From Candidatus Moraniibacteriota bacterium (GTDB taxonomy: Bacteria; Patescibacteriota; Minisyncoccia; Moranbacterales; GWC2-37-73), in contig DAOOTD010000002.1 of the NCBI GenBank assembly GCA_035390125.1, positions 105,908 to 169,907 on the forward strand: a stretch of 64,000 bases of DNA. Direction: 5' to 3'. The first letter of the stretch is position 1. Every line of letters begins with the position of its first letter. Positions 1 through 64,000 of the stretch are shown here, in pieces. The position numbers and the translations under genes are program-made. Below the pieces are notes generated by a model. That model ran no database searches. It had not been told where the DNA came from and saw only the letters and a list, made by a program, of their open reading frames with translations.

Positions 1-253
1 AAAACCGAGATGGTCATTATCCGGAACAAGCAATACTCTGGCAAATGCGCAGAGCAGTGTGCGAATTTCGCCGAAGGCAAATGCAATTCTTGCCTCGGTC
101 GTCGCACGAAAGACTTGACCAATGAGAACTTGTTGGCCAAGGGTGCAGTTGAAACAATCGGTTGCTGGAACTTTCGCAAGAAAGTCTAGCAGCTGACATA
201 GGGCAGAGCGATAAAATCATTCTGCCCTTTTCTTATATAAAAATTTTTTTATT

Positions 254-1075
254 TTATCCCCGAAGTTTTTTGATAAGTTCAATATCTTCTTTGACTTTTT
301 CATGTTCTGTTTCCAGAATCATGTCGATATTTTTTTCTTGAGCGAGCTTTACTATTTTTTGAAAAATTTCTGCGCCGATTTTTCCTTGGCCGATGTGTTC
401 GTGGCGATCTTTTTTAGAATTAAATTCTGTTATAGAATCATTGGCGTGGATAAGTTTGATATTTTCAAGTCCTATTTCAGTATTGATTTTTTTAATAGTG
501 TTTTCAAAATTATGCCAATCATAGCCGGACGCAAAAGAATGCTGTGTGTCGAGACATATGCCAACCAGTTTTGAATGATTTACTTTTTTAATTATTTTTG
601 CAATTTCTAAAAAAGAATCACCAATTATCTTTCCGGCACCAGCACTATTTTCAATTAAAAGTTTTGCAGATCCAGTATAGCCGTCCAAAGTTTTTTTGAG
701 CATTTCAATTATCTTTTCGCTTGCTTCATTTTCAGAAAGTTCGCCAGCGCTGCCTAGATGTGTCATGACATATTTTGCGCCTAAAAGAGAAGCACGCTCA
801 AGTTCATCACGCACAACACTCACGCTGCCATAGCGGATACGGTTATTGGCAGAAGCAAAATTAATATAATATGGAGTATGAACAACAACAGCTTTTAGCT
901 TATAGTTTTTAGCTTTTAACTTAAAGTCGCTGATAATTTCAGAAGTAAGTTTAGGGGCTGGTCCGCCCTGAGGAGAGCGGGTAAAAATCTGCATGGTCTC
1001 ACAGCCAAGATTATGTGCGCGCTCAGGTGCGTTTTGGATTCCGCCTGCAATAGAAACATGACAACCTATGTGCAT
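254..1075 (-). CDS. nfo: Endonuclease IV (AP endonuclease family 2)
   Basis: 273 aa; N-terminal MHIGCHVSIAGG plus conserved His/Glu/Asp metal-ligand pattern of the xylose-isomerase-like TIM barrel Nfo family; ATG start at 1075. Confidence 0.85.
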   Translation of the reverse strand: MHIGCHVSIAGGIQNAPERAHNLGCETMQIFTRSPQGGPAPKLTSEIISDFKLKAKNYKLKAVVVHTPYYINFASANNRIRYGSVSVVRDELERASLLGAKYVMTHLGSAGELSENEASEKIIEMLKKTLDGYTGSAKLLIENSAGAGKIIGDSFLEIAKIIKKVNHSKLVGICLDTQHSFASGYDWHNFENTIKKINTEIGLENIKLIHANDSITEFNSKKDRHEHIGQGKIGAEIFQKIVKLAQEKNIDMILETEHEKVKEDIELIKKLRG

Positions 1076-1146
1076 AGTATTTAGTAGCTATTTTTTAGTG
1101 TCTTGTATATATACAAAATACCACATACTAAATACAAGATACAATG

Positions 1147-2106
1147 CTAAACTATTTCCCAGCCATTCTCAGTTTCTACAATTTTTCCTTTAATTTCGAA
1201 ACCCGAAGCCAGCTTATGTCCGCCACCGCCAAAAAGATGAGCGATTTCAGAAACATTAATACCTTTATATTCCTCACTTCTGAGGCTGCCTTTTATAATC
1301 CCATCTTCTCGTTCTGAAAGAACCAGAGATAATTTTGTTCCTGGAACAGTATTTAAAATAGAAGCTACTTGCCCAATGTCTTCAGTTGTGGCATTGCATG
1401 ATTCAATATCTTCTTTTGTCAAAACAGTAGTTATAAGCCCATTGGCCGGATTTATTTTTGCTTTTTCAAAAGCACGTCCCCATAATTTTAAAGTGGATAA
1501 TTTTTTGTTGGCAAAAGTAGCTTTAATGATTTTCGGTACGGAAGCTCCTTTTTTTAATAAATCAGCGGAAATTTCCATGACTCGACTAGTTGTATTTGAA
1601 TGTTGAAAGTTACCCGTATCTGATAGGATCCCTACCATAAGAAAGGTGGCAATATTTTTTGAAATAATGATATTTTGGGAAATAAAATATTCATAAATTA
1701 TTTCGCAGACGGAAGAGCTTTTTGAATCTATAATCACAACATCTGCAGTTAGATTGATATCTGGATGGTGGTCTATTATAACTGTGACTGTGTTTTCATT
1801 AATTGATGAAAGAACTGATTGAAAACCACGTTCAACACTGTCGCAGCCAATAATAATATCATAAGATTTAAAATCTAGATGTTCAGGGAATTCAAATTTT
1901 TGTTCGGTCAGCATTTCTAGGAAGGAAGGGATAGGATCGAAACAGGCAATATCTGCGGTCTTGTTTAAAGAGGTGATATATTCTTTCATGGCCAAAACAG
2001 AACCCGAAGTATCTCCGTCAGGATTAGTATGCGCGAAAAGAAGAATTTTTTTAGAATTCTTTATTATATAGGAAAGGGTTTTAAATTCTGTGTCTAGGTT
2101 TTTCAT
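1147..2106 (-). CDS. nrnA: DHH/DHHA1 phosphoesterase (NrnA-like nanoRNase/pAp phosphatase)
   Basis: 319 aa; DHH motif (IIDHHPD), Asp-rich N-terminal metal site (NPDGDTSGS), C-terminal GGGGH DHHA1 motif. Confidence 0.75.
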   Translation of the reverse strand: MKNLDTEFKTLSYIIKNSKKILLFAHTNPDGDTSGSVLAMKEYITSLNKTADIACFDPIPSFLEMLTEQKFEFPEHLDFKSYDIIIGCDSVERGFQSVLSSINENTVTVIIDHHPDINLTADVVIIDSKSSSVCEIIYEYFISQNIIISKNIATFLMVGILSDTGNFQHSNTTSRVMEISADLLKKGASVPKIIKATFANKKLSTLKLWGRAFEKAKINPANGLITTVLTKEDIESCNATTEDIGQVASILNTVPGTKLSLVLSEREDGIIKGSLRSEEYKGINVSEIAHLFGGGGHKLASGFEIKGKIVETENGWEIV

Positions 2107-2188
2107 GGTAATTATGTAGATCCAAGAAATAAAAATCTTAAATCCGGAAGATTTAAGAAGTTATAAAGATACTTTTTGTTTTTTTATT

Positions 2189-2518
2189 CTATAAATTCAT
2201 CAGTATTTTTTCGATTTCATCAGCTTTTTCTTCAGTCGAATCCAAGTGAAAGGTTATTTTAGGAAGAGGACGCATAGCTAATTTTTTATTTAGTAAACCC
2301 TGGATGAAATAAATTTCTTTCGATAGGGTTTTCATTGCATATCCCCCTTCTTTATAGGGAAAAACGCTTACGAACACTTGAGTATATCGAAGATCGGGAG
2401 TTGTGTCAACTTTTGAAATAGTCAAAAAAAGCCCTGGCTTCAGGCTTAATTCTTTTAAGAATATTTCTCCCAAGTGGCGCTTTATAAGTTTGTTTACCTT
2501 TTGAATTCTTTCTGACAT
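2189..2518 (-). CDS. rbfA: Ribosome-binding factor A
   Basis: Size and sequence (…RIQKVNKLIKRHLGEIF…) fit RbfA. Sits immediately downstream of infB as in the canonical operon. The ORF track starts at a TTG (2551); the internal ATG at 2518 is more plausible. Confidence 0.75.
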   Translation of the reverse strand: MSERIQKVNKLIKRHLGEIFLKELSLKPGLFLTISKVDTTPDLRYTQVFVSVFPYKEGGYAMKTLSKEIYFIQGLLNKKLAMRPLPKITFHLDSTEEKADEIEKILMNL

Positions 2519-2551
2519 ATACCAATATAAATTATATTGCAAAATATCCAA

Positions 2552-4333
2552 CTAAATTGTTCTAGTTTTTTCTTCCTCAGCATAGGCTATCAATGTGTCC
2601 CCTTCTTTTATCTTGATATTCCCCTGAAAAACTATTCCACATTCATTGCCTTTGCCTACCTCATTAGTAACATTTTTATTTTGTTGTAAACCTTCAAGCT
2701 TTCCCTTGCCTATAATTTCACCTTCCCTTTTCACTTCGATCAAAGCTCCCTTGATTATTTTTCCATCATTAACTCTTCCTCCGACAATCATGTCATGTTT
2801 TCCTGTTTTAAAAACAGCTAATATGCTGACTGTACCAATGTCTGTGCGGACTATTTCTGGCGGTAGCATTTCAATAATCATCCTTTTAACCTCTTCTACC
2901 AGCTCATAGATTATTTTAAATGTTTTTATTTTCATGTCATTCATTTCAGCCAAGCGTTTAGCAACGGGAGTTGTTTCAACATTGAAACCAAGCACAAAAG
3001 CCTTAGACGGAGCTCCCATTTTTATGTCTGATTCGGTTATATTTCCAACTCCTGTTTCAATAAGATTTATTTTTATTTCCTCGACTTTTATAGTTGAGAG
3101 AATTTGTTCAATTGCTTCGAGGGAGCCCTGAACGTCTGATTTAATGATCAGGTTTAATTTTTGTTTTTCATCACTTTCTATAATGCGTGTCATTTTTTGC
3201 AAAACATTCTTTTCTTTCTGTCCAATTATTCCTTCTGAAAATTCTTTTGATTTGATGCGCGCAAGAGATTTTCCATCAACAACCTGAAGGACATCGTTGG
3301 TGTTGGGATTGCTATTAAGACCCATTATTGTTACTGGTGTTGATGGAGAAGCACTTGCAAGACTTTTTCCTGTGAAATCTTCCATTTTTCTTATGCGTCC
3401 ATAAGTCGTTCCAGCTGTTACATCTTGACCAACTTTTAATGTTCCTGTCTTGATAAGAACAGTGGCTACAGGTCCTTTCTGGGGGTCAAGGTTAGATTCT
3501 AGCACAATAGCCAATCCATTGCGTTTATCATCCGATTTGAAATCTTCAACTTCAGCTACAAGTAAAATCGAATCAAGCAATTCATCAATCCCTATGTTTT
3601 CTTTTGCACTTACATTTACGCTGATGATATCCCCGCCCCATTGTTCAATGAGAATTCCATTTTCAGCTAATTCCTGTTTTACGCGTTGTGGATTTGCCTC
3701 TGGCTTATCTATTTTATTTATAGCCACAACCGTAGGTATTTTCTTGTCCTTTAAGTATTCAATGACTTCCTTTGTTTGCGGTCTTACTCCATCATCTGCA
3801 GCGACAACTAAAACTGCTATATCCGCGATGCTTACTCCTCTTTCTCTCATTCCAGAAAATGCTTCATGGCCGGGAGTATCCACAAAAGTTATTATTTTGC
3901 CCTTTTTTTTGACCTGGTAAGCACTTATATGCTGAGTAATACCACCCGCTTCCCTGGCTGCAACACTGGCTTTACGAATGGTATCAAGTAGGGTTGTCTT
4001 CCCATGATCTACGTGTCCTAAAATAGTTACGATTGGAGGGCGTGGTCTGAGATTTTTTCCTGACTCCTTTTCTTTTTTGCATATATCTACAAGCTTTTCA
4101 ACATCTATTGCTTTGTTGTCAGAAATTTCTAGGTCAACTTCAGTTTCAAATCCTAGATCCTGAGCAATAATAGTTGCGGTATCGAAATCAATCTCTTCAT
4201 TTATAGTAGCTAGAATTTTATTTTTTAAAAGTTCTGTAATTATTTGAGAAACAGGCAAGTCTAAAAGCTCACTGAACTTTTTAACAGTAATACTTGCTGG
4301 AATCTTTATTATTTTTTTCTCTGATTGTTCCAT
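2552..4333 (-). CDS. infB: Translation initiation factor IF-2
   Basis: 593 aa; G-domain motifs GHVDHGKTTLLD, DTPGH, NKID; C-terminal beta-barrel domains; followed by rbfA. Confidence 0.95.
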   Translation of the reverse strand: MEQSEKKIIKIPASITVKKFSELLDLPVSQIITELLKNKILATINEEIDFDTATIIAQDLGFETEVDLEISDNKAIDVEKLVDICKKEKESGKNLRPRPPIVTILGHVDHGKTTLLDTIRKASVAAREAGGITQHISAYQVKKKGKIITFVDTPGHEAFSGMRERGVSIADIAVLVVAADDGVRPQTKEVIEYLKDKKIPTVVAINKIDKPEANPQRVKQELAENGILIEQWGGDIISVNVSAKENIGIDELLDSILLVAEVEDFKSDDKRNGLAIVLESNLDPQKGPVATVLIKTGTLKVGQDVTAGTTYGRIRKMEDFTGKSLASASPSTPVTIMGLNSNPNTNDVLQVVDGKSLARIKSKEFSEGIIGQKEKNVLQKMTRIIESDEKQKLNLIIKSDVQGSLEAIEQILSTIKVEEIKINLIETGVGNITESDIKMGAPSKAFVLGFNVETTPVAKRLAEMNDMKIKTFKIIYELVEEVKRMIIEMLPPEIVRTDIGTVSILAVFKTGKHDMIVGGRVNDGKIIKGALIEVKREGEIIGKGKLEGLQQNKNVTNEVGKGNECGIVFQGNIKIKEGDTLIAYAEEEKTRTI

Positions 4334-4348
4334 TGTTGAATATTAGAC

Positions 4349-4852
4349 TTACATTTTTATAGGTTTTAATGCTGTAGCTGTTTTTATAGCCTGCTTTTCT
4401 TCTTCAGTTAGTTTATACTTTTCTGAATCACCTTTTATTATGGGTTTTGAATAGATACGTGTGCCTTCCCTAGTATGCAGAGAAGAAATTACGATGCCTG
4501 AATTTTTTCCGTCTAACAGGGCTAAAGCGAAACTCTGGTCCCCGCCGATATCCTTGAATGGGTTAAAGCGTATAATTCCAATTTTATGTATGCTTTTTTG
4601 TCCCAAGGCGTATAATTTATTTGAAATTTCAAACAACTCCTGAATTTCTTTGTCTAGTGTGGAAATTTCTTTTGTTTGAGATAATAAAATAGACTCAAGG
4701 TCTTTTGCCTGTTTTCCTGAAAAAAATATTTCGAGATTTTTATTCGTTTTTCTAATTTTGATAAGTGCTATAATAACAAATATTAAGCTTAATAAAGCCA
4801 AAAAAGCTCCGGAAACAGAAATAATAGTTAAAATTTGTGGCGTTAGTATCAT
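4349..4852 (-). CDS. Hypothetical membrane-anchored protein (N-terminal TM helix, coiled-coil-like middle)
   Basis: 167 aa ORF, clean ATG. Hydrophobic N-terminus followed by a charged K/E-rich segment. Immediately upstream of infB where nusA/ylxR usually sit. No recognisable motif. Confidence 0.45.
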   Translation of the reverse strand: MILTPQILTIISVSGAFLALLSLIFVIIALIKIRKTNKNLEIFFSGKQAKDLESILLSQTKEISTLDKEIQELFEISNKLYALGQKSIHKIGIIRFNPFKDIGGDQSFALALLDGKNSGIVISSLHTREGTRIYSKPIIKGDSEKYKLTEEEKQAIKTATALKPIKM

Positions 4853-5446
4853 AAAAGCTTCATATAAGATACATGGCTTATTTTAGCATCTGTTTTGCTG
4901 GATGTAAAGAAAAAATGAGAGGGATAACCTTTGTGATTATCCCTCTAAATTTTTCTGCGTATCGTTACAGCCAAGGGGATTTAGCCCTTGGGAATGCATG
5001 TATAATGCACTCTAGATAAGAATATTTTCAAAGAGAAAAAATCTTATCTTAGATTTGGAGATCACCCCCTTTCATGCCAATTCTGTAACAATAAGAAGGA
5101 ACTAAAAATTAAAAAATTTTTCATAATAGTACCTCCTACTCAGTAATAACAAATCATTTTCCAGCAGTTCTTGTTTGTGCGAATTATTACCATTGTATAC
5201 CGCACATTAATTTTGTTCCGCATTCTCCCCCGGAAATGGGGATGATGTCTATCGTAATAATTTTGAATATTGCATTTCCTCCTTTCGAAAAATTTTTTAA
5301 TAACAATTTCTTTATTCTATTTTATATTTTTCAAGAAATACTGTCAAAATTTTTTATAAAAGCAGGCACTAAAAGCCTATTTCTATAAGTATCTGCAAAT
5401 ATCTTATGTAATAGAGGATTCTCGTTCTATGCTAGACTATGAAAAT

Positions 5447-5537
5447 TGGCGGAAGAGGTGAGATTCGAACTCACGAGAGCATTTCTGCTCCGCGGCTTTT
5501 CGAGAGCCGTGCCTTCAGCCAACTCGGCCACTCTTCC
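5447..5537 (-). tRNA. tRNA-Ser (anticodon CGA)
   Basis: Reverse complement reads GGAAGAG…GTTCGAATC…CTCTTCCGCCA. 7-bp acceptor stem, T-loop GTTCGAATC, anticodon stem CGGCT/AGCCG with loop CTCGAAA (anticodon CGA), long variable arm typical of Ser, encoded CCA. Confidence 0.85.
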
Positions 5538-5713
5538 TAATTTATTCGCTTTTTGAAATTTATTGCGGAGTATGCTTCTGGGGAAATAGCTTTCTCGCCA
5601 CATTTCAAATGCAGCTCATTGAGCTAATCCAGAAACTATGCCAGTTAGCGTATACATTTTGTCATTTTTTGTTTTTGTTGTAAACTATATATATAAAAAA
5701 AGATATAAAAAAT

Positions 5714-6268
5714 ATGGAATATAATAAAAATGAGTTAGGAAAATTTCTTGATCCTGGTGCGATTGTAAAACAGTTAGAAATAAAACGGGGCAGTATAGTA
5801 GCTGACTTTGGATGTGGTCCTGGATATTTTTCAATACCCTTTGCAAAAATAATAGGAGAAGATGGAAAAGTTTATGCGTTGGATGTTCTGCCTCAAGCAT
5901 TGGAGGCTGTTGCGGCTAAGGCGAAAAATTACGGAATTAACAATATTATAACCAGTCGCGTTAACCTGGAAAAAGAAAACGGATCGAAAATGGAAGCTAA
6001 TTCTCTAGATTGGGTTATTTTGAAAGATATGTTATTTCAAAATCAAAAAAAGGATATAATTATAAAAGAAGCATACAGAGTTCTTAAAAATAATGGTCAA
6101 ATAATGGTGGTTGAATGGAACCAGAATGACTCAACTGTTGGTCCTGAATCTGAATTAAGGATTGCTGAAAATGATTTGAAAAAAATGTTTTCAGATCATG
6201 GATTTTTAATAGGCAAAAACATTAATGCGGGAGATTTTCATTATGCATTTGTTGCAATAAAAAAATAA
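5714..6268 (+). CDS. Class I SAM-dependent methyltransferase
   Basis: 184 aa; motif I VADFGCGPGYFS, acidic motif II (YALDV), Rossmann-like order. Confidence 0.7.
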   Translation: MEYNKNELGKFLDPGAIVKQLEIKRGSIVADFGCGPGYFSIPFAKIIGEDGKVYALDVLPQALEAVAAKAKNYGINNIITSRVNLEKENGSKMEANSLDWVILKDMLFQNQKKDIIIKEAYRVLKNNGQIMVVEWNQNDSTVGPESELRIAENDLKKMFSDHGFLIGKNINAGDFHYAFVAIKK

Positions 6269-6313
6269 TTTATTTCCGGGTATTTATATAAGAAAATTTA
6301 ATGAATTACAAAT

Positions 6314-7762
6314 ATGGAAATAATAAAAAAATACAAAAAAAATAAAATGAAAATAGTAATGGCTTTTCTTTCTTTTGCTATGATACCATTTTTTTCCGGC
6401 TGCGGGAGTTCTTCGTCAGCCGGATATCTAGTTCCACTTGAAATATGGGGACCACTCGATGATTCATTGGTATATAGTGATATTGTAGACCAATATAAAA
6501 AAATAAATCCATATGCCGGTGAAATAAAATATAAAAAATTTAGCCAAGATACCTATAGAGACGAACTTATTGATGCACTTGCCAGCGGGCAAGGCCCCGA
6601 TATATTCATGATAAACAACTCATGGTTTCCGTATTTTGAGAATAAAACATACCCTGCGCCAGCGCATCTTGTTAGTGAAATTGATGTGCAAAACAATTTT
6701 CCCGATGTCGTTTCCTCGGATTTTGTAAGTAACAAGAAAGTATATGCAGTTCCGCTAAGCATAGATTCTCTGCAGATGTATTATAATAAGGATATGTTTA
6801 ATGCAGCAGGTATTTCTTATCCGCCTAGAACTTGGGATGAATTTAAAGAAGATGTTCGTATTCTTGTATCAATAGACAATAGCGGAAACATAGTCAGATC
6901 GGGAGCGGCAATTGGAACCGCTAAGAATGTAAACAGATTTTCAGATATTTTCAGTATGTTGCTATTACAGAATGGGGTCAAAATGCCCATGAAAAATGGT
7001 GATGCAATAAATTTTGATGAAGGAATAGTTGGGCCTGATGGAAAAGTTATAAAAGCAGGAGAAAAATCACTAGAAATGTATACACAATTTGCAAGAATAA
7101 ATAATCCTGACGGTACAACAAATCCTTTTTATACATGGAATTCACAGCAGGATAATTCGATAGAAGCATTCGCTTCTGGATCAACAGCCATGATGCTTAA
7201 CTACTCATGGCAGAATGACGGAATCAAGAATAAAAATTCCAAATTGAACTACTCGATAGCTCCTGTTCCGCAGGTAGATCCAAACAAGCCCATTACAATA
7301 GCAAATTACTGGGGATATGCAGTTTCTTTGAATAAAATACCTACCAATACATCTAGAAATAGTGCGCAAAAAACAGCAGTTGTTTCTAATGATGTGCGCG
7401 CTCATGAAGCATGGCAATTCTTGAAATTTTTGACTCTAAAAAATTCAGGTAAAGTTACGCTCTATAATGCAAACACAAAAAACAGCAAAGACTTCGCAGT
7501 AAATTTTGATCCAGCAAATAATTATCTGGAGAGAACTAAAAAACCTGCCGCGCGTCGTGATATAATTGAATCACAAAAAGCAGATGCGTTGCTTGGAACT
7601 TTTGCAACCGGAAACCTTATAGCAAAAAATTGGTACAAAAAAGACGCAAATGCTGTAGAATCGGTTTTTTTGGAGATGATAAATTCAGTTAACAGCGGCA
7701 AGGCTCTGGATGAAAGTTTATCCATAGCGAAGAATAGAATAAATCAAATGCCAATCAATTAA
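6314..7762 (+). CDS. Extracellular solute-binding lipoprotein (ABC transporter substrate-binding protein, family 1-like)
   Basis: 482 aa; lipoprotein signal (…FFSGCGSSS), size and aromatic-rich periplasmic binding-protein-like sequence. Confidence 0.65.
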   Translation: MEIIKKYKKNKMKIVMAFLSFAMIPFFSGCGSSSSAGYLVPLEIWGPLDDSLVYSDIVDQYKKINPYAGEIKYKKFSQDTYRDELIDALASGQGPDIFMINNSWFPYFENKTYPAPAHLVSEIDVQNNFPDVVSSDFVSNKKVYAVPLSIDSLQMYYNKDMFNAAGISYPPRTWDEFKEDVRILVSIDNSGNIVRSGAAIGTAKNVNRFSDIFSMLLLQNGVKMPMKNGDAINFDEGIVGPDGKVIKAGEKSLEMYTQFARINNPDGTTNPFYTWNSQQDNSIEAFASGSTAMMLNYSWQNDGIKNKNSKLNYSIAPVPQVDPNKPITIANYWGYAVSLNKIPTNTSRNSAQKTAVVSNDVRAHEAWQFLKFLTLKNSGKVTLYNANTKNSKDFAVNFDPANNYLERTKKPAARRDIIESQKADALLGTFATGNLIAKNWYKKDANAVESVFLEMINSVNSGKALDESLSIAKNRINQMPIN

Positions 7763-7767
7763 TTTTT

Positions 7768-8211
7768 ATGATCAGAAATAAAACAAAAACTATGGGTAAA
7801 ATATTATTTATTTGCATAACTTTTGTTTTTGCACTTTTTCTTTTGTTTTCACCTGTTGCACATGCAGCTATTATTACTTGCGGAGCAACCTCAGATGACA
7901 TGTGCACTTTGTGTGATATGGTTGCAGGATTCAATACTATTATCCAGTATCTAATGAAAATTTCAATCGGTGTTGCGCTGCTGGCCATATCCATAGGAGG
8001 GATTTTGTATGTTGTTTCTGCCGGTGAACCTGGAGCTGTTGAAACGGCAAAAAAAGCAATCAAAAACGGAATCATCGGATTTGTTATTGTTTTTTCAGCC
8101 TTTATTATAATCGGTACAGTGATAAGTTATTTAGGAGTACAGGAAGGAATGGGAATACGTTCAGGAGTAACCTGGGGGACATTTGACTGTACAGCAGCAG
8201 GTGTTCGATAG
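7768..8211 (+). CDS. VirB2/TrbC-like T4SS pilin-family protein (CPR-type pilin)
   Basis: Signal peptide (…SPVAHA), Cys-containing mature N-terminus, then TM helix – VSAGEPGAVETAKKAIKNG – TM helix. Same architecture as the paralogs at 8264, 24506, 24852, 25323 and 25730. Confidence 0.55.
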   Translation: MIRNKTKTMGKILFICITFVFALFLLFSPVAHAAIITCGATSDDMCTLCDMVAGFNTIIQYLMKISIGVALLAISIGGILYVVSAGEPGAVETAKKAIKNGIIGFVIVFSAFIIIGTVISYLGVQEGMGIRSGVTWGTFDCTAAGVR

Positions 8212-8263
8212 TAAACCAAAAAGTAATTTATCGTTAGATTTTATTAATAATTTTTTTAAAAAA

Positions 8264-8896
8264 ATGATAAAATTTAAAAAAAATAAACTATTTTTAATGG
8301 CCGTTTTTGTTTTTTTGGCAATGATTTTTTTAAACCCCGTTAACGTATTTGCAGAAGATGCGGTAGTGAACTTTACTAACCCTCTAGGAGATATTACTAC
8401 TCTAGAAGGACTTGTATCTAATTTACTGTCAGCCGTTCAAAAAATAATAGTCTCATTGGCTTTGGTTTTTATTGTGGTGGGTGCGATAATGGTCCTTGTT
8501 TCAGCGGGAAGTCCGGAAACTGTGGAAAAAGGGAAAAAAGCTATTACTATGGCAATAGTAGGTCTCACAATTGGAATTGCAGCCCCATCGATATTAAAAG
8601 AAATCGCGAATGCTGTCGGTTGGAATTGTCCTGAAGGAGCTACAGATTGTGGAACTCTTACTGATGCACTTAATTTTTCCGATATTGCACTAAATGTTCT
8701 TAGTTTTCTTTTAGGTATAGCGGGAATACTAGCCATGATAATGCTGGTCATTGGAGGTATCATGTATTTGACTTCTGCTGGAGATGAAGAAAGAGTAGAG
8801 CAGGGCAAGAAAACATTCAAGTATTCCGTAATCGGAATCATAGTCATTATGAGTTCCATGATAATAGTAAGACAAATTGCTAATCTTTTTTTATAA
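8264..8896 (+). CDS. Tandem double-domain VirB2/TrbC-like pilin
   Basis: Signal peptide (MIKFKKNKLFLMAVFVFLAMIFLNPVNVFA), then two consecutive pilin units (…VSAGSPETVEKGKKAITMAIVG… and …LTSAGDEERVEQGKKTFKYSVIG…). The ORF track begins at an upstream TTG (8183) overlapping the previous gene; the ATG at 8264 is preferred. Confidence 0.55.
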   Translation: MIKFKKNKLFLMAVFVFLAMIFLNPVNVFAEDAVVNFTNPLGDITTLEGLVSNLLSAVQKIIVSLALVFIVVGAIMVLVSAGSPETVEKGKKAITMAIVGLTIGIAAPSILKEIANAVGWNCPEGATDCGTLTDALNFSDIALNVLSFLLGIAGILAMIMLVIGGIMYLTSAGDEERVEQGKKTFKYSVIGIIVIMSSMIIVRQIANLFL

Positions 8897-8934
8897 TCAA
8901 ATTACGCCCTTAAAAAATAAAAAAGAAAAATAAA

Positions 8935-9387
8935 ATGCTTATAAATGTTCCACAATATATAGATGTCGAAGATAAAATTGCAGGTCCGCTCACAGCTAAG
9001 CAGCTGGGGTGGGTTATAGGGCTAGGCATTACTCTTTTGGTAATGTGGAATATGTTGCCTAAGGTTTTGTTTTTTATTATAGGCATACCACTGTCCATTG
9101 CATTTTTAGCCTTTGCTTTTTACAAGCCATATGGTCAGCCACTGGGTAATTTTGTCATTTTTGGGATACTATATTTTTTCCGTCCAAAAATATATTTCTG
9201 GCAAAGAACTCCTCAGAAAAATATTCCCAGCAAGCAAAAAACAAAAACTGAAGAGTCCCGTCCGCCAGAAAAAAAACTTGATACTGAATCAATAATGGAT
9301 TTAGCAAGGGTCATGGACAGCGGTGGTTCTGAACGCAATGAAAGGATAGAAGAACTTTTAAAAAACGTTCCAATTAAAAAGAAATAA
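8935..9387 (+). CDS. PrgI/VirB3-like small conjugation membrane protein
   Basis: 150 aa; N-terminal VPQYIDVEDKIAGPLTAKQ motif then two TM helices and a K/E-rich tail. Directly upstream of the VirB4-family ATPase, as PrgI precedes PrgJ in Gram-positive T4SS. Confidence 0.45.
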   Translation: MLINVPQYIDVEDKIAGPLTAKQLGWVIGLGITLLVMWNMLPKVLFFIIGIPLSIAFLAFAFYKPYGQPLGNFVIFGILYFFRPKIYFWQRTPQKNIPSKQKTKTEESRPPEKKLDTESIMDLARVMDSGGSERNERIEELLKNVPIKKK

Positions 9388-9397
9388 CAAAAAAACC

Positions 9398-10087
9398 ATG
9401 GAATTATTGCACTCAAAAAATCTAACCAAAGGAACTTCCGGAGGAGGAAGTACCCAAAAATATGTCGACGTTGAAGAAGTCCGTGATGGGGTAGTTATAC
9501 TGAAAGATGGATCTATGCGCTCAGTACTTTTGGTTTCTTCAATTAATTTTGACTTAAAAGCTACAGAAGAACAAGATTCTATTATTAATCAATATCAAAA
9601 CTTTCTTAATTCACTAGATTTTCCAATTCAAATAGTGATAAGTTCGCGTAAACTGAATATTGCTCCTTATTTGGAATATCTTAAAAAAAAGGAAACACAA
9701 CTGACTAATGAATTGCTGATTTTACAGCTGGAAGAATATCGTAACTTCATAAAAAGCCTTACCGATGTTTCAAGTATAATGTCTAAATTCTTTTATGTGG
9801 TGGTGCCTTTCTACCCAGTTGAAAATGTTAAAACAAGTGTTTTTGACAGATTTTTCGGAGCTGCAAATACCCAGATGTCTGCTATGCGGAGAAGAGAACT
9901 TTTTGAAACTTACAAAAATCAGCTTTGGCAAAGAATAGAACATGTCAGTTCTGGTTTAAGCAGTACTGGCGTAAAAGCTGTTCCGCTTAAAACTGAAGAG
10001 CTTATAGAACTTTTGTATAATTCATATAATGCTACGACACATAATAATGCAATAATAAGAGATGTAGACAAGATTGAACTCAAATAA
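9398..10087 (+). CDS. VirB4/TraC-family ATPase, N-terminal domain (separate ORF)
   Basis: 229 aa; sequence (…VDVEEVRDGVVILKDGSMRSVLLVSSINFDLKATEEQDSIINQYQNFLNSL…) resembles the N-terminal domain of Gram-positive VirB4 homologues (TcpF/PrgJ type). Ends 72 nt before the ATPase ORF in a different frame. Confidence 0.5.
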   Translation: MELLHSKNLTKGTSGGGSTQKYVDVEEVRDGVVILKDGSMRSVLLVSSINFDLKATEEQDSIINQYQNFLNSLDFPIQIVISSRKLNIAPYLEYLKKKETQLTNELLILQLEEYRNFIKSLTDVSSIMSKFFYVVVPFYPVENVKTSVFDRFFGAANTQMSAMRRRELFETYKNQLWQRIEHVSSGLSSTGVKAVPLKTEELIELLYNSYNATTHNNAIIRDVDKIELK

Positions 10088-10158
10088 AAAAATAATCCAA
10101 ATTAATTTAAAATAAGTAGCTTCTCAGAAAGAGATTCAAATCTTATTTAATACTATAA

Positions 10159-11982
10159 ATGCTTGGAATAAACAAAAAAAATGACAAAAAACAAACTGTA
10201 AAAAGGGATCCGATTTTAGAAAGTGAGGAATTATATCAGCGTGGTGTTGCAACTATAAAAGATCTTATCGCCCCTTCTGCAATGAAGGTAAGTTCAAATT
10301 ACTTGCAAATAGGCGAAACGTTTGCCAGAACCGTTTTTGTTGTTGCCTATCCTAGATATTTGCATACAAACTGGTTTTCTCCGATTATAAACATTGATTT
10401 TTCCATGGATACTGCGATGTTTATACATCCTATTGATACAGTTGAAATATTAAAAACCCTCAGGAAAACATCAACCCAAGTGCAATCGCAGATTCACATG
10501 GAAGAACAGTCGGGAAAAATCCGAAATCCAATTTTGGAAACAGCCATTGAAGATATAGAAGATTTGCGCGATAAGCTCCAGCAAGGAACTGAAAAATTTT
10601 TCCGCTTCGGGCTCTACATGACTTTATATGCAAATAATTTGGAAGAACTTGAAAAAATACATTTGCAAATAGAAGCACTTCTCGAGGCGCAAATGGTTTA
10701 CATCAAGCCAGCGGTGTTAAAAGCTGAACAAGGTTTTTCCTCTACTTTGCCATTGGGAAATGATGAAATAGATATTGCTAATAATCTCAATACAGCACCA
10801 CTTTCTACGACATTTCCTTTTGTATCTTCAGATCTTTCATCTAATGAGGGTATTCTTTATGGGATTAATCGACACAATAACAGCCTTATTCTTTTTGACA
10901 GATTCCAAATGGAAAATGCCAATATGGTAGTTTTTTCTAAATCTGGCGGAGGGAAAAGCTATACTGTGAAACTCGAAATATTCCGTTCGCTGATGGTTGG
11001 AACCAATGTTGTTGTCATTGATCCAGAAAATGAGTACAAATATTTGTGTGAAACAGTAGGGGGAACTTTCATAAAACTTTCACTTAATTCTCCATATCAT
11101 TTGAATCCATTCGATCTTCCTAAAATTGGCGATGAAGAAGATCCTGAAGATGTTCTTAGGAGCAACATAGCCAGTCTTATAGGACTGCTTCATCTTATGC
11201 TTGGCAATGTAACTCCCGAAGAAGATTCAATTCTGGATATAGCTATTCGTGAAACATATGCGATGCGTGATATTACTGCCCGAAGCAATTTTAAGGCTCT
11301 TAATTCATCTTCTTTTCCGACCATGTCGGACCTTTATGCTGTTATTCGAAATTCAGAAGGCGGAGAATCAATAGCAAAAAGATTGGAAAAATACACAGAG
11401 GGTATTTTTGCTGGGGTGCTTAATCATACAACAAATGTACAGGTTGATAATCAAATGGTTGTCTTTAATATACGCGATCTTGAAGAACAGCTTAGGCCCA
11501 TTGCCATGTATACAGTCTTGCAGTTTATCTGGAATGAAATGCGGTCTTCACTTAAAAAAAGAATTGTAGTTGTGGATGAAGCTTGGGTTATGATGCAAAA
11601 TGATGATGCAGCATCTTTTTTATTTGGTATTGCAAAGCGTTGCAGAAAATATTATACAGGCTTAACAACAATAACTCAGGACATAGCAGATTTTATGACC
11701 TCGCGCTATGGAAAGCCGGTAGTAACTAATTCGTCATTGCAGCTGCTATTGCGTCAGTCTCCGGCAGCTATAGAAACAATTTCTGACACCTTTTTTCTAA
11801 CTGATCAGGAAAAGTTTCTCTTATTGGAAAGTGGGGTTGGAGAAGGAATTCTTTTTGCGGGAGCAAAGCATGTTGCAATAAAAGTTATTGCTTCATATCC
11901 TGAAGATCAAATCATAACATCTGATCCGCGCCAATTGATTGAAATTGAACAAGCCAAAAAAGAATTGGAAGAAGATGAATAA
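10159..11982 (+). CDS. VirB4/TraC/TrbE-family type IV secretion ATPase (ATPase-domain ORF)
   Basis: 607 aa; Walker A FSKSGGGKSY, Walker B VVVDEAW, overall CagE/TrbE/VirB4 domain order. Confidence 0.8.
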   Translation: MLGINKKNDKKQTVKRDPILESEELYQRGVATIKDLIAPSAMKVSSNYLQIGETFARTVFVVAYPRYLHTNWFSPIINIDFSMDTAMFIHPIDTVEILKTLRKTSTQVQSQIHMEEQSGKIRNPILETAIEDIEDLRDKLQQGTEKFFRFGLYMTLYANNLEELEKIHLQIEALLEAQMVYIKPAVLKAEQGFSSTLPLGNDEIDIANNLNTAPLSTTFPFVSSDLSSNEGILYGINRHNNSLILFDRFQMENANMVVFSKSGGGKSYTVKLEIFRSLMVGTNVVVIDPENEYKYLCETVGGTFIKLSLNSPYHLNPFDLPKIGDEEDPEDVLRSNIASLIGLLHLMLGNVTPEEDSILDIAIRETYAMRDITARSNFKALNSSSFPTMSDLYAVIRNSEGGESIAKRLEKYTEGIFAGVLNHTTNVQVDNQMVVFNIRDLEEQLRPIAMYTVLQFIWNEMRSSLKKRIVVVDEAWVMMQNDDAASFLFGIAKRCRKYYTGLTTITQDIADFMTSRYGKPVVTNSSLQLLLRQSPAAIETISDTFFLTDQEKFLLLESGVGEGILFAGAKHVAIKVIASYPEDQIITSDPRQLIEIEQAKKELEEDE

Positions 11983-12015
11983 AAAATAGAATCTTTATTG
12001 AATTAACAATTTATT

Positions 12016-12519
12016 ATGCCTGAAGATATTGCAAGAAATTTTAAAAACAACAGCGATAACCTTGATAGAGCTAGGCGAGAAAGGCCCAGCTCTTTTAGCA
12101 ATGGAAATCCTGTTGATATGACAAAAAATATTTCTAAAGCGGCTATAGCTAAAGGTTTTTTCCCTTTACTGAAAGAAATAGATCTTTCCAAAGATATGCC
12201 ATTTGTAGCTGCGCTTCTGGGTGCTTTAGGAAAAGATGTCTCTGACTTTGTTTTTGCTGAAACAATAATACTTTCCATGCTTACCTCAATTCTTTGTTCT
12301 ATATTTATTTTCATGATGTTAATTCTTGCTGGTTCTGGGCGAAGAAATAAGTCGGCAAGAGGCTTTGCTAAAAAAGCACTTACATTAATAGGAGGCGGAG
12401 CAGCTGATTCATTGCCCGGAGTAGATTTTTTACCAATTGAAACACTTACTGTCGGAATGATATATATTATGGTGTTGGCAGAAAGAGCAAGTGAAAAAAA
12501 TAATAAATTCAAACTCTAA
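12016..12519 (+). CDS. Hypothetical membrane protein (T4SS-cluster associated)
   Basis: 167 aa ORF with ATG on the same strand as the flanking operon. Charged N-terminus plus two hydrophobic segments. The overlapping minus-strand ORF looks low-complexity and was not chosen. Confidence 0.3.
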   Translation: MPEDIARNFKNNSDNLDRARRERPSSFSNGNPVDMTKNISKAAIAKGFFPLLKEIDLSKDMPFVAALLGALGKDVSDFVFAETIILSMLTSILCSIFIFMMLILAGSGRRNKSARGFAKKALTLIGGGAADSLPGVDFLPIETLTVGMIYIMVLAERASEKNNKFKL

Positions 12520-12609
12520 ATAATATATAGGCTTCACAATTAATTTTATAGCTGATCAGCTAATAATTAAGCACAAAAAAGTGTCAAGCTGATCTTTTCT
12601 TTTTTATTT

Positions 12610-14136
12610 ATGTCTTCTAAAATATATTCTGCCGCAACTATAGGTCTGGACGGAGAAATTGTAGAAGTTGAAGTTGATATTCTAGGATCCGGCCTGCACA
12701 ATTTTTCAATCGTTGGTCTCCCGGATATTGCAATCAAGGAGTCGCGTGATCGTGTTTCGAGTGCTATAAAAAATAGCGGATTTAAGCCACCACATCAGTG
12801 CGGTCGCATTACGGTGAATCTAGCTCCGGCAGACTTGCCAAAGGCCAGCCCTATTTATGATCTTCCTATCGCTATGGGATTTTTGCTTGCGACCAAACAA
12901 TTGCAATTTGATTTTAATGGCAGGATGATTGTAGGAGAACTTTCTCTTGACGGGCGCATACGTCCTATACAGGGAACTTTACCTATAGCTCTCTTGGCAA
13001 AAGAAAAGGGGTTTAATGAATTATATGTTCCATTAGAAAATGCAGCTGAAGCCAGTGTAGTTAAGGGAATAAATATTGTACCTGTAGATACTCTTTATTC
13101 TTTGGCTGATCATTTTTCTGGCAATAGAAAAATTGATTATTTCCCATCATTAGACGGGGATGTCCTATTTTCAACAGCAGATTATGAAATAGATATGGCT
13201 CATATTAAAGGTCAACAACATGCCAAGCGTGCTCTGGAAATTGCAGCAGCTGGTGGGCACAATGTTATTTTAAACGGACCTCCAGGATCAGGAAAGACTT
13301 TATTGGCTAAGGCTATTCCTACTATTCTCCCCCAGTTAACATTGGAAGAAGCATTGGAAATAACAAAAATATTTTCAGTTTCCGGAAAACTTAGGAAAGG
13401 ACAACCTCTAGTTACTTCAAGGCCATACAGAAATCCACATCATAGTGCCAGTAGTGTTTCTTTGATTGGTGGGGGGAGTTATCCAAAGCCTGGAGAAATA
13501 AGCTTAGCGCACAGGGGAGTTTTGTTTTTGGATGAGTTTGCTGAGTTTCCTAAAAGTGTTTTAGAGAATTTGCGCCAGCCACTTGAGGATGGTATGATAA
13601 CAATCTCAAGAGCCAAAGGATCTTTATATTTTCCAGCCCGGTTTATTTTGGTGGCCGCTATGAATCCCTGTTTTTGCGGGAACGCTACTGATCCGGAAAA
13701 AATATGCACATGTACGCCAGCACAGATTTCCCGGTATAAGCAAAAAATTTCTGGACCAATTATGGACCGCATTGATCTGCACATTGAAGTGCCACGTTTA
13801 AGTTTTGACAAGCTTCAAGAAGGAATAAGTGAAGAAAAAAGCGAGCAGATACGTGCCAGAGTGGAAGCAGCCAGAAAAATACAAGCTAAAAGATTTGAAA
13901 ATTTGTCGGTAATTTCTAACAGCGAAATGTCTTCTGATCAAATAAGACAATTTTGTCCTTTAGACGAAGAGTGCAAACAGCTTTTAAGAAATGCTGTATC
14001 AGCTCTAAAGCTTAGTGCCCGAGCTTATCACCGTATAATAAAAATCGCGCGTACTATTGCAGATCTTTCAAATAGTGAAAATATTCAGCCGGCACATATT
14101 GCCGAAGCCATTCAATACAGATTCAAAATGGAATGA
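12610..14136 (+). CDS. comM: YifB/ComM-family Mg-chelatase-like AAA+ ATPase
   Basis: 508 aa; N-terminal Lon-like domain (MSSKIYSAATIGLDGEIVEVEVDI), Walker A GPPGSGKT, Walker B LFLDEF, C-terminal ChlI/MoxR-like region. Confidence 0.85.
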   Translation: MSSKIYSAATIGLDGEIVEVEVDILGSGLHNFSIVGLPDIAIKESRDRVSSAIKNSGFKPPHQCGRITVNLAPADLPKASPIYDLPIAMGFLLATKQLQFDFNGRMIVGELSLDGRIRPIQGTLPIALLAKEKGFNELYVPLENAAEASVVKGINIVPVDTLYSLADHFSGNRKIDYFPSLDGDVLFSTADYEIDMAHIKGQQHAKRALEIAAAGGHNVILNGPPGSGKTLLAKAIPTILPQLTLEEALEITKIFSVSGKLRKGQPLVTSRPYRNPHHSASSVSLIGGGSYPKPGEISLAHRGVLFLDEFAEFPKSVLENLRQPLEDGMITISRAKGSLYFPARFILVAAMNPCFCGNATDPEKICTCTPAQISRYKQKISGPIMDRIDLHIEVPRLSFDKLQEGISEEKSEQIRARVEAARKIQAKRFENLSVISNSEMSSDQIRQFCPLDEECKQLLRNAVSALKLSARAYHRIIKIARTIADLSNSENIQPAHIAEAIQYRFKME

Positions 14137-15089
14137 TAAGAATTTCAAAAAAACTAAAATACATCTTTTTTTTAACTGGACTGGCAATCCTTTTTTTCTT
14201 TATATTCAATAAAGATAAAAATGATATTGCTATAAACTTTAATTCTGAAAAAAAGAAAATTGAATTGACTGATAGCAATATCACTTTTGAATTAATGTCT
14301 GCGGCCAAAACTGTAGAAGATTTTATGAACGAGCAAAAAATAGTCCTGGAAGAAAATGATTTAATTGTGCCTGATAAAAATAAAGAAATTTTTTCTGGTA
14401 CTCATATAATCATCAAACGAGCAAAAAACATAACAATTAAAGAAGCGGATAAAAAAACTAAAACGCATACTCTTTTGGATACTATCGAGCAAGCTGTTTG
14501 GGAGAATAAAGAAATAACTTTGTCCGATGATGATATTACGAATCCATCAAGGCGAGTATTGGTCAAAGAAGAAATGACAATTATTGTTACACATGTTGTC
14601 ATAAAAGAAGAAATAAAAAAGCAGGATATCGATTTCAAAACAATTTCTAATGAAGATGATAAATTAGGTTGGCGCGTTAAAAAAGTCACCCAAAAAGGAA
14701 TAAAAGGCACGCGTGAAATAAAATATAAAGTAGTTTATCATGACAATAAGGAAATATCGCGCAAAATTCTGGAAAGCAATGTTACAAAAGAACCAATTGA
14801 AGAAATTGTTACGCAAGGAACATATATGAAATTAGGCAAGGCTAATAAAGGACAGGGTACCTGGTATGCCTGGAAAGGGGGACTTTTTGCTGCCAGCACG
14901 ACTCTTCCGCGCGGCGCATATGCCAAGGTGACCAATGCGGAAAATGGCAAATCGGTCGTTGTCCAAATCAATGATTATGGCCCGCAAGGTAAAGGACGCA
15001 TTATTGATTTGGACAAAGTTGCTTTTGAAAAAATAGCTTCATTAGGTGCGGGAGTTATTGGAGTCAAAGTGGAGCAAGTACTCAATTAG
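14133..15089 (+). CDS. RlpA-like double-psi beta-barrel (DPBB) domain protein, secreted/anchored
   Basis: 318 aa; N-terminal TM/signal anchor. C-terminal GTWYAWKGGLFAAS…VVVQINDYGPQGKGRIIDLDKVAFEKI matches the RlpA/expansin-like DPBB fold motif. Start overlaps the comM stop (ATGGAATGA). Confidence 0.55.
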   Translation: MIRISKKLKYIFFLTGLAILFFFIFNKDKNDIAINFNSEKKKIELTDSNITFELMSAAKTVEDFMNEQKIVLEENDLIVPDKNKEIFSGTHIIIKRAKNITIKEADKKTKTHTLLDTIEQAVWENKEITLSDDDITNPSRRVLVKEEMTIIVTHVVIKEEIKKQDIDFKTISNEDDKLGWRVKKVTQKGIKGTREIKYKVVYHDNKEISRKILESNVTKEPIEEIVTQGTYMKLGKANKGQGTWYAWKGGLFAASTTLPRGAYAKVTNAENGKSVVVQINDYGPQGKGRIIDLDKVAFEKIASLGAGVIGVKVEQVLN

Positions 15090-15133
15090 TTTATAAAGTT
15101 ATAAAGTTCATAAGGTTCATAAGGTTCATAAAG
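15089..15133. repeat. Short tandem repeat, about 5 copies of GTT(C)ATAA(A/G)
   Basis: gtttataaa gttataaa gttcataag gttcataag gttcataaa read directly in the sequence, ending at the ksgA start. Confidence 0.7.
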
Positions 15134-15135
15134 TT

Positions 15136-15969
15136 ATGGAAATCAAAGCGAAAAAATCTTTAGGACAGAATTTTTTGAAAGACGAGGCAATTTTGCAACG
15201 GATTATTGAAAGTGCGAAACTTTCTGCTGATGATGTTGTCATTGAAATCGGGCCGGGGCAAGGAGTGCTGACGGAACTGCTGACTGAGGTTGCCAAAAAA
15301 GTCATGGCGATTGAATTGGATGACCGACTGGTTGAAATGTTAAATAACAAGTTGCGTAACAAAGAAAATATTGAAATTATCCATGATGATATACTAAAAA
15401 TAAATCTTCCAGAGCTTATTTTTAACAAGCTGAAGAAGCTGAAAGCTAAGGAAGTTAAATATAAAGTTGTCGCTAATATTCCATATTACATTACTGCTCC
15501 AATTATTAAATTATTTTTAGAAACCAAATTTCCACCGAGTGAAATGATTCTGATGGTGCAGAAAGAAGTAGCGGAAAGAATCTGTGCCAAGGCAGGAAAA
15601 ATGAGCATTTTGGCAGTGTCGGTGCAATACTATGCTCAGCCGGAATATTTATTCACTGTGTCGAAAGAATCTTTTGAGCCGATGCCGAAAGTGGATAGTG
15701 CAGTAATTAGAATCATAAGAAACAAAAAACCTGCTTCGCCGGCAGGCAGACGAGAAACAAGAAACAAGCAGGACGTTAAAAAATTTTTTAGAATTGTGCG
15801 GGCGGGATTTTCAGCCAAAAGAAAAACTTTAGCTAATAATCTTTCTAATGGATTTCAAATAGACAAAAAAACTTCTGAAGAAAAATTAATCGCGCTTGGT
15901 TTTTCGAAAAATACTCGCGCTCAGGAACTGACAGTGGAAGATTGGAGGAAAATAGAGAATATTTTATAA
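15136..15969 (+). CDS. rsmA: 16S rRNA (adenine1518/1519-N6)-dimethyltransferase
   Basis: 277 aa; N-terminal KKSLGQNFL motif, SAM-binding VIEIGPGQG, KsgA/Dim1 family. Confidence 0.9.
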   Translation: MEIKAKKSLGQNFLKDEAILQRIIESAKLSADDVVIEIGPGQGVLTELLTEVAKKVMAIELDDRLVEMLNNKLRNKENIEIIHDDILKINLPELIFNKLKKLKAKEVKYKVVANIPYYITAPIIKLFLETKFPPSEMILMVQKEVAERICAKAGKMSILAVSVQYYAQPEYLFTVSKESFEPMPKVDSAVIRIIRNKKPASPAGRRETRNKQDVKKFFRIVRAGFSAKRKTLANNLSNGFQIDKKTSEEKLIALGFSKNTRAQELTVEDWRKIENIL

Positions 15970-15982
15970 AAATAAATTTTAT

Positions 15983-18172
15983 ATGGGCATAGTCTCTGAA
16001 TTAAATGAAAAACAAAAAGAAGCGGTAATGACAACAGATGGACCGCTTTTGATTATTGCCGGAGCGGGGTCGGGCAAAACCAAAACACTGACACATCGGG
16101 TAGCCTATCTGATTAAAAATCACGGAGTCAATCCGCGCAATATTTTGGCAGTGACTTTTACTAACAAGGCGGCGGGGGAAATGTGTGAAAGGATCATGCG
16201 AATTTTATATCCCGAGGCAGACAAAAATTATAAATATAGTTTGTATAACAATTCGAATCTGCCAACCATTGGAACGTTTCATGCAATCTGTTCCAAAATA
16301 CTGCGCAGTGAAATAGAAGTTTTGGGATATGAAAAATCGTTTCACATCATTGATGACCAGGATCAGCAGGCTTTAATGAAAAAAATTCTAAAAGAAATGG
16401 AAATAGATCCACAGCAGTTCAATCCAAGAGCAATTCTATCAACCATAAGTAAGGCTAAAAATGAGCTGATAAGTAGGGAAGAATTTGAAAATCAAGCCCA
16501 TGGATATTACGAAGAAATTGTGGCTAAGTGCTATAAACGCTACCAATCACATCTTAAAGAAAACAACAGTCTGGATTTTGATGATATTCTTGTTTTTATA
16601 GTAAAAATTTTTCAGAATTTTCCTAAAGTGCTGGAAAAATATCAGAAACAATTCAAATATATTTTAGTGGATGAATATCAGGATACCAATCGGGCGCAAT
16701 ATTTATTTATAAATATGTTGGCCGGGAAGCACAGAAATTTATGCGTTGTGGGAGATGATTGGCAAAGTATTTATAAGTTCCGAGGCGCAGACATTAAAAA
16801 TATCCTCAATTTTGAAAATGATTATCCAGAAGCCAAAGTAATACATCTGGAACAGAATTACCGTTCAACCCAGGTTATTCTGGATGCGGCCTATGGTGTT
16901 ATTTCCAAAAACATAAATCGCAAGGATAAGAAACTTTGGACGGAAAAAGAAGCCGGGCATTTGGTAACTTCTTTTGAGGCTGAGGATGAATGCGACGAAG
17001 CTGAGTTTGTCGCAGATGAAATAAAAAAAGGAGGCATGCCTTATAGCAAATACGTAGTTTTATACCGTACCAATGCACAATCACGCGTTATTGAAGAAAC
17101 TTTTCTAAAAAAATCAATACCCTATCGAATTATCGGAGGCATTAAGTTCTACCAGCGAAAGGAAATAAAGGACGTGATTGCTTATCTTAAATTAATTTCA
17201 AATCATAGTGACACAATTTCATTGGAGAGGATAATCAATGAACCAAAAAGAAATCTGGGTCTAGTTACATTCAAAAAGTGGGTAGATATCGCTAAGAAAA
17301 AAAATTTAAATCTTATTGAAGCCGGATTAAAATTTTCAGAATCTGAATTTAAATTTCCAGAAAGTCTGCAACTAGTAAATTCAAAAATTGATGCAATAGC
17401 TAAGCTCTGCGACTTTATAAAAAGAATGAAAGAAATCCAGCCGAGAATAACATTAGCTGATTTTATTGAAAAAGTTTTTAAGGAAAGTGGATACGAAAAA
17501 ATGCTGTTGGATGACGGAGTTGAAGGTGAAATGCGCTGGGAAAACGTAAAAGAACTTATAACCGTGGCGCATAAGTATGATGAAAATAAAGCAGAGTATG
17601 GAGATATTTTAAGAGCGTTTTTAGAAGAGGTTGCACTCACATCTGAAGCAGACAACGTTGACCAAAATCAAGATGCAGTGTATCTTATGACTCTGCATAG
17701 CGCTAAAGGTCTAGAATTCCCTGCGGTTTTTATAGTCGGTTTGGAAGAAGGAATATTGCCGCACTCCAGAAGCATGCTTTCCTATGAAGAAATGGAAGAA
17801 GAAAGGCGTTTGATGTACGTAGGCTTAACTAGAGCCAAGGAAAAAATATATCTTTTATTCACGCGCCAACGCAATTTGTTCGGTTCAACGCAGATGAATT
17901 CTCCTTCCAGATTTTTGGACGATATACCTGAAAAACTTGTAAAACATAACTCATGCCGTGAAACAGAAAAAAAGATATTTGAATCGCTTTTAAAAAAGAA
18001 GAAGAAATCAGAAAAAAAAGCGAATTTTTTCAAAGGGGGAGAGAAAGTCAAACATGAACAATTTGGGGAAGGCATAGTTGTTTCGTCTGTTGGCGACATT
18101 ATTACAGTGGCATTTAAAAAAGCCGGAATCAAAAGATTGTCGGCAGAATTTGCAAAGCTTGAACAAATTTAA
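15983..18172 (+). CDS. uvrD: UvrD/PcrA-family ATP-dependent DNA helicase
   Basis: 729 aa; motif I AGAGSGKTKTLTHR, motif II VDEYQDTN, motif Q and helicase superfamily 1 motif order. Confidence 0.85.
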   Translation: MGIVSELNEKQKEAVMTTDGPLLIIAGAGSGKTKTLTHRVAYLIKNHGVNPRNILAVTFTNKAAGEMCERIMRILYPEADKNYKYSLYNNSNLPTIGTFHAICSKILRSEIEVLGYEKSFHIIDDQDQQALMKKILKEMEIDPQQFNPRAILSTISKAKNELISREEFENQAHGYYEEIVAKCYKRYQSHLKENNSLDFDDILVFIVKIFQNFPKVLEKYQKQFKYILVDEYQDTNRAQYLFINMLAGKHRNLCVVGDDWQSIYKFRGADIKNILNFENDYPEAKVIHLEQNYRSTQVILDAAYGVISKNINRKDKKLWTEKEAGHLVTSFEAEDECDEAEFVADEIKKGGMPYSKYVVLYRTNAQSRVIEETFLKKSIPYRIIGGIKFYQRKEIKDVIAYLKLISNHSDTISLERIINEPKRNLGLVTFKKWVDIAKKKNLNLIEAGLKFSESEFKFPESLQLVNSKIDAIAKLCDFIKRMKEIQPRITLADFIEKVFKESGYEKMLLDDGVEGEMRWENVKELITVAHKYDENKAEYGDILRAFLEEVALTSEADNVDQNQDAVYLMTLHSAKGLEFPAVFIVGLEEGILPHSRSMLSYEEMEEERRLMYVGLTRAKEKIYLLFTRQRNLFGSTQMNSPSRFLDDIPEKLVKHNSCRETEKKIFESLLKKKKKSEKKANFFKGGEKVKHEQFGEGIVVSSVGDIITVAFKKAGIKRLSAEFAKLEQI

Positions 18173-18178
18173 TTTTTT

Positions 18179-19090
18179 TTATTTCTTTTTTCCGTGAAAC
18201 TGCTTGTGTATTTCTTTGAGTTGCTTGTTGGTAATGTGCGTATAAATTTGAGTTGTCGTTATGGAAGAATGTCCCAACATTGTTTGCACGCTTCGGATGT
18301 CAGCTCCATTAGAAAGTAAGTCTGTGGCAAAACTATGCCTTAGCGTGTGCGGATGTACATTTTTCACGATACCTGCTTTGGCTGCATAAAATTTTACTAT
18401 TCTTTGAATTGAACGTGGGGTCAAGCGCTTTGTTTTTTCGTTTCCAATTCCCCCTTTTTCGGATAATCGAATAAATAAAGCCGGATCCAAGTCCATGCGC
18501 TTGCTCAAATATTTTTCCAACGCCTCTTTTGCAGTATCAGAAATGAAAACTATTCTCATTTTATCGCCCTTGCCAATCACGCTAAATTCTTGTCTGGAAA
18601 TGTTCAATTGGTCGCAGTTTATATTTATAAGTTCAGAAACACGAAGTCCTGCCGAAAAAAGAAGCTCCAAGATTGCCCTATCGCGCATGGACTTTATGTC
18701 TGATCCTTCTGCGGCATGCAAAAGGCGGTCAAGCTCACCACTATCAAGAAACTCAATTTCATGTGATGGATTTTTACCAACTTCCAATTTTTCAGCGGCC
18801 AAACTTTTAATATCGCGCTTGGCAAGATATTTCAGAAAACTGCGGATGGCTATTATATGATAATTTTGAGTAACTTTTTTCAGTTCCTTGCCATGGCTAT
18901 CTTTCTGCCGGTTCAGATATAAACGGTAGCTCCTTATAAGCTCAGCAGTGATATCCTTGGGTTCGGATATTTTTGCCCAGGTCAAAAAGCGCTTGAGATA
19001 ATGATGATAATTCTCAATAGTCTTCTGCGAACGGTTACGTTCAATCTCCAAATATTCAAGAAATTCAGTCAGAAGGTTTTTTAATTTCAT
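18179..19090 (-). CDS. xerC: Tyrosine site-specific recombinase (XerC/XerD-like)
   Basis: 303 aa; catalytic R…HxxR…Y pattern (HTLRHSFATDLL, …QIYTHI), N-terminal SAM-like core-binding domain. Confidence 0.8.
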   Translation of the reverse strand: MKLKNLLTEFLEYLEIERNRSQKTIENYHHYLKRFLTWAKISEPKDITAELIRSYRLYLNRQKDSHGKELKKVTQNYHIIAIRSFLKYLAKRDIKSLAAEKLEVGKNPSHEIEFLDSGELDRLLHAAEGSDIKSMRDRAILELLFSAGLRVSELININCDQLNISRQEFSVIGKGDKMRIVFISDTAKEALEKYLSKRMDLDPALFIRLSEKGGIGNEKTKRLTPRSIQRIVKFYAAKAGIVKNVHPHTLRHSFATDLLSNGADIRSVQTMLGHSSITTTQIYTHITNKQLKEIHKQFHGKKK

Positions 19091-19234
19091 AAATTATTTC
19101 CGATTATTCATAAAAAAGCTTTTCATGCCTTTTACGATCTAATTGTACTCTTTTTTTGAAATATAAAAAAGATATAACCCCAAAAAATGGCTTAAAAAAA
19201 GGAAAAAAAATAATTTTAAGACAAAACATCTTTG

Positions 19235-19265
19235 ACAAAAATATCCCTAGGTATATACTTGAAAC
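19235..19265 (+). promoter_or_regulatory. Candidate sigma70-like promoter (TTGACA, about 17 nt, ATACTT/TATATA) for the hydrolase/VirB6 module
   Basis: Perfect TTGACA hexamer at 19235-19240 with an A/T-rich -10-like hexamer about 17 nt downstream; lies in a 415-bp intergenic region. Confidence 0.25.
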
Positions 19266-19505
19266 CAGTTAAAAATTAAGGTTGCGGGTGATGAGTAATG
19301 ACATGAGGCGGTTTTTTATCATTATTCTCTAAGCCTGTCAACCAACCGAAAGGACTTATTTATTAGCAAAAAATCCATTTTTTCTTATATATACGAATCA
19401 ATCAGAAAAATTGACCTCAAGGGCTTAAACACTAAAATTCATCTTAAACAACGCTCAATAGCAAACTTCATAAAGGAGCACAGAACCATAAAACTGCTCC
19501 ACGTT

Positions 19506-20567
19506 TTGCGTAATTATTCAGCCTTTGCAGTGGTGGTATCAAGTTCACTTCTTGTTTCAGCAACAAATGTTGCCTCAGGCAATAATTATGGCAAACTTCT
19601 TTTTGGTTATTGGGATGCATCAGCTGAGACCATTCCAGCGGTGAATGGCAGTAAAATAAGCGGACAGGTAAATAAAAAAAATGATTTAGCTCTTGTTCCC
19701 CTTTCCAAATCAAACACATCCATTGAACCAGAAAAAAAAGAAGATGATTCAAACAGGAGCATTATAAAGGATGACGGAATAATGCTGGTTTCTGGCGGAG
19801 CCAATCCGATGAAAGATCCTGAAGAAGAGGGCGGGGTTAAAATGTATATTGTACAATCCGGTGACACTCTCGGTTCAATCGCTGAAAAAAATGGAGTTTC
19901 GGTTAATACTATTTTGTGGGCAAATGACATCAGTAATGCCGACTCCATAATGCCAGGAGATACTATGTTCATTCTGCCTGTTTCAGGAGTAAAATATGTC
20001 ATAAAATCGGGAGACAATCTTGATGCTATCGCTAATAAATTTAAAGCAGAAAAAGATAAAATAATAGCCTTTAATGATTTGCCAGCGAATGGAGAAATAA
20101 AAGTGGGAGAAGAAATAATTATTCCTGATGGCCAGGGAGAAGCTCCTAAGCCAGCTGTTCCAAGCAGCAGCCAATCCTTAATCAATAAGAGGCAATATGC
20201 GAATACTGCAGGAGGAGTTCCCCAGATTACGGGCAGAATTCTTTCAGGGAAAGCCGGCACTGGTCATAGATTTCCATATGGATATTGCACTTGGTTTGTC
20301 GCCCAGAAACGTTATGTTCCCTGGGGTGGCAACGCTGGAACATGGCTGTACCATGCAAAAGCTGCCGGGTATGCAACCGGAAAAACTCCACGACCAGGAG
20401 CTATCGTAGTGACTACCGAGAACAGATATTATGGTCATGTGGCTTATGTTGAAAAAGTCAGCGGAAACAGTTTTACTGTTTCTGAAATGAATTATGTCGG
20501 TTATGCAAAAACAAGTCGCAGAACAATCTCAACTTCAAGCAGAGTTATTAAAGGTTTCATTTATTAA
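19506..20567 (+). CDS. Secreted peptidoglycan hydrolase with two LysM domains and a C-terminal CHAP amidase/peptidase domain
   Basis: Signal peptide; LysM repeats (YIVQSGDTLGSIAEKNGVS…, YVIKSGDNLDAIANKF…); CHAP Cys (GYCTWFVAQKR) and His (GHVAYVEKV). The ORF-track start is a TTG at 19506; the true start is uncertain. Confidence 0.75.
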   Translation: MRNYSAFAVVVSSSLLVSATNVASGNNYGKLLFGYWDASAETIPAVNGSKISGQVNKKNDLALVPLSKSNTSIEPEKKEDDSNRSIIKDDGIMLVSGGANPMKDPEEEGGVKMYIVQSGDTLGSIAEKNGVSVNTILWANDISNADSIMPGDTMFILPVSGVKYVIKSGDNLDAIANKFKAEKDKIIAFNDLPANGEIKVGEEIIIPDGQGEAPKPAVPSSSQSLINKRQYANTAGGVPQITGRILSGKAGTGHRFPYGYCTWFVAQKRYVPWGGNAGTWLYHAKAAGYATGKTPRPGAIVVTTENRYYGHVAYVEKVSGNSFTVSEMNYVGYAKTSRRTISTSSRVIKGFIY

Positions 20568-20642
20568 AATTGGCTGGTTAAAACAGGTTGAAAAAGTTAA
20601 ATTTTATATATAAATATAAAATATTTTCGTGAAAATAAATAA

Positions 20643-20678
20643 AGCCCCGTTTTTGTTAAAAGGGGCTTTTTATTTTTT
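20643..20678 (+). terminator. Rho-independent terminator
   Basis: AGCCCC-gtttttgttaaaa-GGGGCT stem-loop followed by TTTTTATTTTTT. Confidence 0.6.
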
Positions 20679-20689
20679 GATTAAAGTTA

Positions 20690-20719
20690 TTGCCTGACAT
20701 TACGAAAGTATGCTATAAT
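20690..20719 (+). promoter_or_regulatory. Candidate promoter: TTGCCT -35, 18 nt, extended TGcTATAAT -10
   Basis: Perfect TATAAT at 20714-20719 with TG two bases upstream, 31 nt before the VirB6-like ORF start. Confidence 0.35.
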
Positions 20720-20749
20720 TTTCACATATAGAATTAGATTGGAATCCTA

Positions 20750-22711
20750 ATGAATCTGATCTCGAAAAACAAAAAATTTTTCTGCAAAATCAAATTATTT
20801 TTTGGAATTTCCAGGGTTAAACTGGCAAGTCTTTTGCGGGACAAAAAATTCCAAACTTTTGTGGTCGCCGGATGCATTTTTCTTTGCGTCTTTTTTTTGG
20901 CGGTTCATGGGGTCTTTGCCGCTGACGCTGTTCCTGAAAAACCCGAAGAACCGGGTTTATTAAGTAAATTTTTTGGGGGAATACTTGATGGGGCAAGTGC
21001 AGTTTTTGTCACTGCCATATCCTTTATCTTGAGTGCAATTCAAGGCGTTATGAGTTTTCTAATCGGCGTGGCAGCTTCTCTTTTTTCAGCAGTTATTAAT
21101 CCTGATTTAATTTCCGGAGATAAAGGTTTATTGAACAATAATCCAGTTGTTAAGGATATCTGGATTATGGTGCGGGATACTTTCAATATGTTTTTTATTC
21201 TAGTCCTTCTTTTTTCCGCCTTCTGCACTATTTTCCAGATCGAAAAATGGAACCTTAAAAAAGTCTGGCTCAACATTCTCATCAATGCCCTGCTGGTTAA
21301 TTTCAGTTTTCCAATTGCATGCTTTTTTATTGATGTTGCGAATGTAGCTATGTATTATTTTGTTAATTCTATGTTTGGTGACAATACTGGCGCAGTTACA
21401 GGAAACGCAATTTTTGCCCAGTTGGGGGATGAATCAAGACTTTCGGCATTGTGGGGCCATGATGCTGATGGAACTACGATGCTAATGTATCAGGTTATGA
21501 ATATCATAATGTCTTTTATTTTGGGAATAACACTCTTGGTTTGTGCAGTTCTTTTTGCTATAAGGCTTATAGCCCTGGTAATCCTGGTTATGTTTTCGCC
21601 GATAGGTTTTGTCGGTTACATTTTTCCCGCAACCAGTAAATTTGCAGACGACTGGTGGAAAAATCTTTTCAGCTATTCTTTTTTTGGTCCGATAATGATT
21701 TTTGTCATAGGAGTTGCTGTCAAAATAAACCAATCAATAGGTGAAAATATATTTAAACAGTCGGCCGCTGACAATGCTGCATCGGTTCCTGGCGCAAGCG
21801 AATGGATTGCCAGTGCTTCCATGTTTGCTATTCCCATAATCATTTTGTGGATGGGCATGGGAGTAGCAAAATCATTGGGAATCGCAGGGGCGGATACAGT
21901 GGTTGGGGCAGGACAGAAATTTGCAAAATTTGCCGGTACAGCTACAGCCATGGCAGCTGGCGGAAATTGGGCTGCAAAGAATTGGAAGATGTATAAAGAA
22001 AAGCGTGATGAACGCCAAAAAGAGATTGACAAGAAACGTTTTGGGGGAAGCTTCGCCAAAGGACTCAATAAATGGGAAGATACTGGAATTGGTTTTGCAG
22101 GTGAAAAAATATCAAAAGGTATTGGAAAAGCTACTGGTGGCAAATGGACACCTAAGTTTGGAGAAAATGCTAAGGCAAGAGTCAAAGGATATCAGAACAC
22201 GGAATTTGATGAATTAGCTAAAAAACAGGCTGAGAGAATTAAGAATTCTGAAGACACTGGACATACTGCACAACAAATGAATGATTTTATTAAAAATAAT
22301 AATCAAATAACAGACGAATCAAAAGATTCAGAGGTAAATGATTTCGTTGGCAGATACAAACAAATGAGAGAAGATCCAGGAGCAAAAGCTGCTTTTGAAT
22401 ATAACATTAGAAACAATGCGGACAATATAAGGCAGTCAATTGAACAAGGAAAAATAGAGGCACAAAAATTAGTTGATAATGGTACTTTTGAAGAGGGATC
22501 TAATGAACATAAGGCCGCAATGAATTCTTTCCAAAAATCTCACATGGAGTCAATTGTAAAAAATCACTGGGCTCATTTAGCTCAAGAAAATAAGAACGCC
22601 CAGAAAAGGAAGAAAGGCGAAAAAATTAAGGATGATGAGCATAAGGCACCTCCTCCACCTCCTCTACCTCCTCCACCAAAACCTGCAAAACAGAGAGCTG
22701 GTTTTGTTTAA
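20750..22711 (+). CDS. VirB6/TrbL-like polytopic membrane protein with proline-rich C-terminal tail
   Basis: 653 aa; signal/anchor then about 7 hydrophobic helices over the first 370 aa, then a long hydrophilic K/E/Q-rich C-terminal domain ending KAPPPPPLPPPPKPAKQRAGFV. Call based on topology and neighbourhood only. Confidence 0.4.
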   Translation: MNLISKNKKFFCKIKLFFGISRVKLASLLRDKKFQTFVVAGCIFLCVFFLAVHGVFAADAVPEKPEEPGLLSKFFGGILDGASAVFVTAISFILSAIQGVMSFLIGVAASLFSAVINPDLISGDKGLLNNNPVVKDIWIMVRDTFNMFFILVLLFSAFCTIFQIEKWNLKKVWLNILINALLVNFSFPIACFFIDVANVAMYYFVNSMFGDNTGAVTGNAIFAQLGDESRLSALWGHDADGTTMLMYQVMNIIMSFILGITLLVCAVLFAIRLIALVILVMFSPIGFVGYIFPATSKFADDWWKNLFSYSFFGPIMIFVIGVAVKINQSIGENIFKQSAADNAASVPGASEWIASASMFAIPIIILWMGMGVAKSLGIAGADTVVGAGQKFAKFAGTATAMAAGGNWAAKNWKMYKEKRDERQKEIDKKRFGGSFAKGLNKWEDTGIGFAGEKISKGIGKATGGKWTPKFGENAKARVKGYQNTEFDELAKKQAERIKNSEDTGHTAQQMNDFIKNNNQITDESKDSEVNDFVGRYKQMREDPGAKAAFEYNIRNNADNIRQSIEQGKIEAQKLVDNGTFEEGSNEHKAAMNSFQKSHMESIVKNHWAHLAQENKNAQKRKKGEKIKDDEHKAPPPPPLPPPPKPAKQRAGFV

Positions 22712-22753
22712 TATACAGATAAAAATGTCAAGAATATTTTTTAATAAATTGTT

Positions 22754-23152
22754 ATGGATATAGATGCTATAAAAGACAGACTGACGAATAAATTTTCTTT
22801 GCCGCACGTTTCTTTTGAACAGGACACGATAGAACAAAAGAAATTGCTTGCGCTGTATGTGCTTGCTTCTGATAGCCAGCTTGTGTTGTTGCCGACTTAT
22901 TTTGCTTTTTCTTATCCCGCTTTCATTGCCGGTCTTAATGAAAAACATATTGAATATATAGCCAAAAACGCTCCAGCTGATTACAAAAGAGAGCTTATGA
23001 AAGCAATCAGCCAGAGCTACGTGCTGAAAGAAGTTTTTGAAATTGCAAAATCCATGGATGAAGATTTGGGCAGAAGCAGCACAACTAATCAGGACAGAAT
23101 AAAAAATGTCATGCGGTATATCAGGGATAACAGAGTAATTTTTGAATTCTAA
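22754..23152 (+). CDS. Hypothetical protein (T4SS-cluster associated)
   Basis: 132 aa soluble ORF, ATG start, protein-like composition. The overlapping minus ORF is not protein-like. Confidence 0.4.
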   Translation: MDIDAIKDRLTNKFSLPHVSFEQDTIEQKKLLALYVLASDSQLVLLPTYFAFSYPAFIAGLNEKHIEYIAKNAPADYKRELMKAISQSYVLKEVFEIAKSMDEDLGRSSTTNQDRIKNVMRYIRDNRVIFEF

Positions 23153-23162
23153 AAAACAAAAA

Positions 23163-24500
23163 ATGACAGTCATATATACAAATCAAAACAACATCTCTCC
23201 CAAAAATAATGCCGGCCAGTATGATTTGAATGAGGAAAGGAAAATAGCGGATGAAATAACCGAAGAGATAAAAGAAGACCTTATTGAAAAATGGAGAACA
23301 ACATATGAAAATGCTGAAATTTTTCCGTATAAAATCAGTGCCATGCATTCGGATGTCCTTGATTTTCTCTTGGGATTTGATCTGATTTCCATTTATGACA
23401 ATATAGCCAGACAGGCAGGACTTGATATGAAAGGCAGAAGCATTCTTCCTCAAGTTGTGTGGAGCGTTGCGCAAAGCAAAAAATGGAGTGAGGCAGAACA
23501 GGAATTGCAGAAAAGAATATTGCTTCCCCCGAATACTAAAGCTTTGACTTTGCAGCTTCTTGAACAAAACATAATAAGCAAACTTATCATGCTTTCGGCT
23601 AAGCCTTCGGCCAAAAAAAGTCCTGCCCAGAGCGAAACAGAAAGAAGAATCCAGTTGCCGCTTTCAGAAGCATTGCAAAAATACAAGGAACTGGGAGAAC
23701 AAAACATTACTATCAATCAGCTGAAACTCAAATATTTTCCTACGCCTGTCAGGCCATCTATAAGAAACTGGATTACTGATTTCCATGACAACATGGGAAG
23801 CGGAAAGCATGGTACAGTCGATAGGGCGAATTATTTATTTCACAGCGAAAATGGGAAAAAACTCACGCCCGTAGAAAGGCAGAAACTTTCATTGATTCTT
23901 AAATCACTGGACGAAAAAACTCCTTTAATCATCGATACGGAACTGCAACGGATTATTTTCACAGAAGGCAAGGTTTTTCCAAATGAACAAACTGAAAATT
24001 TGCCAAGCCGGAGCGGACAAACAGCAGAAATAAATATGTATTCAAAAAATGAAGAGTCTAATAGCTTTGCTGCTATAGAAGATAATTATCTGCAAGTTCC
24101 GAAATATCAGCCGCCCCAAGAAAATAAAAAATATTCTCCCAACTTCAAGGACTTGACGGAGCCGAGCGTTTTGCCGGAACAAAAAATAGTAAATTCAAAT
24201 CAGGATGATTCAAGAGGTTCGGTTGTGGATGAAGGCAAGGTAAGTTTTTCTTCTCCGCAAAAGTTTTCAAATGAAAAAGAAAATGAAAAACCAATAAGGC
24301 CTGCTAGTACGATTAGCCAGCAAAAAACATTTATGACCCCAACGCCACAAGCAGATAGAGAAAAAACATTTGGAAATAAAGCATCTGAAATAAAACCGTG
24401 GGTCATCAAGCCGTCTGCTTATTTTAATGAAGAAAAAACGGATGAAGAACAAACTTTACAGGCAAAAATAAGAGGAAACATTGTTGATTTAAAAGGCTGA
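23163..24500 (+). CDS. Hypothetical protein with low-complexity Q/K/E/P-rich C-terminal half
   Basis: Long ORF on the operon strand. The ORF-track start is a TTG at 23142; the ATG at 23163 is preferred. No recognisable motif. Confidence 0.4.
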   Translation: MTVIYTNQNNISPKNNAGQYDLNEERKIADEITEEIKEDLIEKWRTTYENAEIFPYKISAMHSDVLDFLLGFDLISIYDNIARQAGLDMKGRSILPQVVWSVAQSKKWSEAEQELQKRILLPPNTKALTLQLLEQNIISKLIMLSAKPSAKKSPAQSETERRIQLPLSEALQKYKELGEQNITINQLKLKYFPTPVRPSIRNWITDFHDNMGSGKHGTVDRANYLFHSENGKKLTPVERQKLSLILKSLDEKTPLIIDTELQRIIFTEGKVFPNEQTENLPSRSGQTAEINMYSKNEESNSFAAIEDNYLQVPKYQPPQENKKYSPNFKDLTEPSVLPEQKIVNSNQDDSRGSVVDEGKVSFSSPQKFSNEKENEKPIRPASTISQQKTFMTPTPQADREKTFGNKASEIKPWVIKPSAYFNEEKTDEEQTLQAKIRGNIVDLKG

Positions 24501-24505
24501 AAATT

Positions 24506-24778
24506 ATGGATATCATAAATACAGCATATGCAGGAGTTATTACAGACGCTCCTACAGTAAGAGAAATTGGAGCGAATGTTCTGTCTTTTTTATTGTCAAT
24601 AATGGGAATAATTGCTATAATATCATTAGTTGTCTCTGGAATAATGTATTTTTTTTCAGCCGGCGACTATAAAAGAATAGAGATTGCAAAAAAATCCACC
24701 AAATACTCAATACTGGGAATCGTCATTGCCTTAGGAGGAATGATAATAATCAGATTTATCGGCAGTTTTTTAAATTAA
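24506..24778 (+). CDS. VirB2/TrbC-like pilin-family protein (paralog 3)
   Basis: 90 aa; TM – FSAGDYKRIEIAKKSTKYSILG – TM; same motif as the other paralogs. Confidence 0.55.
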   Translation: MDIINTAYAGVITDAPTVREIGANVLSFLLSIMGIIAIISLVVSGIMYFFSAGDYKRIEIAKKSTKYSILGIVIALGGMIIIRFIGSFLN

Positions 24779-24851
24779 TCAGGATTCAAACGAATAAAGG
24801 AAAGTTTAAAATAAATAAAAAAATTTATAAACTAGAATGGGAGGTGTTACT

Positions 24852-25199
24852 ATGCTGAATAAAGTTAAAAAAATTTTTTATGCAATCGCCAGTTTAATCG
24901 CAATTGCTCCATCAGCAGTTTTGGCTATCAATGTGCCTGATGCAGATCTTCCGGATGCAACCCTTACAGATATAATCACTGGTTTTATGAACTGGCTTTT
25001 AGCTATCGTAGGTATTTTAGCAGTTATAGGATTCGTTATCGCTGGAATTATATATCTTACAGCTGCTGGAGATGAAGACCAGATCGCTCGTGGCAAGAAA
25101 ACCATGATTTACTCGTTGGTAGGTATTATCGTGGCTCTTATGGGAGTCATAATAATCAAAGCGGTGCAGTCAATGTTGGGCGGTGGCAGCAGTTTCTAA
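24852..25199 (+). CDS. VirB2/TrbC-like pilin-family protein (paralog 4)
   Basis: GGAGGT Shine-Dalgarno 7 nt upstream of the ATG at 24852 (ORF-track start 24837). Signal peptide …APSAVLA; TM – LTAAGDEDQIARGKKTMIYSLVG – TM. Confidence 0.6.
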   Translation: MLNKVKKIFYAIASLIAIAPSAVLAINVPDADLPDATLTDIITGFMNWLLAIVGILAVIGFVIAGIIYLTAAGDEDQIARGKKTMIYSLVGIIVALMGVIIIKAVQSMLGGGSSF

Positions 25200-25226
25200 A
25201 TTTTTTGTATGCATATAAAAGCAGAA

Positions 25227-25252
25227 GGCGATTCCTCGGAATCGTCTTTTTT
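25227..25252 (+). terminator. Rho-independent terminator
   Basis: GACGATTCC/GGAATCGTC stem (1 mismatch) followed by TTTTTT. Confidence 0.5.
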
Positions 25253-25322
25253 GCAAAGTGTACATAATTTAAGGATTATGATATAATTAAATTATAATAA
25301 TAATTTTTTATACTTTAAAAAA

Positions 25323-25685
25323 ATGAATATCAAAAAGAAAACATTGGGTACTATTATTTCAACAATTCTACTTTTTCCAATGTCTGTTCTGGCCGCAGAT
25401 GGAGAAGGATGGCAAATAGGAGATGATTATGGTCTTCCTACGGGAACCATAAGCGGAATTCTCGAGGGTCTTTTGAATTGGCTTTTGGGAATTTTTGCAG
25501 TCTTAGGAGTTATAGGCTTTATAATTTCAGGAATTATGTATTTAGTGTCCGCAGGTGATGAAGACGGAATTGCACGAGCTAAAAAAGCTATGATTTACTC
25601 GCTGATAGGAATTATTGTCGGCCTTTCCGGTATTATCCTGATAGCAGCTGTGGATAGCTTTTTAATGGGTAGCGGTACATTCTAA
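25323..25685 (+). CDS. VirB2/TrbC-like pilin-family protein (paralog 5)
   Basis: 120 aa; signal peptide …MSVLA; TM – VSAGDEDGIARAKKAMIYSLIG – TM; about 50 percent identical by eye to paralog 4. Confidence 0.6.
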   Translation: MNIKKKTLGTIISTILLFPMSVLAADGEGWQIGDDYGLPTGTISGILEGLLNWLLGIFAVLGVIGFIISGIMYLVSAGDEDGIARAKKAMIYSLIGIIVGLSGIILIAAVDSFLMGSGTF

Positions 25686-25729
25686 AATTCTTAATGACCT
25701 ATTTTTATCACCAATAATCTGCTAAAAAA

Positions 25730-26227
25730 ATGATCAAAACAAGAAAAAATATCTTTCTATTTTTTGTTGCAATATCTTTTGTAAGCTTGTTTTTTGTGAG
25801 TGTTGATATAACAAAAGCTGGGGATGCTGAATATGCTAGTTGTCTACTGGGTTGTTCTCCTACGGATACTGAGTGTACTCGTGCATGCAGAGCTCTTAGA
25901 GGAGATGGTGAAGGAGATTGCGGTGCAGGCTTTACACCTGTCGGCGGGGTTTGTTTCCCTGATGAAACAGGGTTGCCAGACTCTCAGGATATTCCGGGAA
26001 TTCTTTCCAGCGTATTAAAATGGCTATTGGGAATATTTTCAACCATTGCGCTCATCTCATTTGTGATATCCGGCGTGTTATATATTACTTCATCCGGCGA
26101 CACCGACCAGATCGAAAAGGCAAAACGCAATGCTTTGTATTCTATTTTAGGCGTTATCGTGGGTCTTTCTGGGTATATCATAATTGTGGCGATTCAGGCT
26201 GCTCTGGGAGGAAACAGTACGTTTTGA
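25730..26227 (+). CDS. VirB2/TrbC-like pilin-family protein with Cys-rich N-terminal extension (paralog 6)
   Basis: 165 aa; signal anchor, then an 8-Cys module (CLLGCSPTDTECTRACRALRGDGEGDCGAGFTPVGGVCF), then TM – TSSGDTDQIEKAKRNALYSILG – TM. Confidence 0.55.
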   Translation: MIKTRKNIFLFFVAISFVSLFFVSVDITKAGDAEYASCLLGCSPTDTECTRACRALRGDGEGDCGAGFTPVGGVCFPDETGLPDSQDIPGILSSVLKWLLGIFSTIALISFVISGVLYITSSGDTDQIEKAKRNALYSILGVIVGLSGYIIIVAIQAALGGNSTF

Positions 26228-26278
26228 TTGACATTTGCGAGGATTATTGCTAATATTAAAACGGATGGAAAGAAGTGG

Positions 26279-26303
26279 GTTCGCATGGATGCGGACTCTT
26301 TTT
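26279..26303 (+). terminator. Candidate Rho-independent terminator
   Basis: GTTCGCAT-gg-ATGCGGAC imperfect hairpin followed by TCTTTTT. Confidence 0.4.
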
Positions 26304-26339
26304 AATAAGAAATAATAATTTTAAAAATAATTTAATCTT

Positions 26340-27563
26340 ATGCCTAAGCGCAAAAAAATAACAGATGAAAACAAAAACCCAAGCGGCAGGCTGGGGGAAT
26401 TCGGAAGTGCTATAATGCAAATTGCTGAAGAAAAAGGCATACCGAAAAATGTTGTTATTGAAACCATAGAAGCGGCTTTAGCGGCTGCTTATAAAAAAGA
26501 TTACGGCAAGCGCGGACAAAGAATCAGGGCTGAATTCAATGAAGTTTCAGGAGAGGCTAAGTTTTTTTTAGTGAAGGATGTGGTTGATGAAACCTTGAGG
26601 GAATTTATCAAGCCGGGGGAAGAAAATGAGATAAATGAAGAGGAAGTCTCAGGAGAATTGGAAGATGGAGAAAGATTGATGCGCTACAATCCAGAGAGGG
26701 ATATTGTGCTTGAAGACGCAAAAAAAATAAAAAAGAACGCAAAAGTCGGAGATGTTATTGAAATAAAACTTGAAGATAAAAGCGAATATGGACGTGTTGC
26801 TGCCCAAACTGCCAAACAAGTCATCATACAAAGAATACGCGAAGCAGAAAGAGATTCGATGTTTTCTGAATATAAAGAAAAAGAAGGCGAAGTTATAAGC
26901 GGGACGGTACAGCGCATCGAAGGCAGAAATGTTTACATAGACCTCGGCAAGTCTGTGGGAGTTTTGTTTCCTTCAGAACAAGTTCATGGAGAAATATTCA
27001 GAATCGGGCAAAGAGTCAAGGTATATTTATATAAAGTAGAATCTGATCCTAAAGGACCCGGAATTACACTTAGCCGAACTCATGCAGATATGGTGAAAAA
27101 ACTTTTTGAGCTGGAAGTTCCTGAAATTTTTGCCGGTACAGTTGAAGTAAAATCAATCGCCCGTGAAGCTGGATCACGCACAAAAATAGCAGTTGCTTCA
27201 ACTGAAGAAGGAATAGATCCGATTGGTTCCTGTGTCGGTCAAAAGGGAATACGTGTGCAAGCTGTAATCGAAGAGCTGGGTGGAGAAAAAATAGATATTA
27301 TCGAATGGAGCGAAAAACCGGAAAAATTTATTGCAGCGTCAATCAGCCCGGCAAAAGTTATTTCTGTGGATATCGATGAGAATAAAAAAGAAGCCAAAGT
27401 TTTAGTTCCTGAAGACCAACTATCCTTGGCTATAGGAAAGCAGGGGCAAAACGTGCGCTTGGCTGCAAAATTAACCGGATGGAAAATAGATGTAATTGGG
27501 CAAGCCACTCAAAACAACGAAGAAGAACAGGAAAATATTGAAGAAGGACAGGTTGAAGAATAA
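26340..27563 (+). CDS. nusA: Transcription termination/antitermination factor NusA
   Basis: 407 aa; N-terminal NusA domain, S1 domain (…VISGTVQRIEGRNVYIDLG…), two KH domains (…GSCVGQKGIRVQAV…, …LAIGKQGQNVRLAAKLTGWKIDV), acidic C-terminus. Confidence 0.9.
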   Translation: MPKRKKITDENKNPSGRLGEFGSAIMQIAEEKGIPKNVVIETIEAALAAAYKKDYGKRGQRIRAEFNEVSGEAKFFLVKDVVDETLREFIKPGEENEINEEEVSGELEDGERLMRYNPERDIVLEDAKKIKKNAKVGDVIEIKLEDKSEYGRVAAQTAKQVIIQRIREAERDSMFSEYKEKEGEVISGTVQRIEGRNVYIDLGKSVGVLFPSEQVHGEIFRIGQRVKVYLYKVESDPKGPGITLSRTHADMVKKLFELEVPEIFAGTVEVKSIAREAGSRTKIAVASTEEGIDPIGSCVGQKGIRVQAVIEELGGEKIDIIEWSEKPEKFIAASISPAKVISVDIDENKKEAKVLVPEDQLSLAIGKQGQNVRLAAKLTGWKIDVIGQATQNNEEEQENIEEGQVEE

Positions 27564-27652
27564 ATTTTTTAGTTTATTAATTTTTTAAATAAATTCTATT
27601 TCTATTTTGTCTTGCATGTATCAAAAAAGACAATGGGAATAAGATAAAAATT

Positions 27653-29659
27653 ATGTCAGTAGAAATCTATGCGATTATCGCAGCAATGCTTTCGATCATT
27701 TTTGCTCTTTATCTCAGCTGGTTAGTCGACAAAATGCCGGCCGGAGAAGGAAAAATGGTTGATATAGCAAATGCCATCAAGGAAGGAGCAAAGGCATTCC
27801 TTAACCGCCAGTATAAAACTGTAGCCTATGTGGCAATTGTTGTAGCTGTAGCCCTTTATTATTTTCTGGATTTCAATACCAGTCTCGGTTTCTTGATTGG
27901 AGCTGCTGCTTCAGCTTTAGCTGGATATATAGGCATGAATGTTTCAGTTAAAGGCAATGTCAGGACAACGGAGGCAGCTAAAACGGGACTAAAAAAAGCA
28001 TTGGATGTAGCTTTTAAAGCTGGATCAGTAACTGGTCTTCTGGTTATTGGTTTGGGACTTCTTGTGGTAGCTGGTTTTTATTGGTTTACGAATGGAGATA
28101 TAAAAGCTTTGGTTGGAGTTGGTTTTGGAGGCAGTTTAATCAGCGTGTTTGCGCGGCTTGGAGGAGGTATTTTTACCAAAGCAGCCGATGTCGGAGCTGA
28201 TCTTGTTGGAAAAGTAGAAGCTGGCATTCCTGAAGATGATCCTCGCAATCCTGCAGTTATTGCTGACAATGTTGGTGATAATGTAGGTGACTGTGCCGGA
28301 ATGGCAGCTGACCTTTTTGAAACATATGCAGTTACGGCTATTGCGGCAATGATTCTTGGGTCGTTAACTTTCACAGCATTTGGCGGCGCCGTAGTTTTTC
28401 CTTTAGCGATAGGAGCTGTTTCTATCATAGCTTCAGTTTTAGGCGTATACTTCGTTCGTCTTAGTGATAAGGATAAAGATAATGGAGAAAAAATAATGGG
28501 AGCATTGTATAAAGGCTTGATAGCTTCTTCTGTTTTTGCACTTGTTGGCTTTTATCCAGTAACAAAATATTTAATGGAAGGAAGTGGAACGGATTTTATA
28601 AGTGTTTATTTAACTGCCGTAATCGGAATTTTGGTAACAGCTGGCATGGTTGTCATAACTGAATACTACACTTCAAAAAGCTATCGTCCGGTGAAGGAAA
28701 TAGCCAAGGCTTCAAAATCCGGACATGGAACTAATGTTATTATGGGTTTAGCTATGGGTATGGAATCAACGGCTATGCCAATAATAGTTATTGTAGCTGG
28801 TATTATGGCTTCTTTCTGGCTAGCTGGACTTTACGGAGTGGCAATTGCTGCTATGAGCATGCTTTCTATGGCAGGAATTATTGTAGCTATAGATTCTTTT
28901 GGTCCTGTAACTGACAATGCAGGTGGTATTGCTGAAATGTCAGAGCTTGGTCCTGAAATCAGGAAAGTTACTGATGCTCTTGATTCAGTTGGTAACACAA
29001 CAAAGGCTGTCACTAAAGGATACGCCATTGCTTCAGCTGGGCTGGCTGCTGTAGTACTCTTTGCTTCCTATTCGCAAGAACTTATTGAGAAAGGTGCAAA
29101 AATAACTTTCGGGCTTGATAATGTTAATGTTTTAGCAGGGCTATTGATTGGCGGTATGATACCTTATTTATTTTCCTCTATCAGCATGCGCGCAGTTTCA
29201 AAAGCTGCCGGCTCTGTAGTAGAAGAAGTCCGCAGGCAGTTCCGTGAAATCAAAGGGATCATGGAAGGGACAGCTAAACCTGATTATGCCAGCAGCGTTG
29301 ATATTGTGACTAAAGCAGCCTTGAAAGAAATGGTTATACCGGCAATTCTTCCGGTGGTTGCTCCAATAATAGTAGGTTTTATTCTTGGTCCGGAAGCCCT
29401 CGGAGGTTTATTGGTAGGCTCAATAGTTACAGGAGTTTTTCTGGCTATTTCTATGACTTCTGGCGGGGGTGCTTGGGATAATGCCAAAAAATTCATTGAA
29501 GATGGGGAATATGGTGGCAAAGGATCATTTGCCCATCAAGCTGCAGTGACCGGAGACACTGTCGGAGATCCATACAAAGATACAGCTGGTCCTGCCATCA
29601 ATCCGATGATTAAGATCATGAACATCGTCGCCTTGCTAATTGCTGGATTTATTATCTAA
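27653..29659 (+). CDS. hppA: Membrane-bound H+/Na+-translocating pyrophosphatase
   Basis: 668 aa polytopic protein; signature GGG(I)[16 protein letters not shown] and [19 protein letters not shown] motifs. Confidence 0.9.
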
Positions 29660-29757
29660 AATTTTAATGCGGAGGTTATTTTTTGTTTTTCTTTTTTCTA
29701 GTTTTTTTATTATGAAATTGCAAAAAATAATTTTTTCCCAATTGTTAATATAATATT

Positions 29758-31053
29758 ATGCCTATAACATCAGAAATTAAAAAACTTCCCGATTCTCAAA
29801 ATGAAATCAGGGTCCATGTTCCATGGGATGAATGGAAAAAATATATTGATATGGCGACTGCGGATTTTTCCAAAGAAATAAAAATAGAGGGATTCCGCAA
29901 CGGGAAAGCTCCACGTGATATAGTTGAAAAAAAAGTTGGCAGAGGCGCATTACTTGAAGCTGCTGCCCAACGTGCGATTCAAGAAACGTATCCGAAAGTC
30001 GTAAAAGAAAAAAAGGTTGATGCAATTGGAAAACCGCAGGCTGAAATTTTAAAATTAGCTGAAGAAAATGAATTAGAATACAAGATTATCTGCACAGTTA
30101 TTCCTGAAGTTAAAATGAAACCATGGAAAAGTTCAATTGAAAAAATAAATAAGAAATATGCCGAGAAAAAAGCTGATGTTTCAGAGGATGAAATAAACAA
30201 AGAAATCGATAATATTGCCAAAAGCCGCGTGCAACACATAAAAGTAGAGCGTGAAGCGAAGGACGGAGATAATGTTATTTTAGATTTTCAAATCAAGAAA
30301 GAAGGAGTTCCAATTGAAAACGGTTCTAGTAAAAATCATCCGCTAATTCTTGGAAGAGGGGTTTTCATTCCTGGATTCGAAGAGCAGATAGTAGGTATGA
30401 AAGTTGGGGAAACAAAAGATTTTGAACTTAATTTTCCCAAAGATTATCACGAGAAAAATTTGGCTGGCAGTCCCGCTCAGTTTACGGTGACGGTAAATGA
30501 AGTTCAGGAAAGAAAATATCCTGAATTGTCAGATGAATTTGCTAAGTCATTGGGAAAATTTAAAGATCTGGCAGATATGCGGAAAAGTGTGGCTGAAGGG
30601 ATGAAAGAAGAAAAGCAACATGAACTTAAAAATAAACACCGTGCTGAAATTATAGATATCCTGATAGAATTTGCTGAAGTTGATCTTCCGAATTTGCTTG
30701 TGCATGAAGAACTGCATAAAATGATCAATGAGTTCGACATGCAACTTCAAGGTATGGGCATGTCTTTTGACCAATATTTACAGCAAATAGGAAAAAAAAT
30801 TGAAGAATTAGAGCATGAATGGGAGCCCCAGGCGATTAAGCGCGTGAAAGCCGCATTAGCTCTTGAAGAAATAATTAAAGAAAAAGAAATTAAAGTTGCC
30901 AGTGAAGAAATAGAAGCTGAAATGAATAAAACTCTGGCGCAGTATAAGAAAATTAAAGATGTGGAAAAGAATATTGATTTGGGAAAATTGTATAACTATA
31001 TCAAGGGAATGATGCAAAATGAAAAGGTTTTAGAAATGTTGGAAAAAATATAA
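29758..31053 (+). CDS. tig: Trigger factor
   Basis: 431 aa; N-terminal ribosome-binding domain, central FKBP-type PPIase region (…GFEEQIVGMKVGETKDFELNFP…), immediately upstream of clpP. Confidence 0.85.
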   Translation: MPITSEIKKLPDSQNEIRVHVPWDEWKKYIDMATADFSKEIKIEGFRNGKAPRDIVEKKVGRGALLEAAAQRAIQETYPKVVKEKKVDAIGKPQAEILKLAEENELEYKIICTVIPEVKMKPWKSSIEKINKKYAEKKADVSEDEINKEIDNIAKSRVQHIKVEREAKDGDNVILDFQIKKEGVPIENGSSKNHPLILGRGVFIPGFEEQIVGMKVGETKDFELNFPKDYHEKNLAGSPAQFTVTVNEVQERKYPELSDEFAKSLGKFKDLADMRKSVAEGMKEEKQHELKNKHRAEIIDILIEFAEVDLPNLLVHEELHKMINEFDMQLQGMGMSFDQYLQQIGKKIEELEHEWEPQAIKRVKAALALEEIIKEKEIKVASEEIEAEMNKTLAQYKKIKDVEKNIDLGKLYNYIKGMMQNEKVLEMLEKI

Positions 31054-31107
31054 AATCTTTTTATTTTTTTGTCTTTTGGAATTTATAATTAATAAGGAAC
31101 AATAATT

Positions 31108-31692
31108 ATGAAAAGCCAGTATCTTATCCCCACCGTAATTGAAAAAACTAATTACGGAGAAAGAGTTTATGATATTTATTCCCGTTTGCTTAAGGACAGG
31201 ATAATTTTTTTGGGAACTGCCATTGATGATAATGTTGCGAATTCTGTAATTGCTCAACTTCTCTTTCTTGACCAGCAAAATCCCAAGGAAGATATAAAGC
31301 TATACATAAACTCCCCAGGAGGAATTGTAAGCAGTGCGTTGGCAATTTATGATACTATGCAATATGTCCGTTCTGACGTACAGACAATATGCATTGGAAC
31401 AGCAGCTTCGGCTGCATCCATGCTTCTAGCGGCAGGAAAAAAAGGAAAGCGTTTTATTTTGCCAAATGCTGAAGTTATGATTCACCAAATAATGGGGGGA
31501 GCTCAAGGGCAAGCCTCAGATATTGATATTCATGCCAAACATATTCTTAAAATGAAAAGTTTACTGAATCAGATTTTGGCAAAACATACTGGACAGAAAA
31601 TTGCTAAAGTTGAAGAAGATACTGACCGCGACTATTTTATGAATGCTAAAGAAGCAAAGGAATATGGGATTGTAGATAAGGTGATATCATAA
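31108..31692 (+). CDS. clpP: ATP-dependent Clp protease proteolytic subunit
   Basis: 194 aa; catalytic Ser (TAASAASML), His (MIHQ) and Asp triad context; canonical tig-clpP arrangement. Confidence 0.95.
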
Positions 31693-31717
31693 AAATTATT
31701 GTTTTTCATGAATATAA

Positions 31718-31743
31718 AAATCTCCCATGCGGGAGATTTTTTT
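31718..31743. terminator. Bidirectional Rho-independent terminator between clpP(+) and gpmI(-)
   Basis: AATCTCCC-atgc-GGGAGATT hairpin with A-run upstream and T-run downstream. Confidence 0.6.
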
Positions 31744-31762
31744 AGCACAATTTTTTTAAGTA

Positions 31763-33334
31763 CTATTTTAATATTGACAATAGGCTTTCTCCATTCATTT
31801 CAGGTGGTTTCTCGATATTTAAAATTTCAAGAATAGTAGGTGCAATATCACTAAGAAGTCCACCAACTTCACTTTGTTGGCGCGCTATTTCTTCTGGGCT
31901 TTTTGAGCGATGATTATTGGCTGTTATAAACCATAAAGGGACGGGGTTAGTAGAGTGTTCTGTGTCAACCTGTCCTGTATGGGAATTTTTAATTTCTTCG
32001 ATATTCCCATGGTCAGCTGTTATAAGCAAACATCCTCCATTTTTCAGAACTTCCGGGATTAAACGTGAAAGATTTTCATCTATAGTTTGGACAGCAACCA
32101 TACAAGCTTTCTCATTTCCGGTGTGTCCGACCATGTCAGCGTTGGCATAATTTATAAGCATAAAATCGTATGTATTTTTTTTGATTGCATCTATCACTTT
32201 TTCAGTTATAATTGCAGCACTCATTTCTGGGGCTTCATCAAATTTTGAAACTGCGGGAGACGGTACAAGTATTCTGTCTTCACCTGGCCATGGTTCCTCC
32301 TTTCCTCCATTAAAAAAATATGTAACATGTGCATATTTCTCTGTCTCAGCGATCCTGAGTTGCTTAAGTTTGTTTTTGCTAAGTATTTCCCCGAGGCCTT
32401 TTTCAAGCACTATTGGAGGAAAAGCTATTTCTACCGGAAGATCTGCTTCATATTCTACCATAGTCACAAAATCTATTTTTAACATTTCGCGTTTAAAATT
32501 CTCAAAACCCGGAAGTACAAATGCTTTAGTCAGTTCCCGGGCACGATCTTCGCGAAAATTAAAAAATATAATTGCATCACCATCATTTACTGTAGTTATT
32601 GGTTTTCCATTTTCAATAACTATTGCGGGTTCTATATATTCATCGCTAATTTCTTTAGCGTAAGAATCTTCTAAATAGCTTGTAGGATCAGAAATTTGAA
32701 CACCCTTGCCTTCTGTTATTAATCGATAGGCTTTTTCAACTCTATCCCAATTGTTATTCCTATCCATTGACCAATTTCTTCCACAAAGTGAAGCAATTTT
32801 ACCTATACCTAGCGATTTTATATGATCCTGTATGTCTTTTATTGTTTTCACTCCTGAAGTGGGCGGAGAATCCCGTCCATCAGTAAAGGCGTGGATAAAA
32901 ACCTTGTTATTAAGCTCTTTTTCTTTTGCCATTTCTAAAATAGCAAAGAGATGGTCTAGATAGGAATGAACACTCCCTTGTCCTACAAGTCCCATTATAT
33001 GAAGATTGGAATCATTGTTTTTAACTGATTCCATGGCTTTTAATAATGTAGGATTAGAAAAAAAAGATCTATTTTGCACAGAAAGAGTTATGCGTGGCAG
33101 ATTCTGATAAACAATTTTTCCTGCACCCAAGGTTATGTGTCCGACCTCACTATTTCCGCACTCTCCCCAAAAAAGTCCAGCAGAAATGCCTGATGCTTGG
33201 AGAGTCGTTGTTGGATAATTATTGTTAAGTTTTTCTATAGTAGGGAGTGTTGTTTCCTTTAGGACGTTTCCTTTGGTATTATTACTTATTCCCCATCCGT
33301 CAAGAACGACAAGTACAACTGGTTTCATTGACAT
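31763..33334 (-). CDS. gpmI: 2,3-bisphosphoglycerate-independent phosphoglycerate mutase
   Basis: 523 aa; N-terminal …KPVVLVVLDGWG, metal-binding Asp/His/Ser motifs of the iPGM alkaline-phosphatase superfamily (…ITADHGN…). Confidence 0.9.
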   Translation of the reverse strand: MSMKPVVLVVLDGWGISNNTKGNVLKETTLPTIEKLNNNYPTTTLQASGISAGLFWGECGNSEVGHITLGAGKIVYQNLPRITLSVQNRSFFSNPTLLKAMESVKNNDSNLHIMGLVGQGSVHSYLDHLFAILEMAKEKELNNKVFIHAFTDGRDSPPTSGVKTIKDIQDHIKSLGIGKIASLCGRNWSMDRNNNWDRVEKAYRLITEGKGVQISDPTSYLEDSYAKEISDEYIEPAIVIENGKPITTVNDGDAIIFFNFREDRARELTKAFVLPGFENFKREMLKIDFVTMVEYEADLPVEIAFPPIVLEKGLGEILSKNKLKQLRIAETEKYAHVTYFFNGGKEEPWPGEDRILVPSPAVSKFDEAPEMSAAIITEKVIDAIKKNTYDFMLINYANADMVGHTGNEKACMVAVQTIDENLSRLIPEVLKNGGCLLITADHGNIEEIKNSHTGQVDTEHSTNPVPLWFITANNHRSKSPEEIARQQSEVGGLLSDIAPTILEILNIEKPPEMNGESLLSILK

Positions 33335-33700
33335 ATATTGATTACCAAAATTAAATATTTAATATTTTTTTACATTACTTATAATAGCATTTATAGAATT
33401 TTTTGACAAAAAGTTTATTTTGCGTTAGCATGGTAAAGCATATGGACGCCTTTGCGTCAAAATATATGCGTATCAATCAACTGAATAGTAACGCACTTGT
33501 TGATTGTTAGTTTCTATAATATATAAAAACTTGAACGGCTCGAAATGATTTATAACACAGAATAGACATTAAAGCACGATTTTGCACTATCATGAAGTCT
33601 ATTTTTACTTCAGAAACAAAAAAAACTTGCATTCAGTCGTAAAGCGCATAGCGCTTGCTTTAACTTTGTGTTGCAATTCATTCGTGTCGAATGAAAACTT

Positions 33701-35224
33701 ATGGGAATATCAATATTATTTGCAATTGTCGGCGTAGTAGCCGGTAGTCTTATTGGTTATGTGGGAAGACAGATTATCGCGCGCAAACGTCTAGATACTG
33801 TTGAAGGAAAAATTGAAAAAATGGTCGAAGAAGCTGAGAAAAAATCGCAGGAAACTGTTTTAAATGCCAAAAATAAAGCAGTTGAAATTCTTGAAGAGGC
33901 TAAAAAACAGGAAAAAGAACGTGAAGATCAAATATTAAGAACTGAACAAAGACTGGAAAAACGTGAAACCATAATTGATCAGAAAACCGATGAGATAGAA
34001 AAAAATCATAAAATGCTTGAACAGAAAGTTGAAGAAGTAAGAAAAATAAAACAAGAAGCAGAAGATGCAAGAAAAAAAGAGCTTGATAGGCTTGAAAAGA
34101 TAGCCGGTCTTTCCAAAGAGCAAGCTAAAGCGATACTGCTTCAACTTACAGAAGAGGAAAATCGTGAAGTAATTGCCCAGCGTATTGCAAAAATAGAAAA
34201 AGAAGGGCAAGAAGACATAGAAAAAAGAGCCAAAACTCTAATGACAAGTATTATTCAGAAATATGCCGGATCTCATTCTGCAGAAGTAGTAACTACAACT
34301 GTTTCTATACCTTCAGATGAGGTTAAGGGGAGAATAATTGGAAGAGAGGGGCGCAATATTAAAGCTCTTGAAAAACTTACAGGAGTCGAAATAATTGTTG
34401 ATGATACTCCTGAGGCTGTAGTTATTTCCGGATTTGATCCTGTAAGAAGAGAAATTGCGCGTATAGCCTTGGAAAAACTTATCAATGATGGGCGTATTCA
34501 TCCTACTAGAATTGAGGAAGCTGTAGATTATGCTAAGGAAGAAATTGATACCAAGGTTAAAGAAGCAGGAGAAGCTGCCACTTATGACTTAGGTATAGCT
34601 GGGCTTGATCCAAAAATTGTTAACCTTATTGGTCGCTTAAGATACAGAACAAGTTTTGGACAAAACGTTCTCCTTCATTCATTGGAAGTTGCACATCTTT
34701 CTGGAGCATTAGCTGCAGAACTGGGGGCTGATGTTGCTGTTGCAAAAAAAGCAGGTCTCTTGCACGATATAGGCAAAGCTGTTGATCACGAAATACAGGG
34801 AACCCATGTTGAGATTGGCATAAAAATAATGGAAAAATTTAATATGCCTAAGGAAGTTATTGATGCGGTAAAATCACACCATGAAGATTATCCTTTTGAA
34901 ACTCCAGAATCTTTTATTATTGCTGCAGCTGATGCGATTTCTGCCAGTAGGCCAGGAGCCAGAAAAGATACTTTAGAAAAATATCTTAAAAGACTGGAAG
35001 AACTAGAGTCAACTGCAAATTCATTTGCCGGTGTTGAAAAAACATATGCAATTCAAGCGGGGAGAGAAATAAGGGTTTTTGTTAAACCTGAAGAAATCGA
35101 TGATCTCGGTGCATTAAAATTAGCCAGAGAAATTGCTGATAAAATTGAGCAGGATCTTAAATATCCCGGAGAAATAAAAGTAAACGTACTTAGAGAGACA
35201 AGGAGCGTAGAGTATGCTAGATAG
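33701..35224 (+). CDS. rny: Ribonuclease Y
   Basis: 507 aa; N-terminal TM anchor, long coiled-coil (K/E-rich), KH domain (…GRIIGREGRNIKALEKLTGVEIIV…), HD domain (…LHSLEVAHL…HDIGKA…). Confidence 0.9.
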   Translation: MGISILFAIVGVVAGSLIGYVGRQIIARKRLDTVEGKIEKMVEEAEKKSQETVLNAKNKAVEILEEAKKQEKEREDQILRTEQRLEKRETIIDQKTDEIEKNHKMLEQKVEEVRKIKQEAEDARKKELDRLEKIAGLSKEQAKAILLQLTEEENREVIAQRIAKIEKEGQEDIEKRAKTLMTSIIQKYAGSHSAEVVTTTVSIPSDEVKGRIIGREGRNIKALEKLTGVEIIVDDTPEAVVISGFDPVRREIARIALEKLINDGRIHPTRIEEAVDYAKEEIDTKVKEAGEAATYDLGIAGLDPKIVNLIGRLRYRTSFGQNVLLHSLEVAHLSGALAAELGADVAVAKKAGLLHDIGKAVDHEIQGTHVEIGIKIMEKFNMPKEVIDAVKSHHEDYPFETPESFIIAAADAISASRPGARKDTLEKYLKRLEELESTANSFAGVEKTYAIQAGREIRVFVKPEEIDDLGALKLAREIADKIEQDLKYPGEIKVNVLRETRSVEYAR

Positions 35225-35272
35225 AAATTTATAATCTAGAATCCGCTTTTTTGTAATGTGTATAACATTATT

Positions 35273-35302
35273 TGCTTTATTTGCGGGATAAATAGTATAA
35301 TA
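35273..35302 (+). promoter_or_regulatory. Candidate promoter for hup: TTGCTT, 18 nt, TATAAT
   Basis: Perfect TATAAT at 35297-35302 with TTGCTT 18 nt upstream, about 110 nt before the hup start. Confidence 0.35.
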
Positions 35303-35411
35303 ATGTAAGCTGAATAACCAATAAATAAAATAAACCCTGTTAAATATCTAATGGATTAGTGACTATGCAGTATAATTTAATAAGGGTAAAAATAGAAAGG
35401 ATGGTGATAAT

Positions 35412-35693
35412 ATGGCAAATATAAACAAAGATGCTCTTATAGACTCAATTGCGGCTAAAACTGACCTTTCAAAAAAGGCAGTAGAAAGCTTTTTAGAAGC
35501 TCTTGAAGAAAAAATCACCAACGAAATCCGCCAGGGAAACAAGGTAACTTTGACAGGATTCGGAACTTTCCGCGTTTCTAAGCGAGCTGCCCGTGAAGGA
35601 ATCAATCCTCAGACAAAAGAAAAAATACAAATTCCAGCCATGACAGTTCCTAAATTCACTGCCGGTAAATCTCTTAAAGAAGCTGTTAAATAA
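35412..35693 (+). CDS. hup: HU-family nucleoid DNA-binding protein
   Basis: 93 aa; …GFGTFRVSKRAAREGINPQTKEKIQIPA… arm region typical of HU/IHF. Confidence 0.9.
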   Translation: MANINKDALIDSIAAKTDLSKKAVESFLEALEEKITNEIRQGNKVTLTGFGTFRVSKRAAREGINPQTKEKIQIPAMTVPKFTAGKSLKEAVK

Positions 35694-35730
35694 ATCTGTC
35701 TTTTTTAAATGTAAATTCAAAAGATGGAAA

Positions 35731-35760
35731 TAAAATCCCCTTATGGGGATTTTATTGTAA
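35731..35760 (+). terminator. Rho-independent terminator after hup
   Basis: AAAATCCCC-tta-GGGGATTTT perfect 9-bp hairpin then ATTGTAAAAAAA. Confidence 0.6.
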
Positions 35761-35882
35761 AAAAATGCGACTATTGCCAAAAGATAATTATTATGTTAAT
35801 AATGTAAGAAGTTTTGTAATTAATAATTTTTGTAAATTTCGCCCTCCTAATGCTCTCAGGATGCGAAATTTCATAAACTGAA

Positions 35883-36155
35883 GTGCCAATCAAAAAATCA
35901 GCCAAAAAATACATGCGCGTAACTGAAAGAAAGACACTCAAAAACAGGAAAATTAAAGGTGTCCTAAAAAATGCTGTGAAACAAACCAAAGAATATCTTT
36001 CAGCGGGAAAAATAGATGAGGCGCAAGCATCTCTTAAGGTTGCAATCAAGGCCATCGATAAAGCTGCGCAAAAAAAGGTAATTAAAAAAAACACAGCCGC
36101 CAGAAAGAAATCCAGACTTAATGCCTTAGTTAAAAAAGTCGCTCTCAAAAAATAA
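35883..36155 (+). CDS. rpsT: 30S ribosomal protein S20
   Basis: 90 aa, GTG start; (M)PIKKSAKKYMRVTERK… matches the S20 N-terminus (ANIKSAKKRA…); basic, helical. Confidence 0.8.
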   Translation: MPIKKSAKKYMRVTERKTLKNRKIKGVLKNAVKQTKEYLSAGKIDEAQASLKVAIKAIDKAAQKKVIKKNTAARKKSRLNALVKKVALKK

Positions 36156-36173
36156 TCTTCAAAATATTAAAAA

Positions 36174-36200
36174 CATCCCGATTAAGTGGGATGTTTTTAA
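36174..36200. terminator. Bidirectional terminator between rpsT(+) and holA(-)
   Basis: ACATCCC-gattaagt-GGGATGT hairpin followed by TTTT. Confidence 0.55.
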
Positions 36201-36262
36201 ATTTCTCTGTCAAATCGTGACACCTCTATTTAATCAGGAGAGAAGAATAAAGAAGAAAACTT

Positions 36263-37228
36263 TTACAGGGAAACAATAAAAATATCTAAAGCTAGAACAG
36301 GGTCAATTTTTCCGATTTTGGCGTCCTGATCTATTTGAGCAAGGTCACAAAATATTTGTTTAGCTTTTTTTTCACCTAAAACCTTGGCTTGTGGAAGTGT
36401 TTTTCGGACAACATAAGGGTGAAGTTTAGAGGTCTTGGCTATATCATAAGTATTGGAGATCCCTTGCCACAAAAAATCGCCAATTTTCAAAATAGTTCTC
36501 AGTTGGTAGGCGTACATAGAAAGAATATAAAAAATATCCTCCCCTTTTTCCAATTGTTCATGCAGGAGTGCTAAGGCACGATTCTTATCTCCACTGCAAA
36601 GCGCTTCAATTGTTTCAAATATAGTTGAATCAATTTTGGATTTTACCAAAAGCTCGATATCTTCTTCTTTTATAATTCCGCTGCCCTTATAATTTATAAG
36701 TTTTGTAATCTCATTGCTTAAAACATACAAATCATTTCCAGTAGCGGCTAAAAGCATATTAAGAGCATTTCTGGAAAAAGAAACATCAGAGGATATTTTT
36801 TTGGCGTAAGCCAATACCCAGTTTGCGAGATGTGCTCCGTCATAGGGAGAGAATTCCTGACTTTTAGCATGGGCAGATAAGAATTTAAACAAGGAACTAT
36901 TTTTCTTCGGGCTGTCTTTCTCAAAAAAAACAATTATCGCATCATTATCATTTTCTAATTCATCTCGTGATTTTAAAAATTCTAAAACATCTTTTTGTTT
37001 CTCAATTGATCCGCTGAGCAAAATATTTTTAACTATTATTAATTGCTTAGTGGAAAAAAGTCCCTGTGCCGACAGGATATCAGATAAGTTTTTAATTGCA
37101 GAAGCATTGTCATAGTCAAGAACGCTCAGGTCAGTACCTGAGCTGTTCTTTTCCAGATATTTATTTTTAAGGGCGCTTAATTTTTCTAATGAACGGAAAG
37201 TATCAGCGCCGTATAGAAAAATAAACAT
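36263..37228 (-). CDS. holA: DNA polymerase III delta subunit
   Basis: Starts MFIFLYGADTF…, the typical HolA N-terminus. Size and helical C-terminal domain fit. ORF-track start 37249 is a GTG; the ATG at 37228 is preferred. Confidence 0.65.
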   Translation of the reverse strand: MFIFLYGADTFRSLEKLSALKNKYLEKNSSGTDLSVLDYDNASAIKNLSDILSAQGLFSTKQLIIVKNILLSGSIEKQKDVLEFLKSRDELENDNDAIIVFFEKDSPKKNSSLFKFLSAHAKSQEFSPYDGAHLANWVLAYAKKISSDVSFSRNALNMLLAATGNDLYVLSNEITKLINYKGSGIIKEEDIELLVKSKIDSTIFETIEALCSGDKNRALALLHEQLEKGEDIFYILSMYAYQLRTILKIGDFLWQGISNTYDIAKTSKLHPYVVRKTLPQAKVLGEKKAKQIFCDLAQIDQDAKIGKIDPVLALDIFIVSL

Positions 37229-37230
37229 AT

Positions 37231-38334
37231 TTACGCAGAAGGAGTCCACCTTAATGATTGTCCCGGGTCTATAATGTTAACCCAAATTTGTCCGGGAACG
37301 AATCTTATTTCTTGTCCTGATTCATCATAAAACATGAGTTTGCTTTCAACTTTGCTTCTATCTTTTTTCCAAGTGCCTTTGTATTGTTGGCCGTTCATGT
37401 AGTAGAAAGCAGAGCCTGAATCAATAGTGTCAAACCATGGGTCTCCAACTTGAACATTAACATATTGTTCTCCAACCTTGATTGGAGCAGCATCGGCGAT
37501 CATAACTACCACGTTTTTTGGTGCAATTCTTTCTTTAGTGTTGCGATCAGTATCAGCCACATCTCCCCAGGTTCTAAGATATGAATTGCTGGCTTTGTCA
37601 TAATCATATTCAACATCATAAGGTTTAGCGTAGGCAACCCTAAGATTGCCGCCATTTGGTCTTTGGTCTAAAGCAATCTCTGTTTGGTGCGGATATCCTA
37701 CAAATTTATTCTCTGTGCTATATCCAAAAGATTTAGCTCCAACTAAAATTTCCGAAAATTTTGCATAGCCGGAATCAACTCCTCTTTCCATTCCTTCTTT
37801 TCTGAAGCAGTATTGTCCTGCTGATTTTCCGGCATCATTATTGCAATTCATGTTATCAATAATTCCATTATTAAGCACATCCCTGAATTGCTCTATATCA
37901 GCTCTTCCCCAATGCACATAAATTGAATCTAGGCTTTTAGCGATATGCACAAAATCGTGTCTTGCACTCCTGAGAGAGCCAACTTCTTCCGGTAAAGTGC
38001 ATCCATATACTCCCATGAGACGCGTGATACTGCCATAAACAGCTTGCATTTCGATCACCATATCAGCTTGTGACAGTCCGGCTAGAGGACGGGCAGGAAC
38101 GTCAGCTGGTTGCATTACAGCAAATGTCCTTTTATTCCAGTTATCGCAGCCAATCCCTGTGATGGGACTGACATCGCCTTGATTTGATGGCTCGGTGGAT
38201 TCGGGAACATTGGTTATTTGGATTTGTTTACCTTTTTTGCTTCTTAACATTTGCCGACCCTTAGCAAAATAAAAAACTCCGCCAACGATAATTGCGGCAA
38301 TAAGCACTATAATGGCTATTTGTTTCCTGTCCAT
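37231..38334 (-). CDS. DUF3048-like secreted/anchored protein (YerB-like)
   Basis: 367 aa; N-terminal TM anchor; …ARPLAGLSQADMVIEMQ… and W/Y-rich C-terminal half resemble the DUF3048 family. Stop abuts the holA start. Confidence 0.4.
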   Translation of the reverse strand: MDRKQIAIIVLIAAIIVGGVFYFAKGRQMLRSKKGKQIQITNVPESTEPSNQGDVSPITGIGCDNWNKRTFAVMQPADVPARPLAGLSQADMVIEMQAVYGSITRLMGVYGCTLPEEVGSLRSARHDFVHIAKSLDSIYVHWGRADIEQFRDVLNNGIIDNMNCNNDAGKSAGQYCFRKEGMERGVDSGYAKFSEILVGAKSFGYSTENKFVGYPHQTEIALDQRPNGGNLRVAYAKPYDVEYDYDKASNSYLRTWGDVADTDRNTKERIAPKNVVVMIADAAPIKVGEQYVNVQVGDPWFDTIDSGSAFYYMNGQQYKGTWKKDRSKVESKLMFYDESGQEIRFVPGQIWVNIIDPGQSLRWTPSA

Positions 38335-38355
38335 TTTATTTTTTTTGTTAAATTA

Positions 38356-39234
38356 TTAATTTTGACACTTTGGACAATAAAAAGCACTTCTTTGGCCCAA
38401 AGTCATTCGCTTGATTATTGTAGCACACTTAATACAATTTTTTCCAGCTCGACGGTAGACTCTTAATGCTTTTTGGAATTTTCCCGGAGCCCCGTCTGTA
38501 TCTCTATAATCACTGTCAGATGTTCCACGCATTTTTATGGCTTTTTTAAGCACAATTAAAGTGGCTTTATATATCTTATTAATTTCATTTTTTGATAAGG
38601 ATGCAATTTTTCTTTGCGGTAAAATTCCGGCTGAATATAAAATTTCACTGCGGTAGATATTGCCTATTCCTGCAATAAGTTCCTGTTCCATAAGCACTAA
38701 ACCAATTGACTTATTTTTCCTTTTATCTAGAATTTCATTAAATTTTTTCAGAGCGAATTCTTTGCTGGTTGCATCTACGCCAAGTTTATTTATTTCTTTA
38801 AGGTTGTTGATTCTATCTGTATCTTCTAAAACAATTTTAGCGAATTTTCGAACATCAGAAAATTCCAAATTAATTTTATTTTTATTTTTTTTAATTTTCC
38901 AAATATGATGAATATAGCTGTTTACCTTATCATTAAAATAATTTTTGTCTTTCGTCTTTTGTCTCTTGTTTCTTTCTTCTGGTTTTACCAGCAGGTGTCC
39001 GGTCATTTTAAGATGAATGTATAAAGTTTTTCTATCTGATAAATCAATAAAAATATTTTTTCCAATTCTTCGCACTCCCAATATTTTTCTATTTTTTATT
39101 TCTTTTTTAAAATTGGCTAACGTCTTATTTCTGATGGCCTTTGGCCAGTCACTCCAAAAATCAGCTATCGTATAGCCGACAATTTTTTTATTCAGATCCG
39201 AAACAATTGTTTGTACTTCGGGTAGTTCTGGCAT
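38356..39234 (-). CDS. mutM: Formamidopyrimidine-DNA glycosylase / endonuclease VIII family
   Basis: 292 aa; N-terminal MPELPEV (catalytic Pro2/Glu3), H2TH region, C-terminal CxxC…CxxC zinc finger (CIKC…CPKCQ). Confidence 0.8.
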   Translation of the reverse strand: MPELPEVQTIVSDLNKKIVGYTIADFWSDWPKAIRNKTLANFKKEIKNRKILGVRRIGKNIFIDLSDRKTLYIHLKMTGHLLVKPEERNKRQKTKDKNYFNDKVNSYIHHIWKIKKNKNKINLEFSDVRKFAKIVLEDTDRINNLKEINKLGVDATSKEFALKKFNEILDKRKNKSIGLVLMEQELIAGIGNIYRSEILYSAGILPQRKIASLSKNEINKIYKATLIVLKKAIKMRGTSDSDYRDTDGAPGKFQKALRVYRRAGKNCIKCATIIKRMTLGQRSAFYCPKCQN

Positions 39235-39352
39235 AAATCAGTTTTTAGTTGGTCGTTTATGGTTTTTAGAGATATACAAAGTATAACACTTATATAAAAA
39301 ATAAAAAAAGTGGGCAGTCATAAGTTCTGACTGCCCACGAGAGGGGTTGAAA

Positions 39353-40057
39353 TTAGAAGGCGATAATCAGACCTAACCGAATTTTATCAGTTATATCTGT
39401 TTCCCTTTCCATTGTGGTCACTGTTGTTGATTCCGCTATTGTTTCTACCGCAACTTTTTTAACATTCCATTCGCGAGAAACTCGAATGTAAATGCTTACA
39501 TCTTTGGTTATTTGGTAGACTGCCCTCGGGCCGAAGAAATACCAATTGTGTTCGTTTCCTTCCCACCAATGATCATAACCGAAATCAATTCCAGCCGAAA
39601 GCTTATCGGTAATAGGATACATAACTCGCACAAAATTATCGATGTATCCATTTTCCTGACTTGTTATGCTGAAGTAATTTCGGGCATCCACTAAAACCTT
39701 GAATTTCCCGAAACTATCTGCATACCAAATTCCTACCTGGAAAAAATCACTGCCTGTATCGTTAGTGGACAATCCTACTAAAGCCGACAACGGTCCTTTG
39801 GAAAACTGGATTGAGGGCTTAATTGTGAACGAGTGACTTTCGCTGATATAACTGGTTTCCAGCAAACCGGAATACTGTTTGTATTTCCAGAAAGCGTTCA
39901 AAGATTGGCCAGTTATATTTTCTCCTTTCTCCGGATAGACAAAGTCACTAATTCTAATATCGATTGATCCGGAAATTTTTTCGGAATTTGCATCCTGGGC
40001 GAGAGCTGAACCTGCCGTCAAAAACATTACACATATCCAAATGAAAAACTTTTTCAT
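39353..40057 (-). CDS. Secreted beta-strand-rich protein, outer-membrane beta-barrel-like
   Basis: 234 aa; strong AGGAGG RBS; signal peptide …SALAQD; alternating hydrophobic/polar dyads throughout; C-terminal …LGLIIAF with terminal Phe. Confidence 0.45.
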   Translation of the reverse strand: MKKFFIWICVMFLTAGSALAQDANSEKISGSIDIRISDFVYPEKGENITGQSLNAFWKYKQYSGLLETSYISESHSFTIKPSIQFSKGPLSALVGLSTNDTGSDFFQVGIWYADSFGKFKVLVDARNYFSITSQENGYIDNFVRVMYPITDKLSAGIDFGYDHWWEGNEHNWYFFGPRAVYQITKDVSIYIRVSREWNVKKVAVETIAESTTVTTMERETDITDKIRLGLIIAF

Positions 40058-40061
40058 ATTT

Positions 40062-40080
40062 TCCTCCTTTACCGGAGGAA
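40062..40080. other. Perfect hairpin CCGGAGG-aaa/ttt-CCTCCGG between two co-directional genes
   Basis: 7-bp GC-rich palindromic stem just 5' of the AGGAGG RBS of the 39353-40057 gene. Confidence 0.4.
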
Positions 40081-40088
40081 ACCTCCGG

Positions 40089-41282
40089 TTATTCAGTAAT
40101 TAAATTTAATACTTTAACTTTGCACTGAATAACCGAAAAAATTGGAACATGATCGATTTGACGGCAGAATTCTTTCAGCCGCAATAAATTTTTCTGAATC
40201 TTATTAATACTACAAGATAAAACAACTTGCAGATTAAAAGTTTCAACAATCAGTGAATTAACATCTTGCTGGCCAACATTTTTTTGACTTTGGTTATCGC
40301 TAGATATACTCATCCGCGCTAAGTGCTGACCTTGATCCGCAATTTGTTCCCAAGCAGTTTCGGGCAAAAAGTTTTTGGCTTTTGCTTTTGTTTCCGCCTG
40401 CACTAAATTCGGAATGAAACTGATCAGTAATGTGGCAATTAATGCCAGAGCCAATCCGTGTCGCGGTGTTAAACCTGCTTCTGCCAGCTGGTTTCTCCAA
40501 GAACGTAGAGATAAAGCATTTTCTCTGAACTCTTTTATTTTTTGAATTTCTTCATTTGATAAATAAGTAAAGAGATTTTGCTTGGTTCTTCTGTACTCGG
40601 CTTCAACCAAATAATGCCGTTCCTTTTTCTTCACCCACTGGATAAAAATATAACCAATTACTGCTGGGTAAGAAATCAGCATCAGCAAAAATCTCAACGG
40701 TCTAGGGAACATGCTTTTTTCTTTGTCCTTATTTTCGCTCGCCCAAATAACGAACAGCATGAAAGCAAATGGCATAAATCTAAAATAAACAAACAAAAAC
40801 CATTTTAAAACTCCGCGCCAGCCAAGAGCCTTCAATTCATCTTGAGCTTTTTCTCTTGGAATTCGAGCAGGATCAATAAATTCCTTGTAATCTTCCCGTG
40901 CTTTTTCCAAGGCGACATAATCTTTTTTAGTTTTTAAACTATCTCGGCTGATCTGATTCAATTCTGATACACCAGAAACTGTCCCAAGACCATCTATGCC
41001 CATCTCTTTACCTTTTCGGGAAAAATCTTTTAGATCGCTAAAATAATCAGTGACTGTATAAACTTCTCCACGAGATTTTTTTTCTTTTGCCTTGGTTACT
41101 TTTTCTTCCATGTATTTATGAAGAATTTGTTGTCTTTTAAAAAGTTCCTCTCTCGGTATATCTGGGACTTTAGCCTCATTCTCTTTATGAAGTTGCCAGC
41201 AAGATTGCGGCAATCCTGTAAAGAAAATGAACAAAAACAGCAAACCCAGCTTCATAAACCACGGTTTACGGATAATACGCAT
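40089..41282 (-). CDS. Hypothetical membrane protein
   Basis: Signal/anchor (MRIIRKPWFMKLGLLFLFIFF), charged middle, two to three TM helices, charged C-terminus. The ATG at 41282 is preferred over the GTG at 41294. Confidence 0.45.
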   Translation of the reverse strand: MRIIRKPWFMKLGLLFLFIFFTGLPQSCWQLHKENEAKVPDIPREELFKRQQILHKYMEEKVTKAKEKKSRGEVYTVTDYFSDLKDFSRKGKEMGIDGLGTVSGVSELNQISRDSLKTKKDYVALEKAREDYKEFIDPARIPREKAQDELKALGWRGVLKWFLFVYFRFMPFAFMLFVIWASENKDKEKSMFPRPLRFLLMLISYPAVIGYIFIQWVKKKERHYLVEAEYRRTKQNLFTYLSNEEIQKIKEFRENALSLRSWRNQLAEAGLTPRHGLALALIATLLISFIPNLVQAETKAKAKNFLPETAWEQIADQGQHLARMSISSDNQSQKNVGQQDVNSLIVETFNLQVVLSCSINKIQKNLLRLKEFCRQIDHVPIFSVIQCKVKVLNLITE

Positions 41283-41410
41283 CTTGCTCACCACCTTTCA
41301 TATTTTATTTTGTTCTTAAAGAACAAGAACAAATAAACATAGCATAAAATACTATGTTTGTCAATATCTAAATGATTTATTGGTAGTTGTAAAAAGTATT
41401 GATTTTAAAG

Positions 41411-44137
41411 TTATATTTCTCCCCAATTATCTCCAATTTTGACATCGGCAACGAGAGGAACTTCGAGCTTGATGATATTTTCCAAAATTTCTTTAACTTT
41501 TTTAGCAACTTCTTCAGCAATAGCTTCTTTAACTTCAAGAATTATTTCATCGTGAATTTGCAGAATTATTTTAACACTATCATTTTTAGAAAATTCATTA
41601 TGAACACCTATCATGGCTATTTTCATTATATCGGCAGCTAATCCCTGGATTGGCATATTGATAGCCATGCGTTCAGCAGCATTGGCAACTTGCATGTTAG
41701 GTGAATTGATTTCCGGAATATTTCGGCGTCGTCCCAGCAATGTTTCCACATAACCATTTTTTCTGGCAAATTCGCGAGTATTTTTCATGTACCTAGCTAC
41801 ATCCCCAAACTTTTCCATATAAGTGTTTATAAATCTTTGCGCTTCTTCCCTTGAAATCCCAGCTGACTGTGAAAAACCATAGGCGCTCATACCATAGATA
41901 ATTCCAAAATTAAGAGCTTTAGCGCCTGAACGCATTTTCTCAGTAACTTGCGAAAGAGTTACTTTATTAATTTCTGCTGCAGTCAGCTTGTGAATATCAT
42001 CTCCGCGATGAAAGGCCTCAATAAGTTTTTTATCATTGCTAACATGAGCTACACAACGAAGATCTATTTGAGAATAATCAGCGCTGATTAATTTATACCC
42101 GTCTCTGGCAACAAAAGCAGTTCTAAGCAACTGACCCAATTCTGTCTTAATCGGAATATTCTGTAAATTTGGTTCGGCTGAAGAAAGTCGGCCGGTAGCA
42201 GTCACTGCCTGATTGAAGGTGGTGTGGATACGAGAATTTTTATCAACAAGTTTAGGTATTGTGTCTAGGTAGGTTGTCTTTAATTTGAAAAGTTCCCGAT
42301 ATTCTTCGATCTTTTTTATAATCTTATGACTGTCTTTTAATTTTTCCAGTTCATCTGCTGCAGTAGAAAAACCGGTCTTACCTTTTTTTATATTAAAAGT
42401 CGGAAGTTTTAATTTAACAAAAAGAACTTCTGCTAGCTGTTGTGGTGAATTAATATTGAATTCTTTACCAGCCAAAGCATAAATTGATTTTTCAAGATTT
42501 TGGAGAGTACCTGATATTTTTTCTGAAATGCCTTTGAAAATAGTAGTATTTATTTCAATGCCTTCGAGTTCCATTTTGTCCAGTATTTTCACCAGTGGCA
42601 TCTCAATATTATAAAAAACATTCTCTAAATTTCCTGGCACATGTTTATTTTTTTTCTGTTCTTCGCTGATGCGAGCCATTTCTTTTTCCATAGAAAGCTT
42701 AAGCTTCAAGGCATAGTCAGCTTTTTTGCATGTTTCCATGGCAGCATTTTCCTTATCTTCTTCACTGGCAACCAGTGACAACTGAATTTTTTGTTTTTTC
42801 CCAAAATCAATTTCTTCTCCCAATTCTGACATCGCAAGCTTTTCCAGTGTTATTTTTTCTCCCGGGTTCAGGACATAGGCGGCAATCATCACGTCCCAAT
42901 AAATATTTTGCAGATTTATATTTGCGCTAGATAATTGTTTGAATATGGATTTCAAATCAAAGCCAATTTTTTTTATGGCAGGATTTTCCAAGATGTTTTT
43001 TATCTCCGGATTTATATTATCAATAGGGAAATAAGCCGAGCGTCCGGTTTTGTAGGAAAGGGCGATGTCATTTAAAATTCCATTATTAATTTCTGTGGCA
43101 ATGGTAATTTCTTTGACATCTTTCAGTTCGGAAATAATCTCGGCGATATTTTTTTCATCAGCAATAAAATATTTGAAATCTTTTACTCCGGTATTTCCAT
43201 TTGCATATTCAGGTTTAATCTGCTTGCCAGAATCAGGAAGTCTCTTAATAAGGCTGTAAAAATTAAGCTCGCTGAAAAGTTTTACTATTTTGTCGCGGTC
43301 AAAATCATGCAGCCTGGATTTTTCCAAATCAAATTTTATTGGCGCATCCAGGGTTATGGTGGCCAATTCTTTGCTTAGAATAGCGTTGGACTTATCTCTT
43401 TCCAGTTTTTCTTTAACTGCACCCTTAATTTCATTGATATTTTTATAAACCCCATTAATGTCTTTGTATTTTTTAAGCAGATCAACAGCCGTTTTTTCGC
43501 CTATGCCTTTGACGCCCGGGATATTGTCTGATGGATCACCCCTAAGTCCCTTGTAATCAATAAGCTGCTCTGGTTTTAAGCCATAACGCTCGAAAACTTT
43601 TTCCTCGTCATATATAACAGCATCGCTTAGGCCGCGTTTCATAGTATATACTTTTGTTTTGTCATCGATAAGCTGCAACGTGTCCATGTCGCCGGTCACG
43701 ATAATTGTTTCAATTTGCTCTTCATTATTTTCAACTTGTTTTGCAACAGTTCCAATAATGTCATCGGCTTCAAATCCAGCTTTTTCATAAATGGGAATAT
43801 TGAATTTTTCCACGACCTCTTTTACTCGTGGGATTTGGGCATAAAGCTCATCATCGGCTTTTACACGGTTAGCTTTATATTTCTCAAATTTTTCATGGCG
43901 GAAAGTCGGTCCTGCCAGGTCAAAAGAAGCAGCCACATAATCCGGCTTGAATTTTTCTATGACACTAAGGAGGGTCGAAGAAAATCCGTAAACAGCATTG
44001 ACTAGTTCGCCTTTTTTGGTGGAAAGAGGTGGCAAAGCGTGATAGGAACGATGAATAATCGCATTCCCATCAATTAAAATAAGTTTTTTCCCGCCTTGGG
44101 ATAATTTTGTCTTTTTTTCCATATATTCATTATACAT
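41411..44137 (-). CDS. polA: DNA polymerase I
   Basis: 908 aa; N-terminal 5'-3' exonuclease (…LILIDGNAIIHRSYHAL…), C-terminal polymerase motifs A (…DYSQIDLR…), B (…RRRNIPEIN… / KALNFGIIYG) and C (…QIHDE…). Confidence 0.9.
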   Translation of the reverse strand: MYNEYMEKKTKLSQGGKKLILIDGNAIIHRSYHALPPLSTKKGELVNAVYGFSSTLLSVIEKFKPDYVAASFDLAGPTFRHEKFEKYKANRVKADDELYAQIPRVKEVVEKFNIPIYEKAGFEADDIIGTVAKQVENNEEQIETIIVTGDMDTLQLIDDKTKVYTMKRGLSDAVIYDEEKVFERYGLKPEQLIDYKGLRGDPSDNIPGVKGIGEKTAVDLLKKYKDINGVYKNINEIKGAVKEKLERDKSNAILSKELATITLDAPIKFDLEKSRLHDFDRDKIVKLFSELNFYSLIKRLPDSGKQIKPEYANGNTGVKDFKYFIADEKNIAEIISELKDVKEITIATEINNGILNDIALSYKTGRSAYFPIDNINPEIKNILENPAIKKIGFDLKSIFKQLSSANINLQNIYWDVMIAAYVLNPGEKITLEKLAMSELGEEIDFGKKQKIQLSLVASEEDKENAAMETCKKADYALKLKLSMEKEMARISEEQKKNKHVPGNLENVFYNIEMPLVKILDKMELEGIEINTTIFKGISEKISGTLQNLEKSIYALAGKEFNINSPQQLAEVLFVKLKLPTFNIKKGKTGFSTAADELEKLKDSHKIIKKIEEYRELFKLKTTYLDTIPKLVDKNSRIHTTFNQAVTATGRLSSAEPNLQNIPIKTELGQLLRTAFVARDGYKLISADYSQIDLRCVAHVSNDKKLIEAFHRGDDIHKLTAAEINKVTLSQVTEKMRSGAKALNFGIIYGMSAYGFSQSAGISREEAQRFINTYMEKFGDVARYMKNTREFARKNGYVETLLGRRRNIPEINSPNMQVANAAERMAINMPIQGLAADIMKIAMIGVHNEFSKNDSVKIILQIHDEIILEVKEAIAEEVAKKVKEILENIIKLEVPLVADVKIGDNWGEI

Positions 44138-44215
44138 TCAAAAGAAGCTTTTTCAAACAAAAAACGGGCTGTGCAAACACTTAACCCGCTTCAAGTTTTA
44201 GATCAATTTATTTTT

Positions 44216-44407
44216 TTATTGTCTGTCCCAATTTTCTATTTTTTCAATCTGTTCCTTGATACTCTTTGATTCTATAATTGTCCCATCAGGACCAATGGTC
44301 CTTATTTTTTCCTTTTTTTCCGCCTCGTTTTTCTCTTTGATATCTAAATCATCAAAATCATTTAAATCTGGTGGAATAGGTTTTAAAAACATGTCTTCTT
44401 TTCCCAT
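44216..44407 (-). CDS. Small acidic hypothetical protein
   Basis: 63 aa ORF, protein-like composition. Separated from the upstream gene by a strong minus-strand terminator, so it would need its own promoter. Confidence 0.25.
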   Translation of the reverse strand: MGKEDMFLKPIPPDLNDFDDLDIKEKNEAEKKEKIRTIGPDGTIIESKSIKEQIEKIENWDRQ

Positions 44408-44446
44408 ATTAGTTTTTTTTGGTTTTTGCCAAAATAGTTAATTATT

Positions 44447-44483
44447 ATAAATAAAAAAGAACGGGGAAAACTCACCCGTTCTT
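44447..44483 (-). terminator. Rho-independent terminator (minus strand) after the 44521-44988 gene
   Basis: AAGAACGGG/CCCGTTCTT 9-bp stem followed on the minus strand by TTTTTATTTAT. Confidence 0.6.
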
Positions 44484-44520
44484 GTCTATGCTACCATTGT
44501 AGCATACTTTTTGAAAAAAA

Positions 44521-44988
44521 TCAAGTTTTTAAAGCATTACGCCTTCTTTTGGCAAGAGAAATTGTCATTTCCTTTTCTCTTTTTGTGGCGTTGCTTTCCA
44601 GAGATTTTTTTTCTGCATAATTAATTTGTTTTAACAAAACTTCTTTTGGGTTTTTATATATCTTGCCCAAAAGCACTAGTGCTTTTTTGTCTGCTTCTAT
44701 GCAACTGGTTTCATGTGATTCACGATCTTTTATTACATGTCCGATCTCATGTGAAAGCATTGCATATACAATTTCAACAGCCGCTTCTTCACAAATCATT
44801 TCTTTAACTTTTATGTTTATAAGAATGAAATGTTTTCCCAACCCTTCGTTAAAAATGGTGTATCCTAAAAAAGGAACATCAGTGACAAAAATAAAATTTA
44901 TCATCCCTTCTTCCATAGGATCAATCAATTTTAAAATCATTTCTTGTATTTTTTCGCTTAAATCAGAATCATTGACTCTTTCAAGCAT
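44521..44988 (-). CDS. ImmA/IrrE-like small metallopeptidase (HEXXH)
   Basis: 155 aa; YAMLSHEIGHVIKDRESHE zinc-binding HExxH plus downstream His/Glu, size typical of the DUF955/ImmA family. Confidence 0.45.
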   Translation of the reverse strand: MLERVNDSDLSEKIQEMILKLIDPMEEGMINFIFVTDVPFLGYTIFNEGLGKHFILINIKVKEMICEEAAVEIVYAMLSHEIGHVIKDRESHETSCIEADKKALVLLGKIYKNPKEVLLKQINYAEKKSLESNATKREKEMTISLAKRRRNALKT

Positions 44989-45082
44989 TGCGCATCACTT
45001 CCTTTCTTGATTTATTTTATTTTTAAAGAAGACCATAAACATTAGCACTATTCATGCTTTTTGTCAATGGGTGTGGCAAACT

Positions 45083-45505
45083 CTATTCATTTAGGGATAT
45101 TTTTCTTTCCTTATCTCTTATCCATTTAAAATTAATCCAAAGAGAATTTTTGGGGATTATTTTTTTTACTCTTTCCGCCCATTCGATAATGACGATAGAG
45201 TTTGGTTTCCCAGCGAAATCTTTCCAGCCTAATTCTAATAAATCCTTAGCTTCAATACGGTAAGCATCAATATGATAAATAATTTTTGATTTAATTTTAT
45301 ATGTTTTTATTATATTAAAAGTTGGGCTGGTAAAAGGGCCTTTAATTTTAAGTCCTTTTAAAATTCCTTGTGTGAAAGTAGTTTTGCCGGAACCTAAGTC
45401 TCCGGAAAGGCAGATTATTTCTCCGCCACGAAGTTCCTTAGCTAATATTTCGCCAATCTTTTTAGTCTGAACTGATGAAGTTGTAACAAATGATGTAATG
45501 GCCAT
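45083..45505 (-). CDS. tsaE: tRNA threonylcarbamoyladenosine biosynthesis protein TsaE
   Basis: 140 aa; P-loop LSGDLGSGKTTFTQG and overall YjeE family layout. Confidence 0.8.
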   Translation of the reverse strand: MAITSFVTTSSVQTKKIGEILAKELRGGEIICLSGDLGSGKTTFTQGILKGLKIKGPFTSPTFNIIKTYKIKSKIIYHIDAYRIEAKDLLELGWKDFAGKPNSIVIIEWAERVKKIIPKNSLWINFKWIRDKERKISLNE

Positions 45506-45595
45506 ATAGCAAAAACATATAACATAAAAGAAAAATAAGCAATAAAAAACGGCAGCTAAGACAAATTTTTGTCAAAGCTGCCGTGGCAGGTTCCT

Positions 45596-45850
45596 TTAAT
45601 ACCTATAGTGTCTATAATAACGTCCCTGATGATGTGTATATGGATAACTATATGAATGATGAAAAAAAACATCATTAACAGCACCAAGGAACAGTAACGC
45701 GGCAACAGCACCAACCACCGAAGGATCAATAGTCAAAACGGCCTGTTGCCTGACGCCGTACGAGTCAGTTACATATCTGTTTTGTACGGCACAGCCGCTA
45801 ATCGCATTGAATAATAAAACTGCCAGCAAAATAGTAAAAAGTTTTTTCAT
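45596..45850 (-). CDS. Small secreted/lipoprotein-like protein with Tyr/His/Arg-rich tail
   Basis: 84 aa; signal peptide with lipobox-like …AISGC; C-terminus HHSYSYPYTHHQGRYYRHYRY. Confidence 0.35.
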   Translation of the reverse strand: MKKLFTILLAVLLFNAISGCAVQNRYVTDSYGVRQQAVLTIDPSVVGAVAALLFLGAVNDVFFHHSYSYPYTHHQGRYYRHYRY

Positions 45851-46020
45851 TGCCCAAACCTCCTTATATTTTAAAAAACTTGTGATTTTCTATTAAACTC
45901 AAAAATTAATATTTTGTCAAGACTAGAAGTTTTTTATTGACATTATCGAATAAGCTTGCTAATTTATATTACCATGCTAATTTAATCAGCAACTATCGTT
46001 TTATATAAAAAGTTCAACAT

Positions 46021-47166
46021 ATGAGTCTTGATAGCGCGCAACAACTTAATAATGTTTTGAATAATGCCAAGAACATCTTAATTTTTATGGGACGTGGTTC
46101 AGAAGGTGACTCGATAGGATCAGCTTGGGCAATATATTTCTTTCTGAAAAAAATGGGAATTCAGTCAACTGTAGTAACTCCTGATATTAAAAATAATTTT
46201 GACCGTTTTTCTTTCTTAACAAAACCAGAAGAAACGATAAGCAGTCTAGCTGGTGCGCGTGATTTTGTACTTTCATTCAATACTGAATTCAATAAAATAA
46301 CTAACGTACGTACTGAGCGCAATAATCAACAATTAAATATTTTTATTACTCCGGAAAAAGGCTCTATTGATCCGCGTGATTTTTCTTTCATTCCTGCAAA
46401 ATTCAAATATGATCTTGTGATCGTGCTAAATAGCCCAGACAAAGAATCTTTAGGAAAAGTTTACGAAGAAAATCCAGACATTTTTTATGAAGTTCCGGTT
46501 ATAAATATAGATTATCATGCCGATAATGATAATTTTGGACAGCTTAATATAGTTGATATAACCGCTTCTTCAACTTCTGAGATAGTGGCTGACCTAATAC
46601 AAAAAATTAACGCGGAAAATTTGGATGAAACTATAGCAGAAAGCCTGTTGACCGGAATCATTGATGCGACAAACAGTTTTCAGAAGAAAAACACTACTCC
46701 GAAATCATTACAGATATCTGCGGCCTTGATGGCTAAAGGCGCAAACCAACAAAAGATAATTCGCTATTTATACAAAACCCAGCCATTGCATCTTTTGAAG
46801 CTCTGGGGAAGAATAATGGCACGTTTATATTGGGAAGATGATATTAGTCTGGCTTGGGCACCTGTATATATAGAAGATTTTGTACAGAGTCGCAGTAATC
46901 CGGATGATATTACATTTATTCTTGATAAAATTAAAGACAATTACTCTGCAGGTAAAATTTTTATGGTTCTTTACAATGAAATGCCTGGAGAAGTTTGCGG
47001 AATTATAAAATGTAACAATGCAGAACAATTAAAAAAGATAGCTGAAACATTAGAAATATCTGCTAACGGTGACACATGTCAATTTAAGCAGGAGGCTGTC
47101 GATACAGTAGAAGCTGGCCAACGCATAGTTGAAAAGATAAGAATGCAAATAGCAGATCAGCAATAA
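46021..47166 (+). CDS. DHH-superfamily phosphoesterase-like protein (degenerate DHH motif)
   Basis: 381 aa; N-terminal layout like NrnA (…ILIFMGRGSEGDSIGSAWA…), but the DHH triad reads DYH (NIDYHADN) and no GGGH motif. Confidence 0.45.
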   Translation: MSLDSAQQLNNVLNNAKNILIFMGRGSEGDSIGSAWAIYFFLKKMGIQSTVVTPDIKNNFDRFSFLTKPEETISSLAGARDFVLSFNTEFNKITNVRTERNNQQLNIFITPEKGSIDPRDFSFIPAKFKYDLVIVLNSPDKESLGKVYEENPDIFYEVPVINIDYHADNDNFGQLNIVDITASSTSEIVADLIQKINAENLDETIAESLLTGIIDATNSFQKKNTTPKSLQISAALMAKGANQQKIIRYLYKTQPLHLLKLWGRIMARLYWEDDISLAWAPVYIEDFVQSRSNPDDITFILDKIKDNYSAGKIFMVLYNEMPGEVCGIIKCNNAEQLKKIAETLEISANGDTCQFKQEAVDTVEAGQRIVEKIRMQIADQQ

Positions 47167-47343
47167 AAATACTTAAAGGACTTTTTCCTGGTTAATGATT
47201 TTTTAATTGATAATAGATGTCTCTTGGATTAATCCTACTTGTGGTAGGTTTTTTATTATGATTATTTTTTGTAATTTTTGTCTATTTATAGTACAATTAC
47301 ACTAAACTTGAACGGAATAGGAATATTTAAACAAAAAATAATT

Positions 47344-50300
47344 ATGGTAAAAGTTTCTGATAAACAATTAATTAGAGACAAGGAAAAAGAAACACAAACC
47401 GGGAAGCTTCTGAAAAAAATGAGTGGCCAGTCAGAAGAGGAAATCGCATCCCAGCTAGCTGCTGAATGTGGGCTTGCTTATGTCGATTTGAATATTTTTC
47501 CAGTGAGCTCAGATGACATGCGTTCTATTAGTGAAGAAGAATCAAGGAGGTACAAAATGATAGTTTTTCAGAAAGCTGGCAAAGAACACAGAATCGGGGT
47601 TGTCAATCCTACGAGTCAAGAAACCATATCTTTTATAGAAAAACTTAAAAATGAAAACGGATGGTTAATTCATTTGTATGTTATTTCGAATTCTTCTTTT
47701 AATAAAATATGGAAAAGATATGCTGCTATACCTTTTCTGGAAAACCTGGAATCAATGCAGATATCTCTCAGTGGCAAAGATTTAGATGATTTTGATAAAG
47801 AATTTGGAAATTTACTCGAATTAAAGAAACGTATAAATGAAATTCCCACTTCTCAGATAATTTCTATAATCATGGCAGGGTCCGTAAAGATGAAGGCAAG
47901 TGACATACATTTTGAACCGGGTGAACAAGAAGTACGTATGAGATTTCGCATAGATGGAGAACTTCAGGATATAGCTAGTTTTCCATTAGACACTTATCAT
48001 TTCATTTTGTCACGTATAAAAATGATGGGTAAAATGAAAATAAATGTACGTGATATTGCACAAGATGGCCATTTTTCTGTTGATATAGAAAATGGCAAAA
48101 TAAATGTAAGAACCAATATAATTCCCGGAAATCACGGAGAGTCAATAGTTATGCGTATTTTGAGTCAGGCTGACATAATGTTGGGAATTGAAGATTTGGG
48201 ATTGAGGGGATTAGCCTATGAACGGTTACAAAAGGAAGTTTCAAAACCGCATGGCATGATTTTAACAACAGGGCCTACTGGCAGTGGAAAGACTACGACC
48301 CTTTATGCTCTTGTTAATAAGCTCAACACCGCAGGAGTTAAAATTATAACAATCGAGGATCCAATTGAATATGAAGTTAAAAATATCTCTCAAACTCAGG
48401 TTGAAAAAGGAAGAAGCTATACTTTCGCAGAAGGGCTCAGAGCCATTGTACGTCAAGATCCAGACGTTATTTTAGTAGGTGAAATCCGTGATGATGAAAC
48501 AGCAGATATAGCTGTTAATGCAGCTTTAACCGGTCACCTTGTTCTTTCTACATTGCATACAAACAATGCCCCGGCATCAATACCAAGGTTTGTAGAGCTT
48601 GGTATAAAACCTAATTTAATATCACCTTCAGTGAATGCATTTATTGCGCAAAGGCTTGTACGCAAGCTTTGTCCACATTGCAGAGAAGAATATGCTCCGG
48701 CGCGTGAAACAATCGATTCTATTAAAAAGATTCTTTCTATAATTTCACCTAAGGCAAAAGTAGAAATACCAAAAACAGTTGAAAAACTATATCGTCCAGT
48801 CGGATGTTCTAAATGCCACAATATTGGATTTAAAGGACGCATTGGAATCTTCGAGATCTTAACGATAACCGAACCAATAGAAAAACTTATTTTGGAAATG
48901 GGTAGTGAAAGGGAAATAACACAGGCTGCGCTGGAAGATGGAATGATAACAATGGCGCAGGATGGAATTTTAAAAGCTATCGAAGGACTGACTTCCATGG
49001 AAGAGGTTTGGCATGCAACAGGCCAGACAGAATTTCTTGAAGAAATATATACAAAATTAATGGAGCAGTCGCTATCCAGGTCAGTTGAAATTCACGAAGA
49101 AGATCTGAAACTAGTTTCAGAAAACATGACCTCAATTGAATCTTTAGGTAAATTCTTACAAAACTCCAATCAAAAAGAAGTGGCTAATTATATTTTTGCT
49201 AGCAGTTTATTACTTAATGTTGGAGATATACACATAGAACCCGAAGAAAAAGTAGTAAAAATAAGATACAGAATGGACGGAATTTTGCAAACAATTGCAG
49301 AAATTCCAATTAACGAGTATCCCAGTTTGTTGGGAAATATAAAATTTTTAAGCGGATTCTCTTCTGAAATAAGGGGAGGAGTCATGGATAGTCGTTTTAC
49401 TATTGCATTAGAAAAACCATATAAAAATATAACTGAAACAAAAGTAGATGTTCGTGTATCAATAATACTTGGGGGGTATGGAGAGACAGTCGTTATGAGG
49501 CTTCTAAATAAATCATCTGTTGCTCTTGATTTAGAGAAACTCGGTATTCGCAAGCAAAACATGGAAAAAATAATTGAAGAGACGAGAAAACCAAACGGAA
49601 TATTTTTAAACACAGGGCCTACAGGATCCGGCAAGACCACGACACTTTATAGCATTATGAAGATTTTAAATAAACCTGAAGTGAAAATAATAAGCGTTGA
49701 AGATCCGATTGAATATCAGCTAGAAGGTATACTTCAAACTTCTGTTAATGATAATGAAGGATATACTTTTGGCACCGCTTTGCGCGCGCTTCTGCGTCAA
49801 AATCCCGACATTATGATGATTGGTGAAATTCGCGATGAAGAAACAGCCAATATAGCAGTTCAAGCTGCTCTGACTGGGCACTCTATCCTTTCTACTCTAC
49901 ATACAAATAATGCGGCTGGTTCTATACAACGTTTAATTAATATGGGAGTACGTAGTGATGATTTAGCAACAGCTGTCAATGCTTTGATGGCGCAAAGGCT
50001 TGTGCGTAAGCTTTGTGATTGCAAAACAAAAAGACAAATGACGGAAGAAGAAAAGAATAAAGTCAAAAAAATACTTCAGAACGTGTCTGACAAATCTGGA
50101 GTGGCTATTCCACCAATAGAAAGTGTTTATGAACCAAAAGGCTGTGATAAATGTAATGGCGTAGGATATAAAGGCAGAACAACAATAAGCGAGGTTTTTG
50201 TAATCGATCGAGACATAGAAGAATTGATTATGCAAAGCGCTTCCGCCACACAGCTTCAAGATAAAGCAGTGGAAAATGGAATGATAACAATGGAACAAGA

Positions 50301-50361
50301 TGGAATTTTAAAAGTTCTGGAAGGCGAAACAACTTTTGATGAAGTGGACAGGGTAGTATAG
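47344..50361 (+). CDS. Tandem-fused double GspE/PilB-family secretion ATPase (two complete ATPase units)
   Basis: Two successive units, each with a GspE N-terminal-like domain, Walker A (GPTGSGKTTTLY twice), Asp/His boxes, Walker B (…VGEIRDDETA… / …IGEIRDEETA…) and a CxxC…CxxC zinc module. ORF-track start 47278 is a TTG; the ATG at 47344 is preferred. Confidence 0.8.
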   Translation: MVKVSDKQLIRDKEKETQTGKLLKKMSGQSEEEIASQLAAECGLAYVDLNIFPVSSDDMRSISEEESRRYKMIVFQKAGKEHRIGVVNPTSQETISFIEKLKNENGWLIHLYVISNSSFNKIWKRYAAIPFLENLESMQISLSGKDLDDFDKEFGNLLELKKRINEIPTSQIISIIMAGSVKMKASDIHFEPGEQEVRMRFRIDGELQDIASFPLDTYHFILSRIKMMGKMKINVRDIAQDGHFSVDIENGKINVRTNIIPGNHGESIVMRILSQADIMLGIEDLGLRGLAYERLQKEVSKPHGMILTTGPTGSGKTTTLYALVNKLNTAGVKIITIEDPIEYEVKNISQTQVEKGRSYTFAEGLRAIVRQDPDVILVGEIRDDETADIAVNAALTGHLVLSTLHTNNAPASIPRFVELGIKPNLISPSVNAFIAQRLVRKLCPHCREEYAPARETIDSIKKILSIISPKAKVEIPKTVEKLYRPVGCSKCHNIGFKGRIGIFEILTITEPIEKLILEMGSEREITQAALEDGMITMAQDGILKAIEGLTSMEEVWHATGQTEFLEEIYTKLMEQSLSRSVEIHEEDLKLVSENMTSIESLGKFLQNSNQKEVANYIFASSLLLNVGDIHIEPEEKVVKIRYRMDGILQTIAEIPINEYPSLLGNIKFLSGFSSEIRGGVMDSRFTIALEKPYKNITETKVDVRVSIILGGYGETVVMRLLNKSSVALDLEKLGIRKQNMEKIIEETRKPNGIFLNTGPTGSGKTTTLYSIMKILNKPEVKIISVEDPIEYQLEGILQTSVNDNEGYTFGTALRALLRQNPDIMMIGEIRDEETANIAVQAALTGHSILSTLHTNNAAGSIQRLINMGVRSDDLATAVNALMAQRLVRKLCDCKTKRQMTEEEKNKVKKILQNVSDKSGVAIPPIESVYEPKGCDKCNGVGYKGRTTISEVFVIDRDIEELIMQSASATQLQDKAVENGMITMEQDGILKVLEGETTFDEVDRVV

Positions 50362-50433
50362 ATAGCTTTTTAGGCGTTAGCTTCATTAGCTTTTTAGAAA
50401 ATATAAAATACAATTTTTTCGACAATTTTAAAA

Positions 50434-50507
50434 GGCAGGGATTTTTCAATCATCTGCCTTTTTTAAGCATAAAAGATTTAAGGCAGGGCGAATATCTCGC
50501 TCTGCCT
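50434..50507. terminator. Two hairpins between convergent genes (likely bidirectional terminators)
   Basis: GGCAG…CTGCC + TTTTTT (50434-50464) and AGGCAGGGCGA-atatc-TCGCTCTGCCT, an 11-bp stem with 1 mismatch (50481-50507). Confidence 0.4.
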
Positions 50508-50512
50508 TTGTT

Positions 50513-50833
50513 CTACTTGGTAGGTTCAGCCCAGGTTGGGTTAAATGATCCTCTCCGTTCGACAAATTGGATATATCCAGACTTGCCGATGGATTTTATG
50601 GTCATTGGAGATTTCTCTCCTTTGATATTTACTTTCATTCCGGGAGCCAGAGCTTTCTCCTTGACGGAAGAGAGTCTGAAATTTTCTCCTTTTTCTTTTC
50701 TCTCTCGGTCTATTTTCACGTCAATGATCCTCCTAATTGAGTTCATCTCCTTTCGACTCCGTTCTTTCTTAAAATCAAATCCGGGCATGAACTTCCGGAT
50801 TATATTTTTGTATCCCTCATTTGTAAATATCAT
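50513..50833 (-). CDS. Hypothetical basic protein
   Basis: 106 aa; very strong SD (AAGGGAGGGGGAG) upstream of the ATG; K/R-rich; no recognisable motif. Confidence 0.45.
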   Translation of the reverse strand: MIFTNEGYKNIIRKFMPGFDFKKERSRKEMNSIRRIIDVKIDRERKEKGENFRLSSVKEKALAPGMKVNIKGEKSPMTIKSIGKSGYIQFVERRGSFNPTWAEPTK

Positions 50834-50854
50834 TTTCTCCCCCTCCCTTGTTTT

Positions 50855-51027
50855 TTGTTTTTATTGATCTGTAGACAAGTCCCAAAAGACGGATCCTTCG
50901 GGGAAGGAACAGTGTCGAGGAACTCCGCAGCCGAAACCGCAAAGCCCATATCTTGGCAAAAAAGTTCCCAAATTGAGGACAAAAGATAGAAGCCCCCAAC
51001 TGCCTACAGGTCAATAAAAACAACAAG
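50855..51027. other. GC-rich ~125-bp core closed by a ~24-bp imperfect inverted repeat; candidate structured RNA leader or MITE-like insertion
   Basis: Left arm TTGTTTTTATTGATCTGTAGACAAG, right arm CTGCCTACAGGTCAATAAAAACAA (2 mismatches). Core has internal hairpins (TCCTT-cgggg-AAGGA) and is much more GC-rich than its surroundings. Confidence 0.35.
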
Positions 51028-51264
51028 AGATAAGTATTTTTTCGTTGATTTTAGAGTTTAGCACAGCTTTGTTTTTTTGTCAACTCCACGCTAAATTTTG
51101 TAATCATGGTATAATATTAACGGAAATGTCGAAAACTTGGTTTAGGGGTCAAGCCGTGCTAAAATAAACTTATAGAAAGCGAAAATTAGCGTAAAAGGCA
51201 ATAAGATAGCTTACTATAACTATACTATATAATACGCCAGAATAAGTGATTTTTTTCAAAATAT

Positions 51265-52275
51265 ATGATTACAACCTCAAATGAGCAGGAAGAGGACAAA
51301 AATTTAGATACGACACTTCGTCCACAGAGACTTTCGGAATATGTAGGACAACAGAAAATTCGCAAAAATCTGCAAATGTTCCTTGATGCTGCCAAGAAAA
51401 GAGGAGAACCAATCGAACATGTTTTATTATATGGACCAGCTGGGTTAGGAAAAACTACTTTGGCGCATATTATTGCCAATGAAATGGGAGTAAAAATAAG
51501 AGTAACATCTGGTCCTGCTATTGAAAAAGTAGGAGACTTAGGATCAATACTGACAAATTTACAGGATGGCGACGTTCTTTTCATTGATGAAATACACAGG
51601 TTAAATAAGCTTATCGAAGAAGTTCTTTATCCTGCTATGGAAGACTATAAGCTGGATGTGATTATTGGTAAGGGTCCTTCTGCCAGGACATTGCAGCTTG
51701 ATCTTCCAAAATTCACTCTTATCGGAGCAACAACTAAGCTTGGATCAATTTCGAATCCACTCCGAAACAGATTTGGAGCTATCCATCGCTTGGAATTTTA
51801 CGACGAAGATGAGATGAAGCAGATTATTAATCGTAGCGGAAAAATATTGGGTGTGAACATAGATGAAAGCGGTGCTAAAGAAATAGCTAAATCCAGCCGC
51901 CGGACGCCACGTGTAGGCAACAGGATGATAAAAAGAGTGCGTGACTTTGCCCAAATAAAAGATCATAAAATAATAGATTCAATTGTGGCAAGAAAGGCTT
52001 TAGCTATGATGGAAATAGATGAATTGGGTTTGGAACCGACCGACCGTCACATCTTAGAAACTATCATAAAAAAATTTAACGGTGGCCCGGTAGGCATACA
52101 AACAATTGCAGCGGCTACATCTGAAGAAATTGAAACTATAGAAGATGTTTATGAACCATTTTTAATCCAGCTAGGATTTTTAGCCCGTACGCCCAGAGGA
52201 AGGATAGCAACTAATCTGGCTTATGAACATTTAGGTTTTCCTATCCCAAAAGATAGTCAAGAAAAATTGCTTTAA
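51265..52275 (+). CDS. ruvB: Holliday junction branch-migration ATPase RuvB
   Basis: 336 aa; Walker [15 protein letters not shown], Walker [10 protein letters not shown], sensor motifs, C-terminal winged helix. Confidence 0.95.
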
Positions 52276-52330
52276 TTTTCTTTATTTTTGGTGAAAAATA
52301 ATATATAATAACTTTATAAATTGTTAAATT

Positions 52331-52552
52331 ATGATTGCAATTTTTCAGATATTATATTTTCTTGTCTTTTTCGTTATGTTTTTAATGAGTATTTTTATCG
52401 TTTTTCATATTGTTTTTTATTCATATACCCAGGTCTCTAAAATAATAACACTTGTAATATTTGTTCCAGTGTCAGCGGTCCTTTTATTTACAAATCTTGC
52501 ATTGTTTTTTTCAATACCGCTCGAAAATGTTTTTTCAGATATTATAAAATAG
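52331..52552 (+). CDS. Small hydrophobic membrane protein (hypothetical)
   Basis: 73 aa, two predicted TM helices, upstream of a membrane PH-domain protein. Confidence 0.3.
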   Translation: MIAIFQILYFLVFFVMFLMSIFIVFHIVFYSYTQVSKIITLVIFVPVSAVLLFTNLALFFSIPLENVFSDIIK

Positions 52553-52594
52553 TTTTTTATTCAAATTAACAAATATTTTTTTAAATTTTCCATT

Positions 52595-53164
52595 ATGGAT
52601 GGATTTCCAAAATATAATTTTAAAGATTTACGTCAAGATGAAAAAATTATCAAAGTTCTTCACCGCAACTGGTTTTATCTTTTTCAGCAATTCTTCATTT
52701 TAATTCTAGTAGCGTCTGCTTTTGTGGCTAGTTCTTTTTTTGCTCCTGTTTTTTTTCCAAACTTTCTTGAAAAAGTTGACAAATCAGTCATTCTTTTTGC
52801 TCAAAATTTTTTTATACTTGCAATTTGGCTTTATGGATTCATGATTTGGATAGATTATTATTTCGATATTTGGATAATAACATCTGAGCGGATTATAAAT
52901 ATAGAACAAAAAGGGATGTTTTCCCGTGAAGTTAGTGAACTTAGATTCCAAAAAATCCAGGATGTTACCACGAAAGTTGTTGGATTCATACCTACTGTTC
53001 TTAATTACGGTGATGTAAGAGTTCAAACAGCAGGAGAAGAAAGGGAATTTATTTTTCTTACGATTTCTAATCCATATGATATTAAAAATCTTATAATGAG
53101 CTTGCAAAAGCAGTGTGAAGAACATTCCAAAAATGAAATAGAGGAAATGCTCAAAGCAAATTAG
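52595..53164 (+). CDS. Membrane protein with bacterial PH domain (YdbS/YdbT-like, bPH_2)
   Basis: 189 aa; two TM helices followed by …ITSERIINIEQKGMFSREVSELRFQKIQDVTTKV…GDVRVQTAGEE… typical of bPH_2/DUF304. Confidence 0.5.
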   Translation: MDGFPKYNFKDLRQDEKIIKVLHRNWFYLFQQFFILILVASAFVASSFFAPVFFPNFLEKVDKSVILFAQNFFILAIWLYGFMIWIDYYFDIWIITSERIINIEQKGMFSREVSELRFQKIQDVTTKVVGFIPTVLNYGDVRVQTAGEEREFIFLTISNPYDIKNLIMSLQKQCEEHSKNEIEEMLKAN

Positions 53165-53188
53165 GAAAGTAAACTGAATAAAATTCGG

Positions 53189-55132
53189 GTGAAAACAAAA
53201 AGAAAAATAAAAATAGCATATTTTTTTTGCATACTGCTAATTATACCGGCAGCTTTTTTTGTTTTTAATTATTCATGTTTTGCCAACGAAAATCCTATAA
53301 TAAGCGCTGTGCAAACTAAAGGAAATAATGCCAACGATGATTTCATAGAAATATATAATCCAAGTTGTAATGACATTAATATCTCCGATTGGAAAATAAT
53401 AAAAAGAACGGCTTCTGGAACCGAATCATCAATAAAGGTTATAAGTCATGGAACAGTTATTAAAGCAAAAAGCTATTTTCTCTGGAGCAATTCAGGATTT
53501 TCTGAAACAGTACGAGCTGATCAGTCAACAGTATCTATCTTATCGGATAACTATAGCATTGCCTTATTTAATGACGATAAAATTACTGATTCAATAACCT
53601 GGGGAATTAATTCAAATCCATTTTTTGGGAGCTATTTTTATTCTGAAAACTTACTTAAATCCCAAGTTCTTAAAAAAGATGCGGATGGTGATTTTTCAAC
53701 GGAGATAAATTATTTACCTAAAAACTCTTCAATTGTAAATGAAGCAGAATTGTCTTTATGCAAAAAAGAAGATCCTGTGTCTGTTGAATATTCAAATAAG
53801 CTTCAAATTAGTGAGTTATTGCCTAATCCAGAAGACGGTGATGAAGAATATATTGAATTTTACAATAATTCGGATGAAAAAATTAATCTTAAGGGTTGGT
53901 CTTTACATGACGCATCAAAATCAGGCGAATATGTTTTTTTATCAGCCGATTACATGGAGCCGGAAGAATATTTTGTAATTTATAAATCAGATTTTAAATT
54001 TGCGCTAAACAATAGTGGAGATGAAAATTTAGTGCTTTTTGACCCAAATAAAAAAGATATTTTTGAAGTCTCGTATTCTGGCAGTAAAAAGGGTATTTCA
54101 TATAGCTTTGATGGGAATGAATGGCATTGGAGCAAGTTTCTGACTCCGGGAGAAGAAAATAAATTTGAAAAAATTCACAAGGGAAAGCCGGATATTGACG
54201 AAAATATATATGTGAATGTGTATGCTAATTTTAAAATTGGTAGACTTTCCAAAAAAGCTAAAGTGACATGGGACTTTGGAGACGGACATAAGAGCTATCT
54301 TAAAAAAACAAAACATAAATATAAAAAAGCTGGAAAATATGAAGGCAGTGTAAAATATTCAGAGGGCAGCGAAGACAGGATAGAAAAATTTACTATAGAA
54401 GTCGTGAAAATGAAACATCCGGAAGTTAAAATTATTTCGGTTAATGCTAATCCCATAGGTAGCGATACGGAAAATGAAACTATTACGGTAGAGAACAAAT
54501 CTAAGAAGAAAATAAACCTCAATGGCTGGAGTATAGCGACGGGCTGGAAAAAACTCATTAATCATCCTATTTCGATCGATTTTGAAATTAAAGCTGGAAA
54601 AAGCAGAGAAATTACCCGTGAAATTTCCAAATTTACTTTGAATAATACGAAAAACGAAATAGAACTTCGCTATCCGGACGGAAAAGTTGCCTATGATTTA
54701 AAATATAAAAAGAAAAATGACTCTATTAAGGAAGGAGAAATTTATACAAAAAGTAAAGGCGGATGGATATGGGTTGGTAGTAATAAGCAGGTAGAAAGCA
54801 GTAATCAGGAAGCAATAAATAGCGAGCAGGAAGATATAAATATAAATGGAAGTGATGATATGGAAAATATTTCAGAAGCAGATATTATTTCAAAGCCGAT
54901 GTTTGAAAGAGAAAATAAATTGGTTTCAAACAATAAAAAAATATTCAAAATAGAATTATCAAATAATTATCCGCGTGTTTTAGGCGAAGAAACAGTCAGA
55001 GAAATTGATGGTACTTATTTTTTCACGGCAGAACTACCAAGGCAATCTCATTACATGATTATTTTTATAAAAGATTTATTTACGGTAATAAATTTAAAAT
55101 TAAATTTTATAATAAACTTTTTCCTAAACTGA
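53189..55132 (+). CDS. Secreted lamin-tail-domain (LTD) repeat protein with PKD-like segment
   Basis: 647 aa, GTG start, signal anchor. Three LTD-like units (NPIISAVQTKGNNANDDFIEIYNPS…DWKI; ISELLPNPEDGDEEYIEFYNNSDEKINLKGWSL; KIISVNANPIGSDTENETITVENKSKKKINLNGWSI) and a PKD-like WDFGDGH motif. Confidence 0.55.
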   Translation: MKTKRKIKIAYFFCILLIIPAAFFVFNYSCFANENPIISAVQTKGNNANDDFIEIYNPSCNDINISDWKIIKRTASGTESSIKVISHGTVIKAKSYFLWSNSGFSETVRADQSTVSILSDNYSIALFNDDKITDSITWGINSNPFFGSYFYSENLLKSQVLKKDADGDFSTEINYLPKNSSIVNEAELSLCKKEDPVSVEYSNKLQISELLPNPEDGDEEYIEFYNNSDEKINLKGWSLHDASKSGEYVFLSADYMEPEEYFVIYKSDFKFALNNSGDENLVLFDPNKKDIFEVSYSGSKKGISYSFDGNEWHWSKFLTPGEENKFEKIHKGKPDIDENIYVNVYANFKIGRLSKKAKVTWDFGDGHKSYLKKTKHKYKKAGKYEGSVKYSEGSEDRIEKFTIEVVKMKHPEVKIISVNANPIGSDTENETITVENKSKKKINLNGWSIATGWKKLINHPISIDFEIKAGKSREITREISKFTLNNTKNEIELRYPDGKVAYDLKYKKKNDSIKEGEIYTKSKGGWIWVGSNKQVESSNQEAINSEQEDININGSDDMENISEADIISKPMFERENKLVSNNKKIFKIELSNNYPRVLGEETVREIDGTYFFTAELPRQSHYMIIFIKDLFTVINLKLNFIINFFLN

Positions 55133-55275
55133 AAAAAGCTTATCTAAAAAAGATGCTTTTATTTTCTCTAAGTAAAAATCATAAATAATTACGAGCTTTA
55201 CAAAAAAGCCCACCTTCACTTGCATAAGCTATGGCGGGCAGGACAATAGAAGTTACGCTAAACCTTCTTGCCATA

Positions 55276-55509
55276 TTACGTGGTTATTTCATCTACTATT
55301 CTGATAAGTTCTCCAATTGAGTGCCAATTATCTTTGGGTATGTAATCGTGAGCTTTTTGGGCAAAAGAATATAAATTCATTTTTTCTCCAAAATTAAGAA
55401 ACCTTGCTTCTGAAGGCAGAAGTTTTTCGTATTCAGGCTTGATGTCATTGGGAATCCATTTAATAATTGAGTTTAAAATAGATCTTAGTCTTTCCAATTT
55501 TTCTCTCAT
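55276..55509 (-). CDS. Small hypothetical protein
   Basis: 77 aa ORF with ATG on the opposite strand to its neighbours; helical, charged. Confidence 0.3.
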   Translation of the reverse strand: MREKLERLRSILNSIIKWIPNDIKPEYEKLLPSEARFLNFGEKMNLYSFAQKAHDYIPKDNWHSIGELIRIVDEITT

Positions 55510-55675
55510 TTTTCAACTCCTTTCTCTTTAAAATTAAAAGAACTTTTCTATTTATGTCCGTTTTAGCTTAATACAATATTTAAAACAGATTATTACAAAA
55601 TTATAAGATGTTTACCTTGAAATAGATTTTTATGAGTGATAATATTAGTTTGTATAAAATATAAAAAATAAATCT

Positions 55676-56392
55676 ATGTCCGGACATTCGCATTGGGCAG
55701 GAATCAAACAAAGAAAGGGCGTTAACGATGCCAAGAAAGCGAACGTATTTACCAAATATGGACGGCTTATTTCTATTGCCGCCAAACAAGGTGGCGGCAA
55801 TCCGGATCATAATTTTTCCTTGCGTTTAGCTATTGATCAGGCGCGGTCGGTCAATATGCCAAAAGACACCATCGAACGTGCTATTAAAAAAGGCACAGGC
55901 GAACTCAAAGATGGATCGGAAATTGAAGAAGTAATTTATGAAGGCTATGGACCAGGCAATGTGGCAATGCTGATCAAGACGGCTACTGATAATCGCAATC
56001 GGACCTTCAGTGAAATTAAAAGTTTATTCACTAAAGGGGGAGGTAAACTAGGCAGTGAAGGCAGTGTCAAATTTATGTTCAAACAAGTAGGCAGTATTGA
56101 AATCTTAAATGAAAATAGAAATTCAGATGAAATTGAAATAGCAGCTATTGAAGCTGGAGCAGAAGACATGGCTTATGAAAAAGATTTTATTATTATTTAT
56201 ACGGCCACAACGGAATTACAAAATGTCAAAGAAAGCTTAGAAAAGAATGGGATTAAAATAGAAGGTGCTGGATTGATCTATGTGCCGTTGCAAAAAATAG
56301 AACTTCTTCCTGAGGCTAAGACAGCTTATGAAAATCTTTGGGAAAAATTGGATGAGCATGATGATGTACAAGAAATTTTTGACAATCTTTAA
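55676..56392 (+). CDS. yebC: YebC/PmpR-family transcriptional regulator
   Basis: 238 aa; N-terminal MSGHSHWAGIKQRKG and conserved YebC layout; immediately upstream of ruvC. Confidence 0.9.
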   Translation: MSGHSHWAGIKQRKGVNDAKKANVFTKYGRLISIAAKQGGGNPDHNFSLRLAIDQARSVNMPKDTIERAIKKGTGELKDGSEIEEVIYEGYGPGNVAMLIKTATDNRNRTFSEIKSLFTKGGGKLGSEGSVKFMFKQVGSIEILNENRNSDEIEIAAIEAGAEDMAYEKDFIIIYTATTELQNVKESLEKNGIKIEGAGLIYVPLQKIELLPEAKTAYENLWEKLDEHDDVQEIFDNL

Positions 56393-56403
56393 TTGTTTAT
56401 CAG

Positions 56404-56925
56404 ATGAAAAAAAAATCAAAAAATATTGAGAAATTAAGAGTTCTCGGTATCGATCCCGGATCAGCAACTGTTGGTTGGGCAGTTTTAGACGAAAAAAATG
56501 GGAATGTAGAATCTGTGGCTTATGGACACATTTCAACTTCACCCAAAAATAATACCGCAGAAAGACTTCTTGAGGTTTCTAGCGACTTAGAGCAGATAAT
56601 AAAAAAATATAAACCAGATGAAGCGTCTGTAGAAGAATTGTTTTTCTTTAAAAATGTAAAAACAGTCATGAAAGTCAGCCAGGCCAGAGGAGCTATACTC
56701 TTGACTTTGGAAAAAAATCGTGTTAACGTATGCGGTTATACTCCGCTCCAAGTCAAGCAGGCTTTAACAGGATATGGACGGGCGGAAAAAAAGCAGGTTC
56801 AATCGATGGTTAAAGAGGTATTAAAGCTTAAGAACATTCCTAAGCCAGATGATACAGCCGATGCAATTGCAATTGCTCTCTGTCATTTGAATAGTAGAAA
56901 AATGAAATCAATAAAATGTAAATAA
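56404..56925 (+). CDS. ruvC: Crossover junction endodeoxyribonuclease RuvC
   Basis: 173 aa; …VLGIDPGSATVGWAVL… RNase-H-fold catalytic Asp, …DAADAIAIA… C-terminal acidic motif. Confidence 0.9.
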   Translation: MKKKSKNIEKLRVLGIDPGSATVGWAVLDEKNGNVESVAYGHISTSPKNNTAERLLEVSSDLEQIIKKYKPDEASVEELFFFKNVKTVMKVSQARGAILLTLEKNRVNVCGYTPLQVKQALTGYGRAEKKQVQSMVKEVLKLKNIPKPDDTADAIAIALCHLNSRKMKSIKCK

Positions 56926-56978
56926 ATACGAATTTGAATTTAAAATTAATTCAAATTCCTAGAAATTAGAATAAAATT

Positions 56979-57635
56979 ATGCAAAACATAAATCCTTTTA
57001 TAAGCTACCTTGTTAATCAAGGGGTGCCTCTTGATACTGTCATCTTATTATTAATGCTGCCTATCGTTGTCACTCTCATAGCTTTTTTTCGTCAAGTTAT
57101 TGGTATTAAGGCATTTGGAATTTATACGCCAGCTATTATAACATTTGCTTTTTTAGCTATGCCACAACTCAGGTATGGCCTCGTAATTTTCATAAGTGTT
57201 ATCTTAATGGGTATGCTTATGCGCTTCATGCTTAAAAAACTGCGTATATTATATCTGCCAAGAGTTGCCATAATGCTTAGCATAATTGCTGTTGCAATTT
57301 TGATAATGCTTGGTTTTGGAGGCTCTATGCACAGAACAGGCTTAGCTTCTGTTTCAATTTTTCCTATATTGATAATGATTACAATTGTAGAAAAATTTGT
57401 TGCTACCCAAATAGAAAAAGGAAATAAAGTCGCCTTAATTCTTGCTGCAGAAACTTTAATAATTTCAATAGCCGGTTACTATTTAGCAAGCTGGCCATTT
57501 CTTATAAAAAGCATAGTAGCATTTCCGTGGTTAGTTCTTTTTACGATACCGGTCAATATATTACTTGGCAAATGGAATGGTTTAAGAATAAGCGAGTATA
57601 TAAGATTTAGAGAAGTTTTAAAAAACATAAAGTAG
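56979..57635 (+). CDS. Seven-TM membrane protein (partner of alpha-L-glutamate-ligase-like ATP-grasp)
   Basis: 218 aa with about 6-7 hydrophobic helices; stop 4 nt before the start of the ATP-grasp gene. Confidence 0.5.
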   Translation: MQNINPFISYLVNQGVPLDTVILLLMLPIVVTLIAFFRQVIGIKAFGIYTPAIITFAFLAMPQLRYGLVIFISVILMGMLMRFMLKKLRILYLPRVAIMLSIIAVAILIMLGFGGSMHRTGLASVSIFPILIMITIVEKFVATQIEKGNKVALILAAETLIISIAGYYLASWPFLIKSIVAFPWLVLFTIPVNILLGKWNGLRISEYIRFREVLKNIK

Positions 57636-57639
57636 AAAA

Positions 57640-59049
57640 ATGTTTGATTATATAAAAAATGCACATAAGTTGCTTGGCATGAATGCTCGCAATCTTGAAT
57701 ATATACGTCAATATAATCGCAAAAATGCGAAACGCCTTGCTGATGATAAAATCATGAGCAAGCGTATATTAAAAAAAGCAGGTATTCCCGTGCCAGAACT
57801 TATTGCTAAAATTAAATCAGTTGAGGAATTGGATGATTTTAACTGGGATCAATTGCCAAACTCTTTTGTTTTGAAGCCCAGCCGAGGTTTTGGTGGCGGT
57901 GGAATTTTAATTGTGTATGGAAAAAAGAAAAATAAAAGTGACATTTGGATTAAAGCTGATGGGTCTACAATCACAGTTGAAGATATTAAAAGCCATGTAC
58001 TGAACATATTAGATGGATCATTTTCACTTTCTAATCTTCCTGATGTTGCATTTTTTGAAGAAAGGCTTGCACTTCTTAAACTCTTTAAGCCCTATGCCTA
58101 CAAAGGAGTTCCTGATATTCGTGTAATTGTTTTTAACAGTATTCCTGTAATGGCAATGCTTCGTCTTCCAACCAAAGAATCAAAAGGAAAAGCTAATCTG
58201 CAACAAGGTGGAATAGGAATAGGAATAGACCTGGCATCAGGTATAACAACTACAGCAGTTTTGGGAAAAGGTAAAATTATTGACTATGTTCCAGGAACCA
58301 GACTCCTGCTTTCAGGTATAAAAATTCCTTATTGGAAAGAAATTTTGCTTTTAGCTGTCAAGGCACAGGAAATTTCTGGCATGGGATATTTAGGTGCTGA
58401 TATTGCCATTGATAGAGAAAGAGGACCAGTTTTCTTAGAGATAAATGCACGTCCAGGGCTTTCCATACAGATTGCAAATTTATCAGGATTAAGAGAGCGG
58501 CTGGAAAGAGTAAAAGGAATTAAAATCAAGTCAGCTGAAAGAGGAGTTCGTGTAGGAAGAGACCTATTTGGAGGGGAAGTCGAAGAGGAGTTGGAGGACA
58601 TTTCTGGGAGAAAAGTTATCGGTACTATAGAAAAAATAAAAATTATTTATAAAGACGGAAAAGAAATTGAAGTTGATGCCAAAATAGATACTGGAGCTAA
58701 TTCAACATCTATAGATTATGAGCTAGCAAAAGAAATTGGTTTTGGCGAAACAGTTGATGAATTTTCTAAAATAGATTTATCACAATATCAAATACTTCCA
58801 GAGAATGAATCTGAAATCAAGAAAGATATCCTAGCAAAATATAAAGAAAAAATTACAAGTCTGGAAGATGTCGCAGTTATTTTTTCTTCTAGCGGCTCAT
58901 CAATAAGACCGGTTATTAAAGTAAGTTTTATTATGGATGATATAGAAATAACATCAAAAGCAAATTTAGTAAAAAGAGAAAATCTTAAGTGTCCTGTCAT
59001 TATTGGAAAAAGAGATCTGAAGAAATTTCTAATAGATGTGAATAAATAA
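57640..59049 (+). CDS. RimK-type ATP-grasp amidoligase (alpha-L-glutamate-ligase-like) fused to C-terminal retropepsin-like aspartic peptidase domain
   Basis: 469 aa; N-terminal …MNARNLEYIRQYNRKNAKRLADDKIMSKRIL…FVLKPSRGFGGGGI… ATP-grasp. C-terminal …KIDTGANSTSID… (DTG) and a second …IIGKRDLKKF… flap-like segment of the 'putative ATP-dependent zinc protease'/retropepsin fold. Confidence 0.6.
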   Translation: MFDYIKNAHKLLGMNARNLEYIRQYNRKNAKRLADDKIMSKRILKKAGIPVPELIAKIKSVEELDDFNWDQLPNSFVLKPSRGFGGGGILIVYGKKKNKSDIWIKADGSTITVEDIKSHVLNILDGSFSLSNLPDVAFFEERLALLKLFKPYAYKGVPDIRVIVFNSIPVMAMLRLPTKESKGKANLQQGGIGIGIDLASGITTTAVLGKGKIIDYVPGTRLLLSGIKIPYWKEILLLAVKAQEISGMGYLGADIAIDRERGPVFLEINARPGLSIQIANLSGLRERLERVKGIKIKSAERGVRVGRDLFGGEVEEELEDISGRKVIGTIEKIKIIYKDGKEIEVDAKIDTGANSTSIDYELAKEIGFGETVDEFSKIDLSQYQILPENESEIKKDILAKYKEKITSLEDVAVIFSSSGSSIRPVIKVSFIMDDIEITSKANLVKRENLKCPVIIGKRDLKKFLIDVNK

Positions 59050-59054
59050 ATTAT

Positions 59055-60020
59055 ATGAAAAATAAAAAAATAAAAAATGTAGTAGTTATATATTGGGGAA
59101 ATGATTGGAATTGCAAGATACCTATTTCAAATGAAATTACCCGGCATTCATTTGAAAAATGGCATGAAATGGGCATTAAAAAAGGTATTGAGATGTATCG
59201 AGCTTCAATCAATTGGTATGATTTGCGGAAGAATGTTTTTATAAAATCCTGGGCCTTTCGGAACAAAAAATGGATAAAAATTGAAAAAAACATAAGGCCA
59301 GATCTTGTATATGATAAGGTTGGAGGAAAGCGCGACTTTAAGTCTTTTGAAAAAAAATTGCACATAGCTAAGAATGTTAAAATGTTCAATAACCCATTGT
59401 TTAGAGTGATGGTCAACAGTAAACTTTCTCAGTATGCAATTTTTGGAGAGTTTATGCCAAAATCATTTGTGGCTATGGACAAAAGCGAACTTATTCAAAT
59501 GTTTTCTAAAATAAAATCAAAAAAAATAGTTATAAAACCACTTTATGGATCTGGCGGGCACGGAATTGTTATTGATGAAAAAGAAAAAGCAATAAATAAA
59601 AAATACCAGTACCCAGTGCTTGTGCAGGAATTTATTGTTAGCGAAAAAGGAATTCCCGGTTTTTCAAAAAAGAAAGAGATTTCGGACCTGCGTTTAGTTT
59701 TTATGAATCACAAATTAAGCTATGCTCTTTCACGTATTGCCAAAAAGGGTTCTTTATTCACGAATTTACATCAGGGTGCAAGTGGAACTCTTGTTCCTGT
59801 GAAATATATACCCAAAGAAGTAGTTAAAATTGCAGAGAAAATAATTAAAAAACTAAAAATTTTCCCTGAAGCGCAATATTCCTTGGATTTTATTTTTTCA
59901 AATTCAGGAAAGCCTTATTTTGTTGAAATGAATACTACACCTGGCATAGATCTTATAACGGTTTTAGGTGACGAAAAAATTAAGCGAAAAAGCTTCGAAG
60001 ATATAATTAATTTAGCCTAA
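59055..60020 (+). CDS. Second RimK-like ATP-grasp ligase
   Basis: 321 aa; …VIKPLYGSGGHGIVI…, …VLVQEFI…, …DLRLVFMNHKLSYALSRIAKKGSLFTNLHQGASG…, …YFVEMNTTPGID… follow the ATP-grasp motif order. Confidence 0.55.
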   Translation: MKNKKIKNVVVIYWGNDWNCKIPISNEITRHSFEKWHEMGIKKGIEMYRASINWYDLRKNVFIKSWAFRNKKWIKIEKNIRPDLVYDKVGGKRDFKSFEKKLHIAKNVKMFNNPLFRVMVNSKLSQYAIFGEFMPKSFVAMDKSELIQMFSKIKSKKIVIKPLYGSGGHGIVIDEKEKAINKKYQYPVLVQEFIVSEKGIPGFSKKKEISDLRLVFMNHKLSYALSRIAKKGSLFTNLHQGASGTLVPVKYIPKEVVKIAEKIIKKLKIFPEAQYSLDFIFSNSGKPYFVEMNTTPGIDLITVLGDEKIKRKSFEDIINLA

Positions 60021-61081
60021 TGAAAAAAAACAAGCTATCTGTAGCTATAGTTGCTCCATCTTTTTCGGAAATAGGTGGTCCGGAAGTGGCTACAAAAAAC
60101 ATGGCCCATGCTCTAAAAAAAAAAGGAGTCAATGTTGTACTTTTTGCTCCGAGTGATTGGAAGATCAATACTAAACATATAGCAACATTGGAAAAAAGCA
60201 TTTGCAACATGTCTTTATCAGAAAAAATTGGAAAGGTTGAAGAGCTGAGAATAAAAAGTCAGATGGAAATTATAAATCACCAGCAAAAATTTGACATTAT
60301 ACATCTTAATTCTCAAAAAGACGCTTATTTGGTTTCTAAACATATAAAAAAACCTTGTTTGCTGACATTTCATAATAAGATTACTGAACCTATTCTATCT
60401 CAGATAAAGAAAAACGGTGTTTACGCGGTTGCCTTGTCGTCTTCTCACGGAAATAATTTGCCTGTCGATGCGGTTATAGAAAACGGAATAGAAATAAAAA
60501 AAATAAAACCTTCTTTTAAAAAAGGAAAATACCTTATGACTGTTGGAAGGCTTACTGAACCAAAGGGTATAGATATAGCTATTAAAATAGCAAATAAAGC
60601 AAATAAAAAGCTTTTAATTTTCGGACGTGTTGGGAAGTCTTTGGATAGGAAAAGATATTTTAAGCATAAAATAAAACCTTTTTTAAATGATAGAATTGTA
60701 TTTATGGGTGAAGTTTCTCAGCTTGAAATTTTCAAACATTTAAGAAAAGCTGAGGCACTGCTTTTCCCTATCAGGAGAAACATAAAAGTTTGTCCTTTAA
60801 TTATAGCTGAATCGCTTGCTTGCGGAACGCCTATTATAGGAACACCCATAAACCCAACGCCGAAAATCCTTAATAATCCTAAAATTGCCTGCTTATCTAA
60901 AAATTTAAATGTTATGGTTAAAGCCGCTAAACTAGCCGGAAGATTTGATAGGAAAAAATGCAGAGAAGTTGCAGAAAATATTTTCGACAGTTCTATTATG
61001 GCTGAAAAATATATGTCCCTGTATAAAAAAATTATTAGCAAAAAAAGATTAAGGATAATAGGTGATTTTCTTGAAAAATAA
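60020..61081 (+). CDS. GT4-family (GT-B) glycosyltransferase
   Basis: 353 aa; …LIFGRVG…, E-x7-E-like …FPIRRNIKVCPLIIAESLACGTPIIG… C-terminal nucleotide-sugar-binding motif; start overlaps the previous stop (TAATGA). Confidence 0.6.
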   Translation: MKKNKLSVAIVAPSFSEIGGPEVATKNMAHALKKKGVNVVLFAPSDWKINTKHIATLEKSICNMSLSEKIGKVEELRIKSQMEIINHQQKFDIIHLNSQKDAYLVSKHIKKPCLLTFHNKITEPILSQIKKNGVYAVALSSSHGNNLPVDAVIENGIEIKKIKPSFKKGKYLMTVGRLTEPKGIDIAIKIANKANKKLLIFGRVGKSLDRKRYFKHKIKPFLNDRIVFMGEVSQLEIFKHLRKAEALLFPIRRNIKVCPLIIAESLACGTPIIGTPINPTPKILNNPKIACLSKNLNVMVKAAKLAGRFDRKKCREVAENIFDSSIMAEKYMSLYKKIISKKRLRIIGDFLEK

Positions 61082-61149
61082 GATGCTTTATGTATAATTA
61101 AGTTAATTCGAAAAGCACCTAAATAATAAAATTTTAATTTTTTATTAAA

Positions 61150-63684
61150 ATGATACCTATATTTATACCGAACAAATTTAAAAGTATTTCCTCCCAAAAA
61201 AGATGGAAACTTGCAGGGAAAATTGCCCTCTGTGTTTTTGGGGCAATATTGATTTTTATAGCAAGTATTTTTATATATTTTGCCAAAGACATACCTAGTA
61301 CGACCTCAGTAAAAACGCGTCCTGTTATCGAGTCTACAAAAATATATGATAAAACCGGAGAGCACTTGCTTTATGATATACACGGGGAAGAAAAACGCAC
61401 TATAATACCATTTGAACAAATTCCTGATACAGTAAAATATGCTGCAATTTCTCTCGAAGATCAAGATTTTTATTCTCATCACGGAATAAAAATTTCATCT
61501 ATTGTTCGTAGTGCCCTTAAAGACATTATTAAAGGAAGTGCTGCACAGGGCGGATCTACAATTACTCAACAATTCGTGAAGAAGGCTCTTCTTACAGATG
61601 AAAAGACATTAACTAGAAAAATTAAGGAGGTTATTTTATCCATAGAAATTGAAACTAAATATTCAAAGGATGAAATTTTAGGAATGTATCTAAACCAGAT
61701 TCCTTATGGTTCAAGTGCGTATGGAATTGAAGCAGCGGCTCAAACTTTTTTTAACAAATCAGCTCGAGAAATAAATTTACCGGAAGCTGCTCTTCTTGCT
61801 TCTTTGCCAAATGCGCCGACATATTATTCTCCCTTTGGCCTGCACGTTAATGAATTAAAGGCACGTCAGGAATTGACATTGCAAAAAATGGCTGACCAGG
61901 GCTATATAACAAAAGAGCAAGCTGATGAAGCTAAAGGTGTTGATATCCTTTCGGAAATAAGTCCCAAACAAGACAATATAGCAGCTCCTCATTTTGTTAT
62001 GTATGTTAAAGATTATCTAGTTAATAAATATGGAGAACAAGTTGTTGAACAAGGAGGTTTGAAAGTTTATACAACTTTAGATTGGGATATGCAGCAAGCG
62101 GCCGAATCAGCAATTGCTGAAGGAACCGCAAAAAATATTGGAAATAATGCTTATAACGCGGCATTAGTAGCTGAAGATCCGAAAACAGGGCAAATTTTAG
62201 CTATGGTTGGATCTAAAAACTATTTCGGAAAATCAGAACCACAGGGATGCGTTTCTGGAAAAAACTGTAAATTTGAGCCTCAAGATAATGTGTCAATTCG
62301 TAATCGACAACCAGGTTCATCATTTAAACCCTATGTTTATTTAACAGCCTTTACAAAAGGATACACTCCGGAAACCCTCCTTTATGATACAGAAACAAGT
62401 TTTACTGCCAGTGACTCTTCGCAGGAAGATTATAAGCCGAAAAATTATGATGGAAAATTTCATGGTTCATTGCAAATGAAAAATACGCTAGCTATGTCGC
62501 TTAACATTCCTGCTGTAAAAACTCTTTATCTTGCTGGGGTTAAAAATTCTATACAAATTGCTAAAAACTTAGGAATAACAGGGCTTAATCAGCCAGAACG
62601 GTATGGATTATCGCTAGTATTGGGTGGCGGAGAAGTAAAACTTATCGATCATGTTAATGCCTATGCCTCACTAGCTCGTGGTGGTGTTTATAAAAAGCAG
62701 ACGTTTATAACGCGTGTACATGATAAAAATGGAAAAATTTTGGAGGAATATAAATCATCGGATGGACAACGTATCGTAGAAGAAAAATATATAGGAATGC
62801 TTGATTATATAATGTCAACAAATGATTTGCGTGCCCCGGTTTTCGGTTCAAATAACCCCTTTAGGTTTGATAATCGTCCAGTAGCTGCAAAAACAGGAAC
62901 AACAAATGAATTCAGAGATGGCTGGGCAGTAGGCTATACTCCTTCAATTGCGGTTGGAGTTTGGGCTGGAAATAATGACAATTCACCAATGAAAATGGGA
63001 GCCGATGGTATTATAGTAGCAGCTCCAATATGGAGAAATTTTATGGATAAAGTTCTGGTAAATTATCCTATAGAGCAGTTCCCTAAATATGAAAAAGAAG
63101 ATGCTGGTAAAGATATTTTAAATGGTAAGATTAATGAACAAAAAGACGTTAAAGTTTGTGAAATTCCTGGAAAAGACGATGAATACTGTTTAGCAAGCGA
63201 TGCATGTCCCGAATCATATGTTAAAAAGAAAGATTTTTCTGATGCGCATACCATATTGTATTATGTCAAAAAAGATGATCCTCGCGGAGAATATCCTGAA
63301 AATCCAAAGGATGATCCTCAATTTAAAAATTGGGAAAAAGGAGTTAAAGATTGGCTTAAAAAGAATAGTAAAAACGAGAATGAACCAGCCCCAGAGGAAA
63401 AATGCACAGAAAATGATTTTGCAGAAATAGAGCCGGAAATCTCAATTTCTGTCAGTAGGGATGGGTATGAACTTTCAATTTCAGCAAAAATTGATTCTCC
63501 TTTTAATGTTGATGAGGTAAGGTTCCTAGTGGATGGAGACGAGATTGATTCTATGAAATCAAGTCCATATAAAACATCCTATGATGCTTCCGGTAAGTCG
63601 GGATCAACATTAGAAATAAAGGCTACGGTTAAGGATGAAAAAGGCAAGACAGATTCTGTTTCTAAAAACATATCAATTCCTTAA
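61150..63684 (+). CDS. Class A penicillin-binding protein (transglycosylase + transpeptidase), PBP1A-like
   Basis: 844 aa; N-terminal TM; GT51 motifs (EDQDFYSHHGI, GGSTITQQ); transpeptidase SSFKP (SxxK), SLN, KTGTT; long C-terminal extension. Confidence 0.85.
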   Translation: MIPIFIPNKFKSISSQKRWKLAGKIALCVFGAILIFIASIFIYFAKDIPSTTSVKTRPVIESTKIYDKTGEHLLYDIHGEEKRTIIPFEQIPDTVKYAAISLEDQDFYSHHGIKISSIVRSALKDIIKGSAAQGGSTITQQFVKKALLTDEKTLTRKIKEVILSIEIETKYSKDEILGMYLNQIPYGSSAYGIEAAAQTFFNKSAREINLPEAALLASLPNAPTYYSPFGLHVNELKARQELTLQKMADQGYITKEQADEAKGVDILSEISPKQDNIAAPHFVMYVKDYLVNKYGEQVVEQGGLKVYTTLDWDMQQAAESAIAEGTAKNIGNNAYNAALVAEDPKTGQILAMVGSKNYFGKSEPQGCVSGKNCKFEPQDNVSIRNRQPGSSFKPYVYLTAFTKGYTPETLLYDTETSFTASDSSQEDYKPKNYDGKFHGSLQMKNTLAMSLNIPAVKTLYLAGVKNSIQIAKNLGITGLNQPERYGLSLVLGGGEVKLIDHVNAYASLARGGVYKKQTFITRVHDKNGKILEEYKSSDGQRIVEEKYIGMLDYIMSTNDLRAPVFGSNNPFRFDNRPVAAKTGTTNEFRDGWAVGYTPSIAVGVWAGNNDNSPMKMGADGIIVAAPIWRNFMDKVLVNYPIEQFPKYEKEDAGKDILNGKINEQKDVKVCEIPGKDDEYCLASDACPESYVKKKDFSDAHTILYYVKKDDPRGEYPENPKDDPQFKNWEKGVKDWLKKNSKNENEPAPEEKCTENDFAEIEPEISISVSRDGYELSISAKIDSPFNVDEVRFLVDGDEIDSMKSSPYKTSYDASGKSGSTLEIKATVKDEKGKTDSVSKNISIP

Positions 63685-63699
63685 TTAGTAAATATTATT

Positions 63700-64000
63700 A
63701 TGATTTCTAAGATAAAAGGTACAATTGAATTTTTGCATGACAACTATGTTGTTGTAGATGTCAACGGCATTGGCTATAAAATTTTTGTGACATCACATAC
63801 CCTCGGTATTATTGCAGGGAAAAAAGAAGCAGATTTTTATACACACACCTATGTTCGCGAAGATGCCCTAGCTTTGTATGGTTTTCTTGATATGGAAGAA
63901 CTTGAAATGTTTGAACTTCTTATTTCCATTTCGGGGATCGGTCCGAAGGCAGCTATGGGAATATTAACAATCGCCGATCCAAAAACAATAAAAACAGCTG
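63700..64000 (+). CDS. ruvA: Holliday junction DNA helicase RuvA (5' part, runs off window)
   Basis: MISKIKGTIEFLHDNYVVVDVNGIGYKIFV… OB-fold N-terminus then helix-hairpin-helix (…ISISGIGPKAAMGIL…). Confidence 0.8.
   Translation, partial: MISKIKGTIEFLHDNYVVVDVNGIGYKIFVTSHTLGIIAGKKEADFYTHTYVREDALALYGFLDMEELEMFELLISISGIGPKAAMGILTIADPKTIKTA

What the first reader, a model, noticed from the sequence alone, without database searches (positions are those of the whole stretch)
56979..61081. 7TM protein, ATP-grasp–retropepsin fusion, second ATP-grasp and GT4 cluster: a candidate peptide-tagging/modification system
Four tightly spaced or overlapping plus-strand genes:
- a 7-TM membrane protein
- a RimK/alpha-L-glutamate-ligase-like ATP-grasp fused to a C-terminal DTG retropepsin-like domain
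- a second RimK-like ATP-grasp
- a GT4 glycosyltransferase

ATP-grasp amidoligases associated with 7TM partners and retropepsin-like peptidases have been predicted computationally to add and trim amino-acid tails on a protein or metabolite. Here the ligase and peptidase are fused, a second ligase is present, and the cluster sits directly upstream of the class A PBP. That suggests a cell-envelope modification such as poly-amino-acid tailing of a membrane or wall component. The substrate and product are unknown.
Basis: partly seen in the sequence, partly recalled or inferred. Interest (0 to 1): 0.75.

Follow-up and report, generated by a model that had tools for sequence, protein, structure and literature searches.

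The report
Rlo-like peptide ligase–peptidase membrane module
A tiny "candidate phyla radiation" bacterium (Moranbacteria) carries a rearranged version of the recently described Pseudomonas Rlo envelope-stress system, with the peptide-adding and peptide-cutting enzymes fused into one protein beside a membrane partner, followed by a fast-changing set of extra ligases next to a cell-wall synthase; what it builds is still unknown.

Summary
Four co-directional, nearly abutting genes encode:
- a 7-TM protein (PF14402);
- an ATPgrasp_ST/TIGR02291-type ligase fused to a DTG retropepsin (PF05618);
- a second RimK-like ATP-grasp;
- a soluble GT4.

The first two proteins are homologous to all three parts of the proteobacterial rloA–rloB–rloC operon (Lormand 2025), but rearranged. 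The RloB-like protein lacks the periplasmic transglutaminase domain. The RloA-like peptidase has no signal peptide and is fused behind the RloC-like ligase. It keeps the catalytic Asp and the Lys/Arg/Arg residues that bind poly-glutamate in RloA.

In 32 of 32 related loci with upstream DNA, the 7-TM gene sits directly upstream of the fusion. PBP1A follows in most. The stretch between them is a variable island holding 0–4 ATP-grasp ligases from at least 9 families, and sometimes GT4, YdjC, MATCAP-like peptidase or GNAT genes. The second ligase and the GT4 are therefore accessory, not core.

Most likely this is a membrane-docked machine that adds and trims an acidic peptide, with lineage-specific decoration, probably aimed at the cell envelope. 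Substrate and product remain inferred. I rate it a new variant of a known kind, with interest about 0.6.

The parts
56979..57635 (+). P1: 7-TM membrane protein, homologous to the C-terminal 7-TM half of RloB. It has no transglutaminase domain. Predicted topology is N-out/C-in.
   Evidence: PF14402 5e-30, and NF052267 RloB matched at profile positions 305-508 only. It is 31% identical (E 7e-23) to residues 310-505 of a Legionella 'inactive transglutaminase family protein'. Seven hydrophobic segments, with a positive-inside count of 15 to 3. It lies directly upstream of the fusion gene in 32 of 32 loci with upstream DNA.
57640..59049 (+). P2: ATP-grasp ligase fused to a retropepsin (RloC-like plus RloA/RimB-like in one cytoplasmic polypeptide).
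   Evidence: 5666 database hits; the best 120 are full-length fusions at 66-100% identity.
57688..58515 (+). ATP-grasp domain of P2 (aa 17-292), ATPgrasp_ST/TIGR02291 type. It has no pre-ATP-grasp N-domain.
   Evidence: PF14397 8e-70 and TIGR02291 at 296 bits. It is 41.6% identical to the Legionella 'alpha-L-glutamate ligase-like protein'. K79, the G-rich loop 83-88, and D254, E267 and N269 are invariant. The best fold matches are ArgX, LysX and RimK.
58567..58608 (+). Acidic linker FGGEVEEELEDISG (aa 310-323). It is nearly invariant although predicted disordered.
   Evidence: The motif LFGGE[IV]EEE[IVL]E[ED][IL]SG is kept in all 33 aligned fusions, including ones only 50% identical overall. 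pLDDT is below 50 for aa 314-328. The motif is absent from stand-alone RloC-like proteins. DTG-intact representatives are richer in acidic residues here (4.0 vs 2.2).
58618..59043 (+). Retropepsin (RimB/RloA-like, PF05618) domain of P2, aa 327-468. The catalytic D350-T-G is encoded at 58687-58695.
   Evidence: PF05618 1.3e-9. The family profile hits the RloA crystal structures 9g58 and 9g59. RloA K46, D48, R114 and R137 align to K348, D350, R423 and R446, which are invariant or nearly so.
59055..60020 (+). P3: accessory RimK-like ATP-grasp ligase (island family F1). Its N-terminal 75 aa carry five invariant Trp.
   Evidence: RimK, YheCD and GSH-S models at 1e-13 to 1e-14, with no equivalog reached. 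The only solved relatives by sequence are RimK (7qys, 1e-9). K161, D278, E291 and N293 are invariant. Present in only some related loci.
60020..61081 (+). P4: accessory soluble GT4 glycosyltransferase. Its start overlaps the P3 stop codon.
   Evidence: PF00534 4e-16 and PF13439. The nearest solved relative is glucosylsucrose synthase 7fg9 (4e-25, full length), followed by tetrahydrobiopterin glucosyltransferase and BshA. An ortholog is present in 7 related loci, always directly after an F1 ligase.
61150..63684 (+). Class A PBP (PBP1A). It is a conserved downstream neighbour, probably with its own promoter (61071-61098). It is not shown to be part of the system.
   Evidence: Transgly 1e-59 plus Transpeptidase 2e-21. 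Found downstream in 19 of the 34 genome loci and in L035, L037 and L038. Promoter-like site scoring 11/12.

Best explanation
The core is a two-protein, membrane-docked 'add-and-trim' peptide machine of the Rlo type.

- P1 is the 7-TM half of RloB. It sits in the membrane with its C-terminus and basic loops in the cytoplasm, and partners with P2.
- The N-terminal ATP-grasp of P2 is RloC-like. It uses ATP to add amino acids to a carboxylate. The most likely reaction is addition of L-glutamate to build an alpha-linked acidic chain, as RimK does.
- The C-terminal retropepsin of P2 presumably acts as a dimer. It cuts acidic (poly-Glu-like) chains, either to limit their length or to release them.
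- Because the peptidase is fused to the ligase and has no signal peptide, trimming happens in the cytoplasm, as with RimK-RimB. In Pseudomonas Rlo it happens in the periplasm.
- P3 (a RimK-like ligase) and the GT4 form an accessory sub-module that extends or decorates the product. They belong to a variable island whose content differs between near relatives.
- The product is probably passed to, or acts on, the cell envelope.

Shown here: the homology of every part, intact catalytic and poly-Glu-binding residues, invariant 7-TM/fusion pairing, natural 7TM::ligase fusions, island variability, and PBP1A synteny.

Inferred: glutamate as the monomer, the acceptor, export through or by the 7-TM protein, and the envelope destination.
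For: 1. All three Rlo components are homologous to P1 and P2.
- NCBIfam RloB, TIGR02291 and RloA1-3 models all hit.
- Against a canonical Legionella three-gene operon (Zn_protease | Transglut_i_TM+7TM | ATPgrasp_ST), identities are 31% (E 7e-23), 41.6% (E 4e-55) and 26% (E 3e-6).

2. The peptidase looks active and specific for acidic chains.
- The residues that coordinate poly-Glu in RloA, and that are needed in vivo (K46, R114, R137, with catalytic D48; PMC12239564), align to K348, R423, R446 and D350.
- These are invariant or nearly so in 28 homologs.
- They co-vary with the DTG motif across 99 diverse fusions. R423 and R446 are each kept in 32 of 37 DTG-intact sequences and mostly lost in DTG-less ones.

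3. The ligase is intact and of the RimK/LysX/ArgX structural class.

4. Coupling to the membrane.
- The 7-TM gene is adjacent in 32 of 32 loci.
- 7TM_transglut::ATPgrasp_ST single-chain fusions exist: P0259, P0269 and a Halobacterium ORF.
- The predicted N-out/C-in topology fits those fusions.

5. The add-and-trim theme recurs in relatives.
- Fusions or neighbours with MATCAP/DUF1704 carboxypeptidase-like domains, extra ATP-grasps, YdjC and GNAT occur.
- In MATCAP fusions the DTG is usually degenerate: intact in 8 of 50 long forms against 29 of 49 short forms, p = 1e-5. This suggests one peptidase substitutes for the other.

6. Hints of an envelope link.
- The whole block from the 7-TM gene to PBP1A is inserted between ruvC and ruvA.
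- Island content turns over between relatives whose core protein is 75-97% identical to the window's. This pattern is typical of surface-structure loci.
- Pseudomonas rlo mutants show beta-lactam sensitivity, shape defects and hypo-osmotic lethality that is suppressed by deleting rloB or rloC.
Against: - No substrate or product is identified. Within the window the only acidic C-termini are a TraG-like ATPase and NusA, and neither is compelling.
- The amino-acid specificity of P2 and P3 cannot be read from sequence.
- NCBIfam family cutoffs are not reached: TIGR02291 296 against 314, RloB 87 against 900, RloA3 31 against 210.
- A cytoplasmic peptidase differs from the secreted RloA, so the Pseudomonas genetics may not transfer.
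- PBP1A seems to have its own promoter, lies on the opposite strand in L007, and sits in a generally syntenic small genome. Adjacency may therefore be historical.
- The 7-TM model was too poor (pLDDT 55) to test a transporter-like fold.
- The correlation between the acidic linker and the DTG motif is not corrected for phylogeny.
Confidence: 0.6

Rival explanations
1. Peptidoglycan precursor tailoring. The ligases add side-chain or cross-bridge residues to the lipid II stem peptide at the inner face of the membrane, as the ATP-grasp D-aspartate ligase does in enterococci. The 7-TM protein holds the lipid-linked substrate. The variable ligase island gives lineage-specific bridges that the adjacent PBP1A cross-links.
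For: - PBP1A is the conserved downstream neighbour, and the whole block is inserted between ruvC and ruvA.
- The number and type of ligases vary between species, much as cross-bridge chemistry does.
- Rlo mutants in Pseudomonas have wall-related phenotypes.
- The ATP-grasp fold also matches Ddl.
Against: - There is no similarity above noise to known PG ligases.
- A near relative has a FemAB-family bridge transferase close by, which could already fill that role (L035).
- A poly-Glu-type endopeptidase and a MATCAP-like carboxypeptidase have no obvious place in bridge synthesis.
- L029 has no extra ligase at all.
Confidence: 0.15
2. Cytoplasmic protein tailing of the RimK-RimB kind. P2 adds and removes glutamate tails on a cytosolic protein such as ribosomal protein S6, and the 7-TM protein acts only as a membrane sensor or regulator of ligase activity.
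For: - The peptidase is cytoplasmic and physically coupled to the ligase, as RimB binds RimK.
- The fold and sequence relatives are RimK, LysX and ArgX, all of which extend protein C-termini.
Against: - P2 scores 61 bits on the RimK family model against a cutoff of 143, but 296 bits on the RloC-type model.
- The invariant membrane partner and the 7TM::ligase fusions argue for chemistry at the membrane.
- A variable island of ligases, GT4, YdjC and GNAT is hard to reconcile with one housekeeping protein target.
Confidence: 0.12
3. Synthesis of a soluble small (glyco)peptide metabolite, such as an osmolyte or storage compound. GT4 glycosylates a small acceptor and the ligases add amino acids, following a logic like bacillithiol or mycothiol synthesis (glycosyltransfer, deacetylation, ligation, acetylation). 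The 7-TM protein acts as exporter or importer.
For: - The nearest solved relatives of the GT4 all act on small soluble acceptors: sucrose, tetrahydrobiopterin and L-malate.
- YdjC deacetylase-like and GNAT genes occur in the island or fused to the core.
- The Rlo phenotype is osmotic.
Against: - GT4 and YdjC are present in only a minority of loci, so they cannot define the core product.
- The acceptor-side Tyr18 of glucosylsucrose synthase is Ile here.
- The poly-Glu-binding residues of the peptidase imply a chain of about 8 residues rather than a dipeptide.
Confidence: 0.1

Closest known systems
rloA-rloB-rloC operon of Pseudomonas aeruginosa (Lormand et al., mBio 2025, PMC12239564). The same layout is found on Legionella adelaidensis plasmid 5 (L039).
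   Same: - The same three domain families are encoded together: PF05618 retropepsin, PF14402 7-TM and PF14397/TIGR02291 ATP-grasp.
- The catalytic Asp and the poly-Glu-coordinating Lys/Arg/Arg are conserved.
- The likely logic is the same: the ligase and membrane protein make something, and the peptidase degrades it.
   Different: - The peptidase has no signal peptide and is fused behind the ligase, so it is cytoplasmic, not secreted.
- The membrane protein lacks the periplasmic inactive transglutaminase domain (218 aa against 508 aa).
- Gene order is 7TM then ligase::peptidase, instead of A-B-C.
- A variable island of further ligases follows, then PBP1A.
- The host is Patescibacteria, whereas RloB was reported as 96% proteobacterial.
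- NCBIfam cutoffs are not reached.
RimK-RimB (S6 poly-alpha-L-glutamate ligase and its retropepsin-like partner)
   Same: - A cytoplasmic ATP-grasp ligase is physically coupled to a cytoplasmic retropepsin-like peptidase that cuts Glu tails.
- RimK is the nearest solved relative of P3 and among the best fold matches of P2.
   Different: - P2 and P3 fall well below the RimK family cutoff (61 and 49 bits against 143).
- P2 lacks the RimK N-terminal pre-ATP-grasp domain.
- RimK-RimB has no obligate 7-TM partner.
- Here the coupling is a covalent fusion rather than a complex.
Tubulin tyrosination/glutamylation cycle (TTL/TTLL ATP-grasp ligases with the MATCAP carboxypeptidase). This is an analogy only.
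   Same: - ATP-grasp ligases add residues to acidic tails and dedicated peptidases remove them.
- Relatives of P2 carry a MATCAP (PF08014) domain fused to the fusion protein or encoded next to it.
   Different: - It belongs to a different domain of life and has a different target.
- The window itself has no MATCAP domain.
- The similarity is at the level of domain families only.
Amidoligase gene-neighbourhood predictions of Iyer, Abhiman, Burroughs and Aravind (Mol Biosyst 2009), the source of the Pfam names ATPgrasp_ST and 7TM_transglut
   Same: The association of this ATP-grasp with the 7-TM/transglutaminase protein and a pepsin-like peptidase was predicted computationally. This rests on my memory and on the Pfam descriptions.
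   Different: The paper could not be read here. I do not know that the CPR fusion, the variable ligase island or the PBP1A linkage were described there.

Membership tests
Rlo system (RloA/RloB/RloC) | RloC: cytoplasmic ATP-grasp of the alpha-L-glutamate-ligase-like family (TIGR02291 / PF14397) | tested here: inconclusive
   TIGR02291 scores 296 bits, just under the 314.2 cutoff. PF14397 scores 235.6 bits against a cutoff of 31.4. P2 is 41.6% identical to the ligase of a canonical three-gene operon. I did not verify that P. aeruginosa RloC itself belongs to TIGR02291.
Rlo system (RloA/RloB/RloC) | [quoted passage not shown] | tested here: not met
   Only the 7-TM half is present. NF052267 is matched at profile positions 305-508 of 508, at 87 bits against a cutoff of 900. 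There is no PF14400 hit.
Rlo system (RloA/RloB/RloC) | RloA: secreted retropepsin-like peptidase with an N-terminal signal peptide | tested here: not met
   The retropepsin domain is internal (aa 327-468), behind an ATP-dependent ligase. P2 has no hydrophobic N-terminus. RloA1-3 models score 25-31 bits against cutoffs of 210-280.
Rlo system (RloA/RloB/RloC) | Retropepsin catalytic DTG and poly-Glu-coordinating K46/R114/R137 | tested here: met
   K348, D350, R423 and R446 align to these residues in 9g58 and are invariant or nearly so.
Rlo system (RloA/RloB/RloC) | Loss-of-function phenotypes (hypo-osmotic lethality of the peptidase-less mutant, suppressed by loss of B or C) | not testable with these tools
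   Needs genetics. The organism is uncultured.
RimK family alpha-L-glutamate ligase (TIGR00768) with RimB | Family-level sequence match, the RimK N-terminal pre-ATP-grasp domain, and S6 as substrate | tested here: not met
   P2 scores 61 bits and P3 49 bits against a cutoff of 143. Neither has a Rimk_N hit. The substrate was not testable.
   Ddl models give at most 28 bits against cutoffs of 243-310. GshB gives 52 bits against 272 for P3 and 15 bits for P2.
GT4 retaining glycosyltransferases (GT-B fold) | An N-terminal Glyco_transf_4 domain plus a C-terminal Glycos_transf_1 domain | tested here: met
   PF13439 at aa 18-121 and PF00534 at aa 158-297. Full-length alignment to the GT4 glucosylsucrose synthase 7fg9 at 4e-25. 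Donor and acceptor were not testable.

The most novel reading that the evidence does not exclude
The stretch between the conserved core (7-TM protein plus ligase::peptidase) and PBP1A may be a serotype-like cassette locus. In it, interchangeable stand-alone ATP-grasp ligases, together with GT4, YdjC, MATCAP-like and GNAT enzymes, would assemble a lineage-specific (glyco)peptide without a template or an NRPS. That product would sit on the wall or membrane of ultra-small Patescibacteria. It would be a new kind of variable surface determinant, possibly involved in host attachment or phage evasion. It would also point to the unknown product of the Rlo systems of pathogens.
Probability: 0.2. Interest if true: 0.85.

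Novelty: new variant of a known kind. Interest (0 to 1): 0.6.

Why it matters
**The open question.** The Rlo system affects beta-lactam resistance, biofilm formation, cell shape and osmotic survival in Pseudomonas, and it is strongly induced by cell-wall stress in Vibrio. Its substrate and product are unknown.

**What the Patescibacteria version adds.**
- It shows which parts are indispensable: the 7-TM half and the ligase are always paired, and are even fused in archaea.
- It shows that the peptidase can work on the cytoplasmic side.
- It shows that the transglutaminase domain is dispensable.
- It ties the module physically to a class A PBP across a whole phylum-level lineage.

**The variable island.** The ligases, peptidases and sugar-modifying genes in the island suggest that the product is a tailored peptide rather than a fixed protein tag.

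**Conservation.** In genomes of about 1 Mb that have shed most biosynthesis, the core protein is as well conserved as the neighbouring housekeeping genes. P2 is 61-73% identical across the Moranbacteria-type loci, similar to YebC, RuvC and PBP1A. It is therefore probably important for these organisms.

Tried and rejected
- **7-TM structure.** The AlphaFold2 model of the 7-TM protein was too poor to use (mean pLDDT 55.5). I ran no fold search on it, so the idea of a transporter-like fold stays untested.
- **Iyer et al. 2009** (PMC3268129) is not held in the library. What I say about it rests on memory and on Pfam descriptions.
- **Encoded acidic-tail substrates in the window.** The search found only a TraG-like ATPase and NusA. 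No small ORF or acidic-tail gene lies in or next to the cluster. I rejected these as evidence.
- **RNA genes.** tRNA and Rfam scans of 50-64 kb found nothing.
- **Promoter and terminator scans** were not above shuffled expectation overall (33 found against 34.3 expected). I use only the single 11/12 site, and only as a hint.
- **Literature.** Searches for RimK or ATP-grasp in Patescibacteria, and for DUF1704 or MATCAP with ATP-grasp, found no prior description.
- **Cluster-member look-up** gave almost no taxonomy for the diverse fusions.
- **Linker as part of the RloC family.** I considered that the acidic linker simply belongs to the RloC family. I rejected this because stand-alone RloC-like proteins lack it.
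- **Self-cleavage or pseudo-substrate role of the linker.** This is attractive, because RloA cuts internal Glu runs. However, RloA needs 8 or more consecutive Glu and the linker has at most three in a row. It remains an unexplained conserved motif.
- **Cyanophycin synthetase, the PgsB/CapB poly-gamma-glutamate system and D-Ala-D-Ala ligase.** I considered and rejected these as identities. Cyanophycin synthetase and Ddl gave only weak partial hits, and PgsB/CapB gave no hit at all.

Full report
**1.

The window carries four plus-strand ORFs at exactly the stated coordinates:
- P1, 56979-57635, 218 aa
- P2, 57640-59049, 469 aa
- P3, 59055-60020, 321 aa
- P4, 60020-61081, 353 aa

They are separated by 4 nt, 5 nt and a 1-nt overlap. 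No terminator-like site lies inside the block on the + strand. The best promoter-like match in the region (11/12, at 61071-61098) sits just before the next gene. That gene is a class A PBP with Transgly and Transpeptidase domains.

- P1 matches PF14402 7TM_transglut at 5e-30.
- P2 matches PF14397 ATPgrasp_ST at 8e-70, TIGR02291 at 296 bits (cutoff 314), and PF05618 at 3.8e-8 (1.3e-9 for the domain alone). It has an AKIDTGA motif.
- P3 matches generic RimK, YheCD and GSH-S ATP-grasp models at about 1e-14.
- P4 has Glyco_transf_4 and Glycos_transf_1 domains.

P1 has seven hydrophobic segments. Fifteen Lys/Arg lie on one side and three on the other, which gives an N-out/C-in topology. P2, P3 and P4 have no membrane or signal segment.

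The organism is a Candidatus Moranbacteria (Patescibacteria/CPR). Identical proteins occur in NCBI MAG records under generic names.

**2. What it is related to**

NCBIfam returned partial hits of P1 to RloB, an 'osmotic stress tolerance membrane protein', and of the P2 C-terminus to RloA1-3, 'retropepsin-like aspartic peptidases'.

These names come from Lormand et al. 2025 (PMC12239564). In P. aeruginosa:
- RloA, RloA2 and RloA3 are secreted retropepsins. They cleave runs of 8 or more glutamates, and they use K46, R114 and R137 around the catalytic D48.
- The triple mutant dies in low-salt medium, is beta-lactam sensitive and is misshapen.
- These defects are suppressed by deleting rloB (inactive transglutaminase plus 7 TM) or rloC (cytoplasmic ATP-grasp).
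- The product of RloB/RloC is unknown.

I located a canonical three-gene operon of this kind on Legionella adelaidensis plasmid 5. It encodes a Zn_protease of 152 aa, a Transglut_i_TM+7TM_transglut protein of 508 aa, and an ATPgrasp_ST 'alpha-L-glutamate ligase-like protein' of 314 aa. I compared it directly with the window:
- P1 is 31% identical (E 7e-23) to residues 310-505 of the membrane protein.
- The P2 ligase domain is 41.6% identical to the ligase (E 4e-55).
- The P2 C-terminus is 26% identical to the peptidase (E 3e-6).

So P1 and P2 together contain all three Rlo parts, rearranged. The transglutaminase domain is missing, and the peptidase is fused behind the ligase without a signal peptide.

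**3. Are the enzymes intact?**

A profile of 28 P2 homologs hits the RloA crystal structures 9g58 and 9g59. In that alignment RloA K46, D48, R114 and R137 correspond to P2 K348, D350, R423 and R446. All are invariant or nearly so.

I also examined 99 diverse fusion representatives, taken from a search of 1.84 billion cluster representatives (2226 hits at E ≤ 1e-3, 447 at ≤ 1e-30). In these:
- D[TS]G is intact in 37.
- R423 and R446 are each kept in 32 of those 37.
- Both are mostly lost where DTG is lost.

The ligase keeps the ATP-grasp Lys (K79), the Gly-rich loop and the Mg ligands D254, E267 and N269. The AlphaFold2 model (mean pLDDT 74.7) matches ArgX, LysX and RimK best, then Ddl. ArgX, LysX and RimK all extend C-terminal carboxylates of proteins.

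P3 keeps the equivalent residues. By sequence, its only solved relatives are RimK proteins.

Neither ligase approaches the Ddl or GshB family cutoffs.

**4. Conservation and context**

A scan of one genome per species returned 34 loci. Most are Moranbacteria. There is also a Parcubacteria locus, a Minisyncoccota locus and two MAGs labelled Saccharibacteria.
- The 7-TM gene lies immediately upstream of the fusion in all 32 loci that have upstream DNA.
- YebC and RuvC precede it.
- PBP1A follows in 19 loci.

Four closer relatives show the full frame: RuvB, a bPH_2 protein, an LTD protein, YebC, RuvC, then [7TM, fusion, island], then PBP1A and RuvA. In the window RuvA starts at 63700. The block from the 7-TM gene to PBP1A is therefore inserted between ruvC and ruvA.

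Between the fusion and PBP1A lies a variable island.
- It holds 0-4 genes of about 300 aa. Those I tested are ATP-grasp ligases, with RimK domain E-values down to 7e-39, though some are weak.
- The island genes fall into at least 9 sequence families.
- Depending on the locus it also holds a GT4, a YdjC-like deacetylase, a MATCAP/DUF1704-like peptidase, a GNAT, a DUF3541 protein, or unknown proteins of 613-639 aa.

Island content changes among relatives whose core protein is 97, 81, 77 and 75% identical to the window's:
- 97%: the same pair as the window (P3-type ligase plus GT4).
- 81%: three ligases.
- 77%: two ligases plus an unknown protein.
- 75%: ligase, GT4, YdjC and MATCAP.

P3 belongs to family F1. 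The GT4 (family F2) is present in 7 related loci besides the window, always directly after an F1 ligase. F1 ligases often occur without it. One locus, L029, has no extra ligase.

So the conserved system is P1 plus P2. P3 and P4 are an accessory pair.

**5. Other architectures of the same parts**

Among the diverse representatives the ligase-retropepsin fusion is further fused to other domains:
- MATCAP, in many proteins of about 780-800 aa and in the 956-aa protein of L028;
- YdjC (P0122);
- a second ATP-grasp (P0149).

The ligase also occurs fused behind the 7-TM domain, in P0259, P0269 and an unannotated 584-aa ORF on a Halobacterium plasmid. It also occurs fused in front of a transglutaminase core (P0253).

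The 7TM::ligase fusions argue directly for a physical partnership, and they agree with the predicted cytoplasmic C-terminus of P1.

In long fusions (≥640 aa, mostly MATCAP-containing) the DTG is usually degenerate: it is intact in 8 of 50 long forms against 29 of 49 short forms (Fisher p = 1e-5). This suggests that one peptidase replaces the other. The window protein is of the short form with an intact retropepsin.

**6. An unexplained detail**

The 14-residue linker FGGEVEEELEDISG (aa 310-323) is almost invariant in all 33 aligned fusions, down to 50% overall identity. Yet it is predicted disordered, and stand-alone RloC-like proteins lack it. It carries more acidic residues where the DTG is intact (4.0 against 2.2, p = 5e-7, not corrected for phylogeny).

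It could be a docking element, a pseudo-substrate or a processing site. However, RloA needs 8 or more consecutive Glu, so I do not claim self-cleavage.

**7. The GT4**

Its nearest solved relative is the cyanobacterial glucosylsucrose synthase 7fg9 (E 4e-25, full length; PMC9909042). Next come tetrahydrobiopterin glucosyltransferase and BshA, all of which act on small soluble acceptors. The acceptor-side Tyr18 of that enzyme is Ile here, while Arg179 is kept.

P3 has five invariant Trp in its N-terminal 75 residues. This would suit a sugar-bearing substrate, but that is speculation.

**8. Most likely mechanism (confidence 0.6)**

- P1 anchors or partners P2 at the inner face of the membrane.
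- The P2 ligase builds or extends an acidic peptide, probably alpha-Glu, using ATP.
- The fused retropepsin trims or releases that peptide in the cytoplasm.
- P3 and the GT4 add lineage-specific residues or sugar.
- The product goes to, or acts on, the envelope.

Shown here: homology of each part, intact active-site and substrate-binding residues, the invariant pairing and natural fusions, island variability, and PBP1A synteny. Inferred: the monomer, the acceptor, export and the destination.

Rival explanations:
- tailoring of the lipid II or peptidoglycan peptide (0.15);
- RimK-RimB-like tailing of a cytosolic protein, with the 7-TM protein as regulator (0.12);
- a soluble glycopeptide or osmolyte (0.10).

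Evidence for and against each is given in the rival entries.

**9. Known or new?**

The domain association was predicted computationally in 2009 (from my memory; the paper was not readable). The proteobacterial system was studied genetically in 2025.

I found no description of the following:
- the Patescibacteria layout, a 7-TM protein without transglutaminase plus a ligase::peptidase fusion;
- its variants with MATCAP, YdjC or a second ligase;
- the variable ligase island;
- the conserved insertion together with PBP1A.

The 2025 paper reports RloB as 96% proteobacterial. Strict membership of the Rlo system fails on two defining features, the secreted peptidase and the transglutaminase domain. 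I therefore file this as a new variant of a known kind, not as a member.

**10. Verdict**

- The finding is real and conserved, and it was correctly read at the domain level.
The add-and-trim peptide system is well supported. 'Four-gene system' should be corrected to a two-gene core plus a variable accessory island. The envelope target is plausible but unproven.
- Interest is 0.6. It is not a shock to a specialist, but it is a useful and widely distributed natural variant that could make the unknown Rlo chemistry testable. It also hints at template-free, cassette-like peptide diversification in ultra-small bacteria.

Noticed in passing
window 56404-56925 (RuvC) and 63700-end (RuvA N-terminus); L035, L037, L038: ruvC and ruvA are usually neighbours. 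Here they are separated by the whole block from the 7-TM gene to PBP1A. RuvB, a bPH_2 membrane protein, an LTD protein and YebC lie upstream. The same frame is kept in relatives.
   Followed up: partly
L035 9409-10389: A FemAB-family protein (tRNA-dependent peptidoglycan bridge transferase type) lies about 1.2 kb past PBP1A-RuvA in the relative whose core protein is 97% identical. The matching position in the window's genome is beyond its end. This bears on the peptidoglycan-tailoring rival explanation.
   Followed up: no
L040 4164-5918 (Halobacterium sp. DL1 plasmid CP007061.1): An unannotated 584-aa ORF in an archaeal plasmid is a 7TM_transglut::ATPgrasp_ST fusion (2.8e-24 and 1.6e-59). The record lists no gene there.
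   Followed up: partly
P0134-P0234 representatives: Many fusions of about 780-800 aa combine ligase, retropepsin and MATCAP domains, and most have a degenerate DTG (DTS, NTT, DPT and others). The retropepsin domain appears to have become a non-catalytic spacer where a MATCAP-like peptidase is present. One of them (P0134, EKD49309.1) is named 'ketopantoate hydroxymethyltransferase' in NCBI, which looks like a misannotation.
   Followed up: partly
window 58567-58608: The acidic linker FGGEVEEELEDISG between ligase and peptidase is nearly invariant across the family although predicted disordered. Its role is unexplained.
   Followed up: partly
window 59055-59280 (P3 aa 1-75): P3 has five invariant tryptophans (W18, W36, W54, W66, W73) in its N-terminal substrate-side region. 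This may indicate a carbohydrate-bearing substrate, given that a GT4 gene, when present, always directly follows this ligase family.
   Followed up: no
window 53189-55132 and 52595-53164: A 647-aa protein has three lamin-tail domains and a PKD domain, with an N-terminal hydrophobic segment, so it is probably a surface protein. It is preceded by a bPH_2 membrane protein. Both are conserved upstream in relatives (L038).
   Followed up: no
window 10159-11982 and 26340-27563: A TraG-like P-loop ATPase (type IV secretion/conjugation type) ends in ...KKELEEDE, and NusA ends in ...EEGQVEE. These are the only acidic C-termini found among the window's ORFs of 40 aa or more. Nothing links them to the ligases.
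   Followed up: partly
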